From IMG/VR virus record IMGVR_UViG_3300050154_000158: a DNA stretch of 59,347 nucleotides. The stretch is one strand, 5' to 3'. The position numbers and the translations under genes are program-made. Positions 1 through 59,347 of the stretch are shown piece by piece. The notes below the pieces were generated by a model, which saw nothing but the letters and a program-made list of their open reading frames with translations, made no database searches and was not told the origin of the DNA. How positions within the stretch are numbered: position 1 is the first letter of the stretch; each line of letters starts with the position of its first letter. This DNA is from a virus.

Positions 1-127
1 AAAACTGGTTTATAAAGGGGTTGCTACATGCACAACAAATTAAACGACACCGATGTATCTGCTTTAGTTTCAGCTATCGACACGATCTGGTTGTTAACGA
101 ATTTCATTATCTTATCAATGCCACGGG
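1..127. repeat. 127-bp end duplication identical to 59221..59347 (circular-closure overlap or terminal redundancy)
   Basis: Direct reading: both ends read aaaactggtttataaaggggttgctacatgcacaac...cttatcaatgccacggg with no mismatch. Confidence 0.95.
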
Positions 128-219
128 ACCCAAGACTTCAACTTTTGGAGTCTGCGGTAACGCGAATAAACAGTACGTGCGAATCGCTGGAGCCGATCAT
201 GTCAAAGTTTGATGCGTGA
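28..219 (+). CDS. hypothetical protein, 63 aa; paralog of 58458..58670
   Basis: ORF followed by terminator at 322-348. Aligns by eye with the 70-aa ORF (SALVSAIDTI/AAMVSAIDSI, INSTCESLEPIMSKF/INQTCEALEPIMQKF). Confidence 0.55.
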   Translation: MHNKLNDTDVSALVSAIDTIWLLTNFIILSMPRDPRLQLLESAVTRINSTCESLEPIMSKFDA

Positions 220-321
220 CACTGGTGTAGATGGAAAAATAAAAGCGTGGCTAATCTGACAGCTCCGCGTTCACGCCATCACTGATATGCTGATGTTGTT
301 TTATACCGTTGCTTTATTATT

Positions 322-348
322 AACCCGCCGAGTGCGGGTTCTTTTTTT
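322..348 (+). terminator. Rho-independent terminator
   Basis: AACCCGC-cgagt-GCGGGTT hairpin followed by cTTTTTTT. Confidence 0.75.
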
Positions 349-559
349 GGGGGGAGATTAGATGAAATTTGAGAAATAGAAAATAGTTGTCAGGTGAGAC
401 AGGGATTAGTTTGGAGCGATAAAAATGGTTGAATTGGACTGAAAAGAATGGGTGATATAATGAGTAAAATATGGATTTTTTGGAGGGAGTGTTATACTTG
501 CCGTTCTCTAAGCTAATTCCCCGCCAGTTCCCCAGCGAGGTTTTGCTTTGAACGATTTC

Positions 560-712
560 AAGCTAAGTGCTTGATAATAATGGTGCCGATGGCCGGAGTC
601 GAACCGGCACGCTGTAACCAGCGAGGGATTTTAAATCTCTCGTCAAAATCACAAAAATCAAGCACTTACATCAAAAACAGGGAATACCACAACCCAGTAA
701 GTGCTTGAATTG
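560..712. other. attP-like attachment region (tRNA-derived core plus three arm-type repeats)
   Basis: The 11-12 bp motif (g)taagtgcttga occurs at 564-574 (+), 658-669 (inverted) and 697-708 (+). These flank the tRNA fragment, and the integrase gene is adjacent. Confidence 0.6.
581..640 (-). tRNA. partial tRNA-Leu(UAA), 3' portion only (anticodon loop to CCA); not a complete gene
   Basis: The minus strand reads AGAGA-TTTAAAA-TCCCT (anticodon UAA). Next come a long variable arm CGCTG-gtta-CAGCG, a T arm GCCGG-TTCGACT-CCGGC and the acceptor 3' strand CATCGGCACCA. No matching 5' acceptor or D arm lies upstream. Confidence 0.8.
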
Positions 713-755
713 TAACACAGAGAATTCAGCTATTCCCCATAAATTAACCATCAAC

Positions 756-1769
756 TCATGGATTTTCCTTCACTGAATCAACTGCTGGCACTCGTTTTAT
801 TGATCGATCATAAGTAGACACTTGAGACTCTGTTTTGTGCCCACTTATTTTTTGCTTATCTTTGCTTGTACCGCCAATGTCGCTGATCGCCTTCGCTTTG
901 ATGTCGTGAAATGTAAAGTTAAGCGGCCATTTCGTTTCTTCTCTTGCTCGTTTCATTAGGTCTTGCCAAGCCGAATCAAAACCATTGCTGGTGTATGGGT
1001 GGCCATCTGACTTAACAACAATGAAAGGGCGGTGGGCATTACAGTCGAGAGTTTTAGCAAGTTGAATAGCTTTGGTTAGGCGAGGTGACCACATCTTGAT
1101 TTGCCTTACACCAGTTTTACCCTGCTGAATGAAGATCCCGTCCGCCATTACCTGATCCCACCGCATTGTAAGAACGTCACCCTTACGGGCTGCGCACAGA
1201 TAACTTAACTCCATAGCAACCTTGATGGTTGGTGATGCGAGTGCATAAACAGCATCATATTCTGGGTCGGTAATGTATTTATCTCTTGCGCGTTCGGTGA
1301 ATTGTTTAACGCCTTTGCAGGGGTTGATTTTCACTTTACCTCGCTCATATGCCCAACGATAAGCGCGAGAGAAGAACGCCTTTTCTCGATTGGCTTGAAC
1401 CCGAGAGCTGATCCCGCGTTTATCCATGTAGGCGCGAACGTGCTTTGGTTCAACACGATTAGCCTCCATTTCGCCAAACACCAACAATATGTTTCGGCTG
1501 TTTTTCCGGTAATCGGCCTTTGTTGAATTCGCTAAATCTTTGTAGTCGGCAGATTCAAAAAACTCAGCAATTAGCTTTTTGACGGTGTACGTAAGTAGAT
1601 CTTCATTAATCAACTTTTCATATTCAAACCAGACGGTTGAATTTGATTCTTTGGCGCCGCATAACCTGATTGATCCGCCCCCTCTGGGTCGGAAGACATA
1701 AGATGGACCTTTTAAATATACGCGCGGAGGCATCCAGTTATCATCTGAGTTTTTTCTTGCTCTTTTCAT
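756..1769 (-). CDS. int: tyrosine recombinase / phage integrase
   Basis: 337 aa with catalytic-region motifs by eye (AARKGDVLTMRW, FTFHDIKAKAISD, GHKTESQVSTYDR). It lies adjacent to the tRNA-derived att core. Confidence 0.9.
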   Translation of the reverse strand: MKRARKNSDDNWMPPRVYLKGPSYVFRPRGGGSIRLCGAKESNSTVWFEYEKLINEDLLTYTVKKLIAEFFESADYKDLANSTKADYRKNSRNILLVFGEMEANRVEPKHVRAYMDKRGISSRVQANREKAFFSRAYRWAYERGKVKINPCKGVKQFTERARDKYITDPEYDAVYALASPTIKVAMELSYLCAARKGDVLTMRWDQVMADGIFIQQGKTGVRQIKMWSPRLTKAIQLAKTLDCNAHRPFIVVKSDGHPYTSNGFDSAWQDLMKRAREETKWPLNFTFHDIKAKAISDIGGTSKDKQKISGHKTESQVSTYDRSIKRVPAVDSVKENP

Positions 1770-1990
1770 CCTAAAGCCTCCAAGTTAAAACCGATATCTT
1801 CCTGAACAGGCTTTGCTTGAACCATTGAAAGCCAAGGGCGGGTAGTGCGGATATGCCCATCTTTTCGAACGCTATATCTGATCCCCATTCTATCGAGCAC
1901 CATGCGCTGTTTTGACGGTAACACGTAGCCAGTCAGTTCAACCAACTCGGCTTCGGTGACAATTAAGTTAGTATCCATGACGGACTCCAT
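1766..1990 (-). CDS. putative excisionase / small DNA-binding protein
   Basis: 74-aa ORF overlapping the int start by 4 nt (coupled). Size and position are typical of Xis. The family call is weak. Confidence 0.45.
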   Translation of the reverse strand: MESVMDTNLIVTEAELVELTGYVLPSKQRMVLDRMGIRYSVRKDGHIRTTRPWLSMVQAKPVQEDIGFNLEALG

Positions 1991-2069
1991 AGAGATATCT
2001 CGGAAAACAATGATCCGATTGTTTGCTGCTGACAGATTTAAAGTGGAGGGTGGATATTTGGTGGGAGGG

Positions 2070-2296
2070 TTACTTAACCGTTATTCCAGCCTGAATTAGT
2101 TTATCCTCAACAAGCTCTTTATATTTAAAAAGGATTTCCTCATCTCCAAAATCATCAGTATTTGGCAATTCAACAACTAGACTGGTACAAGCCTTATTCC
2201 AAAACTCTTCCGCCACATCTTTAATTGACACGGTTTGGCCGAAAAAAATTTCCGCTCAGCCCATGCCTTTTCGAATTGCTCTTTTGATTTATCCAT
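2070..2296 (-). pseudogene. 75-codon gene interrupted at a T7 homopolymer (frameshift, sequencing error or slippage site)
   Basis: ATG at 2296 with a GGTGA RBS opens 18 codons up to the T7 run (plus-strand A7 at 2242-2248). The -1 frame then stays open for 56 codons to TAA at 2070-2072. Confidence 0.45.
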
Positions 2297-2371
2297 ATTT
2301 ATTCACCATTAAACAAGTTATTAAAAACCATCCAGCGCACCATGCAATATATAGCTCAACTGCGTGATTGG

Positions 2372-2953
2372 TCATTTGCTTGGTTCTGGCGTTTTTAATT
2401 CACGGTATGCTGTTCGCACGCCAAGCTCAAAAAGCGCAACCTTGTCTATTAAGCATGTTTCTGTATCAATTCCCCATTTGTTTTTTACTCCAGTATAAAA
2501 CTCATCCTCTTCACGCTTTGCGCGCTCTTCTGGTGTTTCGATTGGTTTGATGTTTTTCGGTATAAAGCTATATACCTCATTTGTTTTTGAATACCCCCAC
2601 ACGCAGCTATCGCCATCAACAAAAAGACAAGTTAATTCTATTGGTGTACAATTTTTATTTTGACCAACGTATTCAGAGCCAACATCCGGCAACCGCCCCG
2701 CCTGCTGATCTTCCACAGTCCAGCGGTTGGGCTCAGCAACATCTTCGATGCGGCGCATTGCGGCCCGATGAAAAACAACACCACGTGGCGGGAAATCAAC
2801 AACATAATTAAATGCTTCTACTAGTGATGGGTAGAATGAAACTTTAGTTTTTTGTCCAACTGAATGTTGCACTGCAACCAAATACCCATCGCAATTTGTC
2901 GCTCCATCAAACAAATCTTGCGGCCCAAAAACAGGGGTTATTTTCTTCATCAT
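2372..2953 (-). CDS. hypothetical protein, 193 aa
   Basis: Long ORF in the early-left operon. Its start overlaps the upstream gene's stop by 4 nt. Confidence 0.6.
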   Translation of the reverse strand: MMKKITPVFGPQDLFDGATNCDGYLVAVQHSVGQKTKVSFYPSLVEAFNYVVDFPPRGVVFHRAAMRRIEDVAEPNRWTVEDQQAGRLPDVGSEYVGQNKNCTPIELTCLFVDGDSCVWGYSKTNEVYSFIPKNIKPIETPEERAKREEDEFYTGVKNKWGIDTETCLIDKVALFELGVRTAYRELKTPEPSK

Positions 2954-3390
2954 GCACCAGCCTTATTTGTACGCAGCTGTTTGTTATGTTCTTCGCAGCA
3001 TGAAACCCCATGGGATGCCGAGGTATTTGAAGGTTTCCCACAGATTCCGCATGGGCCGAATGGTTCAGATATATTTGCTGAATAATAAAGTTGGGCTGAT
3101 TCATACCATTCTTCATCTGGTTCAGGAATTAATCCGGGGCCACAAAGAGTGTTCCATATCCACGAATAACCAGCTTCATGACCGTTGTGCTCAGTTTCAA
3201 TAACACACGCCTGCATTGCAACAAGATTGTTATTAAGCAAGTCATACGCTGATTTTATTTCTTTGCGCAGAAGGTTGTTTTCATTTTCCCTTGCTTTAAC
3301 AAACTCCAAAATCTTTGCTGGATACGCCCCAGTGTGAGTTTTAAGCCACGCCAGCGCATCGGGTAATGTTACTTCTGGTTCAGTTGTCAT
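2950..3390 (-). CDS. hypothetical protein, 146 aa, Cys-rich C-terminus
   Basis: Long ORF, tightly packed with its neighbours. Contains CGICGK...CCEEH. Confidence 0.6.
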   Translation of the reverse strand: MTTEPEVTLPDALAWLKTHTGAYPAKILEFVKARENENNLLRKEIKSAYDLLNNNLVAMQACVIETEHNGHEAGYSWIWNTLCGPGLIPEPDEEWYESAQLYYSANISEPFGPCGICGKPSNTSASHGVSCCEEHNKQLRTNKAGA

Positions 3391-3391
3391 A

Positions 3392-3628
3392 TTAATCTCT
3401 CTCCTGAAATTGGCCGTTTATCTGACCAATCTTGTGAACGAATTTGAAATAAGACACATCAGGCAATATGAGCTTTAATTGCGCATACTCCCGATGAAAT
3501 ATCTCAGTTAATTTTTCGGTATCCCTGCGATCAACTGTTTCGCATTTTTTATTTACGGTGCGGCATATTTGAAGCAGGGCATTTTCGGCGGCGTAGTTCA
3601 TTGGCGGCCCCAAAATAGAAACAAACAC
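3392..3628 (-). CDS. hypothetical protein (78 aa; may start at internal Met, 3601)
   Basis: ORF ends 2 nt before the next gene starts. Start is uncertain. Confidence 0.5.
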   Translation of the reverse strand: MFVSILGPPMNYAAENALLQICRTVNKKCETVDRRDTEKLTEIFHREYAQLKLILPDVSYFKFVHKIGQINGQFQERD

Positions 3629-3705
3629 ACCGATAATTAAATCGGCATGTAGTTATGTTGAGTTTGGAAAGCTGACTTACATGGCGTAAGCCAGCATGGT
3701 TATGA

Positions 3706-4557
3706 TTAGTGTTTTGACCAGCGGGACAACATAAAGGCGGCGCTTTGTATTCTGAACAGTGATTCGTTTATTTCGGTGAACCCTGACACCAATACTCGCT
3801 CAAGTTTGTCGCACTCGGTCATCATTATTCTTTGCTCTGGGCCGGACAAGTAAGCCTCTGCCAACTGGCGGATCTCGTTAACAATGGCGCGGCCAGATGC
3901 GTAACTGAGTTCATTTTCTTTTTCGATGGATACGCCAGCCGGAATATATTCACCTTCCAGCGTCAGGCGCGAAAGCAACGAAACGGCATCAGTGAAATGT
4001 TCGGGGGAGATCTCTTTGTAGGTAACGCCGAATTTCGATTTTAGTGCTGACCAGCAAGTAATGGTGGCTTTGGCGCGTTGGTTCGATGGCAGAGAATCGG
4101 CTTTATCTTTGACGATCTTCTTGATCGCTTCCTGTTGTTCGATGGTTAACCCATTCGGCAGGGCCTTGCGTGTTTTCTCTGGTCGGCTGCGCGGGTTAAC
4201 TGCTTCGCCCTGTGACCAATATTGCCACAGCGCATTATCGCATTCGTTCTGGTAGGTGACGACACGTTCGCGCACGGCCAGATCTTTGATCTTGTTCGGG
4301 TGGATGGTCATCAGCCAGCCGGGGAGTTTGCGCAGTGGCAAGCATGATGTTTGCTGATCGCCGCTTTTAGAGGGTATTGTCATTTCGACAACACCCCATC
4401 TTGATTCGTTTCCAGTTAACTTTTTGAATTGAGTCGCCCAGTTAAGCCCCATACCTTCAACGATAGGTTTCATGGCTGCGAATGGCTGACCTTCGTGTTG
4501 CAGGGTGATGAGTTGATGACCGTGAAATTCGACTGTAGCAATAGATTGGGTAGTCAT
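3706..4557 (-). CDS. antirepressor-type protein (P22 AR N-terminal-like domain)
   Basis: The N-terminus VEFHGHQLITLQHEGQPFAAMKPIVEGMGLNWATQFKKL resembles phage antirepressor N-terminal domains by eye. Confidence 0.6.
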   Translation of the reverse strand: MTTQSIATVEFHGHQLITLQHEGQPFAAMKPIVEGMGLNWATQFKKLTGNESRWGVVEMTIPSKSGDQQTSCLPLRKLPGWLMTIHPNKIKDLAVRERVVTYQNECDNALWQYWSQGEAVNPRSRPEKTRKALPNGLTIEQQEAIKKIVKDKADSLPSNQRAKATITCWSALKSKFGVTYKEISPEHFTDAVSLLSRLTLEGEYIPAGVSIEKENELSYASGRAIVNEIRQLAEAYLSGPEQRIMMTECDKLERVLVSGFTEINESLFRIQSAAFMLSRWSKH

Positions 4558-4720
4558 AATAATTGACCTTGCTTTGATGATTTTGTTATCACCACCACCG
4601 ATGCCAATCTAATGGTGATGAACCGTACAGGGTTGGCATACCGGCCACAAAGCAATCCGGCGCTTCCGAAGAAGCCCCTGCACGGCCCATCATTACTGAA
4701 ATGAGCTGTGCAGCGCGCAT

Positions 4721-4740
4721 AAAAAAACCGCTAACGCGGT
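4721..4740 (-). terminator. Rho-independent terminator (minus strand)
   Basis: Minus strand: ACCGC-gtta-GCGGT followed by T7. The hairpin is nested inside an outer GCGCAT/ATGCGC pairing (4715-4746). Confidence 0.7.
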
Positions 4741-4847
4741 ATGCGCTACTTTGTAGGTTCAGGATGCCAATCCCGACAGCAGATTTTGCTGCTGTAAGGT
4801 AAAGTTAGCGTTTTCATGCGGTGTTGTCAATTTTTCATCCTGATAGG

Positions 4848-5603
4848 TTATTGCAACTGAGCGCCAGCAGCCTGACTGGCAATCAAATCGCACATAGCAT
4901 CGAAGCCTTTCTGGTTATATTGGAAGGTTTTCACCTGTTTGGCGTGGCCTTTGGCTTTGTCGAGCACCCAAATACCGAAATCTTCCTGTTTCATGTTGTG
5001 CTGATTAGCGATGCGCCCAACCATGTTGGCGCTAATTCCGGCAGCTTCTGCAATTTCAGAGGCAGTGTAGAATTTGCTTTCAATGCGAGGCATTGGGATC
5101 ACTTCAAAGCCAGCAAGTGGGTTGATCAGGCTAGCCGCGAGACATTGCTTTGACTCTTTGCCGAGATCGGGTAGCAACTTGGTGAGGCGTTCGATTGAGT
5201 TGATCCGGCTTTCAATTGATTTTGATATGCGCATTTCATCGAGTGCTGATTTCGCCTTTTCACTTCCAGATAATTCAACAGCTTTTTCAATGTCGCCGTG
5301 CTTGAGTGCCTGAACTGCTTTGTAGAGTTGAACTTCGTAAGATGGGTCGATCCAGCCTGCAAACTTCATGGCGATAATTTCTGATGCGTAGGTAGCGGCA
5401 TTCTTTCCTCGAACACTTATGATTTCCTCAGAAGCCTTTATACAGGCTTCTAAAAATTCATGCTGTGAATCCTTAAACTTGGACGGGCGATGATTATCTT
5501 CATCAGCCATGCCTGCCGCTACAGCTGCTTTGTGTAAATCGTTCAGGCAATACAGGCCGCTTTTGTTGATAGTGACTTCGGTGTTCATGATTTGAAGCTT
5601 CAT
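4848..5603 (-). CDS. KilA-N domain protein
   Basis: Start chosen at the Met with a GGAGA RBS. TINKSGLYCLNDLHKAA...HRPSKF matches the KilA-N pattern by eye. Confidence 0.65.
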   Translation of the reverse strand: MKLQIMNTEVTINKSGLYCLNDLHKAAVAAGMADEDNHRPSKFKDSQHEFLEACIKASEEIISVRGKNAATYASEIIAMKFAGWIDPSYEVQLYKAVQALKHGDIEKAVELSGSEKAKSALDEMRISKSIESRINSIERLTKLLPDLGKESKQCLAASLINPLAGFEVIPMPRIESKFYTASEIAEAAGISANMVGRIANQHNMKQEDFGIWVLDKAKGHAKQVKTFQYNQKGFDAMCDLIASQAAGAQLQ

Positions 5604-5682
5604 TACTTTCTCCAGACAATAGAAATCCGCTGCTGATTGAGTTATCAACAGTTTCGGTGGATAAGAACGGGGTAAGTGGTGG

Positions 5683-6192
5683 TTAAGCGGCTTTCTTTGA
5701 GCCTATCCCGCGAGTAAACGGAACGGTAATTGAGTCACCGATATGCATAGCAGGAAAACACACAAGAGCGGAACCGAAGTTAACGCCTGATTTCTTGGTT
5801 ACGCCATCACGCTCAAGGAAGTTGTAGCGACCGTCAGGCTCATAGATGATACAGCCTTTGCTTACACCTCTACGCCACCAATCAGTCTGGCGTTCATATG
5901 GGAGAAGCATCATTCCTGCGCGACCTTTTGCGCGTTGCTGCTTGGCGTGGTGAATGAATTGCGTTTTCAGGTCGAAGGGTGGATTTAGAAACCAGCTGTC
6001 TGGCCAGTCCAGCGACAAAGCATCATCATCACGAGTGAAAAACAGCTTACATTTAGCCGTGAGCTGTTCCGCTGCTACATCGATGATGAACTTTCTGCCA
6101 AATAGGCGCTCTGCATCAGCAAAACACTCCCACGTTGTAGCCCAGAAATTCTTATCGCTATCGGCAGTTTTTGATTTAACCAGGTGAGCCAT
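5683..6192 (-). CDS. phage Dam-type DNA N6-adenine methyltransferase
   Basis: 169 aa with an NPPF catalytic motif (WFLNPPFD). Size and layout match small phage Dam-family enzymes. Confidence 0.75.
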   Translation of the reverse strand: MAHLVKSKTADSDKNFWATTWECFADAERLFGRKFIIDVAAEQLTAKCKLFFTRDDDALSLDWPDSWFLNPPFDLKTQFIHHAKQQRAKGRAGMMLLPYERQTDWWRRGVSKGCIIYEPDGRYNFLERDGVTKKSGVNFGSALVCFPAMHIGDSITVPFTRGIGSKKAA

Positions 6193-6220
6193 TACACTGC
6201 TGCTCCTCTTCTTACGTGAC

Positions 6221-6448
6221 TTAGAACTTGGCAGGTGTGAATACGATTTTTAATATACGAGTAATACCATTCCTGCTTTTTCGACTCTGGAATAAGGTTT
6301 GTGCTTCACACCACAACTCCTCGGCTTTGACGTATCGACCTGCCTGTTCCGCTTCCGATGCCTGACGGAAAATAGTTTTGAACTTTCCGGTTCCCATGTA
6401 AAAGTCGCGGCCACCACGTTCACGGCGGCGCTGCCAGAAAACACTCAT
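6221..6448 (-). CDS. hypothetical small protein (75 aa)
   Basis: ORF overlaps the upstream gene's stop by 4 nt. Function unknown. Confidence 0.45.
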   Translation of the reverse strand: MSVFWQRRRERGGRDFYMGTGKFKTIFRQASEAEQAGRYVKAEELWCEAQTLFQSRKSRNGITRILKIVFTPAKF

Positions 6449-7479
6449 GCTGCCCTCCGTTTCTGTTTGTTGGTGTTAACTCGACTGGCTGTGATGACTT
6501 TGTTAGTGATGAGCTGATGGGTCATTCCACTTTTCAGTGCTTCTAACGCCGGAAGTGTCTTGGTTATCTCATCCAGCCGTTTGGTTAGAGCATCCGATCG
6601 CATGACTATCTTGTCAGCGTCATAGAGGGTTTCTTGCTCAAACAGCGACTTGATGTATTTTTTTAGTTCAGCTGGAACGCCTTTAACCAAGCTGGTTACA
6701 GCAACTTCACCGGAGGCCAGCGGCATTACATCAAAGTGAACACCATCATGCGTTTCAACGCGAAAGTAATACATGTGATCGCGAGATACATCATCAACGT
6801 TATCGCTGGAATGGTAAGCATCTTTGATGTTGCCGGGGCGTCGGTAGATGTGGAATGTACGGCCTTTTATGTCGAGGCTTTCTTCTGCTGATAAACCCTC
6901 AAACAGCAGTGCGTTTCTGACATACCGCATCAAATCAACGCAGCCGATTACCGCCTCATGCGTTGGCAGCATCTTGCTGCGAAGACTACTTAGCTGTGCT
7001 TCCAAGCGTGATGATTTGGATGTTTCCTTTTCGGCGGTTTCTTTATTTCGCTCTACCTGATTTTTTAGTCGCTTCACTTCAGCGCGGAGACTTCCCAGTT
7101 CTTTCGAGTCCGCTTGGTAATTATCTCGCTGGCGAATGACTTGCTTGTATTTGTCCTCAATGGACTTAACTTTGCTTTCATCGTCACGCCGGGCAGAAAT
7201 CATTTGCCGAACATCAGCCTGAGATCTTGATAGGCTTATTTTCAGCTCATCAATTTCCTTATCTCTAGCTTCAAGCAAGTCAATCAGGCTGTTATTTTCA
7301 TCAATCTGGTTGTTTGCAGCCTCGATGATCACACCCATATTTGAATTGAGCATTGATTGAAGGCTTTCGATTTGCGCCTTTGCTGAACCAGATGTGATAC
7401 TGAGTAGGGCGGTTATTTGAGACGAAAGCGTATTATGAGCGAGGCTTGTGGCCTCACTCGCGTTGAGTTGTGGTTCCAT
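6445..7479 (-). CDS. hypothetical coiled-coil protein, 344 aa
   Basis: Long ORF. The N-terminal half has heptad-like, charged low-complexity sequence. The C-terminal domain is not recognised. Confidence 0.7.
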   Translation of the reverse strand: MEPQLNASEATSLAHNTLSSQITALLSITSGSAKAQIESLQSMLNSNMGVIIEAANNQIDENNSLIDLLEARDKEIDELKISLSRSQADVRQMISARRDDESKVKSIEDKYKQVIRQRDNYQADSKELGSLRAEVKRLKNQVERNKETAEKETSKSSRLEAQLSSLRSKMLPTHEAVIGCVDLMRYVRNALLFEGLSAEESLDIKGRTFHIYRRPGNIKDAYHSSDNVDDVSRDHMYYFRVETHDGVHFDVMPLASGEVAVTSLVKGVPAELKKYIKSLFEQETLYDADKIVMRSDALTKRLDEITKTLPALEALKSGMTHQLITNKVITASRVNTNKQKRRAA

Positions 7480-7492
7480 AGTGGTGTCCTGA

Positions 7493-8647
7493 TTAATACT
7501 GAACTTGTGTATGACGAACCTTGCCGAAGACCACGCCGCTTAGTATTGCGACAGCCATTTCGCGTGATAGTTGAAATCCTTTCGCTGCGGCTGCGGCCTG
7601 CATGTCATCCAGAATTTCGTTATTGATCAGCTTTTGGTGTTCGATGTTAGCGGCCTTTGCTGCGACTTCTGCTTTGCGCTGTTCCTCTTCCTGAGCAATG
7701 CGATTCTGCTCATCGATTTGGCGCTGGCGTTCGGCTTCCTGAGCCTGAATTACGGCCAGACGTTCGCGTTCTTCTGCTTGTGCTGCCGCAATGCGCGCTT
7801 GTTCTTCTGCATCAATGCGTTGTTGTTCGAGCCGTTGCTGTGCGTCTTTAGCATCCTGTTCAGCTTTTAACTTGGCATCTCTTGCGTCTTGCTCTGCTTT
7901 TGCTTGAGCTTCTTCCGCTTCACGCTTTTGGCGCTCAAGCTCAAGCTGTTTACGCATGGATTCGCGTTCTGCTTCGAGCTTTGCTTCTTCTTTGATGCGG
8001 GCTTCACGGGCGAGGCGTTCTTGTTCCTCCCGTTCCTCTTTCAGCCGGGCAATTTCCGCCTGTTGCGCTTCCCATTGGAGACGAGTTTGCAGAAAGGCTT
8101 CCAGCTTCACTTTCGCTGCTTCTTTGGCTACCTGGGCGCGGTCTTGGTATTCGTCCCAAGTGCCATCGATGGCGATAGCTGCCAGCTCACTAACCCACAG
8201 CTGAATTTCAGCAGATGGTGATTCAGCGGTTGCCTTGGCGCCTAACTCTTGAATGGCTGCAATGCGTTGATCGAGTGCTGCAACTCGTGATTTTTCAGCG
8301 TTTTCGTAGTCAGTTAATGGCTTACGCACTCTGGCTTGCAGTTCATCGCAGAAGTCGCGAACCCGCTTTCTGGTTGCATCGATGCGCTTTGGGATTTCCT
8401 TCTCTGCATCGACCAGTTCTTTGCCAAGACCATCAATAAACGTTTTTGTTCTGGCTACTGCATAGGCTTGTGAGCCAATCAACTTGCGGCCTTTCAGTGT
8501 TGTGACGTCTGGCGTGAAGTCATTGGCCAGCGTTTCAATTTCGGTAAGAATTGAGTCAATATTTTTACTTTCAACGAAAAAAGCGCGTACATCAGTGGGC
8601 TGAATGACAACCAGCGAGGTTGATTCAGTCTTTGCTTGTTCTGTCAT
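7493..8647 (-). CDS. hypothetical protein with long E/A/K/Q-rich coiled coil (possibly DUF1351-like)
   Basis: 384-aa ORF directly upstream of recT. The N-terminal 130 aa resemble DUF1351-type proteins found next to RecT. The central region has a REAEEAQAKAEQDARDAKLKAEQDAKDAQ repeat. Confidence 0.6.
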   Translation of the reverse strand: MTEQAKTESTSLVVIQPTDVRAFFVESKNIDSILTEIETLANDFTPDVTTLKGRKLIGSQAYAVARTKTFIDGLGKELVDAEKEIPKRIDATRKRVRDFCDELQARVRKPLTDYENAEKSRVAALDQRIAAIQELGAKATAESPSAEIQLWVSELAAIAIDGTWDEYQDRAQVAKEAAKVKLEAFLQTRLQWEAQQAEIARLKEEREEQERLAREARIKEEAKLEAERESMRKQLELERQKREAEEAQAKAEQDARDAKLKAEQDAKDAQQRLEQQRIDAEEQARIAAAQAEERERLAVIQAQEAERQRQIDEQNRIAQEEEQRKAEVAAKAANIEHQKLINNEILDDMQAAAAAKGFQLSREMAVAILSGVVFGKVRHTQVQY

Positions 8648-8683
8648 GGCGTGGTGTCCGATTAAAGCCCCGAAGGGCTAGGG

Positions 8684-9673
8684 CTAGACTGGGATGTCGT
8701 TTGTTTTGCGAGAGTTAACAAGGTTTTCAATAACCAATTTATCTTCTGGTGATAAGCTTCTCGCGATATCGAGTGCCGCATCAAAATTACCGTTCGATGC
8801 AAAATTAATGGCTTCTTGCAGCATGGGATCAACCTGAGATGCTTGTTGTTCTTGCTGCTGCTCGATAACTTGCCCCTCTTGTTGAAGACCGTCATCGACT
8901 ACATCAAACTCACCAGTTACAACAAAAGAATTATCTTGAGTAACTCCAGCGTCTGCTCTCTCATCAAGCGTCACAGCGGTTTGCATTTCGATGGATACTG
9001 GCAAGTATTTGAATAGGCGGCGGATTACGGTTTTCTTTGCCATCTCTTCAAAGTGGGTCATCCATGGGCCGCTATTTCCCGCTTTGCTTTGGGCTTTAAC
9101 TGCCATGACCTGCTCAAAGCTCATTACGTCAAACTGTACGCCACCATCTTTTAACTTTGCCACCGCGTAAACATGCGTCAACTTACCGGGATCGCTTCCT
9201 TCACATGGCTTGTGCTTCATGGTTTCATCAAGACCGTACTCATAACTGAATTCATCATTCTCGTGCACGGTTCTTGCTGAAAGACTGACGATCTGTCCAG
9301 AGCGGCGGGCTAAATCAATCATCCCGCGATAACCAACAATGAACTGAACTTCTACCGTGCCATTTTTACGATTGTTGAATGGCAACAAGTAGGCGTGGCC
9401 AAGTGCGCCGCCCGGTTCCAAGCCTAACTGAGCGCATTGCATGATCGCGCCAAGAAATGATTGCTGCTCACATCGGGCAAGCAGTGGGTTTTTACGTATC
9501 TCTGTTGTTGCAATACGAGCAAGGCGATCGGCTGTCATGTGCTTTGGAAGTGCCAGCGCCATTTGCTGTTTGATTTTTGGGTCACTCATCAACCCTGCGA
9601 TAGTTTGTGGTCGCTGCTGCTGCGCTGGCTGATTTCCAGTCGCAGTTCTCAGCGTATTGTTAGCCGATGCCAT
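8684..9673 (-). CDS. recT: RecT-family single-strand annealing protein
   Basis: FLGAIMQCAQLGLEPGGALGHAYLLPF is typical of RecT. It is paired with the exonuclease gene downstream. Confidence 0.85.
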   Translation of the reverse strand: MASANNTLRTATGNQPAQQQRPQTIAGLMSDPKIKQQMALALPKHMTADRLARIATTEIRKNPLLARCEQQSFLGAIMQCAQLGLEPGGALGHAYLLPFNNRKNGTVEVQFIVGYRGMIDLARRSGQIVSLSARTVHENDEFSYEYGLDETMKHKPCEGSDPGKLTHVYAVAKLKDGGVQFDVMSFEQVMAVKAQSKAGNSGPWMTHFEEMAKKTVIRRLFKYLPVSIEMQTAVTLDERADAGVTQDNSFVVTGEFDVVDDGLQQEGQVIEQQQEQQASQVDPMLQEAINFASNGNFDAALDIARSLSPEDKLVIENLVNSRKTNDIPV

Positions 9674-9700
9674 AGTGGTGTCCTTAAGGTATTCGTAATG

Positions 9701-10615
9701 TTATTTCAGGCGCAGAACGCGGGATTCAGACTGGCGCTTGAATTGTTCAAACAGTGCAGGGTGAGATTCCTGAAACTCTTTCTGGTTGAACCGATTGGTT
9801 ACTTGGCATTTCCATGTCGCAAGCGGATTGCCTGACATCGTGATAATGGAGGCATCTTTCATGGCGATCTTGAGCTTTGCCTCTTCGCCATCGATCGCGG
9901 CATCCAATTCTTTCTTTTTGGCTTTTAGCTCTTTCAGATTAAAGATGGCTTCAATGGCGCTTTCATCTGCTTCCACTGCTGAGCCATTGTCTTTTTTGAA
10001 TAACCGCTCGGCATCGCTGATTGTTTGTGGATCTGGTGGAGTGCGGTTCTGCACCATATTCCAGAAATTTATTTCCTTCTGGAGTAGGCTGGCGATCACG
10101 TCTTCATCACGATCTACTCGGTATGTTCTGAAATCATCCATTCCGATCATTGCACCAAAGATGCAAACTTGTTTGCCTGTAACCATTAGGCCGTGCATTG
10201 CCTGTGCAGCGTAATAGACGGGGATTTCATCGGTATCCATCACACCCCAATCTTTGGAAGCAAATGGATGAACTGTTTTGATTTCGATGTTCTCGCCTGA
10301 TTCGGCTTCCGCATCAATTTCAGCGCAAAGGAACGGGTATTCAGGATGTTGATAGCGACAACCACGGCGAGCAATTACCAAACCGGTTTCTTCTGCAAAC
10401 AGGTCGATAATGTAGGGCTCCATGCGTTTCCCGCGGGCAAAGATTTTTGCTTTACTGGCGTCTACTTCTTCGTTTTTGCCAACAACTTTATCCAGATAAA
10501 CATCTAGCGTGGTTTTCCAAGGAGATAATCCAAGAATTGCCGCGGCATCTGAACCACCGATATACAGTGAGCGATCTAACTCACCAACCTGACTTAATTC
10601 CACTTGTGCATTCAT
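9701..10615 (-). CDS. YqaJ-type viral recombinase exonuclease
   Basis: N-terminal YIGGSDAAAILGLSPWKT motif. 304 aa, in synteny with recT. Confidence 0.8.
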   Translation of the reverse strand: MNAQVELSQVGELDRSLYIGGSDAAAILGLSPWKTTLDVYLDKVVGKNEEVDASKAKIFARGKRMEPYIIDLFAEETGLVIARRGCRYQHPEYPFLCAEIDAEAESGENIEIKTVHPFASKDWGVMDTDEIPVYYAAQAMHGLMVTGKQVCIFGAMIGMDDFRTYRVDRDEDVIASLLQKEINFWNMVQNRTPPDPQTISDAERLFKKDNGSAVEADESAIEAIFNLKELKAKKKELDAAIDGEEAKLKIAMKDASIITMSGNPLATWKCQVTNRFNQKEFQESHPALFEQFKRQSESRVLRLK

Positions 10616-11007
10616 GATGCCTCCATCATATCTATCAGCGTGTCTGAGTTGCGGCGATCTGCTTCCGATGGAGCCAAATCGAGTGCAATTGATTTTGTTA
10701 TTTCCAGTTTTGTGCTCATCAGGACTTTTAACAGCACAAGCAGCACATCTGGTGATGCGTTATTGAAATAGGCTTCACTGAGAGACATCCATTGATTTGT
10801 AAGCAGGTCGGAGTCAACTTCGCGCTCAAGGATTGCTTGGCGATCAATGACGGAGTAATCGCCTTTAAGTGCTTCAAGTGCTAAGGAATCTGAAAACCGC
10901 TCCATGCTTTCGCGCATTTCTTCGCGACGCTCTTCTGGTGTGATGTGATAAACCGGAGAAAACGTTTTATTGAAATTGTCATTGAGGTGATTCATTACTG
11001 CTTGCAT
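10612..11007 (-). CDS. hypothetical protein (131 aa from the Met with GGAGG RBS)
   Basis: ORF with a strong RBS at the internal start. Its stop overlaps the exonuclease start by 4 nt. Confidence 0.55.
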   Translation of the reverse strand: MQAVMNHLNDNFNKTFSPVYHITPEERREEMRESMERFSDSLALEALKGDYSVIDRQAILEREVDSDLLTNQWMSLSEAYFNNASPDVLLVLLKVLMSTKLEITKSIALDLAPSEADRRNSDTLIDMMEAS

Positions 11008-11230
11008 CACGCACCTCCAGTGCAGCAAGAAGCGCATCAGCGTGTGCAACAGCGTGTCCTGCCGCTTGTTCATATGTGTATCTGTCGCTTGAATTAGCAC
11101 AAATACCCTGCATCGCAGCCATGGCAAACAATTCGCGCTTGGTTAGACCATGTGCAGCCGGATACCAACCAGGGTTATATCCATCTTGTTGCGCTCCGCA
11201 TGGCATTGCTGGCATATCACCGTTTTTCAT
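10979..11230 (-). CDS. hypothetical protein (83 aa)
   Basis: ATGA start/stop coupling with the upstream gene. GLTKRELFAMAAMQG is a motif seen in many small phage proteins. Confidence 0.55.
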   Translation of the reverse strand: MKNGDMPAMPCGAQQDGYNPGWYPAAHGLTKRELFAMAAMQGICANSSDRYTYEQAAGHAVAHADALLAALEVRDASSNESPQ

Positions 11231-11466
11231 AACACACCGTCCTTGCGCCATTGCTCTAACTGAATTTCCAAGTAACGCGCTTTATGAATTTGCGATACCA
11301 AGCTGCCTGGGTTAACGCGAATTTCAGATGATGACTTACGTATGTTTTGAACACGTTTTACGCGCTTACGGCGCTCATGCCATGACTGCATAGTGTTTAC
11401 GGCATTGGCTGATTTCAGCTTTAGCAATGCTGCAATTGAAGCTATTGATTCAATATGTTGTTTCAT
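11227..11466 (-). CDS. hypothetical basic protein (79 aa)
   Basis: ORF with a GGAGG RBS (ctGGAGGttatATG). Confidence 0.55.
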   Translation of the reverse strand: MKQHIESIASIAALLKLKSANAVNTMQSWHERRKRVKRVQNIRKSSSEIRVNPGSLVSQIHKARYLEIQLEQWRKDGVL

Positions 11467-11518
11467 ATAACCTCCAGAAAGTTTTGAAAGATGTGGTGTC
11501 TTTGAAGCTACTAAGCTC

Positions 11519-11540
11519 GCCCGGCATGGCGGGCTTTTTT
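11519..11540 (+). terminator. hairpin plus T6, oriented for plus-strand transcription inside a minus-strand operon
   Basis: GCCCG-gcatgg-CGGGC followed by TTTTTT on the plus strand. On the minus strand the hairpin has no U tract after it. Confidence 0.5.
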
Positions 11541-11610
11541 ATTGGTAAATCAGGGGTAGGGCGATTGTTGCGATGAACACTACAGCGATGAATAGAGCCG
11601 CGAACTTCAT
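11539..11610 (-). CDS. possible 23-aa hydrophobic peptide MKFAALFIAVVFIATIALPLIYQ
   Basis: Its ATG overlaps the upstream stop (ctATGA). The peptide is entirely hydrophobic. It is too short for the ORF track. Confidence 0.35.
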   Translation of the reverse strand: MKFAALFIAVVFIATIALPLIYQ

Positions 11611-11804
11611 AGTGCAAACTCCGCTTCAATACGCCGTCTTTCTTGCAGATCGTAAATCGCATCCCGTGCAGCTTTGGTGCGTAAATCAGCTTTAGTTGGT
11701 ACAGACTTAACTCGCACATCATCATTTTTACGAGGTGGAAGCACTGCAATGGTGTGCCACACGTTTCGGTTTTTCAGAACATCCGTTCTGGTCATTTGCG
11801 GCAT
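11607..11804 (-). CDS. hypothetical protein (65 aa from Met with GGAGG RBS)
   Basis: GGAGGaaacggaATG. The upstream extension in the ORF track has no RBS. Confidence 0.5.
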   Translation of the reverse strand: MPQMTRTDVLKNRNVWHTIAVLPPRKNDDVRVKSVPTKADLRTKAARDAIYDLQERRRIEAEFAL

Positions 11805-12478
11805 TCCGTTTCCTCCAAAAAAGAACCCTCCGAAGAGGGCAAAACACATGGGATAAAACTGGTTTACTGATAGGTACGAGCTATCTGGGAGCGCACTAAT
11901 CACCGGCTTCGATCGGCTTAAAATCAACCACTGGATAATGTCAGTGCGCTTTCAGATAAGGCCCATCACTGAGCCTTTTCGTATAACCATTTTCTAACCA
12001 CTAAAGAGCCTTAGGCAGAGCCTCACTGCCGCAGTATTTTCTATTTCGCCCCCTCTGGCCGAGGGAGTGTTGTGCTACGAACACAACGGTGGATTGCCAT
12101 CACTTGAAGCGTTGCAGGCATTCGAACTATTCGGTAATCCCTAATAGTTGCAATGACAATCCCCGTTACATTCATTACTCCGCTTGTCTCACCATAACCT
12201 CGGCGTCTCGTTTTCTTGTCTCGGCATGTGCTACAGGTCGGTTAGTAGGCCATGGCAGTTTTTCTGCTGACGGTTGGCTATGACTTAACAAGCGGCATTA
12301 CCCAAATTCTTAAAGAACAGCGATTTCAGGTTGAGTTTTCCCGCGTCAAGAAATCCGAAGATTTGACGGAAGGTTTCAATCTGTCGCGGGGTAAGGGAAA
12401 GCTCTCTGATCCAGCTTTGCATTACATCGCGTGTCGCTTGCGTGTCACGGTCGCCACCGTTTTGTGCGCCGGCTTTAT

Positions 12479-12506
12479 TTAGACACGTCCGGCTCCGTGT
12501 TATGCT
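12479..12506 (+). promoter_or_regulatory. candidate sigma70 promoter for the small plus-strand gene
   Basis: TTAGAC-N16-TATGCT, about 30 nt upstream of the ATG at 12539. Confidence 0.35.
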
Positions 12507-12538
12507 CCGAGATTCCACAACCAACGGAGTAAATCTGT

Positions 12539-12712
12539 ATGTCTTTAACACTTGATCAGCGCATTGCAGTTACACAAATTGCTGTTACTTATATGGCTGC
12601 TTTTACACCAACAACTAACGAGCAGGTTTTTCTCGAAAACCTCAAAAAGTACAGCGATCTAATCGAAAAACACATAAAGCCAAACCAACTAGACCACGGT
12701 GATATCAAGTAA
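12539..12712 (+). CDS. hypothetical 57-aa protein, convergent with the early-left operon
   Basis: ATG preceded by GGAG (9-nt spacing). Below the ORF-track cutoff. Ends 16 bp from the stop of 12729..12929. Confidence 0.4.
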   Translation: MSLTLDQRIAVTQIAVTYMAAFTPTTNEQVFLENLKKYSDLIEKHIKPNQLDHGDIK

Positions 12713-12728
12713 CCATCAGCCACAGCCG

Positions 12729-12929
12729 TCAGCAATACTTTAAGTAGGTGTTGACGGCTGAGTTAAAGGCATCTCTTGCCAGCTCAAGCGCTACATCATT
12801 TCTATTTAGCTCGTTAATCAGTTCGGCCGCCGCCGCATTCCCAGCAATAACTGCATCAACGCGGAACGCCGCTTTGCCCAATTCTTTTTCCGCTTCCGGC
12901 GCGCCTAACTTAGCTGGCTGATTACTCAT
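12729..12929 (-). CDS. first gene of the early-left operon, hypothetical 66 aa
   Basis: ATG with GGAG 7 nt upstream, about 75 nt downstream of the predicted leftward promoter. Confidence 0.55.
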   Translation of the reverse strand: MSNQPAKLGAPEAEKELGKAAFRVDAVIAGNAAAAELINELNRNDVALELARDAFNSAVNTYLKYC

Positions 12930-13004
12930 CACTCATCTCCATCAGTTCACACCTTGACGCGGTGACTTCGAGTTTGTTCTCTCGCCGCACTCTGTGCTGC
13001 TGAT

Positions 13005-13040
13005 GTGTTTAATTAAACACGCATCATGTTTATCTGTCAA
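13005..13040 (-). promoter_or_regulatory. early-left promoter (pL analog) with overlapping operators
   Basis: Minus strand: TTGACA (13035-13040)-N17-TTTAAT (13012-13017). The perfect palindrome GTGTTTAATTAAACAC (13005-13020) covers the -10. ATGTTTATCT motifs lie at 13026-13035 and 13063-13072. Confidence 0.65.
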
Positions 13041-13103
13041 CATGTGTTGTGTTTATTTTTTCATGTTTATCTGTGTTTTTTTGTGTTTATGGATTTCAGG
13101 CAA

Positions 13104-13126
13104 CAAAAAACCCGCCGAAGCGGGTT
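13104..13126 (-). terminator. Rho-independent terminator (minus strand) ending the YafO-like operon
   Basis: Minus strand: AACCCGC-ttcg-GCGGGTT followed by TTTTTT. Confidence 0.75.
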
Positions 13127-13145
13127 GGGTGGTTAGTTATTTTGC

Positions 13146-13553
13146 TTAGTACCAGGCTAGCATTTCAATATCAGATCGACTTAATGCGTGAAATGATTCC
13201 GCTTGGATCACCAGCCTAGGTAGCGCTCGGTCTATTGTCTTGTGCGCGTCTGGTGCGAGTATTGCCAACAACTGATAATGACTTGGGCAGACAATGTGCT
13301 CAACATACACAAGATAATTGTCGCTCTTTCTGTATTGCTGATAGACATTGGGGCCCCAGCTATCCGGCGGCAGCATTATGTGTATTTTTTTAATTCTAGA
13401 TAGTTGTGACTGTGGATTTCTTTCAAATTGAGAGTCAGCACCAAAGAATTTTGGCAGGCCAAGGTTGTTTTTGTATTGAGATAGGAGGCGTGAAAATCCA
13501 ATAGCAATATCATTGCCATAAAGTGATGGCGCAATACATGTCTTTGCGGTCAT
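13146..13553 (-). CDS. YafO-family toxin-like protein (135 aa)
   Basis: Aligns by eye with my recollection of E. coli YafO: FGAD/FGRD, KIHIML/VAHIHL, YLVY..QLLAILAPDAHK/HLVY..WLLIAILKPEPHK, QAESF/MAEAF. Confidence 0.65.
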   Translation of the reverse strand: MTAKTCIAPSLYGNDIAIGFSRLLSQYKNNLGLPKFFGADSQFERNPQSQLSRIKKIHIMLPPDSWGPNVYQQYRKSDNYLVYVEHIVCPSHYQLLAILAPDAHKTIDRALPRLVIQAESFHALSRSDIEMLAWY

Positions 13554-14131
13554 TACGAAGCCTTGCGTGGGGGCTCTATACCAAGAAACGCGTGAGATAT
13601 TTCCGCTGCCGCGTAAAACTGTTCTGCTGTGAATTCGAAATCAACGTCAATCTCAGCTTGAGACATGGTTTGCCTAATTGCGTCATTTAAATCAAGAAGC
13701 GCATTTCTTACCTTGTTGAGTCTGTACACAAAGTTTTTCCCAATCAAATCAATGGAGTCATTTTGGGTTTCTAATTCTTTTGATAGCTTTGCGCTATCAA
13801 GCATGCACTTGATTATGTTTATATTTTCGTTATAGATTTTTATACAACTATCAACCACATGCATTAGATCTGGAGTTAAATCGTCAGTTTGCTCTGCATC
13901 TTTAATCTGCAAAACATACCCTCGGATTTTATTTTCTATTAAATCCAAATCTGAGAATGCCTTCATTATTTGAGCTATAACTTCATGAACCTTAAAGACA
14001 GAAACATTGCCAGTCATGTTCAATGATATTGTACTAAATGGCTTCAATAGCTCGACCGCAGATAACTGCGAATCCAGTATCTCATTAATGAGCGCAGGAC
14101 TGCCTTTTGCAACATCAGCACTGAAACCCAT
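13553..14131 (-). CDS. hypothetical helical protein (192 aa), putative partner of the YafO-like toxin
   Basis: Its stop TAA overlaps the toxin ATG (TAATG). ATG with a GAGG RBS. It does not resemble YafN/Phd-type antitoxins. Confidence 0.6.
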   Translation of the reverse strand: MGFSADVAKGSPALINEILDSQLSAVELLKPFSTISLNMTGNVSVFKVHEVIAQIMKAFSDLDLIENKIRGYVLQIKDAEQTDDLTPDLMHVVDSCIKIYNENINIIKCMLDSAKLSKELETQNDSIDLIGKNFVYRLNKVRNALLDLNDAIRQTMSQAEIDVDFEFTAEQFYAAAEISHAFLGIEPPRKAS

Positions 14132-14179
14132 ATACACCTCAACAGAACTTAGTACAACGAAAGTAACTTAATTCTATGT

Positions 14180-14197
14180 GTAAACCATTCGGTTTAC
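14180..14197. promoter_or_regulatory. palindromic operator candidate upstream of the YafO-like operon
   Basis: GTAAACC-attc-GGTTTAC. On the minus strand it is followed by a TAGAAT -10-like hexamer. Confidence 0.4.
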
Positions 14198-14232
14198 CAC
14201 CTTAAACCACGGATCGTGCAAATCAGATCGCC

Positions 14233-14260
14233 ACAAAAAGAAAACCCGCACTTAGCGGGC
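14233..14260 (-). terminator. Rho-independent terminator (minus strand) ending the cI-linked gene block
   Basis: Minus strand: CCCGC-taagt-GCGGG followed by TTTTCTTTTT. Confidence 0.65.
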
Positions 14261-14280
14261 TTGATGTGACATGGGAGATA

Positions 14281-14487
14281 TTATTGTGAAGAGTCTTCGT
14301 AAGCTGACATGACCTTTTCCATGTCATTCCCAACTTTTTCCCAATCCTGCCTGAGGGACCGTGCCGCACTTGTCGATGTTGGGCGATTTTTCATTACAGC
14401 GGAAGACAAGGGACCGCAAAAATTCACTGGCATTAGCTCCAGCATTCTTGCCGCCGCAGATAGATATTGGTTTGCTTTTAACTTCAT
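14281..14487 (-). CDS. hypothetical protein (68 aa)
   Basis: ORF upstream of the terminator. Function unknown. Confidence 0.45.
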   Translation of the reverse strand: MKLKANQYLSAAARMLELMPVNFCGPLSSAVMKNRPTSTSAARSLRQDWEKVGNDMEKVMSAYEDSSQ

Positions 14488-14518
14488 GAGTGGCCAAATA
14501 CCAAGAGCGAGGAAAGAA

Positions 14519-15154
14519 TCATTTCTTCTGCTGATTCATTTCAGTCAGTAGGGTTTTAATGTCGGAAAGTGTTTCAGCTTTTTGCTTTTGAAGCTTTGCG
14601 TCAGTATCAGCATTTGATTTGTCAATCTTATCGTTCAACTGATCAATCTTTCCGCTAAGTTTTGACTCTAGTGTGGAGTTATTTGCTTTTACGACTTCCA
14701 TTGCATTATTGTTAGCCCATAAAGCAATTGGAGCATAAATAGCAACAATACCAACAACCACTGTTAGGGCGGCCCCAAGCATCCACACTTTAAGTGATTT
14801 ATTTTCAACGAGCCGATCTCTTTTGTCTTGATGAAACTCGTCCGCGATTTGTTTGTTTTGCTCTTTCATTTGCTCGGCGATAAGCTCTATTCTGCCGATC
14901 CTTGCGTCAATTTTCGACTCTATAAGCTCTAATCTGGCATCCAGCTCACCGCGAGAAACGTAGTCACTCATTTTTTCTTTCTCTTTTCGTTCACCTTCGC
15001 CTTTAATATAGACTTCATTTGTAGCGCTCACAACAGGGGGCTCCTCTATGCTGCTAGGCTCAACTGCATATTCTGGATATATTGATTGCTGATCATTGCT
15101 TATATTTTTTGCTGAAAAGAAATCAAACACGTTATTGTCAGAGTTATTATTCAT
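14519..15154 (-). CDS. membrane-anchored coiled-coil protein (211 aa; may start at internal MSDY)
   Basis: One clear TM segment (VWMLGAALTVVVGIVAIYAPIALW) flanked by coiled-coil-like charged repeats. Confidence 0.6.
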   Translation of the reverse strand: MNNNSDNNVFDFFSAKNISNDQQSIYPEYAVEPSSIEEPPVVSATNEVYIKGEGERKEKEKMSDYVSRGELDARLELIESKIDARIGRIELIAEQMKEQNKQIADEFHQDKRDRLVENKSLKVWMLGAALTVVVGIVAIYAPIALWANNNAMEVVKANNSTLESKLSGKIDQLNDKIDKSNADTDAKLQKQKAETLSDIKTLLTEMNQQKK

Positions 15155-15164
15155 AATCTATCCG

Positions 15165-15464
15165 TTAAATAACGTTGTGCTCTTTCAATAGACTTCCAAG
15201 GTGAGCGTGAAGATACTTTAGAGTATCAAGATCTGTTCTGGCGACAAATTCCACTCTTGGTTTTGTAGCTTGGGGCTGAAGTTCGCCCACATTTCCTGTT
15301 AATCCTGATATAGAAAATATCGCCATTTCAACAACTTTTCTTTTTGTCCCGCTAACCTCATATAGATTAACCGAAAATCCGTCTGCATTCCCCCGCGGCG
15401 CTCGGTCTAGGTCGTATAGCTCGGCCTTGTTGATTGCGTTCACAAGTTTGTTTTCATTATTCAT
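15165..15464 (-). CDS. hypothetical protein (99 aa)
   Basis: ORF 10 nt upstream of the membrane protein gene. No recognisable motif. Confidence 0.55.
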   Translation of the reverse strand: MNNENKLVNAINKAELYDLDRAPRGNADGFSVNLYEVSGTKRKVVEMAIFSISGLTGNVGELQPQATKPRVEFVARTDLDTLKYLHAHLGSLLKEHNVI

Positions 15465-15506
15465 TTTTTATCTCCGTTTTATAAATTAAAAAGATTTCTA
15501 TTCAGA

Positions 15507-15980
15507 TCATTTTTTATTCAGGGCTGATGTTGGTAACCAGAACTGAGCTTTGGTTTTGTTATCAGAAACCCAGGCTGAAAATTCATCTTTCTTGATATTC
15601 ATGATCGTCACCTTCACCTTATTTCTTCCTGTTGAACAAAGCGCCACTCCTTGATCGAGCGTGTCCACTTGCGCCGCGGTTCTTAAATTGTCAATCATTG
15701 CCTTCGTCTCTCCTTGAAACTCTGGCTCTCCGGTTTCTGGTGAAATGTTTGGCGTTGTACCAGTAAGCTGAATGGTGACCGCCGCTAAGGCAAATGTTTC
15801 ATTTACGTAATTTGATAATTCGCGTGTTGGACAGGCGTAGTACCAGTCTCGCTTGCTTGCAACGGTAATGGCCGTATCTCCAGCCATACAGCCAAGCTTG
15901 TCACATGATTTACTCATGTCCGATGCGGTTGCATTAAGGGCAACTGAAAGCAAGGCGGCTCCAATAGCTAATAGTTTCAT
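15507..15980 (-). CDS. secreted/periplasmic protein (157 aa) with signal peptide
   Basis: N-terminus MKLLAIGAALLSVALNATA, followed by a Cys-containing mature domain. Confidence 0.6.
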   Translation of the reverse strand: MKLLAIGAALLSVALNATASDMSKSCDKLGCMAGDTAITVASKRDWYYACPTRELSNYVNETFALAAVTIQLTGTTPNISPETGEPEFQGETKAMIDNLRTAAQVDTLDQGVALCSTGRNKVKVTIMNIKKDEFSAWVSDNKTKAQFWLPTSALNKK

Positions 15981-16027
15981 TCCGTGATCCCTATGATTAA
16001 TTATGTAAAAGGCCGCTCTATGGCGAC

Positions 16028-16792
16028 CTACAGTTTTTTTGATATCCAGGCTAATTTTACGCGACCAAGAACGCTGAATTTATCTCGTTCGCCATCTTCA
16101 ATAAGGTATGGCTCATATTGTTTATTATCTGAAATCATCAGAATTGAACCATCAGGCCGGCGCTGAAGTCTCTTTATATAAAGCTGATCATTGATGGTTA
16201 GAACATAAACCGCATCGGTAATGACATCCTTGATCCCTGAGTCAACGATCAAAACATCACCATCGTAGAACGTTGGCTGCATACTGTCACCAGAACCAGT
16301 AATCATCGCCAAGTTTGAAGTGTTTGTTATATTTAAATTTCTAGCGACCCAATCTTTTCTAAGAACAATCTCTTCTGCAACAACATCATAATCAGGAACT
16401 ATTGAACCAGGGCCCATTGAGGCAGAAACATCCAACCTTGGAACAGCAACGACTTCTGAATCGACTTTATTTGCCGCCGCCATTGAATTGTTGATTTCAT
16501 GCATAAAGGCAATGTTATCGGTTAATGCCTTATTTATTGCTGGATCAAACGGCATTTGAGTTGGTGCATCAACAAGCAATATCTCGGACTCGCTAACCCC
16601 AAGCGCAGCAGCAATAACAGCTACAGTTGGTCTATCCATGCCATTTCTGCCGGATTCGTAGTTACCAATCCTTGATTGAGACCATCCGCATTTTTCAGCC
16701 AAAAAAGCCTGAGACCAATCCTTAGACTCTCTGATTTCTTTAACTTTTAATCCCATCGCGTACTTAATCGGTCTTTTTTCTGGAGTTTTCAT
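16028..16792 (-). CDS. cI: CI-like repressor: XRE HTH plus LexA/S24 autopeptidase domain
   Basis: HTH (SQAFLAEKCGWSQSRIGNYESG) and C-terminal GSGDSMQPTFYDGDVLIVD...YIKRL (Ser/Lys dyad). Start set at MKTPEKR (alternative 16807). Confidence 0.85.
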   Translation of the reverse strand: MKTPEKRPIKYAMGLKVKEIRESKDWSQAFLAEKCGWSQSRIGNYESGRNGMDRPTVAVIAAALGVSESEILLVDAPTQMPFDPAINKALTDNIAFMHEINNSMAAANKVDSEVVAVPRLDVSASMGPGSIVPDYDVVAEEIVLRKDWVARNLNITNTSNLAMITGSGDSMQPTFYDGDVLIVDSGIKDVITDAVYVLTINDQLYIKRLQRRPDGSILMISDNKQYEPYLIEDGERDKFSVLGRVKLAWISKKL

Positions 16793-16858
16793 CTGACCAC
16801 CAATCATGTTTTTTGGTTTTATACCACATCCTGTGTTAATTAAATTACATGTATCGTG

Positions 16859-16887
16859 TTTACAAACTAACACATATCATGTTTAAT
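16859..16887 (+). promoter_or_regulatory. early-right promoter (pR analog) with overlapping operator
   Basis: TTTACA-N17-TTTAAT. The -10 is embedded in catGTTTAATTAAcgat (16878-16894). An inverted ATGTTTATCT motif lies at 16895-16904, and another TTAATTAA core at 16836-16843. Confidence 0.6.
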
Positions 16888-16916
16888 TAACGATAGATAA
16901 ACATAGGACGTATTAG

Positions 16917-17135
16917 ATGAACAAAATCGCCGAAAAACGAATCTCATTAAATCTATCTCAAGTGAAGTTCGCAGCTCACTGCGGCTGGAGGCAGTCTCGC
17001 TTAACAAACTATGAGCAAGGCAGAACACCATCCCTTCAAGACTGCCGATTAATCGTGTCAGTGCTGAACAAGCTTGGGTGCAAGTGCTCTCTTGATGATG
17101 TATTTCCACCATCAAATCAGCAACGCGCAGCATAA
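16917..17135 (+). CDS. cro: Cro-like HTH regulator (72 aa)
   Basis: XRE-type HTH (LSQVKFAAHCGWRQSRLTNYEQG), divergent from the repressor gene. Confidence 0.75.
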   Translation: MNKIAEKRISLNLSQVKFAAHCGWRQSRLTNYEQGRTPSLQDCRLIVSVLNKLGCKCSLDDVFPPSNQQRAA

Positions 17136-17189
17136 CTAAAAACGCTTGTCCACGAACGGACAGGCAAACAACCACCAAGTGAGGTACAT

Positions 17190-17435
17190 ATGCAAAAAGC
17201 CGAACTGATCCGAGGGCCAAGCATTCGCACCAATAAGCATTTAATTGTGATACTCGAGTATTGCTGTTTCTCGATGAATAAATCGCCGAATGCCGGTACG
17301 CCAGAAATATTACGTCTTGGCATTAAGAAGTTTGCAGAAGAAAAACCCGAGGAGTTTGAGTTTGCAGTTAAGAAAGGTGCAAAACATCTTGGTTTGAGCG
17401 TTGAGACACTAAAGCAATTGGCTTTTATGGAATAA
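17190..17435 (+). CDS. hypothetical protein (81 aa), cII-position gene
   Basis: ORF with a GAGG RBS, directly after cro and a 7-bp hairpin at about 17150-17169. Confidence 0.5.
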   Translation: MQKAELIRGPSIRTNKHLIVILEYCCFSMNKSPNAGTPEILRLGIKKFAEEKPEEFEFAVKKGAKHLGLSVETLKQLAFME

Positions 17436-17445
17436 GGGGTAGGGG

Positions 17446-17592
17446 ATGACTGGTTCATTAAAAAGCCTCATCGCAATTGATTGCTTTAAGACTAGTGCGG
17501 TGCAAATGGCGCATATGCCGCAAAAAGAATGCCCGGCAACCATAGCAGTGGTTCCGAGCAGCGAATCCCAAGAGGAATTAAATAAATGGTAG
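17446..17592 (+). CDS. hypothetical 48-aa protein
   Basis: aaGGGGtaGGGGATG RBS. Below the ORF-track cutoff. Confidence 0.4.
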   Translation: MTGSLKSLIAIDCFKTSAVQMAHMPQKECPATIAVVPSSESQEELNKW

Positions 17593-17765
17593 CAGTCGGA
17601 GATGTGATCGGCAAGTTCAGTTCGCTAAAAGCAGCTGAACAAGAGGCGGCTCGACTTGGTTATACAAAGACCAGAGCGGGCTGGATGGGTACAACGTCTG
17701 GCGCACAGATCATCTATCTGCCAGCAACTAATCGTTACCAAGTGCAGAAGGTGGTGCCAGCATGA
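17586..17765 (+). CDS. hypothetical 59-aa protein
   Basis: Overlaps the neighbours at both ends (7 nt with 17446..17592; ATGA with 17762). Below the cutoff. Confidence 0.4.
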   Translation: MVAVGDVIGKFSSLKAAEQEAARLGYTKTRAGWMGTTSGAQIIYLPATNRYQVQKVVPA

Positions 17766-18568
17766 ATATCATTCCGTTTAACTTTGATGCAAAGCAGATC
17801 CGTGTGGTCGAGATCAATGATGAGCCTTACTTCTTTGCTCGGGATTTGGCCTTAATGCTCGGTTATTCATCAACAAACGCAATGAATAAAATCATTGATG
17901 ATGAAGACAAAAAAATAGAAACATTCCTAGATGGAGCAACCTATAAAAAACAATCACTTATAACTGAATCTGGAATGTATCAGGCTATTTTCGGAAGCAC
18001 ACTGGAATCAGCTAAATCATTTAAGCGCTTCGTCACATCAGAAGTACTTCCATCAATCAGAAAAACTGGTGGATACATCCATTCAATTAGCAATGTTGAA
18101 CCAGCAAAATTGCAATGCGACCTGATGTTTCTAGAGACCGCCGCAAAAGTTCTTCGAGTATCAGAATCCGGAAAACTTGGAATGCTGCGGACGGTACAAA
18201 AACAACACAACATTCTGAATATGCTTCCAGCATATGCGGTAGACGCACCAAGCGATGCGGTTGATGGCAGTTCTCGCGTTACCTATTCACTGACGCATCT
18301 TTTGAAAACTCGTGGCATCTGCATGACTACGGCAGATTTCAATAAATTACTGCAAGCAAGGGGACTTATTGAGCAGTTAGAGCGCAAGAGCACCAAGAAG
18401 CCAGAACAACTCAAGAAGTTCTGGAGCATCACAAACAAAGGGCTTCTGTACGGCAAAAACGTAACCAGTGATGCCAATCAGCGTGAGACAGCTCCGCATT
18501 GGTTTGATTCTCGATTCAATCAGTTGCTATCCGATCTGAATATCAAGATCGCGGAGGTGGCAGCATGA
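17762..18568 (+). CDS. Bro-N domain protein (antirepressor-type)
   Basis: The N-terminus IIPFNFDAKQIRVVEINDEPYFFARDLALMLGY fits the Bro-N pattern. Confidence 0.7.
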   Translation: MNIIPFNFDAKQIRVVEINDEPYFFARDLALMLGYSSTNAMNKIIDDEDKKIETFLDGATYKKQSLITESGMYQAIFGSTLESAKSFKRFVTSEVLPSIRKTGGYIHSISNVEPAKLQCDLMFLETAAKVLRVSESGKLGMLRTVQKQHNILNMLPAYAVDAPSDAVDGSSRVTYSLTHLLKTRGICMTTADFNKLLQARGLIEQLERKSTKKPEQLKKFWSITNKGLLYGKNVTSDANQRETAPHWFDSRFNQLLSDLNIKIAEVAA

Positions 18569-18897
18569 GATATGTATCAAGAGAGGCGCAGATATTGGAT
18601 TTTGCGCAAGCATCTGCAAGCGTTATGCATTTAGAAAATATCGTCAAGGTTGTGAGAGATGAATACAGAAGCGCAGTTAGAGCCTATCTACGCGATGTAA
18701 ATGATTTATTGAATTTCAGTCGTAAAGACGTAATTGACGCACTTGATGACCCAGAATTTCAACTGGCTACTGGCAAGTTATACAGAGAGCTATTGGCTGC
18801 AAAAAAAGAACTTAAAAATGCCAAGAAACGCTTACAAACCAGATATCTAAGCCTTCCAGCAGGATTCAAAACTAGCCGCTTGCAGGAGGCTGTATGA
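18565..18897 (+). CDS. hypothetical protein (110 aa)
   Basis: ORF coupled at both ends by 4-nt overlaps. Confidence 0.55.
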   Translation: MRYVSREAQILDFAQASASVMHLENIVKVVRDEYRSAVRAYLRDVNDLLNFSRKDVIDALDDPEFQLATGKLYRELLAAKKELKNAKKRLQTRYLSLPAGFKTSRLQEAV

Positions 18898-19883
18898 ACA
18901 CAGCAGTCAACAACGTTATTCAATTCCGACCCAGCGAGGTCAGTAAAAGTATCGTGAGCAATAAAAAACGGGGTTTTACTCTTGTTTACAAGAGCCTTAA
19001 AGATGCGCCGTTTTATAAAAATCTTGAGCGTAAATCGTTGTGGCTGCACTTGCTGCTTCAGGCTGCCTACGAAGAATGCACGGATTCATTTAACGGCAAT
19101 GTAATCACCTTACAGCGAGGGCAGTTATTAGGGTCTGTGCAGGCATGGGCAAATGATTGCGGTGTCAGCTATGACTCAGCCAGACGCTCCATTGAGTATT
19201 TCGAATCTGAAGGCATGATCACCACTTGCACCAAGAAGGGAAAATCAGGTTTTACCGTTGTCACAATGGTTAATTTTGAGTCTTATCAGGACGCCAAAAA
19301 ACAGGAAAATTCTGCCGATTATAGCGCCAATTATGACGCCAATTATGACGCCGATTATAAACCCGCGCCGCACATGGGTTTGAGCGGTGTTGATGCCGAA
19401 TACAAAACCGAATTAAGCGCCGATTATCACGCCGAAGCTAGTAATAATATAAATAATTTAAAGATTATACAGGGGGCATCAGCTTGCGCTGAAACCCCAA
19501 TCACCGACCACCAAACTGAACAACAAAACCAAGAGCCAGATCTGGAATTTGCATCCACTGAAAAACCAAGAGCGACCAGAACATCAAAATACCAAAAGGT
19601 CGTAGATGCCTATCACCGGATAATTCCTGAAATGGCTCAAGTCACAGACTTGACTGCTGGCCGCAAAGAAAAAATTAAGAATTTCTTCTCGAAATACAAT
19701 TTAACGTTTGAAGACTGGGAAGGGTATTTGACCTACATCAGCCAGAACTGCCGCTGGATGATGGAAAGCCGACCTCGCAACTTCGGCTCTAACGACGAAA
19801 GCCGCTGGAAGAAAAAAAACTTCGATTTCCTGCTGACCGAAAGGTGCTACTTGGGAGTGAGAGAGGGCCGTTATGCTGAATAA
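18894..19883 (+). CDS. replication initiator/organiser (lambda O-like role)
   Basis: N-terminal winged-helix-like region, a central repeat linker that carries the iterons, and position immediately upstream of dnaB with overlap. Confidence 0.6.
   Translation: MNTAVNNVIQFRPSEVSKSIVSNKKRGFTLVYKSLKDAPFYKNLERKSLWLHLLLQAAYEECTDSFNGNVITLQRGQLLGSVQAWANDCGVSYDSARRSIEYFESEGMITTCTKKGKSGFTVVTMVNFESYQDAKKQENSADYSANYDANYDADYKPAPHMGLSGVDAEYKTELSADYHAEASNNINNLKIIQGASACAETPITDHQTEQQNQEPDLEFASTEKPRATRTSKYQKVVDAYHRIIPEMAQVTDLTAGRKEKIKNFFSKYNLTFEDWEGYLTYISQNCRWMMESRPRNFGSNDESRWKKKNFDFLLTERCYLGVREGRYAE
19314..19361. repeat. four tandem 12-bp iteron-like repeats GCC(G/A)ATTAT(A/G)(G/A/C)(C/A) inside the initiator gene
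   Basis: gccgattatagc gccaattatgac gccaattatgac gccgattataaa. A fifth copy (gccgattatcac) lies at 19419-19430, followed by an AT-rich stretch at 19438-19472. Confidence 0.6.
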
Positions 19884-21288
19884 CACACCAGTAAGCATCG
19901 ACTCGGCCGAGTTTGAATATGCCTTGGTTGGTTGCGCGGTTTTTGAATACAACCTCGCCTGCCAGTCAGCGCTGAACATCCTGACCAATGACATGATCCA
20001 GAACCAAGAAAGCCGAACAATCGTGAAGGCTATTCGCAGCCTTGAACAGAACGGCGATCCCGTTGATTTAACAACCGTCAGCGAAGAGTTGGATCGTGTT
20101 GGCGCAAATATTCCATTTCAACGTATCGCCGAACTATGCAAAACACACTTACGCCCGCACAACGCAATGGCGTATGCAATGCGCATTCGCAACGTATGGC
20201 AGCTTAATAGCGCCCTAGTTAAATTGGATGAGCTAAAACACTCAATCACTAGTGAGCGAGATATAAAACGCGCACTGGAGTTATTGCAGGGTATTGGTAA
20301 TGAAATAAAACTGGATTCTGGCATCAGAGAGCCCGTTCGGCTAGATAAGGCCGCCGATGAGTTATTGGCCCACTACATGGGCGTAATGGACGGGCAAATC
20401 ATTTCTGGCGAGCTAACAGGCGTGCAGGGGATTGATGATGCATTTGGTGTTATCAACCCGACTGATCTGGTCGTGCTATCGGCCAGACCAGGGCAGGGGA
20501 AAACGGAGCTTGCTTTGGCGATTCAAACTGAGTTTGCAGTGCGGAAGAATAAACCAACCCTGTTTATCTCGCTGGAAGTAGAAATCAGCCAGTTGGCGCA
20601 GCGCGTCATGACTGCTGAAGCAGGGATCAGCGGGGAGATTGTGTCTAGTTGCCAAGCTTTCGAGGAAGAAGCCTACACAGGGATGCTTGAAAATGCGCTG
20701 GGAAGACTAAAAAACAAGCCAATGTTTTTGCATGAAATGAGCTCACCCACCATGCAGCAAATAGCTGAGGTGTGTCGCCGATTTTGCACGAAACATGCAA
20801 ATGTTGGTCTTATAGCGATTGACTATCTTGGGTTGATAAATCACGGAAAGGCAGACCGAAACGATATATCAATCGGTAATACAACCCGCGCGCTAAAGGG
20901 TCTGGCTATGGAGCTTAAGACGCCAGTATTACTGCTTGTTCAACCAAGTCGTGAGCTGGAAAAGCGAGGTGGAAGACCAAAAATGTCCGATCTGCGCGAC
21001 TCTGGAGCTATCGAGCAGGACGCTGACAAGATTGTATTTATCCACCGAGATTGCACCGTTGATCCGAATACTCCATGGAAGAATATTGCAGAAATTATCA
21101 ATGTTAAGCGAAGACAAGGGCAACCAAAAGACGGCTATCTGGCATTCAATAATGGGCATTTTGTTGAATGCACCAGCGATGAAATGAACAGCGTTATGTT
21201 AATAAAAGGCAATCAAGCATCAAAAGCTAAAGCAGAAAGCGCAGTTGAATTTCAGCCAAAGGGATGGTCAAAAAATGGGGGCAGATAA
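19873..21288 (+). CDS. dnaB: DnaB-family replicative helicase
   Basis: Walker A in ARPGQGKTELALAI, IAIDYLGLI, and MSDLRDSGAIEQDADKIVFIHRD are typical DnaB C-terminal motifs. Confidence 0.85.
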   Translation: MLNNTPVSIDSAEFEYALVGCAVFEYNLACQSALNILTNDMIQNQESRTIVKAIRSLEQNGDPVDLTTVSEELDRVGANIPFQRIAELCKTHLRPHNAMAYAMRIRNVWQLNSALVKLDELKHSITSERDIKRALELLQGIGNEIKLDSGIREPVRLDKAADELLAHYMGVMDGQIISGELTGVQGIDDAFGVINPTDLVVLSARPGQGKTELALAIQTEFAVRKNKPTLFISLEVEISQLAQRVMTAEAGISGEIVSSCQAFEEEAYTGMLENALGRLKNKPMFLHEMSSPTMQQIAEVCRRFCTKHANVGLIAIDYLGLINHGKADRNDISIGNTTRALKGLAMELKTPVLLLVQPSRELEKRGGRPKMSDLRDSGAIEQDADKIVFIHRDCTVDPNTPWKNIAEIINVKRRQGQPKDGYLAFNNGHFVECTSDEMNSVMLIKGNQASKAKAESAVEFQPKGWSKNGGR

Positions 21289-21535
21289 AGCGTACGCAAA
21301 AGAGCTGGCAATTTGTTTTATCTATCAACTTCCAGTTGCGTGGATGGGTATGCCTCCAGACAAAGACATGATCTCAAGAACGATTGATCGGCAGCAGGAT
21401 GAGGTGAGAGAGGAATTTAGATCTCTGATTAATCAATACACCAGAGAGATAAAGCAGTCTCTTGAGAATCCATCATCAAGAGCCGCAGCACTTGAAGAGT
21501 TGACGGCAATGCAATCAAGACAATACAGATATTGA
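21275..21535 (+). CDS. hypothetical protein (86 aa)
   Basis: ORF overlapping the dnaB 3' end. Start chosen at the internal ATG. Confidence 0.45.
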   Translation: MGADKAYAKELAICFIYQLPVAWMGMPPDKDMISRTIDRQQDEVREEFRSLINQYTREIKQSLENPSSRAAALEELTAMQSRQYRY

Positions 21536-21552
21536 GCGCGAGGACTACTAGC

Positions 21553-21693
21553 ATGAACTTCTCAAAACTATCCAGCGACGATCTGCAAGACATACTGGCC
21601 GCCAAGGCCGTGTACGCAGCACAAATTGAAGCGGAGCTGTCGGTTCTGACTGACGAGATGGTGGAAATCGACATGGTGCTGAGTGATCGGTAG
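21553..21693 (+). CDS. hypothetical 46-aa protein
   Basis: Short ORF filling the gap. Weak RBS (gagga). Confidence 0.3.
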   Translation: MNFSKLSSDDLQDILAAKAVYAAQIEAELSVLTDEMVEIDMVLSDR

Positions 21694-21713
21694 TTGGTGC
21701 AGGAGAAGGCGGC

Positions 21714-22100
21714 ATGAGCAATCACACACCTGAGCCTTGGTATATTGCCAATTACGATGCAACGATGATTTATGGAGAAAAGCTCCCGCCTGAGGTAAGC
21801 AAGTGGATTTGCCAGACAAACACTACAACTTTTTCTGCGAGGAACCTTGCAGGAGAAAACGCCAGACGTATTGTTGCCAGCGTGAATGCCTGTGCACTCT
21901 TTGAGACCAAAGATCTTGAAGATGGGATCATAAATCGAACATTTGGTCAAAACCATACTTTTGATTACGAACGTCAGTTATTTGCCAGTCAGCGCGATGA
22001 GCTAAAGGCAATCATCGAAAAACAAAAGCAATTCGTACTTGAGTCATTTCCAGAAGCTTACGCTGAGTTTTGTCTGATATCGGAAGGCGGTGCCGTATGA
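21714..22100 (+). CDS. hypothetical protein (128 aa)
   Basis: ORF with the N-terminal HTPEPW motif common in small phage early proteins. Confidence 0.55.
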   Translation: MSNHTPEPWYIANYDATMIYGEKLPPEVSKWICQTNTTTFSARNLAGENARRIVASVNACALFETKDLEDGIINRTFGQNHTFDYERQLFASQRDELKAIIEKQKQFVLESFPEAYAEFCLISEGGAV

Positions 22101-22417
22101 CCGCCAGAATCGACATATCTCCAGTTGATGTAGAACGCCTTATTGCTCGGCAAGTAACAGGGAAGATGCTTGCTGTGAAATACCGGTGCAATGCCAAGAC
22201 TATTTGCCGGAAGCTGAAAGACACTGGCGATCAGAGAATTATCGAGGCGCTGAGAAAAAACTCTATTGGTCGTAAATTCAAAAAGAACCAATCCGGATGT
22301 CGCAAGGCCGCTGAAATGGTTCTGATGGGTGAGAAGATAGCGGTTATTGAGCTGGTAACTGGTTGCTCGACACAGACTATTTCAAGACTCAGGAGTGAGT
22401 TGGCGGAGTTGGTGTGA
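22097..22417 (+). CDS. hypothetical protein, possible HTH (106 aa)
   Basis: ATGA coupling with the upstream gene, followed by a terminator. Confidence 0.5.
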   Translation: MTARIDISPVDVERLIARQVTGKMLAVKYRCNAKTICRKLKDTGDQRIIEALRKNSIGRKFKKNQSGCRKAAEMVLMGEKIAVIELVTGCSTQTISRLRSELAELV

Positions 22418-22433
22418 GCCAGAAAAAGCAAAG

Positions 22434-22457
22434 CCCCACCAGGTGGGGTTTATTTTT
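22434..22457 (+). terminator. Rho-independent terminator
   Basis: CCCCAC-cag-GTGGGG followed by TTTATTTTT. Confidence 0.65.
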
Positions 22458-22485
22458 AAAAATAACAACCAAACATTATTTTTTA

Positions 22486-22577
22486 TTGACAGCGTGAGCG
22501 CTCACGTCTAATATTAACACATCAGGTAGCTGATGACGGCGCACCGCGTAACAGGTGCAGGAGATAAAAAATGAATA
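22486..22577 (+). promoter_or_regulatory. promoter-operator-leader unit, copy 1 of a 92-bp direct repeat
   Basis: TTGACA-N17-TAATAT with the palindrome cGTGAGCGCTCACg filling the spacer. Leader hairpins at 22520-22535 and 22541-22558 abut the GGAG RBS. Differs at 2 positions from 25819..25910. Confidence 0.75.
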
Positions 22578-23062
22578 ACTTACAATACTGGTTGGAACAT
22601 GTAGCTGATATGCCAGAGCGTGATAGTCGTGGCTGGTATGATATGGAAAGCGGCCTGCGGTATGATGCATCTGTAAAATACAATCCAGTAAAAACCACAG
22701 TTAATAAACTGAGCGCAAAAGCTCAGGCAGCGCGAGGTACCGCTAAATTCTTTGGTGGTAAAGCGCTGAAAGGCACAGCAAAGCAAAAAGAATGGGCTGA
22801 AAAAATCCGCGCTGAAAAATTATCTAGCATGACGGAAGATCAGGCGGAAATGGTTTGTGACCCTGCCGGAATTCTTACCAACTCAAAATTCTGGATTGAA
22901 AACCGCACAGCATTAGGAAAAGACATTGGTTTGTTCATTGAAGAGCAAAAAGCAGCGTTGAAACAATATCGCGCAGCAGCTGCAAAAGAAGATCGTGAAG
23001 CAATAAAAACACTGGCTGAACGATACAACTCGCTGACTGAGAAATGGGGTTTCGTTGAATGA
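22571..23062 (+). CDS. hypothetical protein (163 aa), first gene of the helicase/MTase operon
   Basis: ORF starts inside the repeated leader unit and is ATGA-coupled to the helicase gene. Confidence 0.6.
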   Translation: MNNLQYWLEHVADMPERDSRGWYDMESGLRYDASVKYNPVKTTVNKLSAKAQAARGTAKFFGGKALKGTAKQKEWAEKIRAEKLSSMTEDQAEMVCDPAGILTNSKFWIENRTALGKDIGLFIEEQKAALKQYRAAAAKEDREAIKTLAERYNSLTEKWGFVE

Positions 23063-24609
23063 AACTTTATGATTATCAGCAAAATATCTTTGACGAAGTC
23101 GTCAGCGCGCCAACCGATGATCTTGTTCAGTTAGATACCGGAGCAGGGAAAACCCCAATAGAAGCTGCACTGTGCAAGCATTATGAAAACGTAATTTTGA
23201 TTGCACACAGAAATATTCTGATAACTCAATGCAGCGAAAAGCTTGCAGCATTCAGTGTTTATCATTCCACACTTAGCTCTGAATATACCCGCCGCCGCTG
23301 TATGTTGTCCCACAAGCGGCATGGGCGGAACTATATCAAGAGAGCGGGCTGCTCCCGCTTCGTTGCCAGCATCGACACGCTTTATTCTCACCATAAGCGC
23401 GGAAATATCACGCTCGACACAAGCAAGGAGTGGTTGATCATCATTGATGAGGCGCATCATGTTATTGCTGATAATAAGTGGGGCGTACTAAAACATATAT
23501 TTCCCTATTCACGCGTTATTGGGTTCACTGCAACACCAAGCCGCATGGATGGTGAGCCGCTAGCGAAAACCAAAGGCGGTATGTTTGATCGTCTTGTTCA
23601 AGCAAAAGGATTGGAAAGCGATAGCATTAAAACTCTGATTACAACCTGCGTACTGAGTGGATTTAAGTTTTATACACCGCCGGTTGGAATAAGTAATAAT
23701 GATAAATCAGTGCTTAATATTTCTGATTCACCGGTAAATACTTACAAAACACTAATGATGGACAAACAGACCATTGTCATGTGTCCGTCAATTAAAAACG
23801 CAGAAGAATTAGCAGATGAATTTAAAGCTGAAAATATCTCTGCGGCATGCATAAGCTCTGCGATGTCTGCAACGGATGTTTCCAGAGTTATTGATTTTTT
23901 CGCAAATGGTAAAATAAAAGTCCTTTGCAATGTGGATATGGTCGGTGAGGGGTTTGATGTTCCGGCTGTTGAGGGGCTTATTCTCGCCAGAAAAACAAAG
24001 TCGTTTACTATGTATCGGCAGTGGATCGGTCGGGCTTTACGCCAAAGCGAAGGCAAGAGTTTCGCTATCATTGCTGATCTGTGTGGAAATTATGAGCACG
24101 GAATTCCAGACGATAACATTATTTGGGATTTGGAATCTCCACCGAAAACTCCAGATTCAATAAAAACATATCCATGCAAAAAATGCGGATTTTGGTATCC
24201 AATCAAGCAAAAAGAGTGTCCGGAGTGTGGTTATGAAAATAAACTATTAATAAGATCATCAGTTGGTGGTCATTATGTAAATATAAACAGATTGGATACC
24301 GGGCTTATTGAAAAAGCACGAAGAGAGCAGGATGCGGAATCTCGCGAAGAAAAATTGAGTAATGAAATAATCATTCCATATTCTGGATTTGATGGCTCTG
24401 GCGTGATTGGGCGAACAGCTGAAAAAATCAGAATTTCATTTGTAAATAAGCTGTATGAGAGTGGAATAAATATCAGAAAGATAAATTATTTTTTAATGAC
24501 AGAGAGAAATATTAATTTTTATATAAATAATTTCAAAGCAAAAGACGCAAAATCACTGTCAGCAGAAAAAGCAAATAAGGTATTTGAAAGATGGCAAAGA
24601 TCAAACTAA
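23059..24609 (+). CDS. SF2 (DEAH-box, ResIII-like) helicase with C-terminal zinc ribbon
   Basis: Motif I LDTGAGKTP, motif II IIIDEAHH, motif III TATP, and motif VI QWIGRALR. Also CKKCG...CPECG. The C-terminal tail is very AT-rich. Confidence 0.8.
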   Translation: MKLYDYQQNIFDEVVSAPTDDLVQLDTGAGKTPIEAALCKHYENVILIAHRNILITQCSEKLAAFSVYHSTLSSEYTRRRCMLSHKRHGRNYIKRAGCSRFVASIDTLYSHHKRGNITLDTSKEWLIIIDEAHHVIADNKWGVLKHIFPYSRVIGFTATPSRMDGEPLAKTKGGMFDRLVQAKGLESDSIKTLITTCVLSGFKFYTPPVGISNNDKSVLNISDSPVNTYKTLMMDKQTIVMCPSIKNAEELADEFKAENISAACISSAMSATDVSRVIDFFANGKIKVLCNVDMVGEGFDVPAVEGLILARKTKSFTMYRQWIGRALRQSEGKSFAIIADLCGNYEHGIPDDNIIWDLESPPKTPDSIKTYPCKKCGFWYPIKQKECPECGYENKLLIRSSVGGHYVNINRLDTGLIEKARREQDAESREEKLSNEIIIPYSGFDGSGVIGRTAEKIRISFVNKLYESGINIRKINYFLMTERNINFYINNFKAKDAKSLSAEKANKVFERWQRSN

Positions 24610-25214
24610 TTTGTGGGGACGCTAAAGTGCAGCGTATATCCTGCGATCTTATTGTTACCGATCCGCCGTTTGATATGCCAGGGGATCAGCTTGCTGAGAT
24701 TATAAAAAAACAGGATTGCGCTCATCTTCTTTTGATAGCGACAATGCGGCAGATCTTGGAGTTTGTTCCGCTAATGAATTGGAAGTTCGGTTTTGACTTC
24801 GTTCTTGATGCCATCACGCCGAAGAAATCAAAAAGTATTCATCAACCGAATTACACGCACCACAGCGGAATTTATCTCCACAAGGACGGCGAAAGGTCAC
24901 TATTCAACAGAAAAAGGCGACAGCGGTCTGATGTATTTGAAGGAAATGGATACTGGCCGACAATCTTTTATGCGCCGAAAGAGCGTGTTCAGCAGCATTC
25001 ACTGGCAAAAAATGCAGATGCAATTACTGACTTGATCGGAAGCTTTGATGTTTCATCTGTTGCAGATCTGTTTGCTGGGAGCGGAACCGTAGGTATGTCT
25101 GCATTTGAGCTTAATTTAGATTGCACGCTTGTGGAGCATGATAAAGAAAACTGCAAGAACATAGCAAATTATTTTAAATTCATGGGCGCTAACTTCAATA
25201 AAGAGGGGTTTTAA
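24591..25214 (+). CDS. small beta-class DNA methyltransferase (probably N6-adenine)
   Basis: The catalytic TDPPFD motif near the N-terminus precedes the AdoMet motif FAGSGTVG near the C-terminus. Overlaps the helicase gene by 19 nt. Confidence 0.75.
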   Translation: MAKIKLICGDAKVQRISCDLIVTDPPFDMPGDQLAEIIKKQDCAHLLLIATMRQILEFVPLMNWKFGFDFVLDAITPKKSKSIHQPNYTHHSGIYLHKDGERSLFNRKRRQRSDVFEGNGYWPTIFYAPKERVQQHSLAKNADAITDLIGSFDVSSVADLFAGSGTVGMSAFELNLDCTLVEHDKENCKNIANYFKFMGANFNKEGF

Positions 25215-25661
25215 ATGTATATACGATATGTTTCTTTAAATGATGGTTATGCGGAAAATTGCGAAAAAGAAGAGGTCGAGCCAATTGATCTCGGTAAAGT
25301 ATTTGAAAATGTTTTAATGCCTATATATTCGGGGAATGTCGGAGTTAAATTTAAGTATGAATATTCTGTTATTGGCGAAATGACAAAGAAAAAAGCAAGA
25401 ATATCACTATTAAAAAATGGAGACGAAATCGCTGTTGTCGCAATCTGCTTGCATAGCCGCCAAGCAAAGAAAACCTGGAATGACTTGATCTCATCTGCAC
25501 AAATTGAATTGCCTGATTTTGGTGATGAGCCGCCGCAGGCTCCATGGTGTGCAATGAGATATGACACTTACGAATCAGGGTTACCTGTGTGGCTTGATTA
25601 CTGGTGCAAATCAGTGGCCTGGTCGATGATAATTCACGCCGAGCACTTTACTGATGAATAA
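25215..25661 (+). CDS. hypothetical protein (148 aa)
   Basis: Starts on the base after the MTase stop. No recognisable motif. Confidence 0.55.
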   Translation: MYIRYVSLNDGYAENCEKEEVEPIDLGKVFENVLMPIYSGNVGVKFKYEYSVIGEMTKKKARISLLKNGDEIAVVAICLHSRQAKKTWNDLISSAQIELPDFGDEPPQAPWCAMRYDTYESGLPVWLDYWCKSVAWSMIIHAEHFTDE

Positions 25662-25830
25662 GCCAATAGCAAAAACTGCAGCACAGCGTAAAGCAGCAGA
25701 AGCAGATCGGAAAAAAGCAATTGGTCTTGTCCGGCGTGGAGTCTGGGCTCACCCTGATGATTGGGGTGAAATAACTAAACTTGTGGAAGAGCTAACAAAA
25801 AAAAGACTAACGAATAGCTTGACAACGTGA
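25654..25830 (+). CDS. hypothetical basic 58-aa protein, candidate regulator
   Basis: MNKPIAKTAAQRKAAEADRKKAIGLVRRGVWAHPDDW... Overlaps the upstream gene by 8 nt. Its last codons run into the -35 and operator of repeat copy 2. Confidence 0.45.
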   Translation: MNKPIAKTAAQRKAAEADRKKAIGLVRRGVWAHPDDWGEITKLVEELTKKRLTNSLTT

Positions 25831-25910
25831 GCGCTCACGTCTAATATTAACACATCAGGTAGCTGATGACGGCGCATCGCGTAACAGGTGCAGGAGATAA
25901 AAAATGAATA
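25819..25910 (+). promoter_or_regulatory. promoter-operator-leader unit, copy 2 of the 92-bp direct repeat
   Basis: TTGACA-N17-TAATAT with the perfect 16-bp palindrome ACGTGAGCGCTCACGT in the spacer. Lies exactly 3,333 bp from copy 1. Confidence 0.75.
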
Positions 25911-26224
25911 CACAGTCATTGTTTAAAATGGATTCAGTATCAGAAATGATCGTTGCTGCTGGTGAACAAGATAGAGATTTCAATCTTGCCTACCCTAACA
26001 AATATGTTGGTTATAGCCTGGAGAGAATGAAATTATTGGTTGCTGAGTACAATGCAAACCGTCTAACTAGTTGCCGTATTGCAAAAGGGTCTCAGGTAGT
26101 TGGATTCTGTACAGTAGAAGATGAAAGCGAGGCTGAAGCAATCATCAACTCAAGAATGGAAGAAGTTACCGCAGTTGCTGAAAAAATTATGCGCTGCATA
26201 GCATTAGGAATGGATTTGGTTTGA
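25904..26224 (+). CDS. hypothetical protein (106 aa) driven by repeat copy 2
   Basis: ORF starts in the repeat (ATGAAT) and is followed by a terminator. Confidence 0.55.
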   Translation: MNTQSLFKMDSVSEMIVAAGEQDRDFNLAYPNKYVGYSLERMKLLVAEYNANRLTSCRIAKGSQVVGFCTVEDESEAEAIINSRMEEVTAVAEKIMRCIALGMDLV

Positions 26225-26255
26225 TAGTGACTTAAAAGGAAGGCTATTCGAAATG

Positions 26256-26277
26256 ACCCGCTTCGGTGGGTTTTTTA
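26256..26277 (+). terminator. Rho-independent terminator
   Basis: ACCCGC-ttcg-GTGGGT (one G-U pair) followed by TTTTTT. Confidence 0.7.
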
Positions 26278-26505
26278 TTGCACATTGACTTTCGCAAAAT
26301 GCAAATAAACCACTGTATATCCGATCACCCAGTGATATACTATTGTCTCGGGGTGGTTCCCGTCTCGCTACACACTGTGCTCGCGCGTGATGCGTCAGTA
26401 CGGATGATTCAAACAATCTGCACTAATTGACGTATCTGAGCATTCAGATATTTGTCATATCCGCTTCACGCCGCTGATTCCCTAACAAGAATCAGGAGAA
26501 CGGCG

Positions 26506-26724
26506 ATGCACAATGGTTTACCTAAAAAATCAGACGCTGAAATTGCAGCAGAAATTCGTTCACTTCCTGACGAAACGGTTCTTGCCATGGCTCAGATTGC
26601 CGCGCCGTTCGTTATCGCAATCAGTGCTGCAATATCGTCAGTTTCTATCCAGCAGCCAGAATTCATTGAAGTATCAGCAGAGCAATTCCTTGCTGTAGCA
26701 CCATGTGTTGGTGGTGTTCAGTAA
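26506..26724 (+). CDS. hypothetical protein (72 aa)
   Basis: ATG with an AGGAG RBS that is partly buried in the CTGATTC/GAATCAG hairpin (26477-26499). Confidence 0.5.
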   Translation: MHNGLPKKSDAEIAAEIRSLPDETVLAMAQIAAPFVIAISAAISSVSIQQPEFIEVSAEQFLAVAPCVGGVQ

Positions 26725-27158
26725 TGGCTGTTACAAGATTTTTCCTTCGTGACGCAGGTGTTGTTCTCAACGCCTGTAAGTTCATATCTGCATTGCTAGT
26801 AAACAGTGAGCGTCCTTGGGTTATCGAAATTAAGGAGATGACTCGCTCGCTCGAGCAGAACGCAAAAATGTGGTGCGTCCTCACTGACATCTCTAAGCAA
26901 GTTAAATGGTATGGCGAATGGCTATCACCAGAAGACTGGAAGCACGTTCTAACCGCCGCGCTCAGAAAACAACGCTCTGTACCTGGTATTGGCGGCGGAT
27001 TTGTTGTGCTCGGCCTGTCCACTTCAAAAATGTCTATCCGCGAAATGAGTGATGTAATTGAGTTGGCTCATGCCTTTGGTGCTGAACATGGCGTGAAGTG
27101 GGGCGTCAAGGCGATGGATGGACTCCGCTGGTCTGAAGAGTGGAGGGATGCCGCATGA
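26724..27158 (+). CDS. ninB: NinB-family recombination protein
   Basis: Strong by-eye match to lambda NinB (RSLEQNAKMW.., WYGEWLSPEDWKHVLTAAL, GFVVLGLSTSKM, AFGAEHGVKW). Confidence 0.85.
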   Translation: MAVTRFFLRDAGVVLNACKFISALLVNSERPWVIEIKEMTRSLEQNAKMWCVLTDISKQVKWYGEWLSPEDWKHVLTAALRKQRSVPGIGGGFVVLGLSTSKMSIREMSDVIELAHAFGAEHGVKWGVKAMDGLRWSEEWRDAA

Positions 27159-27367
27159 CATCATTCAATCTCGCAACCAAGACAACCAGAGAACGCATTG
27201 AGGTTGAGTTAGATAAGGCCGCTTCACTGGCTATCTACAAATTGCGTCACGCCAAAACCATCACCCAGCAAGACATAGCAAAGCAGATCGCTGCATTACC
27301 AGCCGATCAGCAGGGCTACTTCTGTCAGCGATTAAATCATCACGAACTACCGAGGTACAAAGCATGA
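27155..27367 (+). CDS. hypothetical protein (70 aa)
   Basis: ATGA-coupled to ninB. Confidence 0.5.
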   Translation: MTSFNLATKTTRERIEVELDKAASLAIYKLRHAKTITQQDIAKQIAALPADQQGYFCQRLNHHELPRYKA

Positions 27368-27543
27368 GCGCACTTAAATTCTTCATCAACGCATTGGCCG
27401 CTTTTGGTGGTCAGTTTTGGTCAGCACCAATGTTTCGAGCAATTGGGTATCACGGATTTGTTCCACCATCACAGCGCAGCAGATTTTCAGGTGTAGCTCG
27501 AGCCAAGCGCGCAGCCCGCAAAGCACGGAGAAGCCGCAAATGA
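27364..27543 (+). CDS. hypothetical 59-aa protein with basic tail
   Basis: ATGA coupling at both ends. Below the ORF-track cutoff. Confidence 0.4.
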   Translation: MSALKFFINALAAFGGQFWSAPMFRAIGYHGFVPPSQRSRFSGVARAKRAARKARRSRK

Positions 27544-27695
27544 GAAATGCTTACAAAGAGCACCGCGAAGCAGAGCAGGCTGGACGCAGTGAAATAGACG
27601 AACAGTTGATGCAGTGGGCCAAAGACAAAGAAATCGAATTGCCAGATGACATCAAAACGCCTGAGCAGTTTGCAGATCGGGTGATGCGCAAATGA
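27540..27695 (+). CDS. hypothetical 51-aa protein
   Basis: ATGA coupling at both ends. This is the C-terminal part of track ORF 27417..27695. Confidence 0.4.
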   Translation: MRNAYKEHREAEQAGRSEIDEQLMQWAKDKEIELPDDIKTPEQFADRVMRK

Positions 27696-28018
27696 TCAAA
27701 CCAAAAACTAAGGCAGAAAAACTATGGCTTTCAGATGTTGCCAGTCTTGGTTGTGCGGTGTGCAGAAATTCAGGGTTTGGTGAATCTCCGGCAGAAGTTC
27801 ACCACGTTCGCAATGGTGTAGGAAAGGGGCAAAGGGCAAGTCATTTCGACACAATTCCGTTATGCCCAACACATCATAGAACTGGTGGCCATGGTCTTGC
27901 CTTGCATGCTGGAAGGCGAACGTTTGAGCAGAACTATGGCACTGAATTGGCGCTCATGTGGCAAACAAAACGGGAAGTAACCGAAATGCGTAAAAACCGG
28001 ATCGGAGGTGCTGAGTGA
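27692..28018 (+). CDS. HNH-type nuclease (Ref / recombination-enhancement-like)
   Basis: CAVCR...EVHHV...CPTHHRTGGHGLALH fits small HNH proteins found in lambdoid nin regions. Confidence 0.55.
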   Translation: MIKPKTKAEKLWLSDVASLGCAVCRNSGFGESPAEVHHVRNGVGKGQRASHFDTIPLCPTHHRTGGHGLALHAGRRTFEQNYGTELALMWQTKREVTEMRKNRIGGAE

Positions 28019-28371
28019 TAACTATCAATCTCCCATGGCCACCAAGCGTGAACCGCATCTGGCGCCGTGTTGGCAATAAAACAATTCTCAGTGCAGAGGG
28101 GCGTGAGTTTCGGAAAACGGTACAGGGTATTTGCGCTATCAATGGAATATCAGGCAAGAGAATGGCCGGCAGATTATCAGTCTGCATTACTGCAAACCCA
28201 CCAGATCGACGCAAACGAGATATCGATAACCTGCAAAAAGCCCCACTGGACGCATTAACGCATGCAGCTGTGTGGGAAGACGATAGCCAGATAGATGAGT
28301 TGTTAATTCGCCGCGACAGTATTGTTTCTGGCGGATCAATCAAAATTACAATTAACGAGATTTCGGGGTAG
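28015..28371 (+). CDS. rusA: RusA Holliday-junction resolvase
   Basis: LPWPPSVNRIW and DRRKRDIDNLQKAPLDALT match E. coli RusA closely by eye. Confidence 0.85.
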   Translation: MITINLPWPPSVNRIWRRVGNKTILSAEGREFRKTVQGICAINGISGKRMAGRLSVCITANPPDRRKRDIDNLQKAPLDALTHAAVWEDDSQIDELLIRRDSIVSGGSIKITINEISG

Positions 28372-28374
28372 GCA

Positions 28375-28809
28375 ATGTCTGATTACGTTGAAGTGGCAGG
28401 ACAAAACAAATACCAAGACACCATGAGTACGGTTAGTGATATCGCAGAGGCCGCTAGATATTCAGGTATCAGAGAGATTCTAATTCGCTGGGGTAATTGG
28501 GCAAGAGAGCAACCACACACAGGATACCCGATTAAATCAGCCGGAATGGGGCAAAATCCAACCGCTGGTAAATGTGAATTGTGCAGCGATGAAGAGGGGC
28601 TGATTGTCGATAAGGCTGTATTGGCTCTGAATGTTGTCGATGAAGAATATTACAAGGTGATCTTCGCTCGGTACGTTATTAACTGCACCAACAAAGAGGG
28701 CGCTGATTACATGGGGATCCCCGTTCGCCGGTATTACGAGAACCTAGCATCAGCTGAGAAGTCACTATCAGTAGCGTTGCTGTCTATAACATCAATTTTT
28801 GAAGCATAA
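28375..28809 (+). CDS. Q-like late-gene antiterminator
   Basis: ILIRWGNWARE...C.LCSDEEG...YYKVIFARYV pattern resembles phage 21/82-type Q. It sits directly upstream of a strong promoter followed by a terminator. Confidence 0.7.
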   Translation: MSDYVEVAGQNKYQDTMSTVSDIAEAARYSGIREILIRWGNWAREQPHTGYPIKSAGMGQNPTAGKCELCSDEEGLIVDKAVLALNVVDEEYYKVIFARYVINCTNKEGADYMGIPVRRYYENLASAEKSLSVALLSITSIFEA

Positions 28810-28835
28810 TTAACACTAAATGATAATTAAATGTG

Positions 28836-28864
28836 TTGACTGTGCGCATAGCGCGCAGTATATT
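28836..28864 (+). promoter_or_regulatory. late promoter (PR' analog)
   Basis: TTGACT-N17-TATATT, 27 bp after the Q-like gene. Confidence 0.7.
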
Positions 28865-28911
28865 CCGTGTTAATGTGCTGTAGTTGTATCTGATAGCATT
28901 TACAGTAAAAG

Positions 28912-28935
28912 AGCCTCGCCTAGTGCGGGGCTTTT
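28912..28935 (+). terminator. Rho-independent terminator about 45-65 nt downstream of the late promoter (tR' analog)
   Basis: AGCCTCGC-ctagt-GCGGGGCT followed by TTT. Confidence 0.65.
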
Positions 28936-28960
28936 GCGTTTCTACTCCAGGAGAAAAGTC

Positions 28961-29236
28961 ATGACCGATACAATTCAAGAGGCCGCAAAGTCCGTAGGTG
29001 ATTTAGCTGGCGAAATCCAAACTGCCGCCGCTGTGGTGGGTACTGTAGTTCCGCAAGCCGAAGAAGTAGTTGCACTGGCTACCGCAGTTAAGTCTGTAGC
29101 TGCTCTGGCATCTGGCGTTGCTGATACCGTTGAAGCCGCTGCACCGCAAATCAAAGCACAGCTGGAACCGGCTCACGGTATTCTGGCTGAAATTGAAGCG
29201 TTATTTGCGAAGCTGAAAGCGCATCTGCATTTGTAA
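28961..29236 (+). CDS. hypothetical Ala/Val-rich helical protein (91 aa)
   Basis: ATG with an AGGAG RBS. First late ORF. Confidence 0.55.
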   Translation: MTDTIQEAAKSVGDLAGEIQTAAAVVGTVVPQAEEVVALATAVKSVAALASGVADTVEAAAPQIKAQLEPAHGILAEIEALFAKLKAHLHL

Positions 29237-29265
29237 TGACGAAGGGGTGATCCTCAAGTCTCCGG

Positions 29266-29381
29266 CTGGTGCGGAAATACCAGAATCACAGTAGAGATAC
29301 TGCAAATCCAATGACCCACCCACGGTTCCCATTTCTCACATGCTAGTCCGACTTGGGTGTCATCTGCCGTGTGAGTGGGTC
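29266..29381 (+). other. structured non-coding segment in the late leader (possible cis-regulatory RNA)
   Basis: Hairpins CTGGT/ACCAG (29266-29283) and CAGTA-gaga-TACTG (29289-29302). A long-range helix pairs GACCCAC.CACGG (29313-29325) with CCGTG...GTGGGTC (29367-29381). Confidence 0.3.
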
Positions 29382-29478
29382 GCCAATTCGTCCTGCGCCG
29401 CTTGGTTTATTGACCTACGCGTGGGATATCAATTTAACGCTCACCAAAACCGGTGTCCGTTTAAAAATTAGGCATTAT

Positions 29479-29685
29479 ATGTTCATCAAAGTAGACCGAT
29501 CACTAATGCGGTCTCAGGACTATGACGCCGCACTCCGAAAAGCCTGTGACATTTTGTCAGCGCAAGGCGCAAAGAATTTCCTGCATTACACAGAGCCAAG
29601 AGTTGTCGAGCTAACTGAGGCCAATGAAAAGTTGGTAGTCAGGGCCGATCAAGTTCATGGCGGTATCTGGCTGGTAAGGGGGTAG
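29479..29685 (+). CDS. hypothetical protein (68 aa)
   Basis: ATG start. The TTG-initiated extension in the ORF track covers the structured region and is unlikely to be coding. Confidence 0.45.
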   Translation: MFIKVDRSLMRSQDYDAALRKACDILSAQGAKNFLHYTEPRVVELTEANEKLVVRADQVHGGIWLVRG

Positions 29686-29687
29686 GA

Positions 29688-29894
29688 ATGGAAATCATCT
29701 ACGCCATGCTGGCTGTATCGGTACTACTGATAATTCAAAACATTGTCACTGGTGAGTTACAGCGACGAGAAGACAAAAAGAAATTCACCATCGCGCATCC
29801 CATCGATTCGCTTTTAGCCGGGATAGCCGAGGCGTTCTTTGCCTGTGCATTAATTCTGGCGATTTTCTACATCCAATATCTACAAAACAACTAA
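29688..29894 (+). CDS. small membrane protein, two TM segments (68 aa)
   Basis: Hydrophobic segments IIYAMLAVSVLLIIQNIV and AEAFFACALILAIFYIQYL. Confidence 0.55.
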   Translation: MEIIYAMLAVSVLLIIQNIVTGELQRREDKKKFTIAHPIDSLLAGIAEAFFACALILAIFYIQYLQNN

Positions 29895-29904
29895 GGCGGT
29901 AAAC

Positions 29905-30150
29905 ATGAAACGCATAGCGGCATCCGTGAACGTCAGAGATGTTTATTACTCACTTAGTTGGAATACACCAACCAATCAGCTTGAAGAAAGTGTAATTCAC
30001 GAAATCAAGCGCCGGTTCGAGCGGCAAGGCATTGTATTCGAAACCCGCCAAGGGTTATTCCCAATCCCACCCTACAAACTCAAAAACGAAATACTTCCTG
30101 ATGGTTTCCGCATTATCCAGATAACCCAAGACCAGGAAGAAGAATTTTAA
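29905..30150 (+). CDS. hypothetical protein (81 aa)
   Basis: ORF with upstream aaGGcGG. Confidence 0.5.
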   Translation: MKRIAASVNVRDVYYSLSWNTPTNQLEESVIHEIKRRFERQGIVFETRQGLFPIPPYKLKNEILPDGFRIIQITQDQEEEF

Positions 30151-30410
30151 CGATTTCCTTCTCGGGCTGTGGCTTGTGGTCTGAAAGTGGGCTGCGTTAG
30201 CTGAGGTTACCTCTTCCTCTGTTGTAGCGCGCAGAACAACCCATGAACAAGCAAGGCATAGGTTTGTATCTCGCATATGACGCGAATCGAGAGAGTTGAC
30301 CTTCATAGGCCAGTTCTGGGCTGGCGCCGACATACCAGTGATTATCTGTAACCGGGTAATCAAGAGTGCATTTGCGAGTGTGCTGCTGATTATCAATTGG
30401 AGTAAACGCT

Positions 30411-30992
30411 ATGGGCAGAAAATCAAAGCTATCAGATGCCCAGTGGAAGCGTATTGAAGAGCGACTGCTAAATGGTGAAGCTGGTAATGCGCTCGCAAAG
30501 GAATTTGGTATAGCACCAAGCACTTTGAGAGAGAAAACCGCTCACCTTAAAATCATTAAAGAATCTGTAAATCAGATAGTTACTGCAGAGTCAAAAATTC
30601 AAGCATTACCGATTTCCGCTCAAATAACCGCTCACTCATATGCCGCGCGGTTACGGCAAATCTCATCGGGGATATTAGAGACTGCCGCCAATGGTGTGAG
30701 AACATCAACAAAGTTATCAAGGTTAGCTGCTGATGCCGCGGAAGAGATGGAATCGTTTAATCCAGATATTGAAGCTGATGTTACTCGAGTAAAGACCATA
30801 TCAGCCCTAACCCGATTATCAAATGAAGCAGCTTCGGTTGGCATGGACTTAATGAAAGCCAATAAAGAGTCAATGTCAGACCCTGACGAATCAAATAACA
30901 AACAACCAGAGATGATCCTGTTAGTAGCGCCGGAGGCAAACGATGACCACGGCGAGGATAGAGCTACCACCGAAGCTGATACCGGTATTTAG
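30411..30992 (+). CDS. terminase small subunit (HTH N-terminus)
   Basis: MGRKSKLSDAQWKRIEERLLNGEAGNALAKEFGIAPSTLREK. Overlaps and precedes the terminase large subunit gene. Confidence 0.7.
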   Translation: MGRKSKLSDAQWKRIEERLLNGEAGNALAKEFGIAPSTLREKTAHLKIIKESVNQIVTAESKIQALPISAQITAHSYAARLRQISSGILETAANGVRTSTKLSRLAADAAEEMESFNPDIEADVTRVKTISALTRLSNEAASVGMDLMKANKESMSDPDESNNKQPEMILLVAPEANDDHGEDRATTEADTGI

Positions 30993-32187
30993 TGGACCTG
31001 CTCGTTATCGTGGTGCATATGGGGGCCGAGGCTCAGCAAAAACCAGAACATTCGCGCTGATGACGGCTGTTCGCGCTTACATGGCAGCAAAGGCAGGCAC
31101 TTCGGGTGTCATCCTGTGTGGTCGAGAGTTTATGAACTCGCTTGAAGACTCTTCAATGGAAGAGGTCAAGCAGGCGATACGCTCCGTTGATTGGCTGAAT
31201 GACTTTTTTGAAATTGGTGAGAAGTTCATTCGCACTAGAGATCGTCGAGTCAGCTACATATTCACTGGACTAAGAACAAACCTTGATAGCGTTAAGTCAA
31301 AGGCCCGCGTTTTGATTTGCTGGGTTGATGAAGCCGAATCCGTGTCTGAAAAGGCATGGATGAAATTGACGCCAACCATTCGTGAAAACGACTCTGAGAT
31401 CTGGATAACGTGGAACCCTGAACGCGACGGTTCTGCAACTGACAAGCGATTCAGAAAAGCACTTCCAGCTGACGCAAAAATTGTTGAGATTAACTACAAC
31501 GATAACCCATGGTTTCCGGACGTACTTGAACGAGAGCGGCTTAACGACCTTACTCGTCTGGATTACGAAACTTACGCGTGGATCTGGGAAGGCGCTTACC
31601 TCGAAAACTCTGACAAGCAAGTTCTGTCGGGTAGATATTGTGTCAAAGAGTTTACTCCGGGTGACGATTGGGATGGTCCTTACTTTGGCGCTGACTGGGG
31701 TTTTGCGAAAGACCCAAGCGCACTTGTTAAGTGCTGGGTATATAAACAATGCCTATATGTTGAATATGAAGCCTACCAAACGGCCGTAGAGCTTGATGAC
31801 CTGCCTTGTTTTTTCAGGACAATTCCCGATTCAGACAAATACGTTATACGTGCAGACAACTCTCGGCCAGAAACGATTAGCTACATGCAGAGGCATGGAT
31901 TCCCTCGCATAACCGCATGCAGCAAATGGCCTGGCTCTGTAGAGGATGGAATTGCTCACCTTAGAGGGTATGAGCAAATAATTATCCATCCGCGCTGCAA
32001 AAATGTAGCAACCGAAGCCAGAACGTATAGCTACAAAATTGATCGCATAACCGGCGATATTCTTCCAATCGTTAAAGACGCAAACAACCATGCTATCGAT
32101 GCCATTCGATATGCAATAGAAAAAATCATCAAACGAATGCAGCTAGGCATGCTCGACTACTACGCAAACAAGGCGAACACATCATGA
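30943..32187 (+). CDS. terminase large subunit (PBSX/Terminase_3-like)
   Basis: Walker A YGGRGSAKTRTFA. 414 aa, GGAGG RBS, nuclease-domain acidic residues near the C-terminus. Confidence 0.85.
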   Translation: MTTARIELPPKLIPVFSGPARYRGAYGGRGSAKTRTFALMTAVRAYMAAKAGTSGVILCGREFMNSLEDSSMEEVKQAIRSVDWLNDFFEIGEKFIRTRDRRVSYIFTGLRTNLDSVKSKARVLICWVDEAESVSEKAWMKLTPTIRENDSEIWITWNPERDGSATDKRFRKALPADAKIVEINYNDNPWFPDVLERERLNDLTRLDYETYAWIWEGAYLENSDKQVLSGRYCVKEFTPGDDWDGPYFGADWGFAKDPSALVKCWVYKQCLYVEYEAYQTAVELDDLPCFFRTIPDSDKYVIRADNSRPETISYMQRHGFPRITACSKWPGSVEDGIAHLRGYEQIIIHPRCKNVATEARTYSYKIDRITGDILPIVKDANNHAIDAIRYAIEKIIKRMQLGMLDYYANKANTS

Positions 32188-32483
32188 CAGTAAGACTACA
32201 CCCACCATCAGATGCAAAATCACCAATCACGGTTTTTGGTCGTTCATACAACCCTGCGGTCGGCGTTCAGGATGTTCCAGACCATGATGCTCCAGTTCTA
32301 CAGGCTAATGGTTGGATCAACGCAGCATCTGGAAATGGCAGCACATTGTCCAATTCCGGAACAACAACAGTAAGACCGGCGAACCCACAGAAAGGCCAGC
32401 CATATCTCGATACCACGCTGGGGATCACTATTATTTTCGACGGCAAGGTATGGCGTAACTCCATTACTGGCGCAGCTGTGTGA
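32184..32483 (+). CDS. hypothetical protein (99 aa) with fibre-like C-terminal motif
   Basis: ATGA-coupled to terL. The C-terminus reads RPANPQKGQPYLDTTLGITIIFDGKVWRN. Confidence 0.5.
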   Translation: MTVRLHPPSDAKSPITVFGRSYNPAVGVQDVPDHDAPVLQANGWINAASGNGSTLSNSGTTTVRPANPQKGQPYLDTTLGITIIFDGKVWRNSITGAAV

Positions 32484-32492
32484 GGATTTTAA

Positions 32493-33833
32493 ATGGAAGG
32501 GCAAAAGGTTCCGATTTCTGATGGTCTGATTGCCCGGGTGTCTGGTGCAGTAAAAGCCTTTTTTGGCGTCAACCAGACGGCAGGTGGTAGCGCATCAACT
32601 ACATTTTTTGGCCCCGGCGAATCAATTGCACCGGTTGTTAACAATCCAGAGGGATCTGGCGTAATCGGACGTCAGTTTGATTACCAAACCGGATACAACA
32701 AGGTCTATCGACCAAGAAGCACTGAACGAACTACATTTGAGCAGTTGCGGGCGTTGGCTGATAACTGCGATGTTTTGCGACTCGCCATTGAAACCAGAAA
32801 AGACGCAATCGACGGTTTCACGTATGAAGTAAAGCCGCGGGATGGGTCAAAGCAAACCAGAAAATGCAAAGCAATTCAGGATTTCTTGCGATTCCCTGAT
32901 GGTGAGCATGATTTTTCCACATGGTGCCGCGCGATAGTTGAGGACATGCTTGTCATTGATGCTGCCACTATCTATCCGTGGAAAACAATGGGTGGAGACC
33001 TGTATCGCCTTGAGTTGATGGATGGCGCAACCATTAAGCGACTGATTGACCCAACCGGCAGAACGCCAATGATAGGCCCTGCTTATCAACAGGTGATCAA
33101 GGGTGTGCCCGTTGTTAACTACGAATGGGCTGAGCTTATCTACCAACCGAGAAACATAAGAACAAACAAAATTTACGGGTTTTCCGTAGTCGAGCAGATC
33201 GTGATCACGGTTAACACCGCAATACGGCGCTCACTGCATCAGCTGCAATTCTACACAGAAGGTTCGACGCCTGACTTAATTCTAACTCTTCCTGCGGCAT
33301 GGGAAATAGCGCAGATAAAGGAGTTCGAAACCTACTGGAATGACCTTTTATCTGGTGACACTGCTACACGGCGTGGAACGAAATTTGTTCCTGATGGTGT
33401 GAAGGCTGTAAATACCAAAGAGGGTGCGCTCCAAGACTCTTTCGATGAGTGGCTGGCGCGAGTGATCTGCTATGCGATGAACGTCCCTAACCAATGGGCG
33501 ATCAAGCAGCAGACAAGAGCTGGTCAGGATGTAGAGCAGTCATCCGCTGACAAGCGCGGTGATGAGATCACTAAGTCATTTCTTAAGGCTGTAATGGATA
33601 GAGTGATAGCTCAGCATTTCAATGCGCCTGAACTGTCGTTTGAGTGGACTTCTGAGCAAGAAATCGACCCAGAAACAAGGGCTCGCATCTTCGATATTAA
33701 AATCAAGAATAAGTCACTTTCTATTAATGAGGCTAGAGATGCAGATAATCTTGAGCCTGTTGAGCATGGTGACTTTTCACCGCCAACCGACACGCCAACC
33801 ATGGACAATGACAATCAACAAGAGCCCCAATAG
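32493..33833 (+). CDS. portal protein
   Basis: 446-aa ORF following the terminase genes. Size and position are typical. The family was not verified. Confidence 0.7.
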   Translation: MEGQKVPISDGLIARVSGAVKAFFGVNQTAGGSASTTFFGPGESIAPVVNNPEGSGVIGRQFDYQTGYNKVYRPRSTERTTFEQLRALADNCDVLRLAIETRKDAIDGFTYEVKPRDGSKQTRKCKAIQDFLRFPDGEHDFSTWCRAIVEDMLVIDAATIYPWKTMGGDLYRLELMDGATIKRLIDPTGRTPMIGPAYQQVIKGVPVVNYEWAELIYQPRNIRTNKIYGFSVVEQIVITVNTAIRRSLHQLQFYTEGSTPDLILTLPAAWEIAQIKEFETYWNDLLSGDTATRRGTKFVPDGVKAVNTKEGALQDSFDEWLARVICYAMNVPNQWAIKQQTRAGQDVEQSSADKRGDEITKSFLKAVMDRVIAQHFNAPELSFEWTSEQEIDPETRARIFDIKIKNKSLSINEARDADNLEPVEHGDFSPPTDTPTMDNDNQQEPQ

Positions 33834-33846
33834 CGGGCTCTTTTTA
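33821..33846 (+). terminator. hairpin plus U tract overlapping the portal stop codon
   Basis: AGAGCCC-caatagc-GGGCTCT followed by TTTT. Confidence 0.55.
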
Positions 33847-33859
33847 TTTGGGTGATGAA

Positions 33860-35086
33860 ATGAAAAAGATCTGCCAGTTCGCTTCTATCCAAAAGGTAGA
33901 GAGTAACGATGACGGAACAATCACTGTAATTGGCATTGCCTCTGATATGTCCACTGATGCAGATGGCGAAGTTATTACTGCTGATGCAATGAAGGCGGCC
34001 ATCCCTGATTACATGGCGTTAGGAACTGGTGCGCTACGAGAAATGCATCAGTTAAGCGCTGCCGGCAAAGTGAATAAGGCTGAGGTTAATGACTTAGGCC
34101 AAACCATCATTGAAGCAACTGTTGTTGATCCTGTTGCCATTCTCAAGGTTCAACAGGGCGTTTATAAAGGTTTTTCTGTTGGCGGAAGCTCCACAGCAAA
34201 ACTGGGCAAGATGATCACTGGATTGCGCCTCACCGAGATCAGTTTGGTTGATAAGCCAAACAACCCTAATGCAATTATCCATATGTGGAAGTGCGAAGAT
34301 TTTAACAAGCCCGGGGAAGACCCGGATCAACCCCCGGAGAACAACATGAGCCAAAACGAAAACCGACCGGTTGTTAAAGCCGAAACAGTTGGTGATGTAG
34401 CCAAAGGCATGTATGCAGTCAGCGACTTTGCCTGCTTCCTGCGTGAAATAGCTTGGATGGTTGACGATGCCAAGTGGGAGTCTGAAAGCGAAGGGGATAA
34501 CAGCCCCGTGCCTGGTCAGTTAAAAACATGGCTTGAGCTTGGCGTGGAAATCTTCCAAGACATGGCAAAAGAAGAAACGTCAGAACTGATCGCGTCATTG
34601 CAAAAAGCTCACGCTGCAAATGATATTGCCAAGGCGGATATGGCAGTTGTAGTGACAGCTGAAGTTAAACCGGTAGAAGCGATAGTTGCCGCTGTCGTTG
34701 AGAAAGCAGAAGTTGCTGCTGATAAACAGGTAGTTCAACCAGTCATCGAAGAGCAGATCCAAAAAGTTGAACCTGCGCAGGACATTACCAAGGCTTTAGC
34801 GCCGGTAATGGATGTGATTAAAGCGCTACAGGCTCAAAACGAACAGCTGATCAAGGCGCAAACTGATTTATCTACTCGTTTAAATTCGCTACCTGCGCAA
34901 CCTAAAGGCGTGCTGATCGAGAAAGCGGCTGATGCAAGCAGCATTGCGCTTAGCCCAGATACATCAACGACCGTTGAGCCAGTTCGCAAAGCTGATGGCT
35001 CAGTCGATACCGAAGCCACTTTAATGAAAAACTTTTACGCCAACGCACGGCCAGTATCTCTGGCGGCACATCAAGTTAATCGTTGA
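33860..35086 (+). CDS. putative prohead protease/scaffold protein
   Basis: Sits between portal and capsid genes. The N-terminal domain (ITVIGIASDMSTDADGEVIT...REMHQ...YKGFSVGG) resembles prohead protease/XkdF-like proteins. The C-terminal half is acidic and helical. Confidence 0.45.
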   Translation: MKKICQFASIQKVESNDDGTITVIGIASDMSTDADGEVITADAMKAAIPDYMALGTGALREMHQLSAAGKVNKAEVNDLGQTIIEATVVDPVAILKVQQGVYKGFSVGGSSTAKLGKMITGLRLTEISLVDKPNNPNAIIHMWKCEDFNKPGEDPDQPPENNMSQNENRPVVKAETVGDVAKGMYAVSDFACFLREIAWMVDDAKWESESEGDNSPVPGQLKTWLELGVEIFQDMAKEETSELIASLQKAHAANDIAKADMAVVVTAEVKPVEAIVAAVVEKAEVAADKQVVQPVIEEQIQKVEPAQDITKALAPVMDVIKALQAQNEQLIKAQTDLSTRLNSLPAQPKGVLIEKAADASSIALSPDTSTTVEPVRKADGSVDTEATLMKNFYANARPVSLAAHQVNR

Positions 35087-35109
35087 GTGATACTCACTTA
35101 ACAACCCAT

Positions 35110-35132
35110 ACCACCAAGCGGTGGTTTTTTTA
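35110..35132 (+). terminator. Rho-independent terminator
   Basis: ACCACC-aagc-GGTGGT followed by TTTTTTT. Confidence 0.65.
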
Positions 35133-35148
35133 TGTCTGAAAAATCACT

Positions 35149-35170
35149 GCCGCCATAGAGCGGCTTTTTT
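35149..35170 (+). terminator. second tandem terminator upstream of the capsid gene
   Basis: GCCGC-cataga-GCGGC followed by TTTTTT. Confidence 0.6.
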
Positions 35171-35185
35171 ATTTGGAGAAACACA

Positions 35186-36679
35186 ATGAGTATCACTGAG
35201 CAGACCCTCAATGACGTAAAAAAAGCGCAACAGGATATTAATAAGACTGTTAGCGTTTCAACCGGTCTGACTGGTTATGATCTGCAAGCTCCCGCCAAAA
35301 ATCTGTACCCAGTTTTAACGCCACTGCGTAACAAATTGCCGCGTGTTCCTGGTAATGGTGGACTGGCTACCAACTGGAAATCGGTCAAGGGTTTAACTGG
35401 TTCTGGCATTTCTTCCATGCCATGGGTTCCTGAAGGTCAACGCTCAGGCCGCATGAGCTACCAAACCGAGTTGAAAGCAGCAAACTACGCGACTTTCGGT
35501 GAAGAAGATGCAGTAACCTTCGAAGCGGAAAGCGCTGGTCGCACATTCGAAGATATCCGCGCAACTGCTGCTGTGCGCTTACTACAGCAAACCATGATCA
35601 AAGAAGAAAAAGCCATTCTGGCTGGTAACGCTTCGTTGGTTTTGGCGCAACCTACAGCTCCGACTCTGGCTGCTACTGGTTCCGGTGCTACTTTGCCAGC
35701 GTTGACCTACTCGGTAATCGTTGCTGCATTAACACTGGAAGGTTACCTGGCTAATGGCGGCGCATCTGCAACACAGTTGATCACAACCAAATCAATCACT
35801 GGCGCCGATGGCAATAGCTACTCGCTGAATGGTGGTGTATCTAAAAAATCAGCTAATACCACTCAAGCGGTTACGCTGGGCCAGATCTTATCTGCAACCA
35901 CCCCAGTCGTTAATGGTGCGGTTGCTTACGCGTGGTTTGTTGGTGCCGCTGGCGCTGAAACACTGCAATGCATTACCTCAATCAACTCGGCCACATTCTC
36001 AGCTCCATTAAGCTCTGGCAACATGGCTGCAACTTCACTGAGCACCTCAGTGGATTATTCAGCTAACTCCGGCATGGCATTTGATGGATTCATCACATCC
36101 GCCTTCTTGCCATCAAACTCAGCTTACGTAGTGAGTCAGGCAACGGGTACTGCTGGCGTTGGTACACCGTTGACATCAGGTGGTCGCGGTAACGTGGTTG
36201 AAATCGATACAATGCTGCGAACCATGTGGGAAAACTTCCGCTTGGGCGTTACGGTGATCTATTGCAACAGCCAAGAGTTAACCAACATCACGAACAAAGT
36301 AATGACTACCGCCAGCGGCACATTACTGCGTTACAACAGTGATAACGGTAGCGGCAGCGACCCATACAAGATCAATGCAAATGGTGTTGTAACTAACTAC
36401 TACAACCCATACCTGCCAGGTGGCGGTCGCATGATCCCAATCGTAATTCATCCAAACCTGCCGGCAGGTACTATGTTTGGTTATTGCGAAGATCTGCCGC
36501 TGCACTACCAAAACAACAACGTTCAAAACGTTGCAGAAATGCATATGCGCCGCGATTACTACCAGTTGGATTGGCCTCTGCGTTCACGCCAGTACGAAAT
36601 GGGCGTTTATGCGGAAGGCGTATTGGCTAACTACTTCCCCGCGGCCATGGCAATTATCACCAACATTGCCAACGGTTAA
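35186..36679 (+). CDS. major capsid protein
   Basis: 497-aa ORF after the scaffold gene. N-terminal LYPVLTPLRNKLPRVPG...NWKSV resembles N4-gp56-type capsid proteins by eye. Flanked by strong hairpin/RBS units. Confidence 0.65.
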   Translation: MSITEQTLNDVKKAQQDINKTVSVSTGLTGYDLQAPAKNLYPVLTPLRNKLPRVPGNGGLATNWKSVKGLTGSGISSMPWVPEGQRSGRMSYQTELKAANYATFGEEDAVTFEAESAGRTFEDIRATAAVRLLQQTMIKEEKAILAGNASLVLAQPTAPTLAATGSGATLPALTYSVIVAALTLEGYLANGGASATQLITTKSITGADGNSYSLNGGVSKKSANTTQAVTLGQILSATTPVVNGAVAYAWFVGAAGAETLQCITSINSATFSAPLSSGNMAATSLSTSVDYSANSGMAFDGFITSAFLPSNSAYVVSQATGTAGVGTPLTSGGRGNVVEIDTMLRTMWENFRLGVTVIYCNSQELTNITNKVMTTASGTLLRYNSDNGSGSDPYKINANGVVTNYYNPYLPGGGRMIPIVIHPNLPAGTMFGYCEDLPLHYQNNNVQNVAEMHMRRDYYQLDWPLRSRQYEMGVYAEGVLANYFPAAMAIITNIANG

Positions 36680-36688
36680 TGACTTCAA

Positions 36689-36718
36689 GCCCTGCTTCGG
36701 CGGGGCCTTCTTGTTTTT
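36689..36718 (+). terminator. hairpin (UUCG loop) plus U-rich tract
   Basis: GCCCTGC-ttcg-GCGGGGC followed by cttcttgttttt. Confidence 0.55.
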
Positions 36719-36728
36719 GGAGTAAATA

Positions 36729-36920
36729 ATGGAATTAAGTGGCTCAACGGTCGTTGTGCAGTCTCAAACCGCAGGCGACTCTTTCACATTCAATGATACG
36801 CAGTACACAGCCAATCAAGATGGCTTGGTTGAAGTTCCTGTTGAGTGTGTTTCTGAAATATTGCCATTTGCTTTTGTGCCAACTGACAAAACAATCACTA
36901 CCAAATCAAAATCCAAATAA
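36729..36920 (+). CDS. hypothetical protein (63 aa), head module
   Basis: ORF with a GGAG RBS after the capsid gene. Confidence 0.5.
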   Translation: MELSGSTVVVQSQTAGDSFTFNDTQYTANQDGLVEVPVECVSEILPFAFVPTDKTITTKSKSK

Positions 36921-36929
36921 GGTGATCCT

Positions 36930-37700
36930 ATGGGTTACGTTACTATCGCAGAGGCACCAAATTACGGAGCATCAACTGACGTAACTCAAAATCAGTTAGA
37001 TCAGGCAGCAGTGGTTGTTAATTCATTTTGCGGGAAGCCTGACGGGTTTCTTGTTGAGATGAATAACGGTGATCCGGTTTGCATGGCTCATGCTTCACCT
37101 TCATTTTCGTATCAATCATTATCACCTTTGTCGGCGGGAGCTAATGTTCAGGCTTCACTTCCTCAATGGATCCCGATAACCATCGGCGATGCACTGATCA
37201 TAGATAGAGGTACAGCGACAGCCGAATGCGTAATCGTTACCACCATTAATGCAAATGGTTCCGTTGTCTTCGCCAGTGTGAAATACAATCACGCAACACC
37301 GTTGTGTGTTGGCGGGCTGGTTATCACAGAAGAAAAGCGGGTTTCTGCCAAAGGCATTTATCCGTTAAGACGATCACCACTGGTAAGTTTGTTTTCGCTC
37401 TGTGCAAATTCACTTCAAATCCAGCGACCAAAATGGATTGATGGCACCCGCTTAGATTTGACGATGCTGTCAGGCGAAATGGTTAAAGCTTGTTATTTGG
37501 CCGGATACACCAAGGCACCAGAAGCTATTAAATCAGCAACTGTCCTTGTTGCTAATCAAATGGCTGAGTTGGTCACGACAGGGGCAACAAACTTTAAATC
37601 CGAAGAGTACGGCGGCCGTAAATACGAGCGATTTGCTGGAGTCGGCTTCATTGATTCTCGCATTGCTCAGTTACTCGCGCCGTATAAGGCTGTCGTATGA
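36930..37700 (+). CDS. hypothetical morphogenesis-module protein (256 aa)
   Basis: Long ORF, coupled to the next gene by a 4-nt overlap. Confidence 0.6.
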   Translation: MGYVTIAEAPNYGASTDVTQNQLDQAAVVVNSFCGKPDGFLVEMNNGDPVCMAHASPSFSYQSLSPLSAGANVQASLPQWIPITIGDALIIDRGTATAECVIVTTINANGSVVFASVKYNHATPLCVGGLVITEEKRVSAKGIYPLRRSPLVSLFSLCANSLQIQRPKWIDGTRLDLTMLSGEMVKACYLAGYTKAPEAIKSATVLVANQMAELVTTGATNFKSEEYGGRKYERFAGVGFIDSRIAQLLAPYKAVV

Positions 37701-38323
37701 ATCAACAGCAACTGTTTTGGCGGCAATACGGCTATATAGCCAAGCGGACAGGACAACCTCACGCATTCACCAGACCAAATTCGGCAATATCGAACGCGCA
37801 GTCGCCATATTTGACTCAGTACGCCAGCTTTAATCAGGATTTTGGCTATTCAAAGCCCAATAAATACGGCGTGGCCACTTGGTGTGGGGTGTTTGACGGC
37901 ACTCAATGCAATGTCGGTGATGTAATTTCTGGTCCTGCTGGCGTTTATTTCATCGCTGCAATGCAGTACACGCTGCCGATCTACTGCGTTCAGTGCAATA
38001 GAACTATCTCAGTGCTGCGCGTTACTCCTGATTCAGGTGTCGGCATTGGTAGCTATGGTGGCAATACAGCAGAGAATGAAGTGGTGCTTATGTCTGGTTG
38101 TCCTGCGTCAATATTGCAAGGCACGAAAGGCGAGGCGAATGATGCCAAGTTACCTGGTGATGTAAGAACGCCATGGTGGGCTATCTTGTTTCCTACCTTT
38201 GATGGTGTTGTTCTGCGAACCAGCGACATTATCACTGACGACATTGGGCGGCGCTACATTATATCGAGTGCTGAATTGACTGATATGGGATGGCGAATTA
38301 CCGCCATGCAAGCGCAGGTGTGA
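37697..38323 (+). CDS. hypothetical morphogenesis-module protein (208 aa)
   Basis: Long ORF in the head-tail joining region. Confidence 0.6.
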   Translation: MNQQQLFWRQYGYIAKRTGQPHAFTRPNSAISNAQSPYLTQYASFNQDFGYSKPNKYGVATWCGVFDGTQCNVGDVISGPAGVYFIAAMQYTLPIYCVQCNRTISVLRVTPDSGVGIGSYGGNTAENEVVLMSGCPASILQGTKGEANDAKLPGDVRTPWWAILFPTFDGVVLRTSDIITDDIGRRYIISSAELTDMGWRITAMQAQV

Positions 38324-38324
38324 T

Positions 38325-38573
38325 ATGAGACTTAGTGAGATTGTTGCATTGGTTTCAGGTTCGGAATCAATTACATGCGCTCGTAGTTTTTGGTGTGGAA
38401 AGGCGTTATTGGTCATTCAAAACGGAAGAATGCAAATCAGATGTCGTGGTGAAAGTATTTTCTTTAACTACTCACCATCATTTGGGGATGTGAATGCCGA
38501 TGATTGGAAGATAGTTAAATCGTTGTTAGCGCACTCAATAGATGGCTCTATTGAGGAGGTGTTAATTGCCTGA
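38325..38573 (+). CDS. DUF2829-like small protein (Tad2 family candidate), 82 aa
   Basis: The pattern SEIVALVSGSESITCARSFW.GK...YSPSFGDVNADDWKIV fits my recollection of the DUF2829 consensus (f.eAl.al..G..i.R..W.g ... p..s..DllAdDW.iv). Confidence 0.4.
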   Translation: MRLSEIVALVSGSESITCARSFWCGKALLVIQNGRMQIRCRGESIFFNYSPSFGDVNADDWKIVKSLLAHSIDGSIEEVLIA

Positions 38574-39393
38574 TTTATCAGAAGTTGCCGATACACTAGT
38601 GAGTAAGGCATGTGCTGCGGTTTATCCAAGCGGCACATCACAGCCAAGTGTTTGCGGTGCAGCGGTTAAGCTCTTTCAAGGCTGGCCAGTGCCTAATGAC
38701 CTTGAGGCATCACTAAAGGCAGGAAAGGTTCAGGTGTCAGTCTATCCACTGCCAACCGAGCGCAAAACAAACCGGAATATCAGCCGGCAGTGGAATGTTA
38801 TCGACCCTGGCAGCCCAACGATAACCACAACAGTATCTGGCTCAACCATCACATTTGCAGGAACGGTATCGACACCTCAGAACGTTTATATTTTGGTGAA
38901 CGGGAAGGGTTATCAATACTCGGTACAGGCAAATGACACGCTGACCAGTATTGCTACATCACTGACTGCCCTGATTAAAGTAAACATTCCGGCTGCAAGC
39001 AGCTCTGGTGCCGCAATCACCGTTCCTTCCGCATATTCGTTGATCGCCCGCACCGGTGGTATCGGTTCAGCGGTTCTTGAGTTAAAGCGACAGGAAAAAG
39101 AGTTTCAAATTACCGTGTGGGCGCCAACGCCGACTAAACGGAATCAAGTGGCCGAGGCTATTGATGTCGCGCTGTGTGAATTCACGGACATCATTTTCGC
39201 CGATCAATCACACGGGATAATGCGCTACTGCCGCACATTTCAATCAGACCAAACTGAGAAGTCAGGCCTGTACCGGCGCGATCTGGTTTATTCCATTGAT
39301 TACGCCACTACGAAAACCGCAGATGGTGGTGCTCCGCAAATTCTTGCAGTTTCAACCAGCCTTACTACTCCACAAACAATTACATCCGACTAG
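38566..39393 (+). CDS. hypothetical morphogenesis-module protein (275 aa)
   Basis: Long ORF overlapping the previous gene by 8 nt. Confidence 0.6.
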   Translation: MPDLSEVADTLVSKACAAVYPSGTSQPSVCGAAVKLFQGWPVPNDLEASLKAGKVQVSVYPLPTERKTNRNISRQWNVIDPGSPTITTTVSGSTITFAGTVSTPQNVYILVNGKGYQYSVQANDTLTSIATSLTALIKVNIPAASSSGAAITVPSAYSLIARTGGIGSAVLELKRQEKEFQITVWAPTPTKRNQVAEAIDVALCEFTDIIFADQSHGIMRYCRTFQSDQTEKSGLYRRDLVYSIDYATTKTADGGAPQILAVSTSLTTPQTITSD

Positions 39394-39401
39394 GAGACTC
39401 C

Positions 39402-39554
39402 ATGTCAGAACCACAAAACGACCTTGGTTACGAGTTGGTCGTCGTACATGCCTTTGCTGATTACCAGCGTGGCGATGTCATTGCCGATGCAAAAAACATT
39501 ACTGAAATTCTGGAAGGCGAGTGCGCTGCCTATGTGAATAAACGCGCCATTTAA
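39402..39554 (+). CDS. hypothetical 50-aa protein
   Basis: tAGGAGactccATG RBS. Below the ORF-track cutoff. Followed by a terminator. Confidence 0.45.
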   Translation: MSEPQNDLGYELVVVHAFADYQRGDVIADAKNITEILEGECAAYVNKRAI

Positions 39555-39573
39555 GCTTAACCAAATCATCACG

Positions 39574-39599
39574 AACCCAGCCATTGCGCTGGGTTTTTT
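39574..39599 (+). terminator. Rho-independent terminator upstream of the sheath gene
   Basis: AACCCAGC-cattgc-GCTGGGTT followed by TTTT. Confidence 0.7.
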
Positions 39600-39617
39600 C
39601 GTTTATAGGAGATAGCA

Positions 39618-41171
39618 ATGCCAATTTATCAGGCAGGTAGCTTAAATACGGCGGCATTGTCTGCGCCTGACTTGTATGTGCAGATCATTGCACCGAAAAC
39701 CCGCTATATCAACGGCGTGGCTACTGACGGCCTCGGTATTGTTGGTGTTGCGTCATGGGGTCCAGTTAATAGCCCATTCTTAATCGGTTCACCAAACGAT
39801 CAAGCTCTGTATCTCGGCGCACCTCAGGTTCGTAAGTACGACTTATCTACTGCGGTTTCGGTGGCCTTACAATTAGGTGCAGCGAATATCAAAGCGGTGC
39901 GTATCACTGACGGCACTGATGTGGCTGCATCGATTGCGCTGAAAGATACCTTCACTACACCAGCAACCGGCGCAACATTGACGGCGTTCTATACCGGTAC
40001 GTTGGGTAACACCATTACCGCGGCGATCACCGCTGGTACTGCAAACAACACCTTCAAGCTGACGATTTACTTCCCGGGCGCGAATCCAGAAGTGTTCGAT
40101 AACATTGCTGGCACCGGTGCGACATTCTGGGCGAATCTGGTTTCAGCGGTTAACAATGGTCAATCAGGCGTTCGTGGCGCATCTCAGTTGGTTGTTGCCA
40201 CTATCGGTACAGGCACGGCAACGCCCAATATCGTTACTACCTACACGCTGACCGGCGGCACGGATGGTGCAACCACTATCACTGATTCGCTGTTAGTTGG
40301 TACTGATGGTACCAGCACAACTCGCAAAGGTATGTACGCACTGCGCGGCGCCGGTACGCAAGTGTTCAACCTCGTCGATTTAACTGATTCAACTCAGTGG
40401 CCTACGATGCTGACCTTTGCCAATCAGGAAGGTTCATGGGCTATCACTCAGGGGCCAGCAGGTGCCACATACAGTACGGTTGCCACATCACTGAATACTG
40501 TTGGTGCTGATGATTGGCACATTAAAGTGCTGATTGGAGATTGGCCTTACTGGAATGACACGGTCAACAACCAAGTGCGCATGCTTTCACCTGCTACCTT
40601 TATTGCTGCGCTTTACGCCGCTCAATCGCCTCATATTTCTGGCTTGAATAAGGCGATCAAAAATATTGTCGCAACTCAGCGACAGAAAGCGAATCAACCG
40701 TACAGTCTTGCCGAAATTGGCGCAATCAACTCGGCTCGTCTGGATGTGATCACCAATCCTGCACCAGGCGGAAACTACTTTGCACTCCGTTCTGGTCGCA
40801 ATGCCAGCTCAACGCAGTCGCAAAATGATGACACCTACACGCGAATGACCAACTTCATTTCGCTGACGATTGCCTCGGCATTTGGTTATGTCATCGGTCA
40901 AAACCACACGTTAGACCTGCGTCGAGAAACGAAATCAACGATTGAAGCGTTTCTAGCGAACCTGCAACAGCAAGGCATGATCGGAGACCCTAACGGCGGC
41001 CCATGTTTCTCTGTGCAGATCGACAAAACCAATAACCCTGATTCCCGCGTTGCGCTCGGCTACATGCAGTGCGATGTGCAGGTGAAATTTTGGAATACCG
41101 TTCGTTACTTCCTGGTGAATCTGGAGGCTGGCGGCTCTGTCAGCGTCACTGTTTCAGCTAACCCGCGCTAA
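39618..41171 (+). CDS. contractile tail sheath protein
   Basis: 517-aa ORF immediately upstream of a 143-aa tube-sized gene. Strong RBS. The order sheath-tube-chaperone-tape measure matches myoviruses. Confidence 0.75.
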   Translation: MPIYQAGSLNTAALSAPDLYVQIIAPKTRYINGVATDGLGIVGVASWGPVNSPFLIGSPNDQALYLGAPQVRKYDLSTAVSVALQLGAANIKAVRITDGTDVAASIALKDTFTTPATGATLTAFYTGTLGNTITAAITAGTANNTFKLTIYFPGANPEVFDNIAGTGATFWANLVSAVNNGQSGVRGASQLVVATIGTGTATPNIVTTYTLTGGTDGATTITDSLLVGTDGTSTTRKGMYALRGAGTQVFNLVDLTDSTQWPTMLTFANQEGSWAITQGPAGATYSTVATSLNTVGADDWHIKVLIGDWPYWNDTVNNQVRMLSPATFIAALYAAQSPHISGLNKAIKNIVATQRQKANQPYSLAEIGAINSARLDVITNPAPGGNYFALRSGRNASSTQSQNDDTYTRMTNFISLTIASAFGYVIGQNHTLDLRRETKSTIEAFLANLQQQGMIGDPNGGPCFSVQIDKTNNPDSRVALGYMQCDVQVKFWNTVRYFLVNLEAGGSVSVTVSANPR

Positions 41172-41191
41172 TCACACCTCAATCAATAACT

Positions 41192-41214
41192 AACCCGCTT
41201 CGGCGGGTTTTTTC
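41192..41214 (+). terminator. Rho-independent terminator
   Basis: AACCCGC-ttcg-GCGGGTT followed by TTTTT. Confidence 0.7.
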
Positions 41215-41231
41215 GTTTATGGAGAAAAACC

Positions 41232-41663
41232 ATGCCACAAGCAGGCTACACGATTGGGCGTGATATAGCGTTCGACGTGATGACATCCTACGGGCCACTT
41301 CGCATTCCGAAGGTGACTAAGTTCACTAAAAAGCCCGGTATTAACCAGATCAAGATCGTCCTGTTAACCGGCAACGTTGACACACTGCAAGTTCCTGATG
41401 GTTGGAGCGGCACGATTGAGTGCGAACGTGCAGGCGCAACACTGGATAACTTCTGGGCCCAATGGGAAGACGACTACTACAACGGCATCGACCAAGGTAA
41501 GGCAACCATTACGGAAACCATTACCGAGCCAGATGGCAGCGTTTCAGTGTTCCGTTACGAACAGGTTCAGTTGCACTTAACAGATGCCGGTGATGCGGAA
41601 GGTGACAAGAACGTTAAGCAGTCACTTGCGTGGACATCGCGACGCCGGAAAAAGGTCGGTTAA
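41232..41663 (+). CDS. tail tube protein
   Basis: 143 aa, directly after the sheath gene. Confidence 0.65.
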   Translation: MPQAGYTIGRDIAFDVMTSYGPLRIPKVTKFTKKPGINQIKIVLLTGNVDTLQVPDGWSGTIECERAGATLDNFWAQWEDDYYNGIDQGKATITETITEPDGSVSVFRYEQVQLHLTDAGDAEGDKNVKQSLAWTSRRRKKVG

Positions 41664-41732
41664 TCAAATCAGAGCCTCAGCAGAAATGCCGGGGCTTTTT
41701 CTTTATCAATTAATCACTATGTGAGACCTAAA

Positions 41733-42254
41733 ATGAATGATCTTATTTTTGAAAATAGCCGATTATCACTAATCGAGTTTAACGGCTCGGTATGGCTTAA
41801 ATCATCCGATATAGCAAAAGCACTCGGATATAAAAACATCGGCAAAATGAGCCGGATTTACAACCTACATAAAGACGAATTTTCAGCATCAATGAGCGTT
41901 GTCATCGAGATGCCCGTTTCGGGCATGTCGAATCTAGTGACAGAAACTAGACTGTTTAGTCTTCGCGGTGCTCATTTGCTTGGCATGTTTGCCAGAACAT
42001 CAAAAGGCGTTGCATTCAGAAAGTGGGTGTTAGATCAGCTCGATAGCATGGAGCAAAAAAACAAAGCAAATCATTCATTGATAGCTGAGTTTTACAGAGT
42101 TAGCGCGGACTTAGAAAGTCAAAATAAATTCGCCAGCATGTGTGGAAAAGGGTTAAGTGAACACAAAAAGAAAAAACCAGCGCTGGTGCAAAAGGTATTT
42201 GATGCAGCAAAAAGAGTACAGCAAGAACTACCACTGATTGCATGGGAGGCTTGA
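41733..42254 (+). CDS. Bro-N domain protein inserted in the tail module
   Basis: The N-terminus LIFENSRLSLIEFNGSVWLKSSDIAKALGYKN fits Bro-N. Confidence 0.65.
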   Translation: MNDLIFENSRLSLIEFNGSVWLKSSDIAKALGYKNIGKMSRIYNLHKDEFSASMSVVIEMPVSGMSNLVTETRLFSLRGAHLLGMFARTSKGVAFRKWVLDQLDSMEQKNKANHSLIAEFYRVSADLESQNKFASMCGKGLSEHKKKKPALVQKVFDAAKRVQQELPLIAWEA

Positions 42255-42255
42255 T

Positions 42256-42627
42256 ATGACCGCATCAGAATACATTGCAAAAATGAACGAATTGATAATT
42301 GAAGGTTATCTTGTCGCTAGCGTAAAAAGATTTGGAGAGCCATCCGCTGTTTACGACAAGGATCACAAGCTTCCTCTATCACTTAGTTTCTTACGTGGGT
42401 TTATGTTGACCGGATTTGTCGAATCCTATGGTGAAGAGCATGCAACACCTGTGATTCATCGCGCCATGCTCCAACCAGAAGTTAAGCGGGGAATGATAAT
42501 TGATGGAAATGACAAGCCAATTCCAGTTTTAACTGATCTTGGGCTGGAGATGATGGACGTTGCGCTAATGGAATATACAGAAAAGCTAATAGAACAAAAA
42601 AGCCCACTCATTCAACCATCTCAATAG
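42256..42627 (+). CDS. hypothetical protein (123 aa)
   Basis: GGAGG RBS. Starts 2 nt after the Bro-N gene stop. Confidence 0.55.
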   Translation: MTASEYIAKMNELIIEGYLVASVKRFGEPSAVYDKDHKLPLSLSFLRGFMLTGFVESYGEEHATPVIHRAMLQPEVKRGMIIDGNDKPIPVLTDLGLEMMDVALMEYTEKLIEQKSPLIQPSQ

Positions 42628-42655
42628 ATCGTTAATCTCAAAATAACCAAAATCT

Positions 42656-42685
42656 ACCTCGCATTTGCGGGGTTTCGTTTTTTAT
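42656..42685 (+). terminator. hairpin plus U-rich tract
   Basis: ACCTCGC-attt-GCGGGGT followed by ttcgtttttt. Confidence 0.55.
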
Positions 42686-42697
42686 AAGGACTCCAAA

Positions 42698-43072
42698 ATG
42701 GCAAACGTTAAAATCCGCGAATCAGCAGTAGCAGAAGTTAAACCAGCCGCACCAGTTAAAGACACCGTCACCGACTCGAAAGGGCGGGTTATTAAGTTGC
42801 GTGAACTGGATCCACTGCAACAATCACGGCTAACTCTTGCTGTTGGCAGTGAAGCGGCAATGAATCAGGCGTACATGGGTGCATTTGTGTATCCAGTGGC
42901 AATGGTTGAATACATTGACGAAGATTTTTATGGCTTCCCAGCAAGTATTGCGCAGATTGAATCTGTGTTGAAAGTGTTGGGCAGTGAAGGTACGGCTGCG
43001 GTTATCAAATATTTGTCTGAGAAGGCGGAAGCAGCAAGCGCGGAAGCGGAGAAACAAGCAGCAAAAAACTAG
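42698..43072 (+). CDS. tail assembly chaperone, zero-frame product (124 aa)
   Basis: Sits between tube and tape measure genes. Ends just after the slippery heptamer A AAA AAC (43063-43069). Confidence 0.65.
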   Translation: MANVKIRESAVAEVKPAAPVKDTVTDSKGRVIKLRELDPLQQSRLTLAVGSEAAMNQAYMGAFVYPVAMVEYIDEDFYGFPASIAQIESVLKVLGSEGTAAVIKYLSEKAEAASAEAEKQAAKN

Positions 43073-43251
43073 TAAAGAACCCAAATTTCAGAAGTCGATG
43101 CTGGCTTGTCAGAAATGGGGTTCCCTTCGAGCGAGTTTTTAATTGCGACGAACTGTTATCACATGAGCGCATGGCTATGTCGATCACCTTCTCTGAGTTT
43201 GAGGGAAATGAATTTGATTGGCGGAACATGTGCTTTAAGGAGCGCGAGTAA
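42698..43251 (+). CDS. tail assembly chaperone, predicted -1 frameshift product (about 183 aa)
   Basis: After a -1 slip at 43063-43069 the frame stays open for 60 codons. It stops at TAA 43249-43251, which overlaps the ATG of the next gene. Confidence 0.55.
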
Positions 43252-43736
43252 TGGAGTTTGGCAGCCTTGGTGGTCTTGCTGCATATCTTGCAACATTACC
43301 AACGCAGCATGCTCATGCCTTGCAGGAAGGGCTTGAGCAATGCGCTGTATCAATTGAGAAAACAGCAAAGGAAGAGTTTGGGCATTATCAACCCGAGGCC
43401 GGACCATTTAATGCTTGGGATCCACTAGCGGAAAGTACAAAGGCAGATCGGTTATCAAAAGGATTTAGCGAAGACGAACCACTACTTAGAACTGGGGTGA
43501 TGCGAGATAGCATTACACATGAAGTGGATGGGTTGGAGGCTGTTATTGGCGCTAAAGATCAAAAGATGGTTTGGCATGAGTTTGGAACTAACCGCATACC
43601 GCCAAGACCAGTTCTTGGCCCCGCACTTGTAAGAAACAAAGCCAAAATACTGAAAATTATTGGCCACACAGCAGTTTCAGGCTTGTTTGGTGGTCATCAT
43701 ATCCATGAATCGCTTGGGTATGATGACCATGTTTAG
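43251..43736 (+). CDS. HK97 gp10-like tail/neck component
   Basis: VWHEFGTNRIPPRPVLGPAL matches the gp10-family vEfGT...p.rPFl.pA motif by eye. Confidence 0.55.
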   Translation: MEFGSLGGLAAYLATLPTQHAHALQEGLEQCAVSIEKTAKEEFGHYQPEAGPFNAWDPLAESTKADRLSKGFSEDEPLLRTGVMRDSITHEVDGLEAVIGAKDQKMVWHEFGTNRIPPRPVLGPALVRNKAKILKIIGHTAVSGLFGGHHIHESLGYDDHV

Positions 43737-44024
43737 TTACAGCCAACTAGCAACACCGCTATGACGAGAGCAGGTACCTCTGTGATGCGTGCTAAAACTG
43801 AACGAACCATCTCGGCATTTCGCTGTAGCGCCAGTAGGGGCTTTGCCTGATTTGGTGTGAGCGGGGCGGTGAACTTCTTTTCCGTCTACATTTGTGTAAC
43901 TGCCTTGCTCAAGCAGTTCATCTGCCTGTTGCTGAGTTTGTGTTGGAGCAGATGGTGGAGTTACTTTTGCAAATACAGGCTGAAATAGTAAAGCTGCCAA
44001 TAAAGCCAATAATGGTAAGCGCAT
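43737..44024 (-). CDS. secreted DUF3761-like protein (95 aa), reverse-strand moron
   Basis: Signal peptide MRLPLLALLAALLFQPVFA. The C-terminus CRDGSFSFSTHHRGTCSRHSGVASWL matches the DUF3761 motif. AAGGA RBS. Confidence 0.65.
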   Translation of the reverse strand: MRLPLLALLAALLFQPVFAKVTPPSAPTQTQQQADELLEQGSYTNVDGKEVHRPAHTKSGKAPTGATAKCRDGSFSFSTHHRGTCSRHSGVASWL

Positions 44025-44089
44025 GGTGATGTCCTTATCTATAAAGGGTCAAATCATGCGCCAAAAGGATCTGCTTGTTTTGTTATCGA

Positions 44090-44320
44090 TCAATTACTGC
44101 CGATATATATAACTAGTAACACCAAAAGAACAAATAAAACCGGCGCAAAAACCCACCACATAGCGAATCCGAACAGCATCCATTTAAACAACACGCTTAT
44201 CCAATCAGTTTTCTCTTTTGCGATTGCACCTTTAGGTATGAATTGTTGATTTGGGTATTGCACCCACGATATGCGCCCAGCAAACCATTCTTGGATCCGA
44301 TAACGTAAGGAGTGTTTCAT
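44090..44320 (-). CDS. possible small membrane protein (76 aa)
   Basis: Strongly hydrophobic C-terminal half (FKWMLFGFAMWWVFAPVLFVLLVLLVIYIG). No clear RBS. Its start codon shares bases with the tape-measure ATG. Confidence 0.4.
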   Translation of the reverse strand: MKHSLRYRIQEWFAGRISWVQYPNQQFIPKGAIAKEKTDWISVLFKWMLFGFAMWWVFAPVLFVLLVLLVIYIGSN

Positions 44321-46262
44321 GTCATTCGAGGCCTATAGCGTTGCGATCAAGTTAAGTCTAACAAACCAAGTTAGTTCTGGCCTCGCTTTGCTTGCAAAAG
44401 ATTTAACTGGGCTAGAAAAGAAAGTAGTAAATCTGCAGGACAAGTTTGCAGCGCTGAAAATGATCGGTGTTGGCTGGGGTATGTCAAAGATTGGCTCTGG
44501 CATGCTTGGCTTTCTGGAAAAGTCAGTTGATGTCAGCAAAGAATATACCCACCAAGTATCGCAGATGAATATTCTCGGCATGAAGCAGGCCGACATTGCC
44601 AATGTTATTTCTGCATCATGGAAGACCTCACGTGATGTTATTACGACTAGTGCCGCAGACAATATTGAGGCGTACAGGGAATTGCGTGCTGTATTCGGTT
44701 CGGGCCACGAGCATGAAGCGATTGCAATAATGCCAATTGCTCAGCGTGCCAGCGCGATATTGTCATCATTAACAGGAAAAATGAACACTGTAAAAGATGT
44801 TGGCTATGACATCGCTAAAGCCGCTGAACTAAGCACAAAAGGCGGCATGACAGACGCGCAAATGCAAAAGCGAGCAGAGCAATTCATGCAGGCCTCTATC
44901 GCATTTGGCGGCAAAGTAAATATGCAGGATTTTCATAGCGCTCTTAAAATGACGCGAGGATCCTCGCTTAGCTATAACGACGATTTCATTTCGCATTACT
45001 TGCCAACACTTATTCAAGAGATGAAGAGCGGTAACGGTGGTGGGCAACAAGCTGGCACGCTGTTAAGAAACTTTGATCGAGCGGTTGTTCAGCAAGTAAT
45101 ACCTCTTAATAAGTTGGCTAACTGGGAAGACGCTGGGCTTATAAAAAAAGGTCATGTGGTATGGAATGCGCACCATACAGGTATGAAAAAAATAACGCCT
45201 GGTGGTGTCGAAGGTCAGGATCTGGCAAGCGAAAGCCCGTATGAGTGGTGGCAGAAGTTCGGTGAGCCAGCAGTACAAACACTGATGAAGAAAAATGGAT
45301 TAACTGATATTCAAGCCATCAGCGCCCTATCAACCAACCAAATGACGGCTGATTTGTTCAAGAAGTTTCACTTCCAGCACGCTCAGTTCGAGCGTGATAA
45401 GAAAATGATTGAAGAAGTCACAGCAGGTGGTGGCAGTAAACAAAAATACGATCAACTACTGAAAACTGATCCGCTGCTAGCTCAGCAGGCAATGCATAAG
45501 CAGTGGGAGAATGTTCAGGCCAGAATTGGTTATGAAATTCTGCCAAGACTAATCCCATATATGATCAAGTTTGCAGATGGGTTGGGTAAGGTTGCGCAAT
45601 GGATGCAGGCAAACCCAGAAAAAATGAAATCACTGGTTTTTGGGCTTGCAGGATTGGCGGTTAGTTTCGATGCTATTGGTAAAATTCTTATGGCTGCAGG
45701 TTTCATAAAACTGTTTGGTATAGGAAAGAGTCTAAGTGCTCTTGCCGGAGGTGTAAGCGAAGTTGGCGCTGCAACTGGTGGTGGCGTTGCATCAAGGTTG
45801 TTTAGTGTCGGTAGTGCGCTGAAGTTTATTAACTCAATTGCAGTGGCTTTTATGGCTTGGCAGGCGGGGACCATTGCTGGTGACTGGATAAATAGCAAAC
45901 TAAGCAAAGAAACCAAGGATACGATTGGCGAGTACGTTACAAAAGCTGTTGCGCTGGTTGGGTCTGATGATGCTCTCGATGCTGTTCGTAAGACAGAAGG
46001 TCGTGACAGCTGGTTTATGAGAATGATGGATGCCCGCGGATACCATGAGCAACAACAAAAAACTGCAGCTCCAGTTCCGACATCAAACCAAAAGCCAATT
46101 GAAATTAGAAACTATGTAATGCTGGATGGTAAACAGGTTGCTGAATCAGTAACAAAACACCAAGCCAAGCAGGCGGCAAGACCGCAAACCGGAACAAGTG
46201 CATTTGATAGCTCCATGTTCCCGCCAATGCCTGGCACTAGCAGTTTTCTCATCTCACCGTAA
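44319..46262 (+). CDS. tail tape measure protein
   Basis: 647 aa, helical, with Gly/Ala-rich hydrophobic segments. Lies between the chaperone and baseplate genes. AAGGAG RBS. Confidence 0.75.
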   Translation: MSFEAYSVAIKLSLTNQVSSGLALLAKDLTGLEKKVVNLQDKFAALKMIGVGWGMSKIGSGMLGFLEKSVDVSKEYTHQVSQMNILGMKQADIANVISASWKTSRDVITTSAADNIEAYRELRAVFGSGHEHEAIAIMPIAQRASAILSSLTGKMNTVKDVGYDIAKAAELSTKGGMTDAQMQKRAEQFMQASIAFGGKVNMQDFHSALKMTRGSSLSYNDDFISHYLPTLIQEMKSGNGGGQQAGTLLRNFDRAVVQQVIPLNKLANWEDAGLIKKGHVVWNAHHTGMKKITPGGVEGQDLASESPYEWWQKFGEPAVQTLMKKNGLTDIQAISALSTNQMTADLFKKFHFQHAQFERDKKMIEEVTAGGGSKQKYDQLLKTDPLLAQQAMHKQWENVQARIGYEILPRLIPYMIKFADGLGKVAQWMQANPEKMKSLVFGLAGLAVSFDAIGKILMAAGFIKLFGIGKSLSALAGGVSEVGAATGGGVASRLFSVGSALKFINSIAVAFMAWQAGTIAGDWINSKLSKETKDTIGEYVTKAVALVGSDDALDAVRKTEGRDSWFMRMMDARGYHEQQQKTAAPVPTSNQKPIEIRNYVMLDGKQVAESVTKHQAKQAARPQTGTSAFDSSMFPPMPGTSSFLISP

Positions 46263-46348
46263 ACAAATCACATCAAACATAACCCGCTCCAGTGATGGAC
46301 AAAAGAACAGTATTTGCTAGGTGGTTATAATTTCTTCAAGGAAATACA

Positions 46349-47173
46349 ATGATGATGATTGAAGATGACTTGAACACACAAGGAAAGCAAATGCCTGTTG
46401 CGGTGCCTAAGACGGCAGAGATAAAGCACGCGCTAACCGATGCTATAGACTCAGATACCCCGCTTGGGGAGTTTGAGTTTGCTCGGTTCAAGCGGGATAT
46501 CGAAAGGCTTCCTGAAGGGAATGCTAGGGATTCCATGATGGCATATGCCTTTGCAGCTAATGGTCAAAAAGATAAAGCCATTCAGCAGTTTGAATATGCC
46601 ATTTCAGCACATGGCGATGTCGTGACAATGCATGACTATTGCTTATATTGTAAGAAAATATTCAGAAATGCCTTGGCATATAAGAATGCTATAAAATTTG
46701 CATCGCATATGGATAATCCATTGCTTGTCGCAGACGCATTAACCTTGTCATTCATGTTTTATGATTATGAAACATCAGAATTTTTTAGAAATAAACTTGA
46801 TAAATATCACGTAGAGGGCGGTGCGTTTACCAATGGCGCTTATGCTGAATTCGATGATAAGCGAGACAACCTGAAACGCATGATCCAACAATTTCCGTTT
46901 GATGGCTCACTAATCGCTAAATTGGCAATGGCATTATTCTGTGTAGCAGAAAAGCACTCCCTTCCAATTAATGAAATGCTGTTAATGAAAAATGAAAACA
47001 GGTGTGTGCTTGAGGGGATTGTTGCCTGCAATAAACCAAGCCTTTTGGCAGAAATAAACTTTGACGTATGTATGTGGCTGGCTGAAATCCCAAATCTACT
47101 TGAGTGTGGAATAACCGGGTATTTTATCGCCGCACCCGAAGTTGATGGAGTGGAGTTAATTCATGCCTGTTAA
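46349..47173 (+). CDS. hypothetical protein (274 aa), partner of the HEPN-like gene
   Basis: AT-rich ORF with an AAGGA RBS. A TATAAT hexamer lies at 46326-46331. No nucleotidyltransferase or other motif recognised. Confidence 0.6.
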   Translation: MMMIEDDLNTQGKQMPVAVPKTAEIKHALTDAIDSDTPLGEFEFARFKRDIERLPEGNARDSMMAYAFAANGQKDKAIQQFEYAISAHGDVVTMHDYCLYCKKIFRNALAYKNAIKFASHMDNPLLVADALTLSFMFYDYETSEFFRNKLDKYHVEGGAFTNGAYAEFDDKRDNLKRMIQQFPFDGSLIAKLAMALFCVAEKHSLPINEMLLMKNENRCVLEGIVACNKPSLLAEINFDVCMWLAEIPNLLECGITGYFIAAPEVDGVELIHAC

Positions 47174-47564
47174 CGCGAATGATTTTTTGGATATAGCAAG
47201 CGATGCGCTTTCATTAAATACCGAAATCGGATTCAGAAATGCAATTTCAAGATCGTATTACAGCATGTTTCATCGGGCTAAATCCTCCCTCAGGAATCAC
47301 CCGCAGGATATTCGCTCAGCCCATCAAAAGCTGATCGATTACCTGCTCTCTCCAGAAGCAGCAAGAATGGAGGGGGTAGATGCGGTGGTGTTAAGACAAA
47401 TGGCCTCTTGCTTACATCAGCGGCGTGAGTTGCGGGTTCTTGCTGATTACAATCTTAATTGTGTGATAACCAAGGACACCGCTAAAGAGGGAATTAATAT
47501 GGCCACCTTATTTTTCAAGTATTGCGAATCCATTTACCAAAATAAAAACGCAAATGGTGATTGA
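47163..47564 (+). CDS. HEPN-like domain protein (133 aa)
   Basis: Helix pattern FLDIASDAL..., AISRSYYSMFHRAKSSL, SAHQKLIDYL, LHQRRELRVLADYN...TKDTAKEGI resembles COG2250-type HEPN proteins (YYa.fHa...H..l...R..aDY). Overlaps the upstream gene by 11 nt. Confidence 0.45.
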   Translation: MPVNANDFLDIASDALSLNTEIGFRNAISRSYYSMFHRAKSSLRNHPQDIRSAHQKLIDYLLSPEAARMEGVDAVVLRQMASCLHQRRELRVLADYNLNCVITKDTAKEGINMATLFFKYCESIYQNKNANGD

Positions 47565-47781
47565 TCCAATCTTATCTATGCAAGACCCGCTATGGTTGGA
47601 ATACATGAAATTTACTGGTTTAAGCGAGCAAGCTCTACAGCAAGACTTGGAGCGTGACATCCTGAATACGTCAGACGACTGGGATGATGGCAAGCTTGGT
47701 GCTGATGAACAATTTGTTGTCAAATCCACACACTCTTCAGACGAAGACATTATCGCTGCTACCATCTCAACTCTGCGATGA
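47554..47781 (+). CDS. hypothetical acidic protein (75 aa)
   Basis: Overlaps the HEPN-like gene by 11 nt. No SD sequence. Followed by two terminators. Confidence 0.4.
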   Translation: MVIDPILSMQDPLWLEYMKFTGLSEQALQQDLERDILNTSDDWDDGKLGADEQFVVKSTHSSDEDIIAATISTLR

Positions 47782-47843
47782 GAGTTGAATTAGATTCGCA
47801 GCAAGATCAGAGAAAAATCGCATAGATTTAAATAAAGATAACT

Positions 47844-47866
47844 AACCCGCTTCGGCGGGTTTTTTG
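47844..47866 (+). terminator. Rho-independent terminator
   Basis: AACCCGC-ttcg-GCGGGTT followed by TTTT. Confidence 0.75.
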
Positions 47867-47887
47867 TTTTCTAAATCCCAAATACAC

Positions 47888-47922
47888 GAAAGCCCGAGTT
47901 GTTACCAGCATCTCGGGCTTTC
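47888..47922 (+). terminator. second hairpin (11-bp stem) with weak U tract
   Basis: GAAAGCCCGAG-13 nt-CTCGGGCTTTC followed by tcgtttct. Confidence 0.5.
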
Positions 47923-47997
47923 TCGTTTCTGCACCTTGATGAAGGCAAGGGAGAACTTGTGGTAAATCTTAGCAAGATATTAAAGGAGTTTCGACTA

Positions 47998-48114
47998 ATG
48001 GGTGAAAAATTATCCAACTGGAAGTTCCTGTTGATTTGGCTTCTGGCGCTAGTGGCCTCATCAGCGCCATTTCTGTACGGCGTAGCCAGATTAATAGAGG
48101 CGATAAAGCAATGA
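47998..48114 (+). CDS. 38-aa single-TM peptide
   Basis: AGGAG RBS. MGEKLSNWKFLLIWLLALVASSAPFLYGVARLIEAIKQ. Confidence 0.45.
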   Translation: MGEKLSNWKFLLIWLLALVASSAPFLYGVARLIEAIKQ

Positions 48115-48239
48115 TCGCATCGCTGCTGGAATCATCCCCATGGTTAAGGTTCTGCACTGGCATTGCCATTATTTTGATTGCCCTCGGTGTCGCAGGTTTG
48201 GTGATCACTCCACTAATTCACGCCATTCGTTGGTGGTGA
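48111..48239 (+). CDS. 42-aa single-TM peptide
   Basis: ATGA-coupled to the previous peptide. MIASLLESSPWLRFCTGIAIILIALGVAGLVITPLIHAIRWW. Confidence 0.45.
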   Translation: MIASLLESSPWLRFCTGIAIILIALGVAGLVITPLIHAIRWW

Positions 48240-48255
48240 TCTCAAACACCAAGTT

Positions 48256-48278
48256 AACTCGCTAAATGCGGGTTTTTT
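48256..48278 (+). terminator. Rho-independent terminator
   Basis: AACTCGC-taaat-GCGGGTT followed by TTTT. Confidence 0.65.
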
Positions 48279-48302
48279 ATTGCCTGAAATATGGGGTAAG
48301 CA

Positions 48303-49304
48303 ATGTCACTTCTTAGCATGATTGATACTTATATCGACGGTATTGATGTGACCTCGGTAAAGTTAACGCTTGGCAAATTCACGTTTAAAGATTTCGAGAT
48401 CCCGGCTCACATTGCGTTTCCAGCCAAACAGCAGACGGTTATTCATAAGTTGGTTGGCGGTAAGCGCGTTATTGATGTGTTGGGCGTGGATTATGATCCG
48501 ATCACATGGTCTGGGATTATTACCGGCAAGAAGGCGGGCGACCGAGTTCGAATGCTGGAAACCATGCGTGACACCGGTGCAATTGTGACAATGACGCTGG
48601 ATAGCTACAGCTTTGATGTTGTGGTGACTTCATTTGTGCCGACGTTTGAGTTTATCTACCGCCGCCCGTACACCATTGAGCTGGCAGTAGTTAAGCGCAA
48701 TGACGCACCGGTGCAGGTTGATGCGTTAACAGGTGCATTGAATGCCTTGATCAACAGCGATATTGGTAAGTCGCTTGGCTTGGCCGGCGTCATTAATGTG
48801 TCGTCCATAACCGATGCGGTAACCACGGTACAGGCTGCTGTTGCCAAGATCCAAAGCTTCGCCAGTGCGACATCATCGGCTGTTCAGTCGGTAATGGCGC
48901 CGATTGCCGCGGCTAAATCTATTATTCACTCGGTGATCCGTGAAACCGAACAAGCACTGAATGAAATTACAACGCTGGGCGGCATGGTGCCGGGTAATCC
49001 GGTATCCAAAACCATTAATAACGTGCTCACACAGGCCGATGGATTAACCAGTTTGACGGCGTTGTATAACCTGCACAATACACTTACTCGCACTGAAAAG
49101 AATGTCAGTGCAGGTCAGGCGGCTGATGGTTTGCGCACGGTAACCATTACCGGCGGTACCTTGTATCAGGTGGCCAGCCAGCAATACGGCGACCCAACAC
49201 TGTGGACGAGTATCGCCAGTGCAAACAACCTGACAGATCCGCAACTGACCGGCATCAATACGTTGATCATCCCCGCTAATCCAGCCGGAGATGACTTCGA
49301 ATGA
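48303..49304 (+). CDS. tail/baseplate protein with C-terminal LysM-like segment (Mu gp43 / P2 gpX position)
   Basis: 333 aa. The C-terminus YQVASQQYGDPTLWTSIASANNLTDPQLTGINTLIIP is LysM-like. It is first in a baseplate gene run. Confidence 0.55.
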   Translation: MSLLSMIDTYIDGIDVTSVKLTLGKFTFKDFEIPAHIAFPAKQQTVIHKLVGGKRVIDVLGVDYDPITWSGIITGKKAGDRVRMLETMRDTGAIVTMTLDSYSFDVVVTSFVPTFEFIYRRPYTIELAVVKRNDAPVQVDALTGALNALINSDIGKSLGLAGVINVSSITDAVTTVQAAVAKIQSFASATSSAVQSVMAPIAAAKSIIHSVIRETEQALNEITTLGGMVPGNPVSKTINNVLTQADGLTSLTALYNLHNTLTRTEKNVSAGQAADGLRTVTITGGTLYQVASQQYGDPTLWTSIASANNLTDPQLTGINTLIIPANPAGDDFE

Positions 49305-50419
49305 AAGACGTAAATAATCCAATAGTGACCTCTAGCGCTCGGCATGTAACCGGGCGTTGTTTTTTGGCTGGCGTAGAAGTCCCATTCGTCTCGTTTGATG
49401 TGGACAGCAACGCCTTTGCGAGCGCTGATACATTCAGTGTGACGTTCGCGGCCTCTGCTTTACCAAAGAGCTTTGGCCTTCTGAATTGGTGGGCAACACA
49501 GACTGGCATATTGATAGAGCTTCACGCCGTTATTATTTCTCAGTCTGGCATGGATGATAAAAAGCTGATCGTCGGGAATGTTGATACATGGCATTACGAC
49601 CCAGCGCGATTTGAGATTGTCTGCGAAGGCCGCGATTTTACAGCGTTGTTTATCGATACCAAAACAGCGGGCGAAAGCTTCAAAAACCAGACGTCGAGCC
49701 AGATCGCGGAAGACTTAGCGAAACGGCACAGCCTGACACCAGTAGTGACCGCAACAACAACCAAGTTTGGTGAGTTTTATCAAATCGACTCAGCTCACTT
49801 ATCCGGTGAGCAAACGGAATGGGACATTCTCACATCACTGGCGGCGATTGAAAATTATCAGGTGTACGTGAAAGGTTATGAGCTTCATTTCGAACCATTA
49901 GCCAGCATTCGCACTGCTGACAATTACGTGATCCGCTGGCAACCGATTGGCACTTTGAAATATCCGCAAGCCAATGTGAGTGAAGATCTGCAATTCAGTC
50001 GCGCCATGACCATCATGAAGGGCGTGACCGTCGAGGTTCTGTCTTGGTCATCGAAAAAGAAAAACAAACAGTTCATCGCAGCTTACCCAAAGAATGCGAA
50101 ATCGACCGCAGTGGGTGGCTCAACACCAAAAACACAGGCATTTCGCATTATTCGTGATGGACTAACGCCTGAAACGGCGATGCAATTAGCTCAGTCAACC
50201 TATAACCAGATCGTGAAGCACGCCATGAAGCTCTCCGGCTCAATGCCCGGCGACAATATTCTTATGCCTGCCGACATGATCCGCGTTGAAGGGACGCAGA
50301 GCCCATTTGACCAACTTTATTACTGTGACTCAGTGAAACGCACCGTCAGCTTCGAAGGCGGGTATGTCATGAGTTTCACCGGTAAAAACCAATCACCAAA
50401 CTTGGAGGCATCCGGCTAA
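49301..50419 (+). CDS. baseplate hub protein (P2 gpD / Mu gp44-like)
   Basis: 372 aa. Call rests on position and size within the Mu/P2-type baseplate order. Confidence 0.55.
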   Translation: MKDVNNPIVTSSARHVTGRCFLAGVEVPFVSFDVDSNAFASADTFSVTFAASALPKSFGLLNWWATQTGILIELHAVIISQSGMDDKKLIVGNVDTWHYDPARFEIVCEGRDFTALFIDTKTAGESFKNQTSSQIAEDLAKRHSLTPVVTATTTKFGEFYQIDSAHLSGEQTEWDILTSLAAIENYQVYVKGYELHFEPLASIRTADNYVIRWQPIGTLKYPQANVSEDLQFSRAMTIMKGVTVEVLSWSSKKKNKQFIAAYPKNAKSTAVGGSTPKTQAFRIIRDGLTPETAMQLAQSTYNQIVKHAMKLSGSMPGDNILMPADMIRVEGTQSPFDQLYYCDSVKRTVSFEGGYVMSFTGKNQSPNLEASG

Positions 50420-51045
50420 TGAATCAACTCATTAATGCAATGAAGATGCATGCCATGCAAGGAATGTCAGGGTTCACTGGCACTCGACAGGGGGTAATTA
50501 CGGCATATGACCCCAATGCATATGCGGTGAAGGTTCAAATACAGCCAACCGGCGAGGAAACGGGGTGGATACCACTCTCTACGCCTTGGGTTGGTAATGG
50601 ATGGGGATTAGCCGCCGGCCCAATGATAGACGCCGTAGTTGAGATCAATTTTGACTCTGGAACCATTGGTGTTGGCATGGTGTCAGGGCAGTTTTACAAC
50701 GATGTTGACCGCTGCCCGGGTCCGCCTTCGGGTGAGTTCTGGTTGGTTCACAAGTCAGGTTCGCTGCTGAAATTCACAAATGACGGCAATGTTCTTGTAG
50801 TTGCGGCCGGAACAGCACACTACACGGCACAGCAGCATGTATTTGATGGGCCGGTACAAATGAATGACACGTTAAATGCGGAAAAGCAGATAACAAGTCA
50901 GGCGGATATTACTGATAACGCTGGTTCAAATGCCCATTCAATGGCTGGGATGCGTCAGATTTACAACGGCCATGATCATCCAGTTAAAAACGTTCAGGGC
51001 GGCTCATCAACCATCATTTCAGACAAGCCGGAACAGCAGACATGA
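50419..51045 (+). CDS. baseplate spike/assembly protein V-like (Mu gp45-like)
   Basis: GVITAYDPNAYAVKVQIQPTGEETGWIPLSTPWVG...EINFDSG fits the gpV OB-fold region by eye. Confidence 0.65.
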   Translation: MNQLINAMKMHAMQGMSGFTGTRQGVITAYDPNAYAVKVQIQPTGEETGWIPLSTPWVGNGWGLAAGPMIDAVVEINFDSGTIGVGMVSGQFYNDVDRCPGPPSGEFWLVHKSGSLLKFTNDGNVLVVAAGTAHYTAQQHVFDGPVQMNDTLNAEKQITSQADITDNAGSNAHSMAGMRQIYNGHDHPVKNVQGGSSTIISDKPEQQT

Positions 51046-51443
51046 TAGACCTTTATCACTACATCGGTGGCGACCTGAGTTTGTCACCGACAGGCGATCT
51101 CACGCCTGTTTCTGACACTGAAAAGGGCAAGCAGCGCGTGTTACGGCGCCTACTGACCAATCCGCAACTCGAAGATGCTGACGGGAACATCATTTCAGCC
51201 GGCGACTATGTTTTTCACCCTGATTACGGCGCTGGTCTTGCTCGTAAAGTCGGTGACATCGTGAATATCAACGAATGGACAGCACTTATCCGGGGGCAAA
51301 TGCTGCTGGAAGATTGTGTTGCTCGGTCACCAGAACCGGTTATCACGGTGTCAGTGATAGACCAAGGTGCCAGCGTTGATATCCAGTACACCGACGCAGT
51401 TTCTGGCCTTCCAACCACACTCAGCTTTGACGTGACGAGGTAA
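51042..51443 (+). CDS. baseplate wedge protein (gpW/gp25-like, Mu gp46 position)
   Basis: 133 aa. QRVLRRLLTNP...HPDYGAGL pattern and synteny. Confidence 0.55.
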   Translation: MIDLYHYIGGDLSLSPTGDLTPVSDTEKGKQRVLRRLLTNPQLEDADGNIISAGDYVFHPDYGAGLARKVGDIVNINEWTALIRGQMLLEDCVARSPEPVITVSVIDQGASVDIQYTDAVSGLPTTLSFDVTR

Positions 51444-51445
51444 TA

Positions 51446-52564
51446 ATGGCGTTAAGCACAAAGAGTTTTAACACGCTGGTTAGTGACCAAGTTACGGCCA
51501 TTCAAGCACTGGCAACCAGTCTTGTTGATTTAACGATCGGCAGCTTGCTGCGTTCTGTCGCTGAGTCTAACGCTGGTGTTTTGCAGTGGTTGCAATCGCT
51601 GATCGTTCAATTGTTGGTAACCACTCGCGCTGCGACTTGTTCGGGTGATGATCTCGTTAGTTGGATGGCCGATTATGGCTTTACTAAGCTATCAGCTGTG
51701 CAATCAACTGGGCAGGCCACTTTTTCTCGGTACACATCAACCTATCAAGCGCTGATACCAATCGGAACGGTGGTGCAAACTACTGACGGCACACAGCAGT
51801 TTACCGTTATAACTGACACCACCAATGCCGCATACAGCGCGACACTTGGGGGTTATGTCATTGTAGCAGGCGTTTCAGGCATACAAGTGCCAATCCAAGC
51901 CAGCACGGCTGGTGCTGCTGGTAATGTTTTAGCTGGTACTATTTCAGTGATCGTCGGTGGTATTCAGTATGTGGATACCGTCACAAACGCTTCCGCCTTG
52001 GCGAATGGCTCAGACGAAGAGACGGATGCGGCGTTTCGTGCACGGTTTGTTCTCTGGGTGGCCTCGCTATCAAAGGGCACTAAAGCGGCGATCGGCTATG
52101 CGTTATCGAGCATGCAAACTGGCGTAACGTACTCGCTTGTTGAAAACCAGAACTACAACGGCACCACAAACTACGGGTACTTTTATGCCGTGGTGGATGA
52201 TGGTTCCGGTTCGCCGTCCAGTACATTCCTGTCATCTGCTGCCAACGCTATTGAGTCGGCGAGGGGGTTCACCATTAATTACGGTGTTTTCGCTCCGACT
52301 TTGTTAGCTGCTAACGTCAGCATGACCATTACAACGACCTCTGATCATGCGTCAGCGGTTGCCTTGGTTAGCACAGCAGTTCAGGAATACATCGCAGCAT
52401 TAAGCCTTGGTCAGTTACTTCCATATACGCAGCTGGCAACCATTGCTTACGGTGCAAGCCCGCTCATTACTAACGTGTCATCAGTTTTGTTAAATGGCGG
52501 TACATCAGACCTCGCAGCAACGGCAAAGCAAGTTATCCGTGCTGGAACAATCGCAATTTCCTAA
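51446..52564 (+). CDS. baseplate J-like protein (Mu gp47-like)
   Basis: 372 aa. The GSDEETDAAFRARF motif is typical of Baseplate_J proteins. Confidence 0.7.
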   Translation: MALSTKSFNTLVSDQVTAIQALATSLVDLTIGSLLRSVAESNAGVLQWLQSLIVQLLVTTRAATCSGDDLVSWMADYGFTKLSAVQSTGQATFSRYTSTYQALIPIGTVVQTTDGTQQFTVITDTTNAAYSATLGGYVIVAGVSGIQVPIQASTAGAAGNVLAGTISVIVGGIQYVDTVTNASALANGSDEETDAAFRARFVLWVASLSKGTKAAIGYALSSMQTGVTYSLVENQNYNGTTNYGYFYAVVDDGSGSPSSTFLSSAANAIESARGFTINYGVFAPTLLAANVSMTITTTSDHASAVALVSTAVQEYIAALSLGQLLPYTQLATIAYGASPLITNVSSVLLNGGTSDLAATAKQVIRAGTIAIS

Positions 52565-52574
52565 GAGGTGATAC

Positions 52575-53234
52575 ATGGCTACTGGCGACCAAAGCGACAT
52601 GCTTGCGCGAATGCAGGCGCTATTGCCTCGCGGATGGTTTGGCGATTCAAATCCGATCTTGAATGCACTACTAACAGCTTGTGCGAATGCATTGGCGTGG
52701 GGTTATACGCTGTATCTCTATGCTCAACTGCAAACCCGAATCTTATGGGCTACCGATGGTTGGCTGGACATTATTGCGTATGACTTTTTTGGCGATTTGT
52801 TAAAGCGATCAACAGGTCAATCTGATTCCAGTTTTCGCAACCGCATCATCATTAACATGTTTCGTGAACGAGGAACGCGCAAAGCAATATCCAAGGTGCT
52901 TTACGACTTAACCGGTAGATATCCGGCTATTGTTGAGCCAAGTAGACCAGCTGATTGCGGAGGATATGGCGCCATGGGTGGTTACGGGGTGGCGGGAGCT
53001 TACGGTTCCATGTTGATGCCATATCAAGCCTTTGTTACTGCCTATCGGCCTACTAGCCAAGGTTATCCCTATTTATCAGGTTACTCAAAACCAGCAGGTG
53101 GCTATGGCGCAGCGTCCTATCTGGCGTATGCGTCAGCATCCCAAGCCATCGACGTTACTGATGATGACATTATTGCAGCGCTTAACTCAGTAAAACTGGA
53201 AGGCACCGCGATCTGGATGCGCATTTCCTCATAA
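52575..53234 (+). CDS. baseplate/tail protein (P2 gpI / Mu gp48 position)
   Basis: 219 aa. Synteny only. Confidence 0.5.
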   Translation: MATGDQSDMLARMQALLPRGWFGDSNPILNALLTACANALAWGYTLYLYAQLQTRILWATDGWLDIIAYDFFGDLLKRSTGQSDSSFRNRIIINMFRERGTRKAISKVLYDLTGRYPAIVEPSRPADCGGYGAMGGYGVAGAYGSMLMPYQAFVTAYRPTSQGYPYLSGYSKPAGGYGAASYLAYASASQAIDVTDDDIIAALNSVKLEGTAIWMRISS

Positions 53235-53263
53235 CAAAACCAATCCCATAAGTAACCAACCAT

Positions 53264-53287
53264 ACCCGCCATCGAGCGGGTTTTTTC
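53264..53287 (+). terminator. Rho-independent terminator upstream of the fibre gene
   Basis: ACCCGC-catcga-GCGGGT followed by TTTTTT. Confidence 0.7.
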
Positions 53288-53303
53288 ATTTCTGGAGATA
53301 CCA

Positions 53304-55049
53304 ATGGATCGCCAAATCGTTTATCCGGGCCAAATTCCGCTCGAAACGGATCTACTCAAAACCAACCAAAACACCATGATCGCAATCGCCAAGCTTGCAT
53401 CAGCCATGTTTGGTTCCAGCACCATCGTGAATGGTTTAACCGTTACCGCACAATCTCCAGCAGCAATGGCAGTAAACGTATCCGCAGGCGAGATTTATGA
53501 GTTAGCTAACTTAGAAGCTACCACGTACAGCTCTTTGGCGGCCGATACCACTCACAGCATCATGAAACAGGGTATTTCTTTAAACACTCAAGCTCTGGCA
53601 ATTACCGCTCCTGGTACAGCTGGCTATTCGATTAACTATCTGATCCAAGCCACCTATCAGGATTCAGATAGTAATGCGGCAACACTGCCATACTACAACA
53701 GCTCAAACCCCTCTCAGGCATGGAGTGGGCCAAATAACTCAGGAACACAGCAATACACGACAAGAAGTGGTGCGGTAGTTGTTTTAGCCAAAGCTGGTGT
53801 GGCGGCAACGACCGGATCGCAGGCTACACCATCACCGGATAGCGGTTATGTTGGGTTGTATGTTGTAACCGTAGCTTATGGCGCATCAACCATTACCAGC
53901 GCCAATATTTCACAATATTCTGGTGCTCCTTTGTTGCCATCGGGCTTACTGCAGAGCATCCAGAACGGGAATACATCATTTGCGACGGATACAGGTGCTG
54001 CGAATGCTTATGTCATTAGCTTAACACCAGCGCTGACAGCAAGAAGCGAAGGGCAAGTTATTCGGTTAAAAGTGGCAAATACAAATACCGGCGCATCAAC
54101 TATTAATGATGGTCTCGGTGTTGTCCCGCTTACGGGTGGTGCCCATTCCGCTCTGCAAGGTGGTGAGATGGTTGTCGGTGGTGATGCATTGGTACAGTGG
54201 AATAGTACAGTTGGCACGGGATCTTATGTGCTGTTGTCTTGTACTGGAGCGCCAGAGCAATTAGCGAACGGAGCTAAATCACAACATGCAGCTGCGTTAA
54301 ATCAGATAACATCTGTTGTTGGTTCTGCTCGTAACGTTGCAATGTCAGTTACATCGGCATCTTCTACAGCAACACTTTCCGCTGATGAAATTATTGTAGA
54401 GACAGCGTTAGGTGGGTTGAAATATCAATTAAGCAATTTTAGCAAAAGTGTAAATTTAGCTACCACTGGCGCTGGCGGCATGGATACAGGAACGGCTCCT
54501 GTGTCTGGCTATGTCGCCTTATATGCAATTTTCAATCCAACAACTAGTACTTCGGCATTATTGGCTACCAATGCCACATCAGCTAAAGCCACTGAGGTGT
54601 ACAGTGGCGCCAATATGCCATCTGGATACACAGCATCAGCATTGGTATTTGTTTGGCCTACAAATGCCAGTGGTCAACTTACAATCGGAGAGATGGTTGG
54701 ACGTAGAATTAGAGGTGTTCCTGTAAGTTTTTTATCTACATCTGGCAGTGGAACCTCAAACTCTTACGCTTCGTTATCTGTGGCTGGATGTGTGCCAAAA
54801 AATGCAAAGAAAATATTTGGGACTATCACTATAACTAACGGAACCGTATCTAGTTTTGGATCTGTAGGTGTTGCGCCAACAGCGTCGGTTGGTGCTCAGA
54901 CGGTTGGTGGATATGTAACAACGAACATCGGTCCATTTGCCACATTTGAAATTGATTTGGCAACGGCTCAAACACTTTATTATGTATGGTATGCGGCAGG
55001 CGGTGGCACTATCACATTTAGTGCAAATTGTTCTGGATATGAAATTTAA
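53304..55049 (+). CDS. tail fibre protein
   Basis: 581 aa, rich in Gly/Ser/Thr/Ala, after the baseplate genes. Confidence 0.6.
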   Translation: MDRQIVYPGQIPLETDLLKTNQNTMIAIAKLASAMFGSSTIVNGLTVTAQSPAAMAVNVSAGEIYELANLEATTYSSLAADTTHSIMKQGISLNTQALAITAPGTAGYSINYLIQATYQDSDSNAATLPYYNSSNPSQAWSGPNNSGTQQYTTRSGAVVVLAKAGVAATTGSQATPSPDSGYVGLYVVTVAYGASTITSANISQYSGAPLLPSGLLQSIQNGNTSFATDTGAANAYVISLTPALTARSEGQVIRLKVANTNTGASTINDGLGVVPLTGGAHSALQGGEMVVGGDALVQWNSTVGTGSYVLLSCTGAPEQLANGAKSQHAAALNQITSVVGSARNVAMSVTSASSTATLSADEIIVETALGGLKYQLSNFSKSVNLATTGAGGMDTGTAPVSGYVALYAIFNPTTSTSALLATNATSAKATEVYSGANMPSGYTASALVFVWPTNASGQLTIGEMVGRRIRGVPVSFLSTSGSGTSNSYASLSVAGCVPKNAKKIFGTITITNGTVSSFGSVGVAPTASVGAQTVGGYVTTNIGPFATFEIDLATAQTLYYVWYAAGGGTITFSANCSGYEI

Positions 55050-55059
55050 GGTGGCAACA

Positions 55060-55248
55060 ATGCTAGTTAATGTGCAATTTACTGACAGTAAAGAAACCAA
55101 GATCAAAGCCGTTTTCGGCTGTCCACAATCGAGTGGTACATATGAAAACCTTGGAACAGTAGAGACCAGTGATCCCAGGTGGGGTGATTACTTCTCAGGC
55201 GAACCCTTGCAATCTCAGTTATGGCTCCCTGAGCCAGTTAGCTCGTAA
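55060..55248 (+). CDS. hypothetical 62-aa protein (fibre-assembly position)
   Basis: GGTGG RBS, immediately after the fibre gene. Confidence 0.45.
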   Translation: MLVNVQFTDSKETKIKAVFGCPQSSGTYENLGTVETSDPRWGDYFSGEPLQSQLWLPEPVSS

Positions 55249-55258
55249 ATATTTAAAT

Positions 55259-55278
55259 GCCGCGTAAGCGGTTTTTTT
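55259..55278 (+). terminator. short hairpin (GTAA loop) plus T7
   Basis: (G)CCGC-gtaa-GCGG(T) followed by TTTTTT. Confidence 0.5.
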
Positions 55279-55300
55279 GTGCCTGAAATCCGGAGAGAGC

Positions 55301-55471
55301 ATGGGCGATCTGAGCGAAGAAGAAAAACGGAAACTGGAAGAAATGATTAGTACGTGGGATGACATTCATCGCGCTGCTAGATTTCTTAGTTGGATTGGGA
55401 AAAAGCTAGGTTGGATAGTGTCAATTGCCGGAGGGTTTGCGCTCTGCTGGTCGGCTTGGCATGGAAAATAA
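55301..55471 (+). CDS. small C-terminally membrane-anchored protein (56 aa), lysis-cassette position
   Basis: GGAGAG RBS. TM segment LGWIVSIAGGFALCWSAW. Confidence 0.5.
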   Translation: MGDLSEEEKRKLEEMISTWDDIHRAARFLSWIGKKLGWIVSIAGGFALCWSAWHGK

Positions 55472-55496
55472 CAGTTTTAATTTAACAAGACGATAG

Positions 55497-55517
55497 ACCC
55501 GCCATTGCGCGGGTTTT
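55497..55517 (+). terminator. hairpin plus short U tract
   Basis: ACCCGC-cattgc-GCGGGT followed by TTTgtc. Confidence 0.5.
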
Positions 55518-55538
55518 GTCATTTCTGGAGGGCTGAAA

Positions 55539-56036
55539 ATGCCAGTAGAGCAAGATCACGAACTGAAAGAAACATTAACGATTGATGTGATAACACCAGG
55601 CCATGCGCCACGCACAGAAACCAGTCTATTTAAAACCACCAAGCAAATGCTATTCAAGGCAACAGCTCCGGCATTACAGATCCCGCGTGATGAAATTGGC
55701 CGATGCTGGATTTGTGGGCAGACCGAAGCTGAATTGGGACACCCATTGGAGGCGCATCATTTCAGTATCGAGCGAAGCTTTGCCGAAGGGAAAATTGACT
55801 GGGAGAAAGTTAAGCACGATCACCCGCATTTCGATTGGTCAAAATTCAACGAATCAGACCCATACACCTTTGTTGATGACATGGAAGCGCAGGGTGTTTT
55901 GCTGTGCAAGCCTCATCACACAGGGAAGGGCACTGGCGCACATGATTTGCCATATGGTCTTTGGGTTATGCAGCGTTACTTAAAAGATGGTGCTCAATTC
56001 TCTCCAAACGAAGTCATTCATCACGATCAGGTTTAG
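55539..56036 (+). CDS. HNH-like protein (165 aa) embedded in the lysis cassette
   Basis: CWICGQ...LEAHHF...LCKPHHTGKGTGAH is a Cys/His pattern consistent with an HNH/beta-beta-alpha-metal fold. Confidence 0.45.
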   Translation: MPVEQDHELKETLTIDVITPGHAPRTETSLFKTTKQMLFKATAPALQIPRDEIGRCWICGQTEAELGHPLEAHHFSIERSFAEGKIDWEKVKHDHPHFDWSKFNESDPYTFVDDMEAQGVLLCKPHHTGKGTGAHDLPYGLWVMQRYLKDGAQFSPNEVIHHDQV

Positions 56037-56044
56037 GGGTGGCT

Positions 56045-56296
56045 ATGTCTATTTTGAAGGTACTAAAAGACTGCTCTACCGATGAATACGGGGCTGCGTA
56101 TGACTTGGTTGCGCTCTGTGCGCTGATTGGGTTCATGGCGTGGGTGATTTACGAGGGGATTTCCTTTTTCACCGGCAAAGCATTCAACGGCACTGAATAC
56201 GGGCTGGCGTTCGGCGGCGTGATGACGGTCGTTACGACTGCGCTTCGGTTTAAACCCAAAGCCATTCCGCCAACTGATTCCGGAGTCCAATCATGA
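56045..56296 (+). CDS. holin candidate (83 aa, two TM segments)
   Basis: TM segments LVALCALIGFMAWVIYEGISFF and GLAFGGVMTVVTTAL. Overlaps the endolysin start by 4 nt. Confidence 0.6.
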   Translation: MSILKVLKDCSTDEYGAAYDLVALCALIGFMAWVIYEGISFFTGKAFNGTEYGLAFGGVMTVVTTALRFKPKAIPPTDSGVQS

Positions 56297-56829
56297 TCAC
56301 GCTCAAGCAGCTTCAAACGCTATTTCCCCATTCAATTTCAAAGTGTTCCGTTTTTCTTGATCCGATTAATCAAACATTACAGAAATTTCTAATCAACACT
56401 CCAGCAAGACAGGCGGCATTCCTGGCACAGATCGGTCATGAGTCTGGCGGGTTGATTTACACCAAAGAAATCTGGGGCCCGACATCCGCGCAAATGAGTT
56501 ACGAAGGACGAAAGGACTTGGGTAATTCTCAGCCCGGTGATGGCAAGAAATACATGGGGCGGGGATTAATCCAGATAACCGGACGCACCAATTACGACAA
56601 GGTTGGTAAGGCGCTAGGTGTCGATTTAATCGCCAATCCGGCATTACTGGAGCAGCCATTAGCAGCTGCGTTGTCTGCTGGCTGGTTCTGGCAAGAACAC
56701 GGATTAAATGAATTGGCCGACAAAGGTGATTTCATTGGTATCACGAAGCGGATCAATGGCGGAACTAATGGACTTGCCGATCGGCAGGCTTTATATGCCA
56801 AAGCCAAGCAGATCTTGGGTGTGAAATAA
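56293..56829 (+). CDS. endolysin, glycoside hydrolase family 19 (chitinase-like lysozyme)
   Basis: AAFLAQIGHESGGL...YEGRKDLGNSQPGDGKKYMGRGLIQITGRTNY is a classic GH19 signature. Confidence 0.85.
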   Translation: MITLKQLQTLFPHSISKCSVFLDPINQTLQKFLINTPARQAAFLAQIGHESGGLIYTKEIWGPTSAQMSYEGRKDLGNSQPGDGKKYMGRGLIQITGRTNYDKVGKALGVDLIANPALLEQPLAAALSAGWFWQEHGLNELADKGDFIGITKRINGGTNGLADRQALYAKAKQILGVK

Positions 56830-56837
56830 CTAATCAG

Positions 56838-56858
56838 ACCCGCCACGGCGGGTTTTTT
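56838..56858 (+). terminator. Rho-independent terminator ending the late operon
   Basis: ACCCGC-cacg-GCGGGT followed by TTTTT. Confidence 0.7.
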
Positions 56859-56870
56859 GTTGGGTGAACT

Positions 56871-57299
56871 CTACAGGTCCGCTTCTTCTGGTGGAAAATG
56901 CTTTATATGTTCAAGTAGTGGGTCAGCATCGAACTCTTCATCTTCAATGCCGCCATTTTTGTTTTCTCGAATTTCACTTGCTGCAGACTCTGTTTTTTCT
57001 CTAATAACTCGAAATGTGTTTTGATACTGAATAATTGCCTTATGTTGGGCTTCCAAAATCTCCATCAAATCATCTTTTGAGAGGACGGATAATTTTGACG
57101 CCTCAATATCTTGAATTTCCGAGGTGTTTGCGACATCGCGCAGTTTTATTTCCTTTTGTGAGACCCAGTGCTCAATAGCTACCACCATTTCGGCGTTAGC
57201 TGATCGGCCATTTTTTTCAGCCAGCTTAGCAATCTGCTCTTTTAGTTCCTCAGGTAGGCGTAAGTTCACCTGTGGATGCCTATATTTTCGCTCAGCCAT
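56871..57299 (-). CDS. Arc/MetJ-type ribbon-helix-helix regulator (Mnt position), 142 aa
   Basis: The N-terminus MAERKYRHPQVNLRLPEELKEQIAKLAEKNGRSANAEMVVAIEHWV is an Arc-family RHH. It is divergent from the arc-like/ant-like genes. Confidence 0.65.
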   Translation of the reverse strand: MAERKYRHPQVNLRLPEELKEQIAKLAEKNGRSANAEMVVAIEHWVSQKEIKLRDVANTSEIQDIEASKLSVLSKDDLMEILEAQHKAIIQYQNTFRVIREKTESAASEIRENKNGGIEDEEFDADPLLEHIKHFPPEEADL

Positions 57300-57365
57300 G
57301 ATCACCCCAAGAAATGCTTGCATGTACCTATGTAAACAGTAGAACAAATATTAACTGCGTACCTA

Positions 57366-57394
57366 TTGACGGGCAATGCGTACCCAACTACTAT
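57366..57394 (+). promoter_or_regulatory. promoter for the arc-like/antirepressor operon (Pant analog) with repeated GTACC(T/C)A motifs
   Basis: TTGACG-N17-TACTAT. Motif copies (G/A)TACC(T/C)A lie near 57318, 57357, 57380 and 57401. Confidence 0.6.
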
Positions 57395-57429
57395 GTATGC
57401 ATACCTACTACATATAAGGATTGGTATAT

Positions 57430-57582
57430 ATGAAGACGGTTAGATCTGTCCGGTTCCCTGAGTGGATGGATGATGTATTAACGAGGAAGGCAAAAATAAA
57501 TGAACGGTCTTTCTCTATGATCGTAATCAGAATGATAAAGAAGCAATTGCAGGAGGAGGGGATTGAACAGCCACAGAAATGA
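57430..57582 (+). CDS. Arc-like small RHH repressor (50 aa)
   Basis: MKTVRSVRFPEWMDDVLTRKAKINERSFSMIVIRMIKKQL shows a beta-strand plus two helices, as in RHH proteins. Below the ORF-track cutoff. Confidence 0.55.
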   Translation: MKTVRSVRFPEWMDDVLTRKAKINERSFSMIVIRMIKKQLQEEGIEQPQK

Positions 57583-57655
57583 AAACGCCTCAGCTGCGTC
57601 AACAGCTAAGGCGTCAATTGTAAATACCCATCACTACCAAATGAAGGAAATTACA
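57577..57655 (-). ncRNA. predicted sar-like antisense RNA covering the antirepressor RBS
   Basis: Minus-strand promoter TTGAAT-N16-TATACT (57661-57688). Minus-strand terminator CGCCTtAGCTG-ttgacg-CAGCTgAGGCG followed by TTTTCATTT (57577-57613). Confidence 0.4.
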
Positions 57656-57657
57656 CT

Positions 57658-58461
57658 ATGAGTATATATCAAAGTGCTACCAATTCAACATCACTGCCTG
57701 TAATAGCAGGTGTTGAGATCACAACTGATGCGGAAGGTCGCTTTAATCTGAATGCGCTGCATAAAGCGAGTGGCGAAGGTGATCATAAAAAGCCTAGCGC
57801 TTGGCTAAGAGGAAAGCAGGCTCAAGAGCTAATTTCAGAACTTGAGATTCAATTAGACCAGAGTGCAAATTTACACTCTGGTCATAAATCACTCAATGTT
57901 GTGAATGGCGGAATTAATCCTGGCACATTCGCCCATGAACTAATCGCGCTGTCATATGCTGGCTGGATCAAGCCTGCATTCCAGTTGCAAGTTAACCAAG
58001 TCTTCCTCGACTACCGCACCGGAAAGTTGCAACCAATTCAACAACGCGATCCAATGGAAGTGTTAAATGATCCTGATGCTTTACGTGGCCTTCTTCTAAA
58101 TTACTCACAAGAGGTTAAATCGCTAAGAAGTGAAGTGGCAGAGGCCAAGCCAATGGTTGAGGCATTTGATAAGATCGCCGTTGCTGATGGTTCATTCAAT
58201 ATGACCGAATCAGCTAAGGTGCTCCAGGTTAAACCAAGCGTACTGCGCAAACATCTTCATGCTAACCGCTGGATCTACCGTCGTAACGGTTCAAAGAACT
58301 GGCTGGGCTATCAAGATCGCATTCAGTCTGGTGTGATTGAGCACAAGATCAATGTGTATGAAAAAGAAGATGGCTCACAGGGTGTATCTGAACAGGTGCG
58401 CATCACGCCGAAAGGCATCACTCGGTTAGCGATGGAACTGACACAAGGCGGTGCACTATGA
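57658..58461 (+). CDS. antirepressor (KilA-N N-terminal domain plus KilAC-type C-terminal domain)
   Basis: TTDAEGRFNLNALHKASGEGDHKKPSAWLR (KilA-N). C-terminal NMTESAKVLQVKPSVLRKHLHANRWIYRRNGSKNWLGYQ (KilAC-like). Confidence 0.7.
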   Translation: MSIYQSATNSTSLPVIAGVEITTDAEGRFNLNALHKASGEGDHKKPSAWLRGKQAQELISELEIQLDQSANLHSGHKSLNVVNGGINPGTFAHELIALSYAGWIKPAFQLQVNQVFLDYRTGKLQPIQQRDPMEVLNDPDALRGLLLNYSQEVKSLRSEVAEAKPMVEAFDKIAVADGSFNMTESAKVLQVKPSVLRKHLHANRWIYRRNGSKNWLGYQDRIQSGVIEHKINVYEKEDGSQGVSEQVRITPKGITRLAMELTQGGAL

Positions 58462-58670
58462 GCGCAGCCCTGCAACTCGTACCGACTCGACTGACAAACA
58501 GTGAAATAGCCGCGATGGTATCGGCAATTGATTCCATAAAAATGCTGACTGACTTCATGATCTTGTCAAAGCCGAGCAACCCAAGCCAGCAATTGGTTGA
58601 TGCGGCCATCTCTCGCATAAACCAAACCTGCGAAGCGCTTGAACCAATCATGCAGAAGTTTGAAGAGTAG
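58458..58670 (+). CDS. hypothetical protein (70 aa), paralog of 28..219
   Basis: ATGA-coupled to the antirepressor gene. See the paralog alignment under 28..219. Confidence 0.55.
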   Translation: MSAALQLVPTRLTNSEIAAMVSAIDSIKMLTDFMILSKPSNPSQQLVDAAISRINQTCEALEPIMQKFEE

Positions 58671-58700
58671 AAAAACGAAACCCCGTCGAATTGGCGGGGT
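58671..58700 (-). terminator. Rho-independent terminator (minus strand)
   Basis: Minus strand: ACCCCG-9 nt-CGGGGT followed by TTTCGTTTTT. Confidence 0.6.
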
Positions 58701-59092
58701 TAACTTGCTTTCTTAAGCAAATCTTTCAGATCGAGATAAAACTTAGTTACCAACTCAACAACTGCAATATCCTCTTCCATCCAGAGCCGGACGAATAAAA
58801 ACCGGTAACTGTCTATCTCAAGCCACATTGGATCAGCTAAAAGTTCCTGTGGTGCGATCCCCATTACTCTGCATATCAAGCACATTGCTGGCAACGACAT
58901 AAACTCAGGCCTATCAGTGTTAAGCCATCTGTTTATCGACTTGACTGATATTCCTGTAGCCAACGCCAGTGCTTCTTGCGTCCATCCAAGTTCTTTTAAA
59001 ATTCTTGCAAACTTCAACTTCGTGTTGATAACAAAGTCGCGTTCTACCTGCGTTAAATATTCTTTCATTGGGTCATGTCTCTCGATAGGCAT
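58700..59092 (-). CDS. XRE-type HTH protein (130 aa)
   Basis: HTH segment GWTQEALALATGISVKSINRWL. Convergent with the ant operon and divergent from the ORF at 28..219 across the circular junction. Confidence 0.6.
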   Translation of the reverse strand: MPIERHDPMKEYLTQVERDFVINTKLKFARILKELGWTQEALALATGISVKSINRWLNTDRPEFMSLPAMCLICRVMGIAPQELLADPMWLEIDSYRFLFVRLWMEEDIAVVELVTKFYLDLKDLLKKAS

Positions 59093-59220
59093 GGCCCGTG
59101 CTATTTATTTTGATGTAAACCGGATGTAATTTTTTGTTTAAACGGACATTTTTGAGGCTAAAAGTATGTTTCGAGTCTATTTGTGAGCCTTCATTGAGCC
59201 TACTTTTATGTGGGTCAATA

Positions 59221-59347
59221 AAAACTGGTTTATAAAGGGGTTGCTACATGCACAACAAATTAAACGACACCGATGTATCTGCTTTAGTTTCAGCTATCGA
59301 CACGATCTGGTTGTTAACGAATTTCATTATCTTATCAATGCCACGGG
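59221..59347. repeat. second copy of the 127-bp end duplication
   Basis: Identical to 1..127. Confidence 0.95.

Follow-up and report, generated by a model that had tools for sequence, protein, structure and literature searches.

The DNA analysed here, referred to as the window, is a stretch of 59,347 nucleotides (IMG/VR record IMGVR_UViG_3300050154_000158) and represents the complete, circularly assembled genome of a temperate myovirus, whose genes include one for an integrase and one for a CI-like repressor that contains an S24 peptidase domain. An earlier note on this DNA had drawn attention to an AT-rich cassette of three genes in the tail module, and three open reading frames of 274, 133 and 75 amino acids, here called genes A, B and C, are indeed present, all on the plus strand (Table 1). 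Neighbouring genes overlap by 11 nt as had been described, with ATGCCTGTTAA shared by genes A and B at 47163–47173 and ATGGTGATTGA shared by genes B and C at 47554–47564. The placement of the cassette between tape-measure and baseplate genes also holds, as the gene at 44319–46262 matches tape-measure PHROGs and the gene at 48303–49304 is homologous to the one directly 3' of the tape-measure gene in the Ralstonia phage Hyacinthe. In this syntenic phage the homologues of the two flanking genes are only 4 nt apart and the pair formed by genes A and B is absent, so that relative to Hyacinthe the cassette is an insertion. Besides the cassette, the inserted segment of 2.04 kb contains another mini-unit, made up of two short hydrophobic open reading frames. 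The cassette is AT-rich as claimed, but only modestly so, with a GC content of 0.365–0.448 compared to 0.46–0.52 in the flanks. A megablast search of the region against a phage collection and E. coli genomes returned a sole match of 127 bp, located outside the cassette, and in an Rfam search of positions 46000–48400 at a permissive threshold all matches were below the gathering scores.

Table 1. Features of the insertion in the tail module (positions in the window).
Feature	Position	Strand	Description
Insertion, 2.04 kb	46263–48302	+	Follows the tape-measure gene and precedes the first baseplate/hub gene
-10-like hexamer TATAAT	46326–46331	+	Perfect; candidate cassette promoter
Gene A	46349–47173	+	274-aa ORF; TPR partner protein
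Gene B	47163–47564	+	133-aa ORF; HEPN-domain protein
Gene C	47554–47781	+	75-aa ORF; acidic orphan
Intrinsic terminator	47844–47866	+	AACCCGC-UUCG-GCGGGUU followed by a U-run; conserved 3' boundary of the module
Second hairpin	47888–47922	+	11-bp arms, poor U-tract; doubtful terminator

The product of gene B had been proposed to be a HEPN-like protein, and it matches the Pfam family PF05168 with 30.8 bits, above the curated cutoff of 22, over residues 4–123 (profile positions 7–116 of 117). The peptide strings YYSMFHRA, SAHQKL and RRELRVLADYN, to which attention had been drawn, are found at residues 32–39, 52–57 and 87–97. A profile of the gene B family matches the HEPN proteins 9xbd (5e-11) and 2hsb (1e-7) in the PDB, the protein itself matches phrog_5176 at 2e-30, and its JGI label reads 'UPF0332 family'. 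The AlphaFold model is all-helical but of low confidence (pLDDT 65, built on a two-sequence alignment); with this model, Foldseek gave 2hsb as the top PDB match (probability 0.99, E = 0.04, TM 0.47–0.49), further HEPN chains ranking below. In 30 diverse members of the family E21, R25, S29, R30, Y32, Y33, P47, H54, R91, D95 and Y96 are invariant. The residues that the earlier note listed as R/H/D-Y are thus present, but they do not form the canonical Rx4-6H motif at the end of helix 3: all 30 members have R91-x3-D95-Y96 instead. The Rx4-6H regular expression is also satisfied by two further segments of gene B, R30-x6-H37 and R78-x6-H85; both have a different place in the fold, and H85 lacks conservation. 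The arrangement is that of the AF0298-type variant, with D95 replacing the motif histidine and H54, which aligns with a histidine of 2hsb and 9xbd, as second conserved histidine N-terminal to the motif. Similarities to the AF0298/UPF0332 HEPN-T proteins (PF05168; 2hsb, 9xbd) comprise the domain family as judged by Pfam and profile, the size of about 130 aa, the SRxYY motif, the alternative histidine between helices 2 and 3 and R-x3-D-Y in place of Rx4-6H (PMC3710099). Judged from these sequence features, gene B is a HEPN domain of the AF0298/UPF0332 (HEPN-T) type. The genomic context differs, since the AF0298 HEPN-T proteins are encoded on archaeal and thermophile chromosomes while the family described here is carried by prophage morons. 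The variant with aspartate for histidine and an alternative histidine, which is common to AbiV and the first HEPN-T family, was predicted to be catalytically competent (Anantharaman et al., 2013; PMC3710099). As the canonical histidine is absent, catalysis by gene B would depend on this predicted alternative site, and the eleven invariant residues, which are mostly polar or aromatic, argue for an active site.

Gene A had been described as a much larger helical protein without a visible nucleotidyltransferase motif, and both parts of this description were borne out. The AlphaFold model (pLDDT 77) contains eight TPR-like helices, two longer helices and a small β-β-α-β C-terminal domain, with paired helices over residues 21–151. 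The family profile matches designed TPR/PPR proteins in the PDB at 1e-14 to 1e-11, and the Pfam family TPR_2 is matched in 15 of 39 family members; for the window protein by itself the Pfam TPR matches are below threshold. A tblastn search of phages with the 274-aa protein gave no match and a word-indexed protein search returned the protein itself only. Its relatives were reached via a four-sequence profile and an exhaustive phmmer search, which in 1.84 billion proteins identified 33 representatives with lengths of 248–286 aa, apart from one of 187 aa; the corresponding PHROG is phrog_17809, matched at 4.6e-16. Since the family alignments and the closest homologue begin at Met15 and residues 1–19 have an AlphaFold pLDDT below 50, the true start of gene A is probably the ATG at 46391, giving a protein of 260 aa. 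In the PDB the model has Foldseek matches to generic TPR folds only, and in BFVD to two phage proteins that are themselves uncharacterised, which provides no functional lead for the C-terminal domain.

The adjacent minimal nucleotidyltransferase that characterises HEPN-MNT pairs, recognisable by GSx10DxD and Pfam NTP_transf_2, has no counterpart in gene A, and no Pfam match to an NTP-transferase was obtained at E-values up to 1 for the window protein or up to 0.1 for the 39 sequences. A degenerate MNT was considered and rejected, as the motif and the Pfam match are absent and the order of the secondary-structure elements is wrong. In contrast to HEPN-MNT pairs, the partner is here a protein of about 250 aa composed of TPR repeats and a C-terminal domain, without conserved catalytic residues, and because it is not an MNT, neutralisation of the HepT/MntA type by tyrosine AMPylation cannot apply. 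A DNA-binding domain as typical of type II antitoxins was not found by Pfam in the window protein or in the family. Across the 39 aligned sequences no residue is invariant, and with a mean p-distance of 0.74 the TPR protein diverges faster than the HEPN protein (0.61). To be rich in TPRs, to diverge fast and to lack any invariant residue is what is expected of a protein that binds or senses rather than of an enzyme.

The three genes do not form a conserved triad, as the third gene is missing from all other family loci examined and this candidate was rejected. What had been reported as a cassette of three genes is three open reading frames in the window, of which genes A and B make up the conserved unit while gene C is a lineage-specific orphan. 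A gene of the TPR family lies directly upstream of the HEPN gene on the same strand in 78 of 80 IMG/VR loci, the remaining two being interrupted by contig ends, and the same arrangement is found in 19 of the 20 closest loci in bacterial genomes. Among 5,426 complete genomes of E. coli, 27 carry one variant of the pair, and prophages with the pair occur in E. coli, Klebsiella, Enterobacter, Serratia, Morganella, Proteus, Vibrio and Shewanella. In most relatives the junction of genes A and B is an overlap of 4–20 nt. The distance matrices of the two proteins correlate with r = 0.90, a value reached in none of 2,000 Mantel permutations. The conserved core is a strictly linked, translationally coupled two-gene TPR-HEPN operon, and the recurrence of the same genes in the same order in hundreds of loci makes the pair more than a chance association. 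The layout is that of a type II-like toxin-antitoxin (TA) system, i.e., a small two-gene operon in which the partner lies upstream and overlaps the HEPN gene. The HEPN clade is in addition associated with at least four further uncharacterised upstream partner families in Betaproteobacteria, Planctomycetota and other phyla, none of which is an MNT by Pfam. In the literature searched, no published description of this TPR-HEPN pair was found.

The earlier note had placed a TATAAT hexamer in front of the cassette and two consecutive terminators behind it. The hexamer is present and is a perfect -10 element; its best -35 element is weak (AGAACA, 3/6, spacer 16), and a consensus promoter scan called no promoter at this position. 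Promoter-like sites occur within 100 nt 5' of gene A in 43% of 35 representatives and in 3.5% of random segments, the former figure being inflated by the AT-richness of the regions 5' of gene A. Of the two terminators the first is canonical, consisting of the hairpin at 47844–47861 (AACCCGCTTCGGCGGGTT) followed by a T-run (-15.8 kcal/mol, z = -4.6). A near-identical hairpin is found no more than 160 nt 3' of the HEPN gene in 26 of 35 representatives compared to 7% of control segments, mostly 16–28 nt past the HEPN stop codon, for example in the E. coli locus L094 and in locus L096. The second hairpin is very stable (-23.1 kcal/mol, z = -6.2), but its poor U-tract makes it doubtful as a terminator.

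Morons in the sense of Juhala et al. (2000) are absent from a syntenic relative, have their own promoter and terminator and deviate in base composition. The cassette behaves as such a moron, which a temperate myovirus carries as an accessory unit within its late tail operon. The earlier note had suggested a moron, and this is borne out by the insertion relative to the syntenic phage, the low GC content, the -10-like hexamer and the terminator, and by relatives at many prophage positions. In 35 of 35 representatives the pair has a lower GC content than its own locus, the mean difference being 8.3 points. In P2-like Vibrio phages the pair lies between the genes for the portal protein gpQ and the replication protein gpA, an interval that is an experimentally established defence hotspot of P2 (PMC9122126). 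It adjoins the CI repressor gene in Morganella and the integrase gene in Yersinia, is found at the prophage end in Citrobacter, and follows the tape-measure gene or lies within baseplate modules in Pantoea, Idiomarina and E. coli. Such places are typical of the accessory or defence cargo of prophages. At 33 IMG/VR loci it is located immediately 5' of the baseplate spike gene, and other sites are near head protease and lysis genes.

HEPN proteins carried by prophages have precedents in abortive infection, namely HepS of Gifsy-1 (PMC13043305) and Tha with its inhibitor Ith of S. aureus phages (PMC11087260), which sense tail proteins. The pair described here shares with them a HEPN protein, in its case a predicted effector, carried on a prophage as accessory cargo, and these precedents furnish the working model adopted below. 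HepS and Tha differ in that they are single proteins with a canonical active-site histidine (HepS R100-H105; Tha H270), while sensing would here fall to a separate TPR protein, as judged from the genes; no sequence relationship of the TPR-HEPN proteins to HepS or Tha was found. Operons combining HEPN domains with α-solenoid repeats are on record, i.e., AbiU2 with a Sel1-repeat gene and LA2681 with TPRs (PMC3710099), but these belong to different HEPN families that retain Rx4-6H. The PADLOC Abi models matched neither the window HEPN protein (E up to 1) nor 30 family members (E up to 0.01). HK97 gp15 and JBD26 Tab with anti-Tab are late-operon morons that give lysogens phage resistance and come with a self-protection factor (PMC10884400); like the cassette they are extra units with their own expression signals among late or structural genes, but proteins and mechanisms are unrelated. 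In PADLOC-DB v2.0.0 the pair matches no recognised system and the TPR protein matches nothing; the model HEPN_IX gives weak partial matches, with E-values down to 4.2e-5, in 15 of the 30 HEPN proteins, and in the window protein the match is confined to residues 74–108 (1.1e-4). DS-28 of DefensePredictor, a 163-aa HEPN protein with RNSVAH followed by a 252-aa protein, was rejected as a counterpart because of its opposite gene order and canonical motif; on reading, unaligned, its listed sequences bear no evident resemblance to the TPR-HEPN pair. The E. coli partner WP_000718774 does not appear in the tables of the DefensePredictor paper.

In our judgement the balance tips slightly towards a prophage moron that encodes a TPR-regulated HEPN effector, acting in a TA-like manner or through abortive infection, a function that we infer from the genes and their contexts. 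The recurrence of the same pair in hundreds of prophages makes it probable that it is an uncharacterised TA-like anti-phage module. The cassette would be transcribed autonomously as an accessory unit within the late tail operon. Gene A, translated just before gene B from the same mRNA, would bind the HEPN protein and keep it inactive, and would thereby take the role held by the minimal nucleotidyltransferase in classical HEPN-MNT pairs. Gene B would act on RNA as effector RNase or toxin, through an alternative active site of R91 with H54 plus D95 and Y96. As trigger, the TPR groove may sense a protein of the infecting phage, upon which the HEPN protein would be released or activated, with RNA cleavage and abortive infection as the outcome. 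A physical interaction of the TPR and HEPN proteins is suggested by genomic evidence, i.e., by linkage, translational coupling and co-evolution. Several points speak against this explanation: the HEPN protein has lost the canonical histidine, PADLOC offers nothing beyond the weak HEPN_IX match, the -35 element of the window is weak and its promoter was not called, many copies lie in tail or baseplate modules, and the TPR protein has no DNA-binding domain of the kind usual in type II antitoxins.

A wider reading, which we hold tentatively and put at somewhat less than an even chance, is that these pairs are undescribed and fairly widespread prophage immune modules, in which an AF0298-type, alternative-His HEPN RNase has been freed from its ancestral MNT antitoxin and is controlled by a rapidly diversifying TPR sensor-inhibitor of incoming phage proteins. 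As further parts of this reading, the tail modules of myoviruses would contain a defence hotspot, marked by the recurrent insertion beside tape-measure and baseplate genes, and gene C would be a self-immunity or tuning factor. In view of its other partner families, the HEPN clade may be the fixed effector in pairs whose upstream partner is interchangeable.

Many TA systems prove to be defence systems, and a plain addiction pair is therefore not cleanly separable from the explanation preferred here. Such a pair would combine a toxin, the HEPN protein, with an unstable antitoxin, the TPR protein; it would stabilise the prophage or its genomic neighbourhood and have no part in phage defence. It is nevertheless unlikely in our view. 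It would be in line with the tight co-evolution of the two proteins, with a partner gene that lies upstream and overlaps the toxin gene, a layout known from type II TA operons, and with the HEPN-T clade being classically toxins paired with MNT antitoxins (PMC3710099). Yet post-segregational killing is of little benefit to an integrated prophage, the large repeat domain of the partner suits the binding of a ligand, there is no DNA-binding domain for autoregulation, and the partner diverges faster than the toxin; moreover, one site of the pair is the P2 hotspot.

The many copies inside tail and baseplate modules leave room for a role in the virion or in regulation, in which a non-catalytic HEPN protein would bind RNA or protein and the TPR protein would be a chaperone or adaptor for tail or baseplate assembly or late expression. 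TPR proteins often serve as chaperones, the canonical catalytic histidine is missing from the HEPN protein, the pair directly precedes the baseplate spike gene at the 33 IMG/VR loci, and the E. coli, Pantoea, Idiomarina and window copies all lie in or beside tail or baseplate modules. We consider this role quite improbable nonetheless, given that the pair is missing from syntenic Hyacinthe, is found elsewhere near the repressor, the integrase, the replication gene A, the head protease and lysis genes, and has a GC content foreign to its surroundings in every one of the 35 representatives. There is little reason for a built-in late gene to carry a terminator of its own, and the invariant residues of the HEPN protein speak for an active site. 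Very unlikely is a function in counter-defence or host takeover, with the HEPN RNase directed against host transcripts or immune RNAs during lytic growth and the TPR protein as its specificity subunit: all loci with neighbours checked belong to phages or prophages, the pair lies in the late region of many phages and the acidic gene C resembles small acidic phage inhibitors in composition only, but an own promoter and terminator and sites by the repressor, the integrase and in the P2 hotspot are typical of cargo expressed in the lysogen, and we know of no HEPN precedent for anti-defence of this type.

If the TPR-HEPN pair is a working defence, it is a compact, self-contained module of about 1.2 kb that bears on host range in phage therapy. 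If the proposed mechanism is true, the pair would allow an experimental test of the 2013 prediction that a HEPN domain without the histidine of Rx4-6H cuts RNA via an alternative His/Arg site, it would stand for control of a HEPN toxin without AMPylation, and the myovirus tape-measure/baseplate junction would be flagged as a place for further cargo. Should it be an ordinary addiction module or inactive, phrog_17809 and phrog_5176 still make up a well-delimited orphan family open to consistent annotation.

Gene C is placed between the HEPN stop codon, which its start overlaps, and the conserved terminator of the module; it has no Shine-Dalgarno sequence and its product has a net charge of -11. 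It would be a lineage-specific add-on to the transcript of the TPR-HEPN pair that may tune the system or shield the carrier phage from its own module. Homologues are restricted to five near-identical metagenome contigs and the gene is absent from the closest relative locus, L096. None was detected in the other family loci examined or by tblastn in phage or plasmid collections, the protein cluster consists of two sequences only, and Pfam, PHROG and NCBIfam gave no family beyond noise; PADLOC returned a noise-level Cas8a match at 0.011. The variant contigs were dropped as a test of selection on the 75-aa open reading frame, as they differ by just two substitutions. In one of them, L008, the 13-nt loop of the second hairpin is exactly reverse-complemented.

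The 133-aa protein of gene B, called HEPN-like in the earlier note, is borne out as such: it matches the Pfam HEPN family PF05168 with 30.8 bits (gathering score 22) over nearly the whole model and phrog_5176 at 2e-30, and its sequence matches the PDB entries 9xbd/9xbc ("HEPN domain-containing protein") and 2hsb (AF0298, UPF0332). With a profile of 30 diverse relatives, aligned at 32-48% identity to the window protein, these matches rise to 5e-11 and 1e-7, respectively, and judged by its sequence the HEPN half is a member of a known family. Eleven residues are invariant among the 30 relatives (E21, R25, S29, R30, Y32, Y33, P47, H54, R91, D95, and Y96), and R91-x3-D95-Y96 is found where the canonical Rx4-6H would stand. 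This is the variant of the AF0298-like HEPN-T family, common to AbiV, in which D stands in for the His of the motif and another His, strongly conserved and located N-terminally of it, could combine with the Arg as an alternative active site (Anantharaman et al., 2013; PMC3710099). H54 of gene B is this alternative His, as aligned with the PDB HEPN proteins. The AlphaFold model, weak as it derives from a two-sequence alignment (pLDDT 65), is all-helical and has 2hsb as best PDB match.

The partner encoded by gene A matches phrog_17809 (4.6e-16), while alone it has no significant match in Pfam, NCBIfam, or PADLOC. When 1.84 billion representative proteins were searched exhaustively with phmmer, only 33 relatives emerged, of 248-286 aa with the single exception of one of 187 aa. 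Invariant or near-invariant columns are absent from the 39-sequence family alignment. In the PDB, the family profile picks out designed TPR and PPR proteins with E-values as low as 1e-14, and TPR_2 is hit by 15 of the 39 members. The AlphaFold model (pLDDT 77) shows a disordered stretch (residues 1-19), paired helices (21-151), two long helices (162-202), and a β-β-α-β element (207-261). Foldseek matched it to generic TPR proteins alone in the PDB (E of at least 0.03) and to two uncharacterised phage proteins of equal length in BFVD. Nothing nucleotidyltransferase-like appears in the family matches or the model, in agreement with the earlier note, in which no such motif was seen. The true start of gene A, as read from sequence, is probably ATG 46391, since the family N-terminus M-x-x-P-x-x-K-T/S-x-E aligns at Met15 and the closest relative (35% identity) begins at this position too; this ATG is preceded by its own AAGGAAAG ribosome-binding site.

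The TPR and HEPN genes form one unit. IMG/VR, scanned with a degenerate pattern, yielded 203 loci with gene B relatives, and of the best 80, checked for neighbours, 78 have the TPR-family gene immediately ahead of the HEPN gene in the same orientation, the remaining two being interrupted by the contig end. The two genes usually overlap by 4-20 nt. The pairs form at least 30 clusters at <70% identity, with TPR and HEPN clusters mostly coinciding, and both proteins have co-evolved: their pairwise distances correlate with r = 0.90 (0 of 2,000 Mantel permutations as high), the TPR protein diverging faster (0.74 vs. 0.61). In bacterial genomes, one per species, the TPR gene is upstream in 19 of the 20 closest HEPN matches; the genera include Morganella, Yersinia, Yokenella, Serratia, Providencia, Rouxiella, Shewanella, Enterobacter, Leclercia, Proteus, Xenorhabdus, Vibrio, Idiomarina, and Methylocaldum, and several Betaproteobacteria are arranged likewise. 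One variant occurs in 27 of 5,426 complete E. coli genomes, and only Yersinia phage YP3 carries the HEPN gene without the TPR partner. In E. coli BH100N (NZ_CP025703.1), an intact 131-aa HEPN ORF (7761-8156 of the extracted locus) downstream of WP_000718774.1 is missing as a CDS from the RefSeq feature table, indicating incomplete annotation of this family in E. coli. More distant HEPN proteins of this AF0298 motif type, found in Roseateles, Alcaligenaceae, Planctomycetota, and others (L120-L178), are preceded by different, conserved partner families (approximately 107, 165, 178, and 210 aa), and no Pfam nucleotidyltransferase was found among those tested. One partner of the Roseateles group has a weak match (2.7e-5) to the C-terminal domain of the TPR family.

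Features of the cassette, its insertion and the carrier phage
Feature	Position	Strand	Remarks
Integrase	756-1769	-	
CI-like repressor	16028-16873	-	S24 peptidase domain
-10-like hexamer TATAAT	46326-46331		sequence read
Gene A (TPR-type partner)	46349-47173	+	274-aa ORF
Gene B (HEPN protein)	47163-47564	+	133-aa ORF
Gene C (acidic ORF)	47554-47781	+	75-aa ORF
Intrinsic terminator	47844-47866		7-bp GC stem, UUCG loop, U-run
Second hairpin	47888-47922		very stable, U-tract poor
Hydrophobic peptide, 38 aa	ATG 47998		AAGGAG ribosome-binding site ahead
Hydrophobic peptide, 42 aa	48111-48239		
Terminator-like hairpin	48256-48274		after the 42-aa peptide ORF

In the window, the three ORFs lie where they had been placed, on the + strand and with the lengths noted, an 11-nt overlap is read at each of the two junctions, and the cassette is AT-rich as claimed, if modestly (GC 0.37-0.45 vs. 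0.46-0.52 in both flanks). The best -35 matches of the TATAAT hexamer reach 3/6, a consensus scan called no promoter at this site, and from ATG 46391 the hexamer would be 59 nt upstream. Of the two proposed terminators, the first is of textbook form (-15.8 kcal/mol, z = -4.6), whereas the second, a very stable hairpin (-23.1 kcal/mol, z = -6.2), has a poor U-tract and is doubtful as a terminator. Its 13-nt loop (47899-47911, TTGTTACCAGCAT) is present as the exact reverse complement in a variant metagenome contig (L008), in which the 11-bp inverted arms are the same and the loop alone is reversed; either the segment between the repeats has genuinely inverted or the assembly is at fault.

The third gene belongs to the transcription unit here, but the conserved unit is the TPR-HEPN pair rather than the three-gene cassette proposed earlier. 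In the closest relative, which has no gene C, the terminator follows 24 nt past the HEPN stop with nothing between, compared to 280 nt in the window, where gene C fills the gap; gene C is therefore an addition inside the transcription unit. Its 75-aa product has a net charge of -11, homologues in near-identical contigs only, no family match above noise (Pfam, PADLOC, PHROG, and NCBIfam), and no tblastn match in phage and plasmid collections. As an open frame of 75 codons exactly there is unlikely by chance, by our rough estimate, gene C is probably a real gene; it has no Shine-Dalgarno sequence, and its translation would have to be coupled to the termination of HEPN translation.

In 26 of 35 representative loci (vs. 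7% of control segments), the 160 nt past the HEPN gene contain a terminator-like hairpin, usually 16-28 nt after the stop and built as AAACCCGC-loop-GCGGGTTT followed by Ts; the window hairpin is nearly the same in the E. coli copy and in the closest relative. In 43% of representatives vs. 3.5% of random segments, the 100 nt preceding the pair contain promoter-like sites, often TTGAC[T/G]-17/18-TAnAAT approximately 30 nt ahead of the start, a contrast inflated by the AT-richness of these upstream regions. GC of the pair is below that of the locus in 35/35, with a mean difference of 8.3 points. In 33 IMG/VR loci, as well as in E. coli, the baseplate spike gene comes immediately after the pair; in Pantoea and Idiomarina, the pair follows tape-measure or Dit genes. 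The Morganella copy neighbours the CI repressor and the Yersinia copy the integrase, the Citrobacter copy lies at a prophage end past tail spike and acyltransferase, and in Klebsiella phage Chronis the pair has replication genes on one side and lysis genes on the other. In P2-like Vibrio phages, it occupies the interval between portal gpQ and replication gpA, shown to be a defence hotspot in P2-like phages (PMC9122126). These scattered sites argue for mobile accessory cargo over a built-in structural gene, and thus against the rival explanation of a virion or regulatory role.

The window ends (1-127 and 59221-59347) are 100% identical over 127 bases, indicating a circular assembly and a complete genome of approximately 59.2 kb, and the integrase, CI-like repressor, RecT, DnaB, and antirepressors identify the carrier as a temperate phage (myovirus). 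In its sheath protein it shares 49% identity with Rahariannevirus phages of Ralstonia, and its tail genes are syntenic with those of Ralstonia phage Hyacinthe. There, the homologues of 44319-46262 and 48303-49304 nearly abut, with 4 nt between them, so that 46263-48302 is a 2.04-kb insertion at the tape-measure/baseplate junction, just where the cassette had been placed. This insertion, the low GC, the terminator, and the scattered prophage sites of relatives uphold the proposed moron. Identical or near-identical copies were found solely in JGI and Logan metagenome contigs.

From sequence, we rate the system as a putative HEPN toxin/effector module with a TPR-type, non-MNT (minimal nucleotidyltransferase) partner, carried as a prophage moron. 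The TPR partner and the pairing are absent from PADLOC v2, had no match among the DefensePredictor HEPN systems compared, and no description was found in the literature searched. Candidate defence systems are now common; this pair is compact, cleanly delimited, and widespread in prophages of clinically relevant Enterobacterales, and it would test the alternative-active-site prediction for HEPN. We infer that the HEPN protein would act as an RNase via R91 and H54, with D95 and Y96, and that the TPR protein would bind it, hold the RNase in check, and double as sensor, such that a protein of a superinfecting phage would free the RNase and the infection would abort. A plain addiction module and a counter-defence role are rivals to this abortive-infection reading. 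HepS and Tha are HEPN effectors of prophages triggered by tail proteins (PMC13043305; PMC11087260), the carrier phage of Tha being spared by Ith, an inhibitor dedicated to it (PMC11087260), and Tab/anti-Tab combines a moron in the late operon with a self-protection factor (PMC10884400). Operons that join a HEPN gene to a repeat-protein gene have also been noted for AbiU2 (Sel1) and LA2681 (TPR), HEPN families other than that of the window (PMC3710099).

Downstream of the pair, 47915-48239 encodes two small hydrophobic peptides and, with the hairpin behind it, is a second mini-cassette in the same insertion; 47915-48041 is 81-84% identical to unannotated endolysin-Rz intergenic DNA of Salmonella phages SPN3UB and FSL SP-016. 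Two ORFs of 177 and 129 aa (41721-42627, GC ~0.41) between the tail-tube gene and downstream tail genes have no counterpart in the syntenic phage Hyacinthe and may be a further moron. Just ahead of the tape-measure gene, two minus-strand ORFs (43737-44024 and 44090-44320) break the plus-strand tail operon, one encoding 95 aa with a signal-peptide-like N-terminus and a DUF3761 match (JGI annotation) and the other a 76-aa membrane-like protein; Hyacinthe likewise has one minus-strand ORF at this position.
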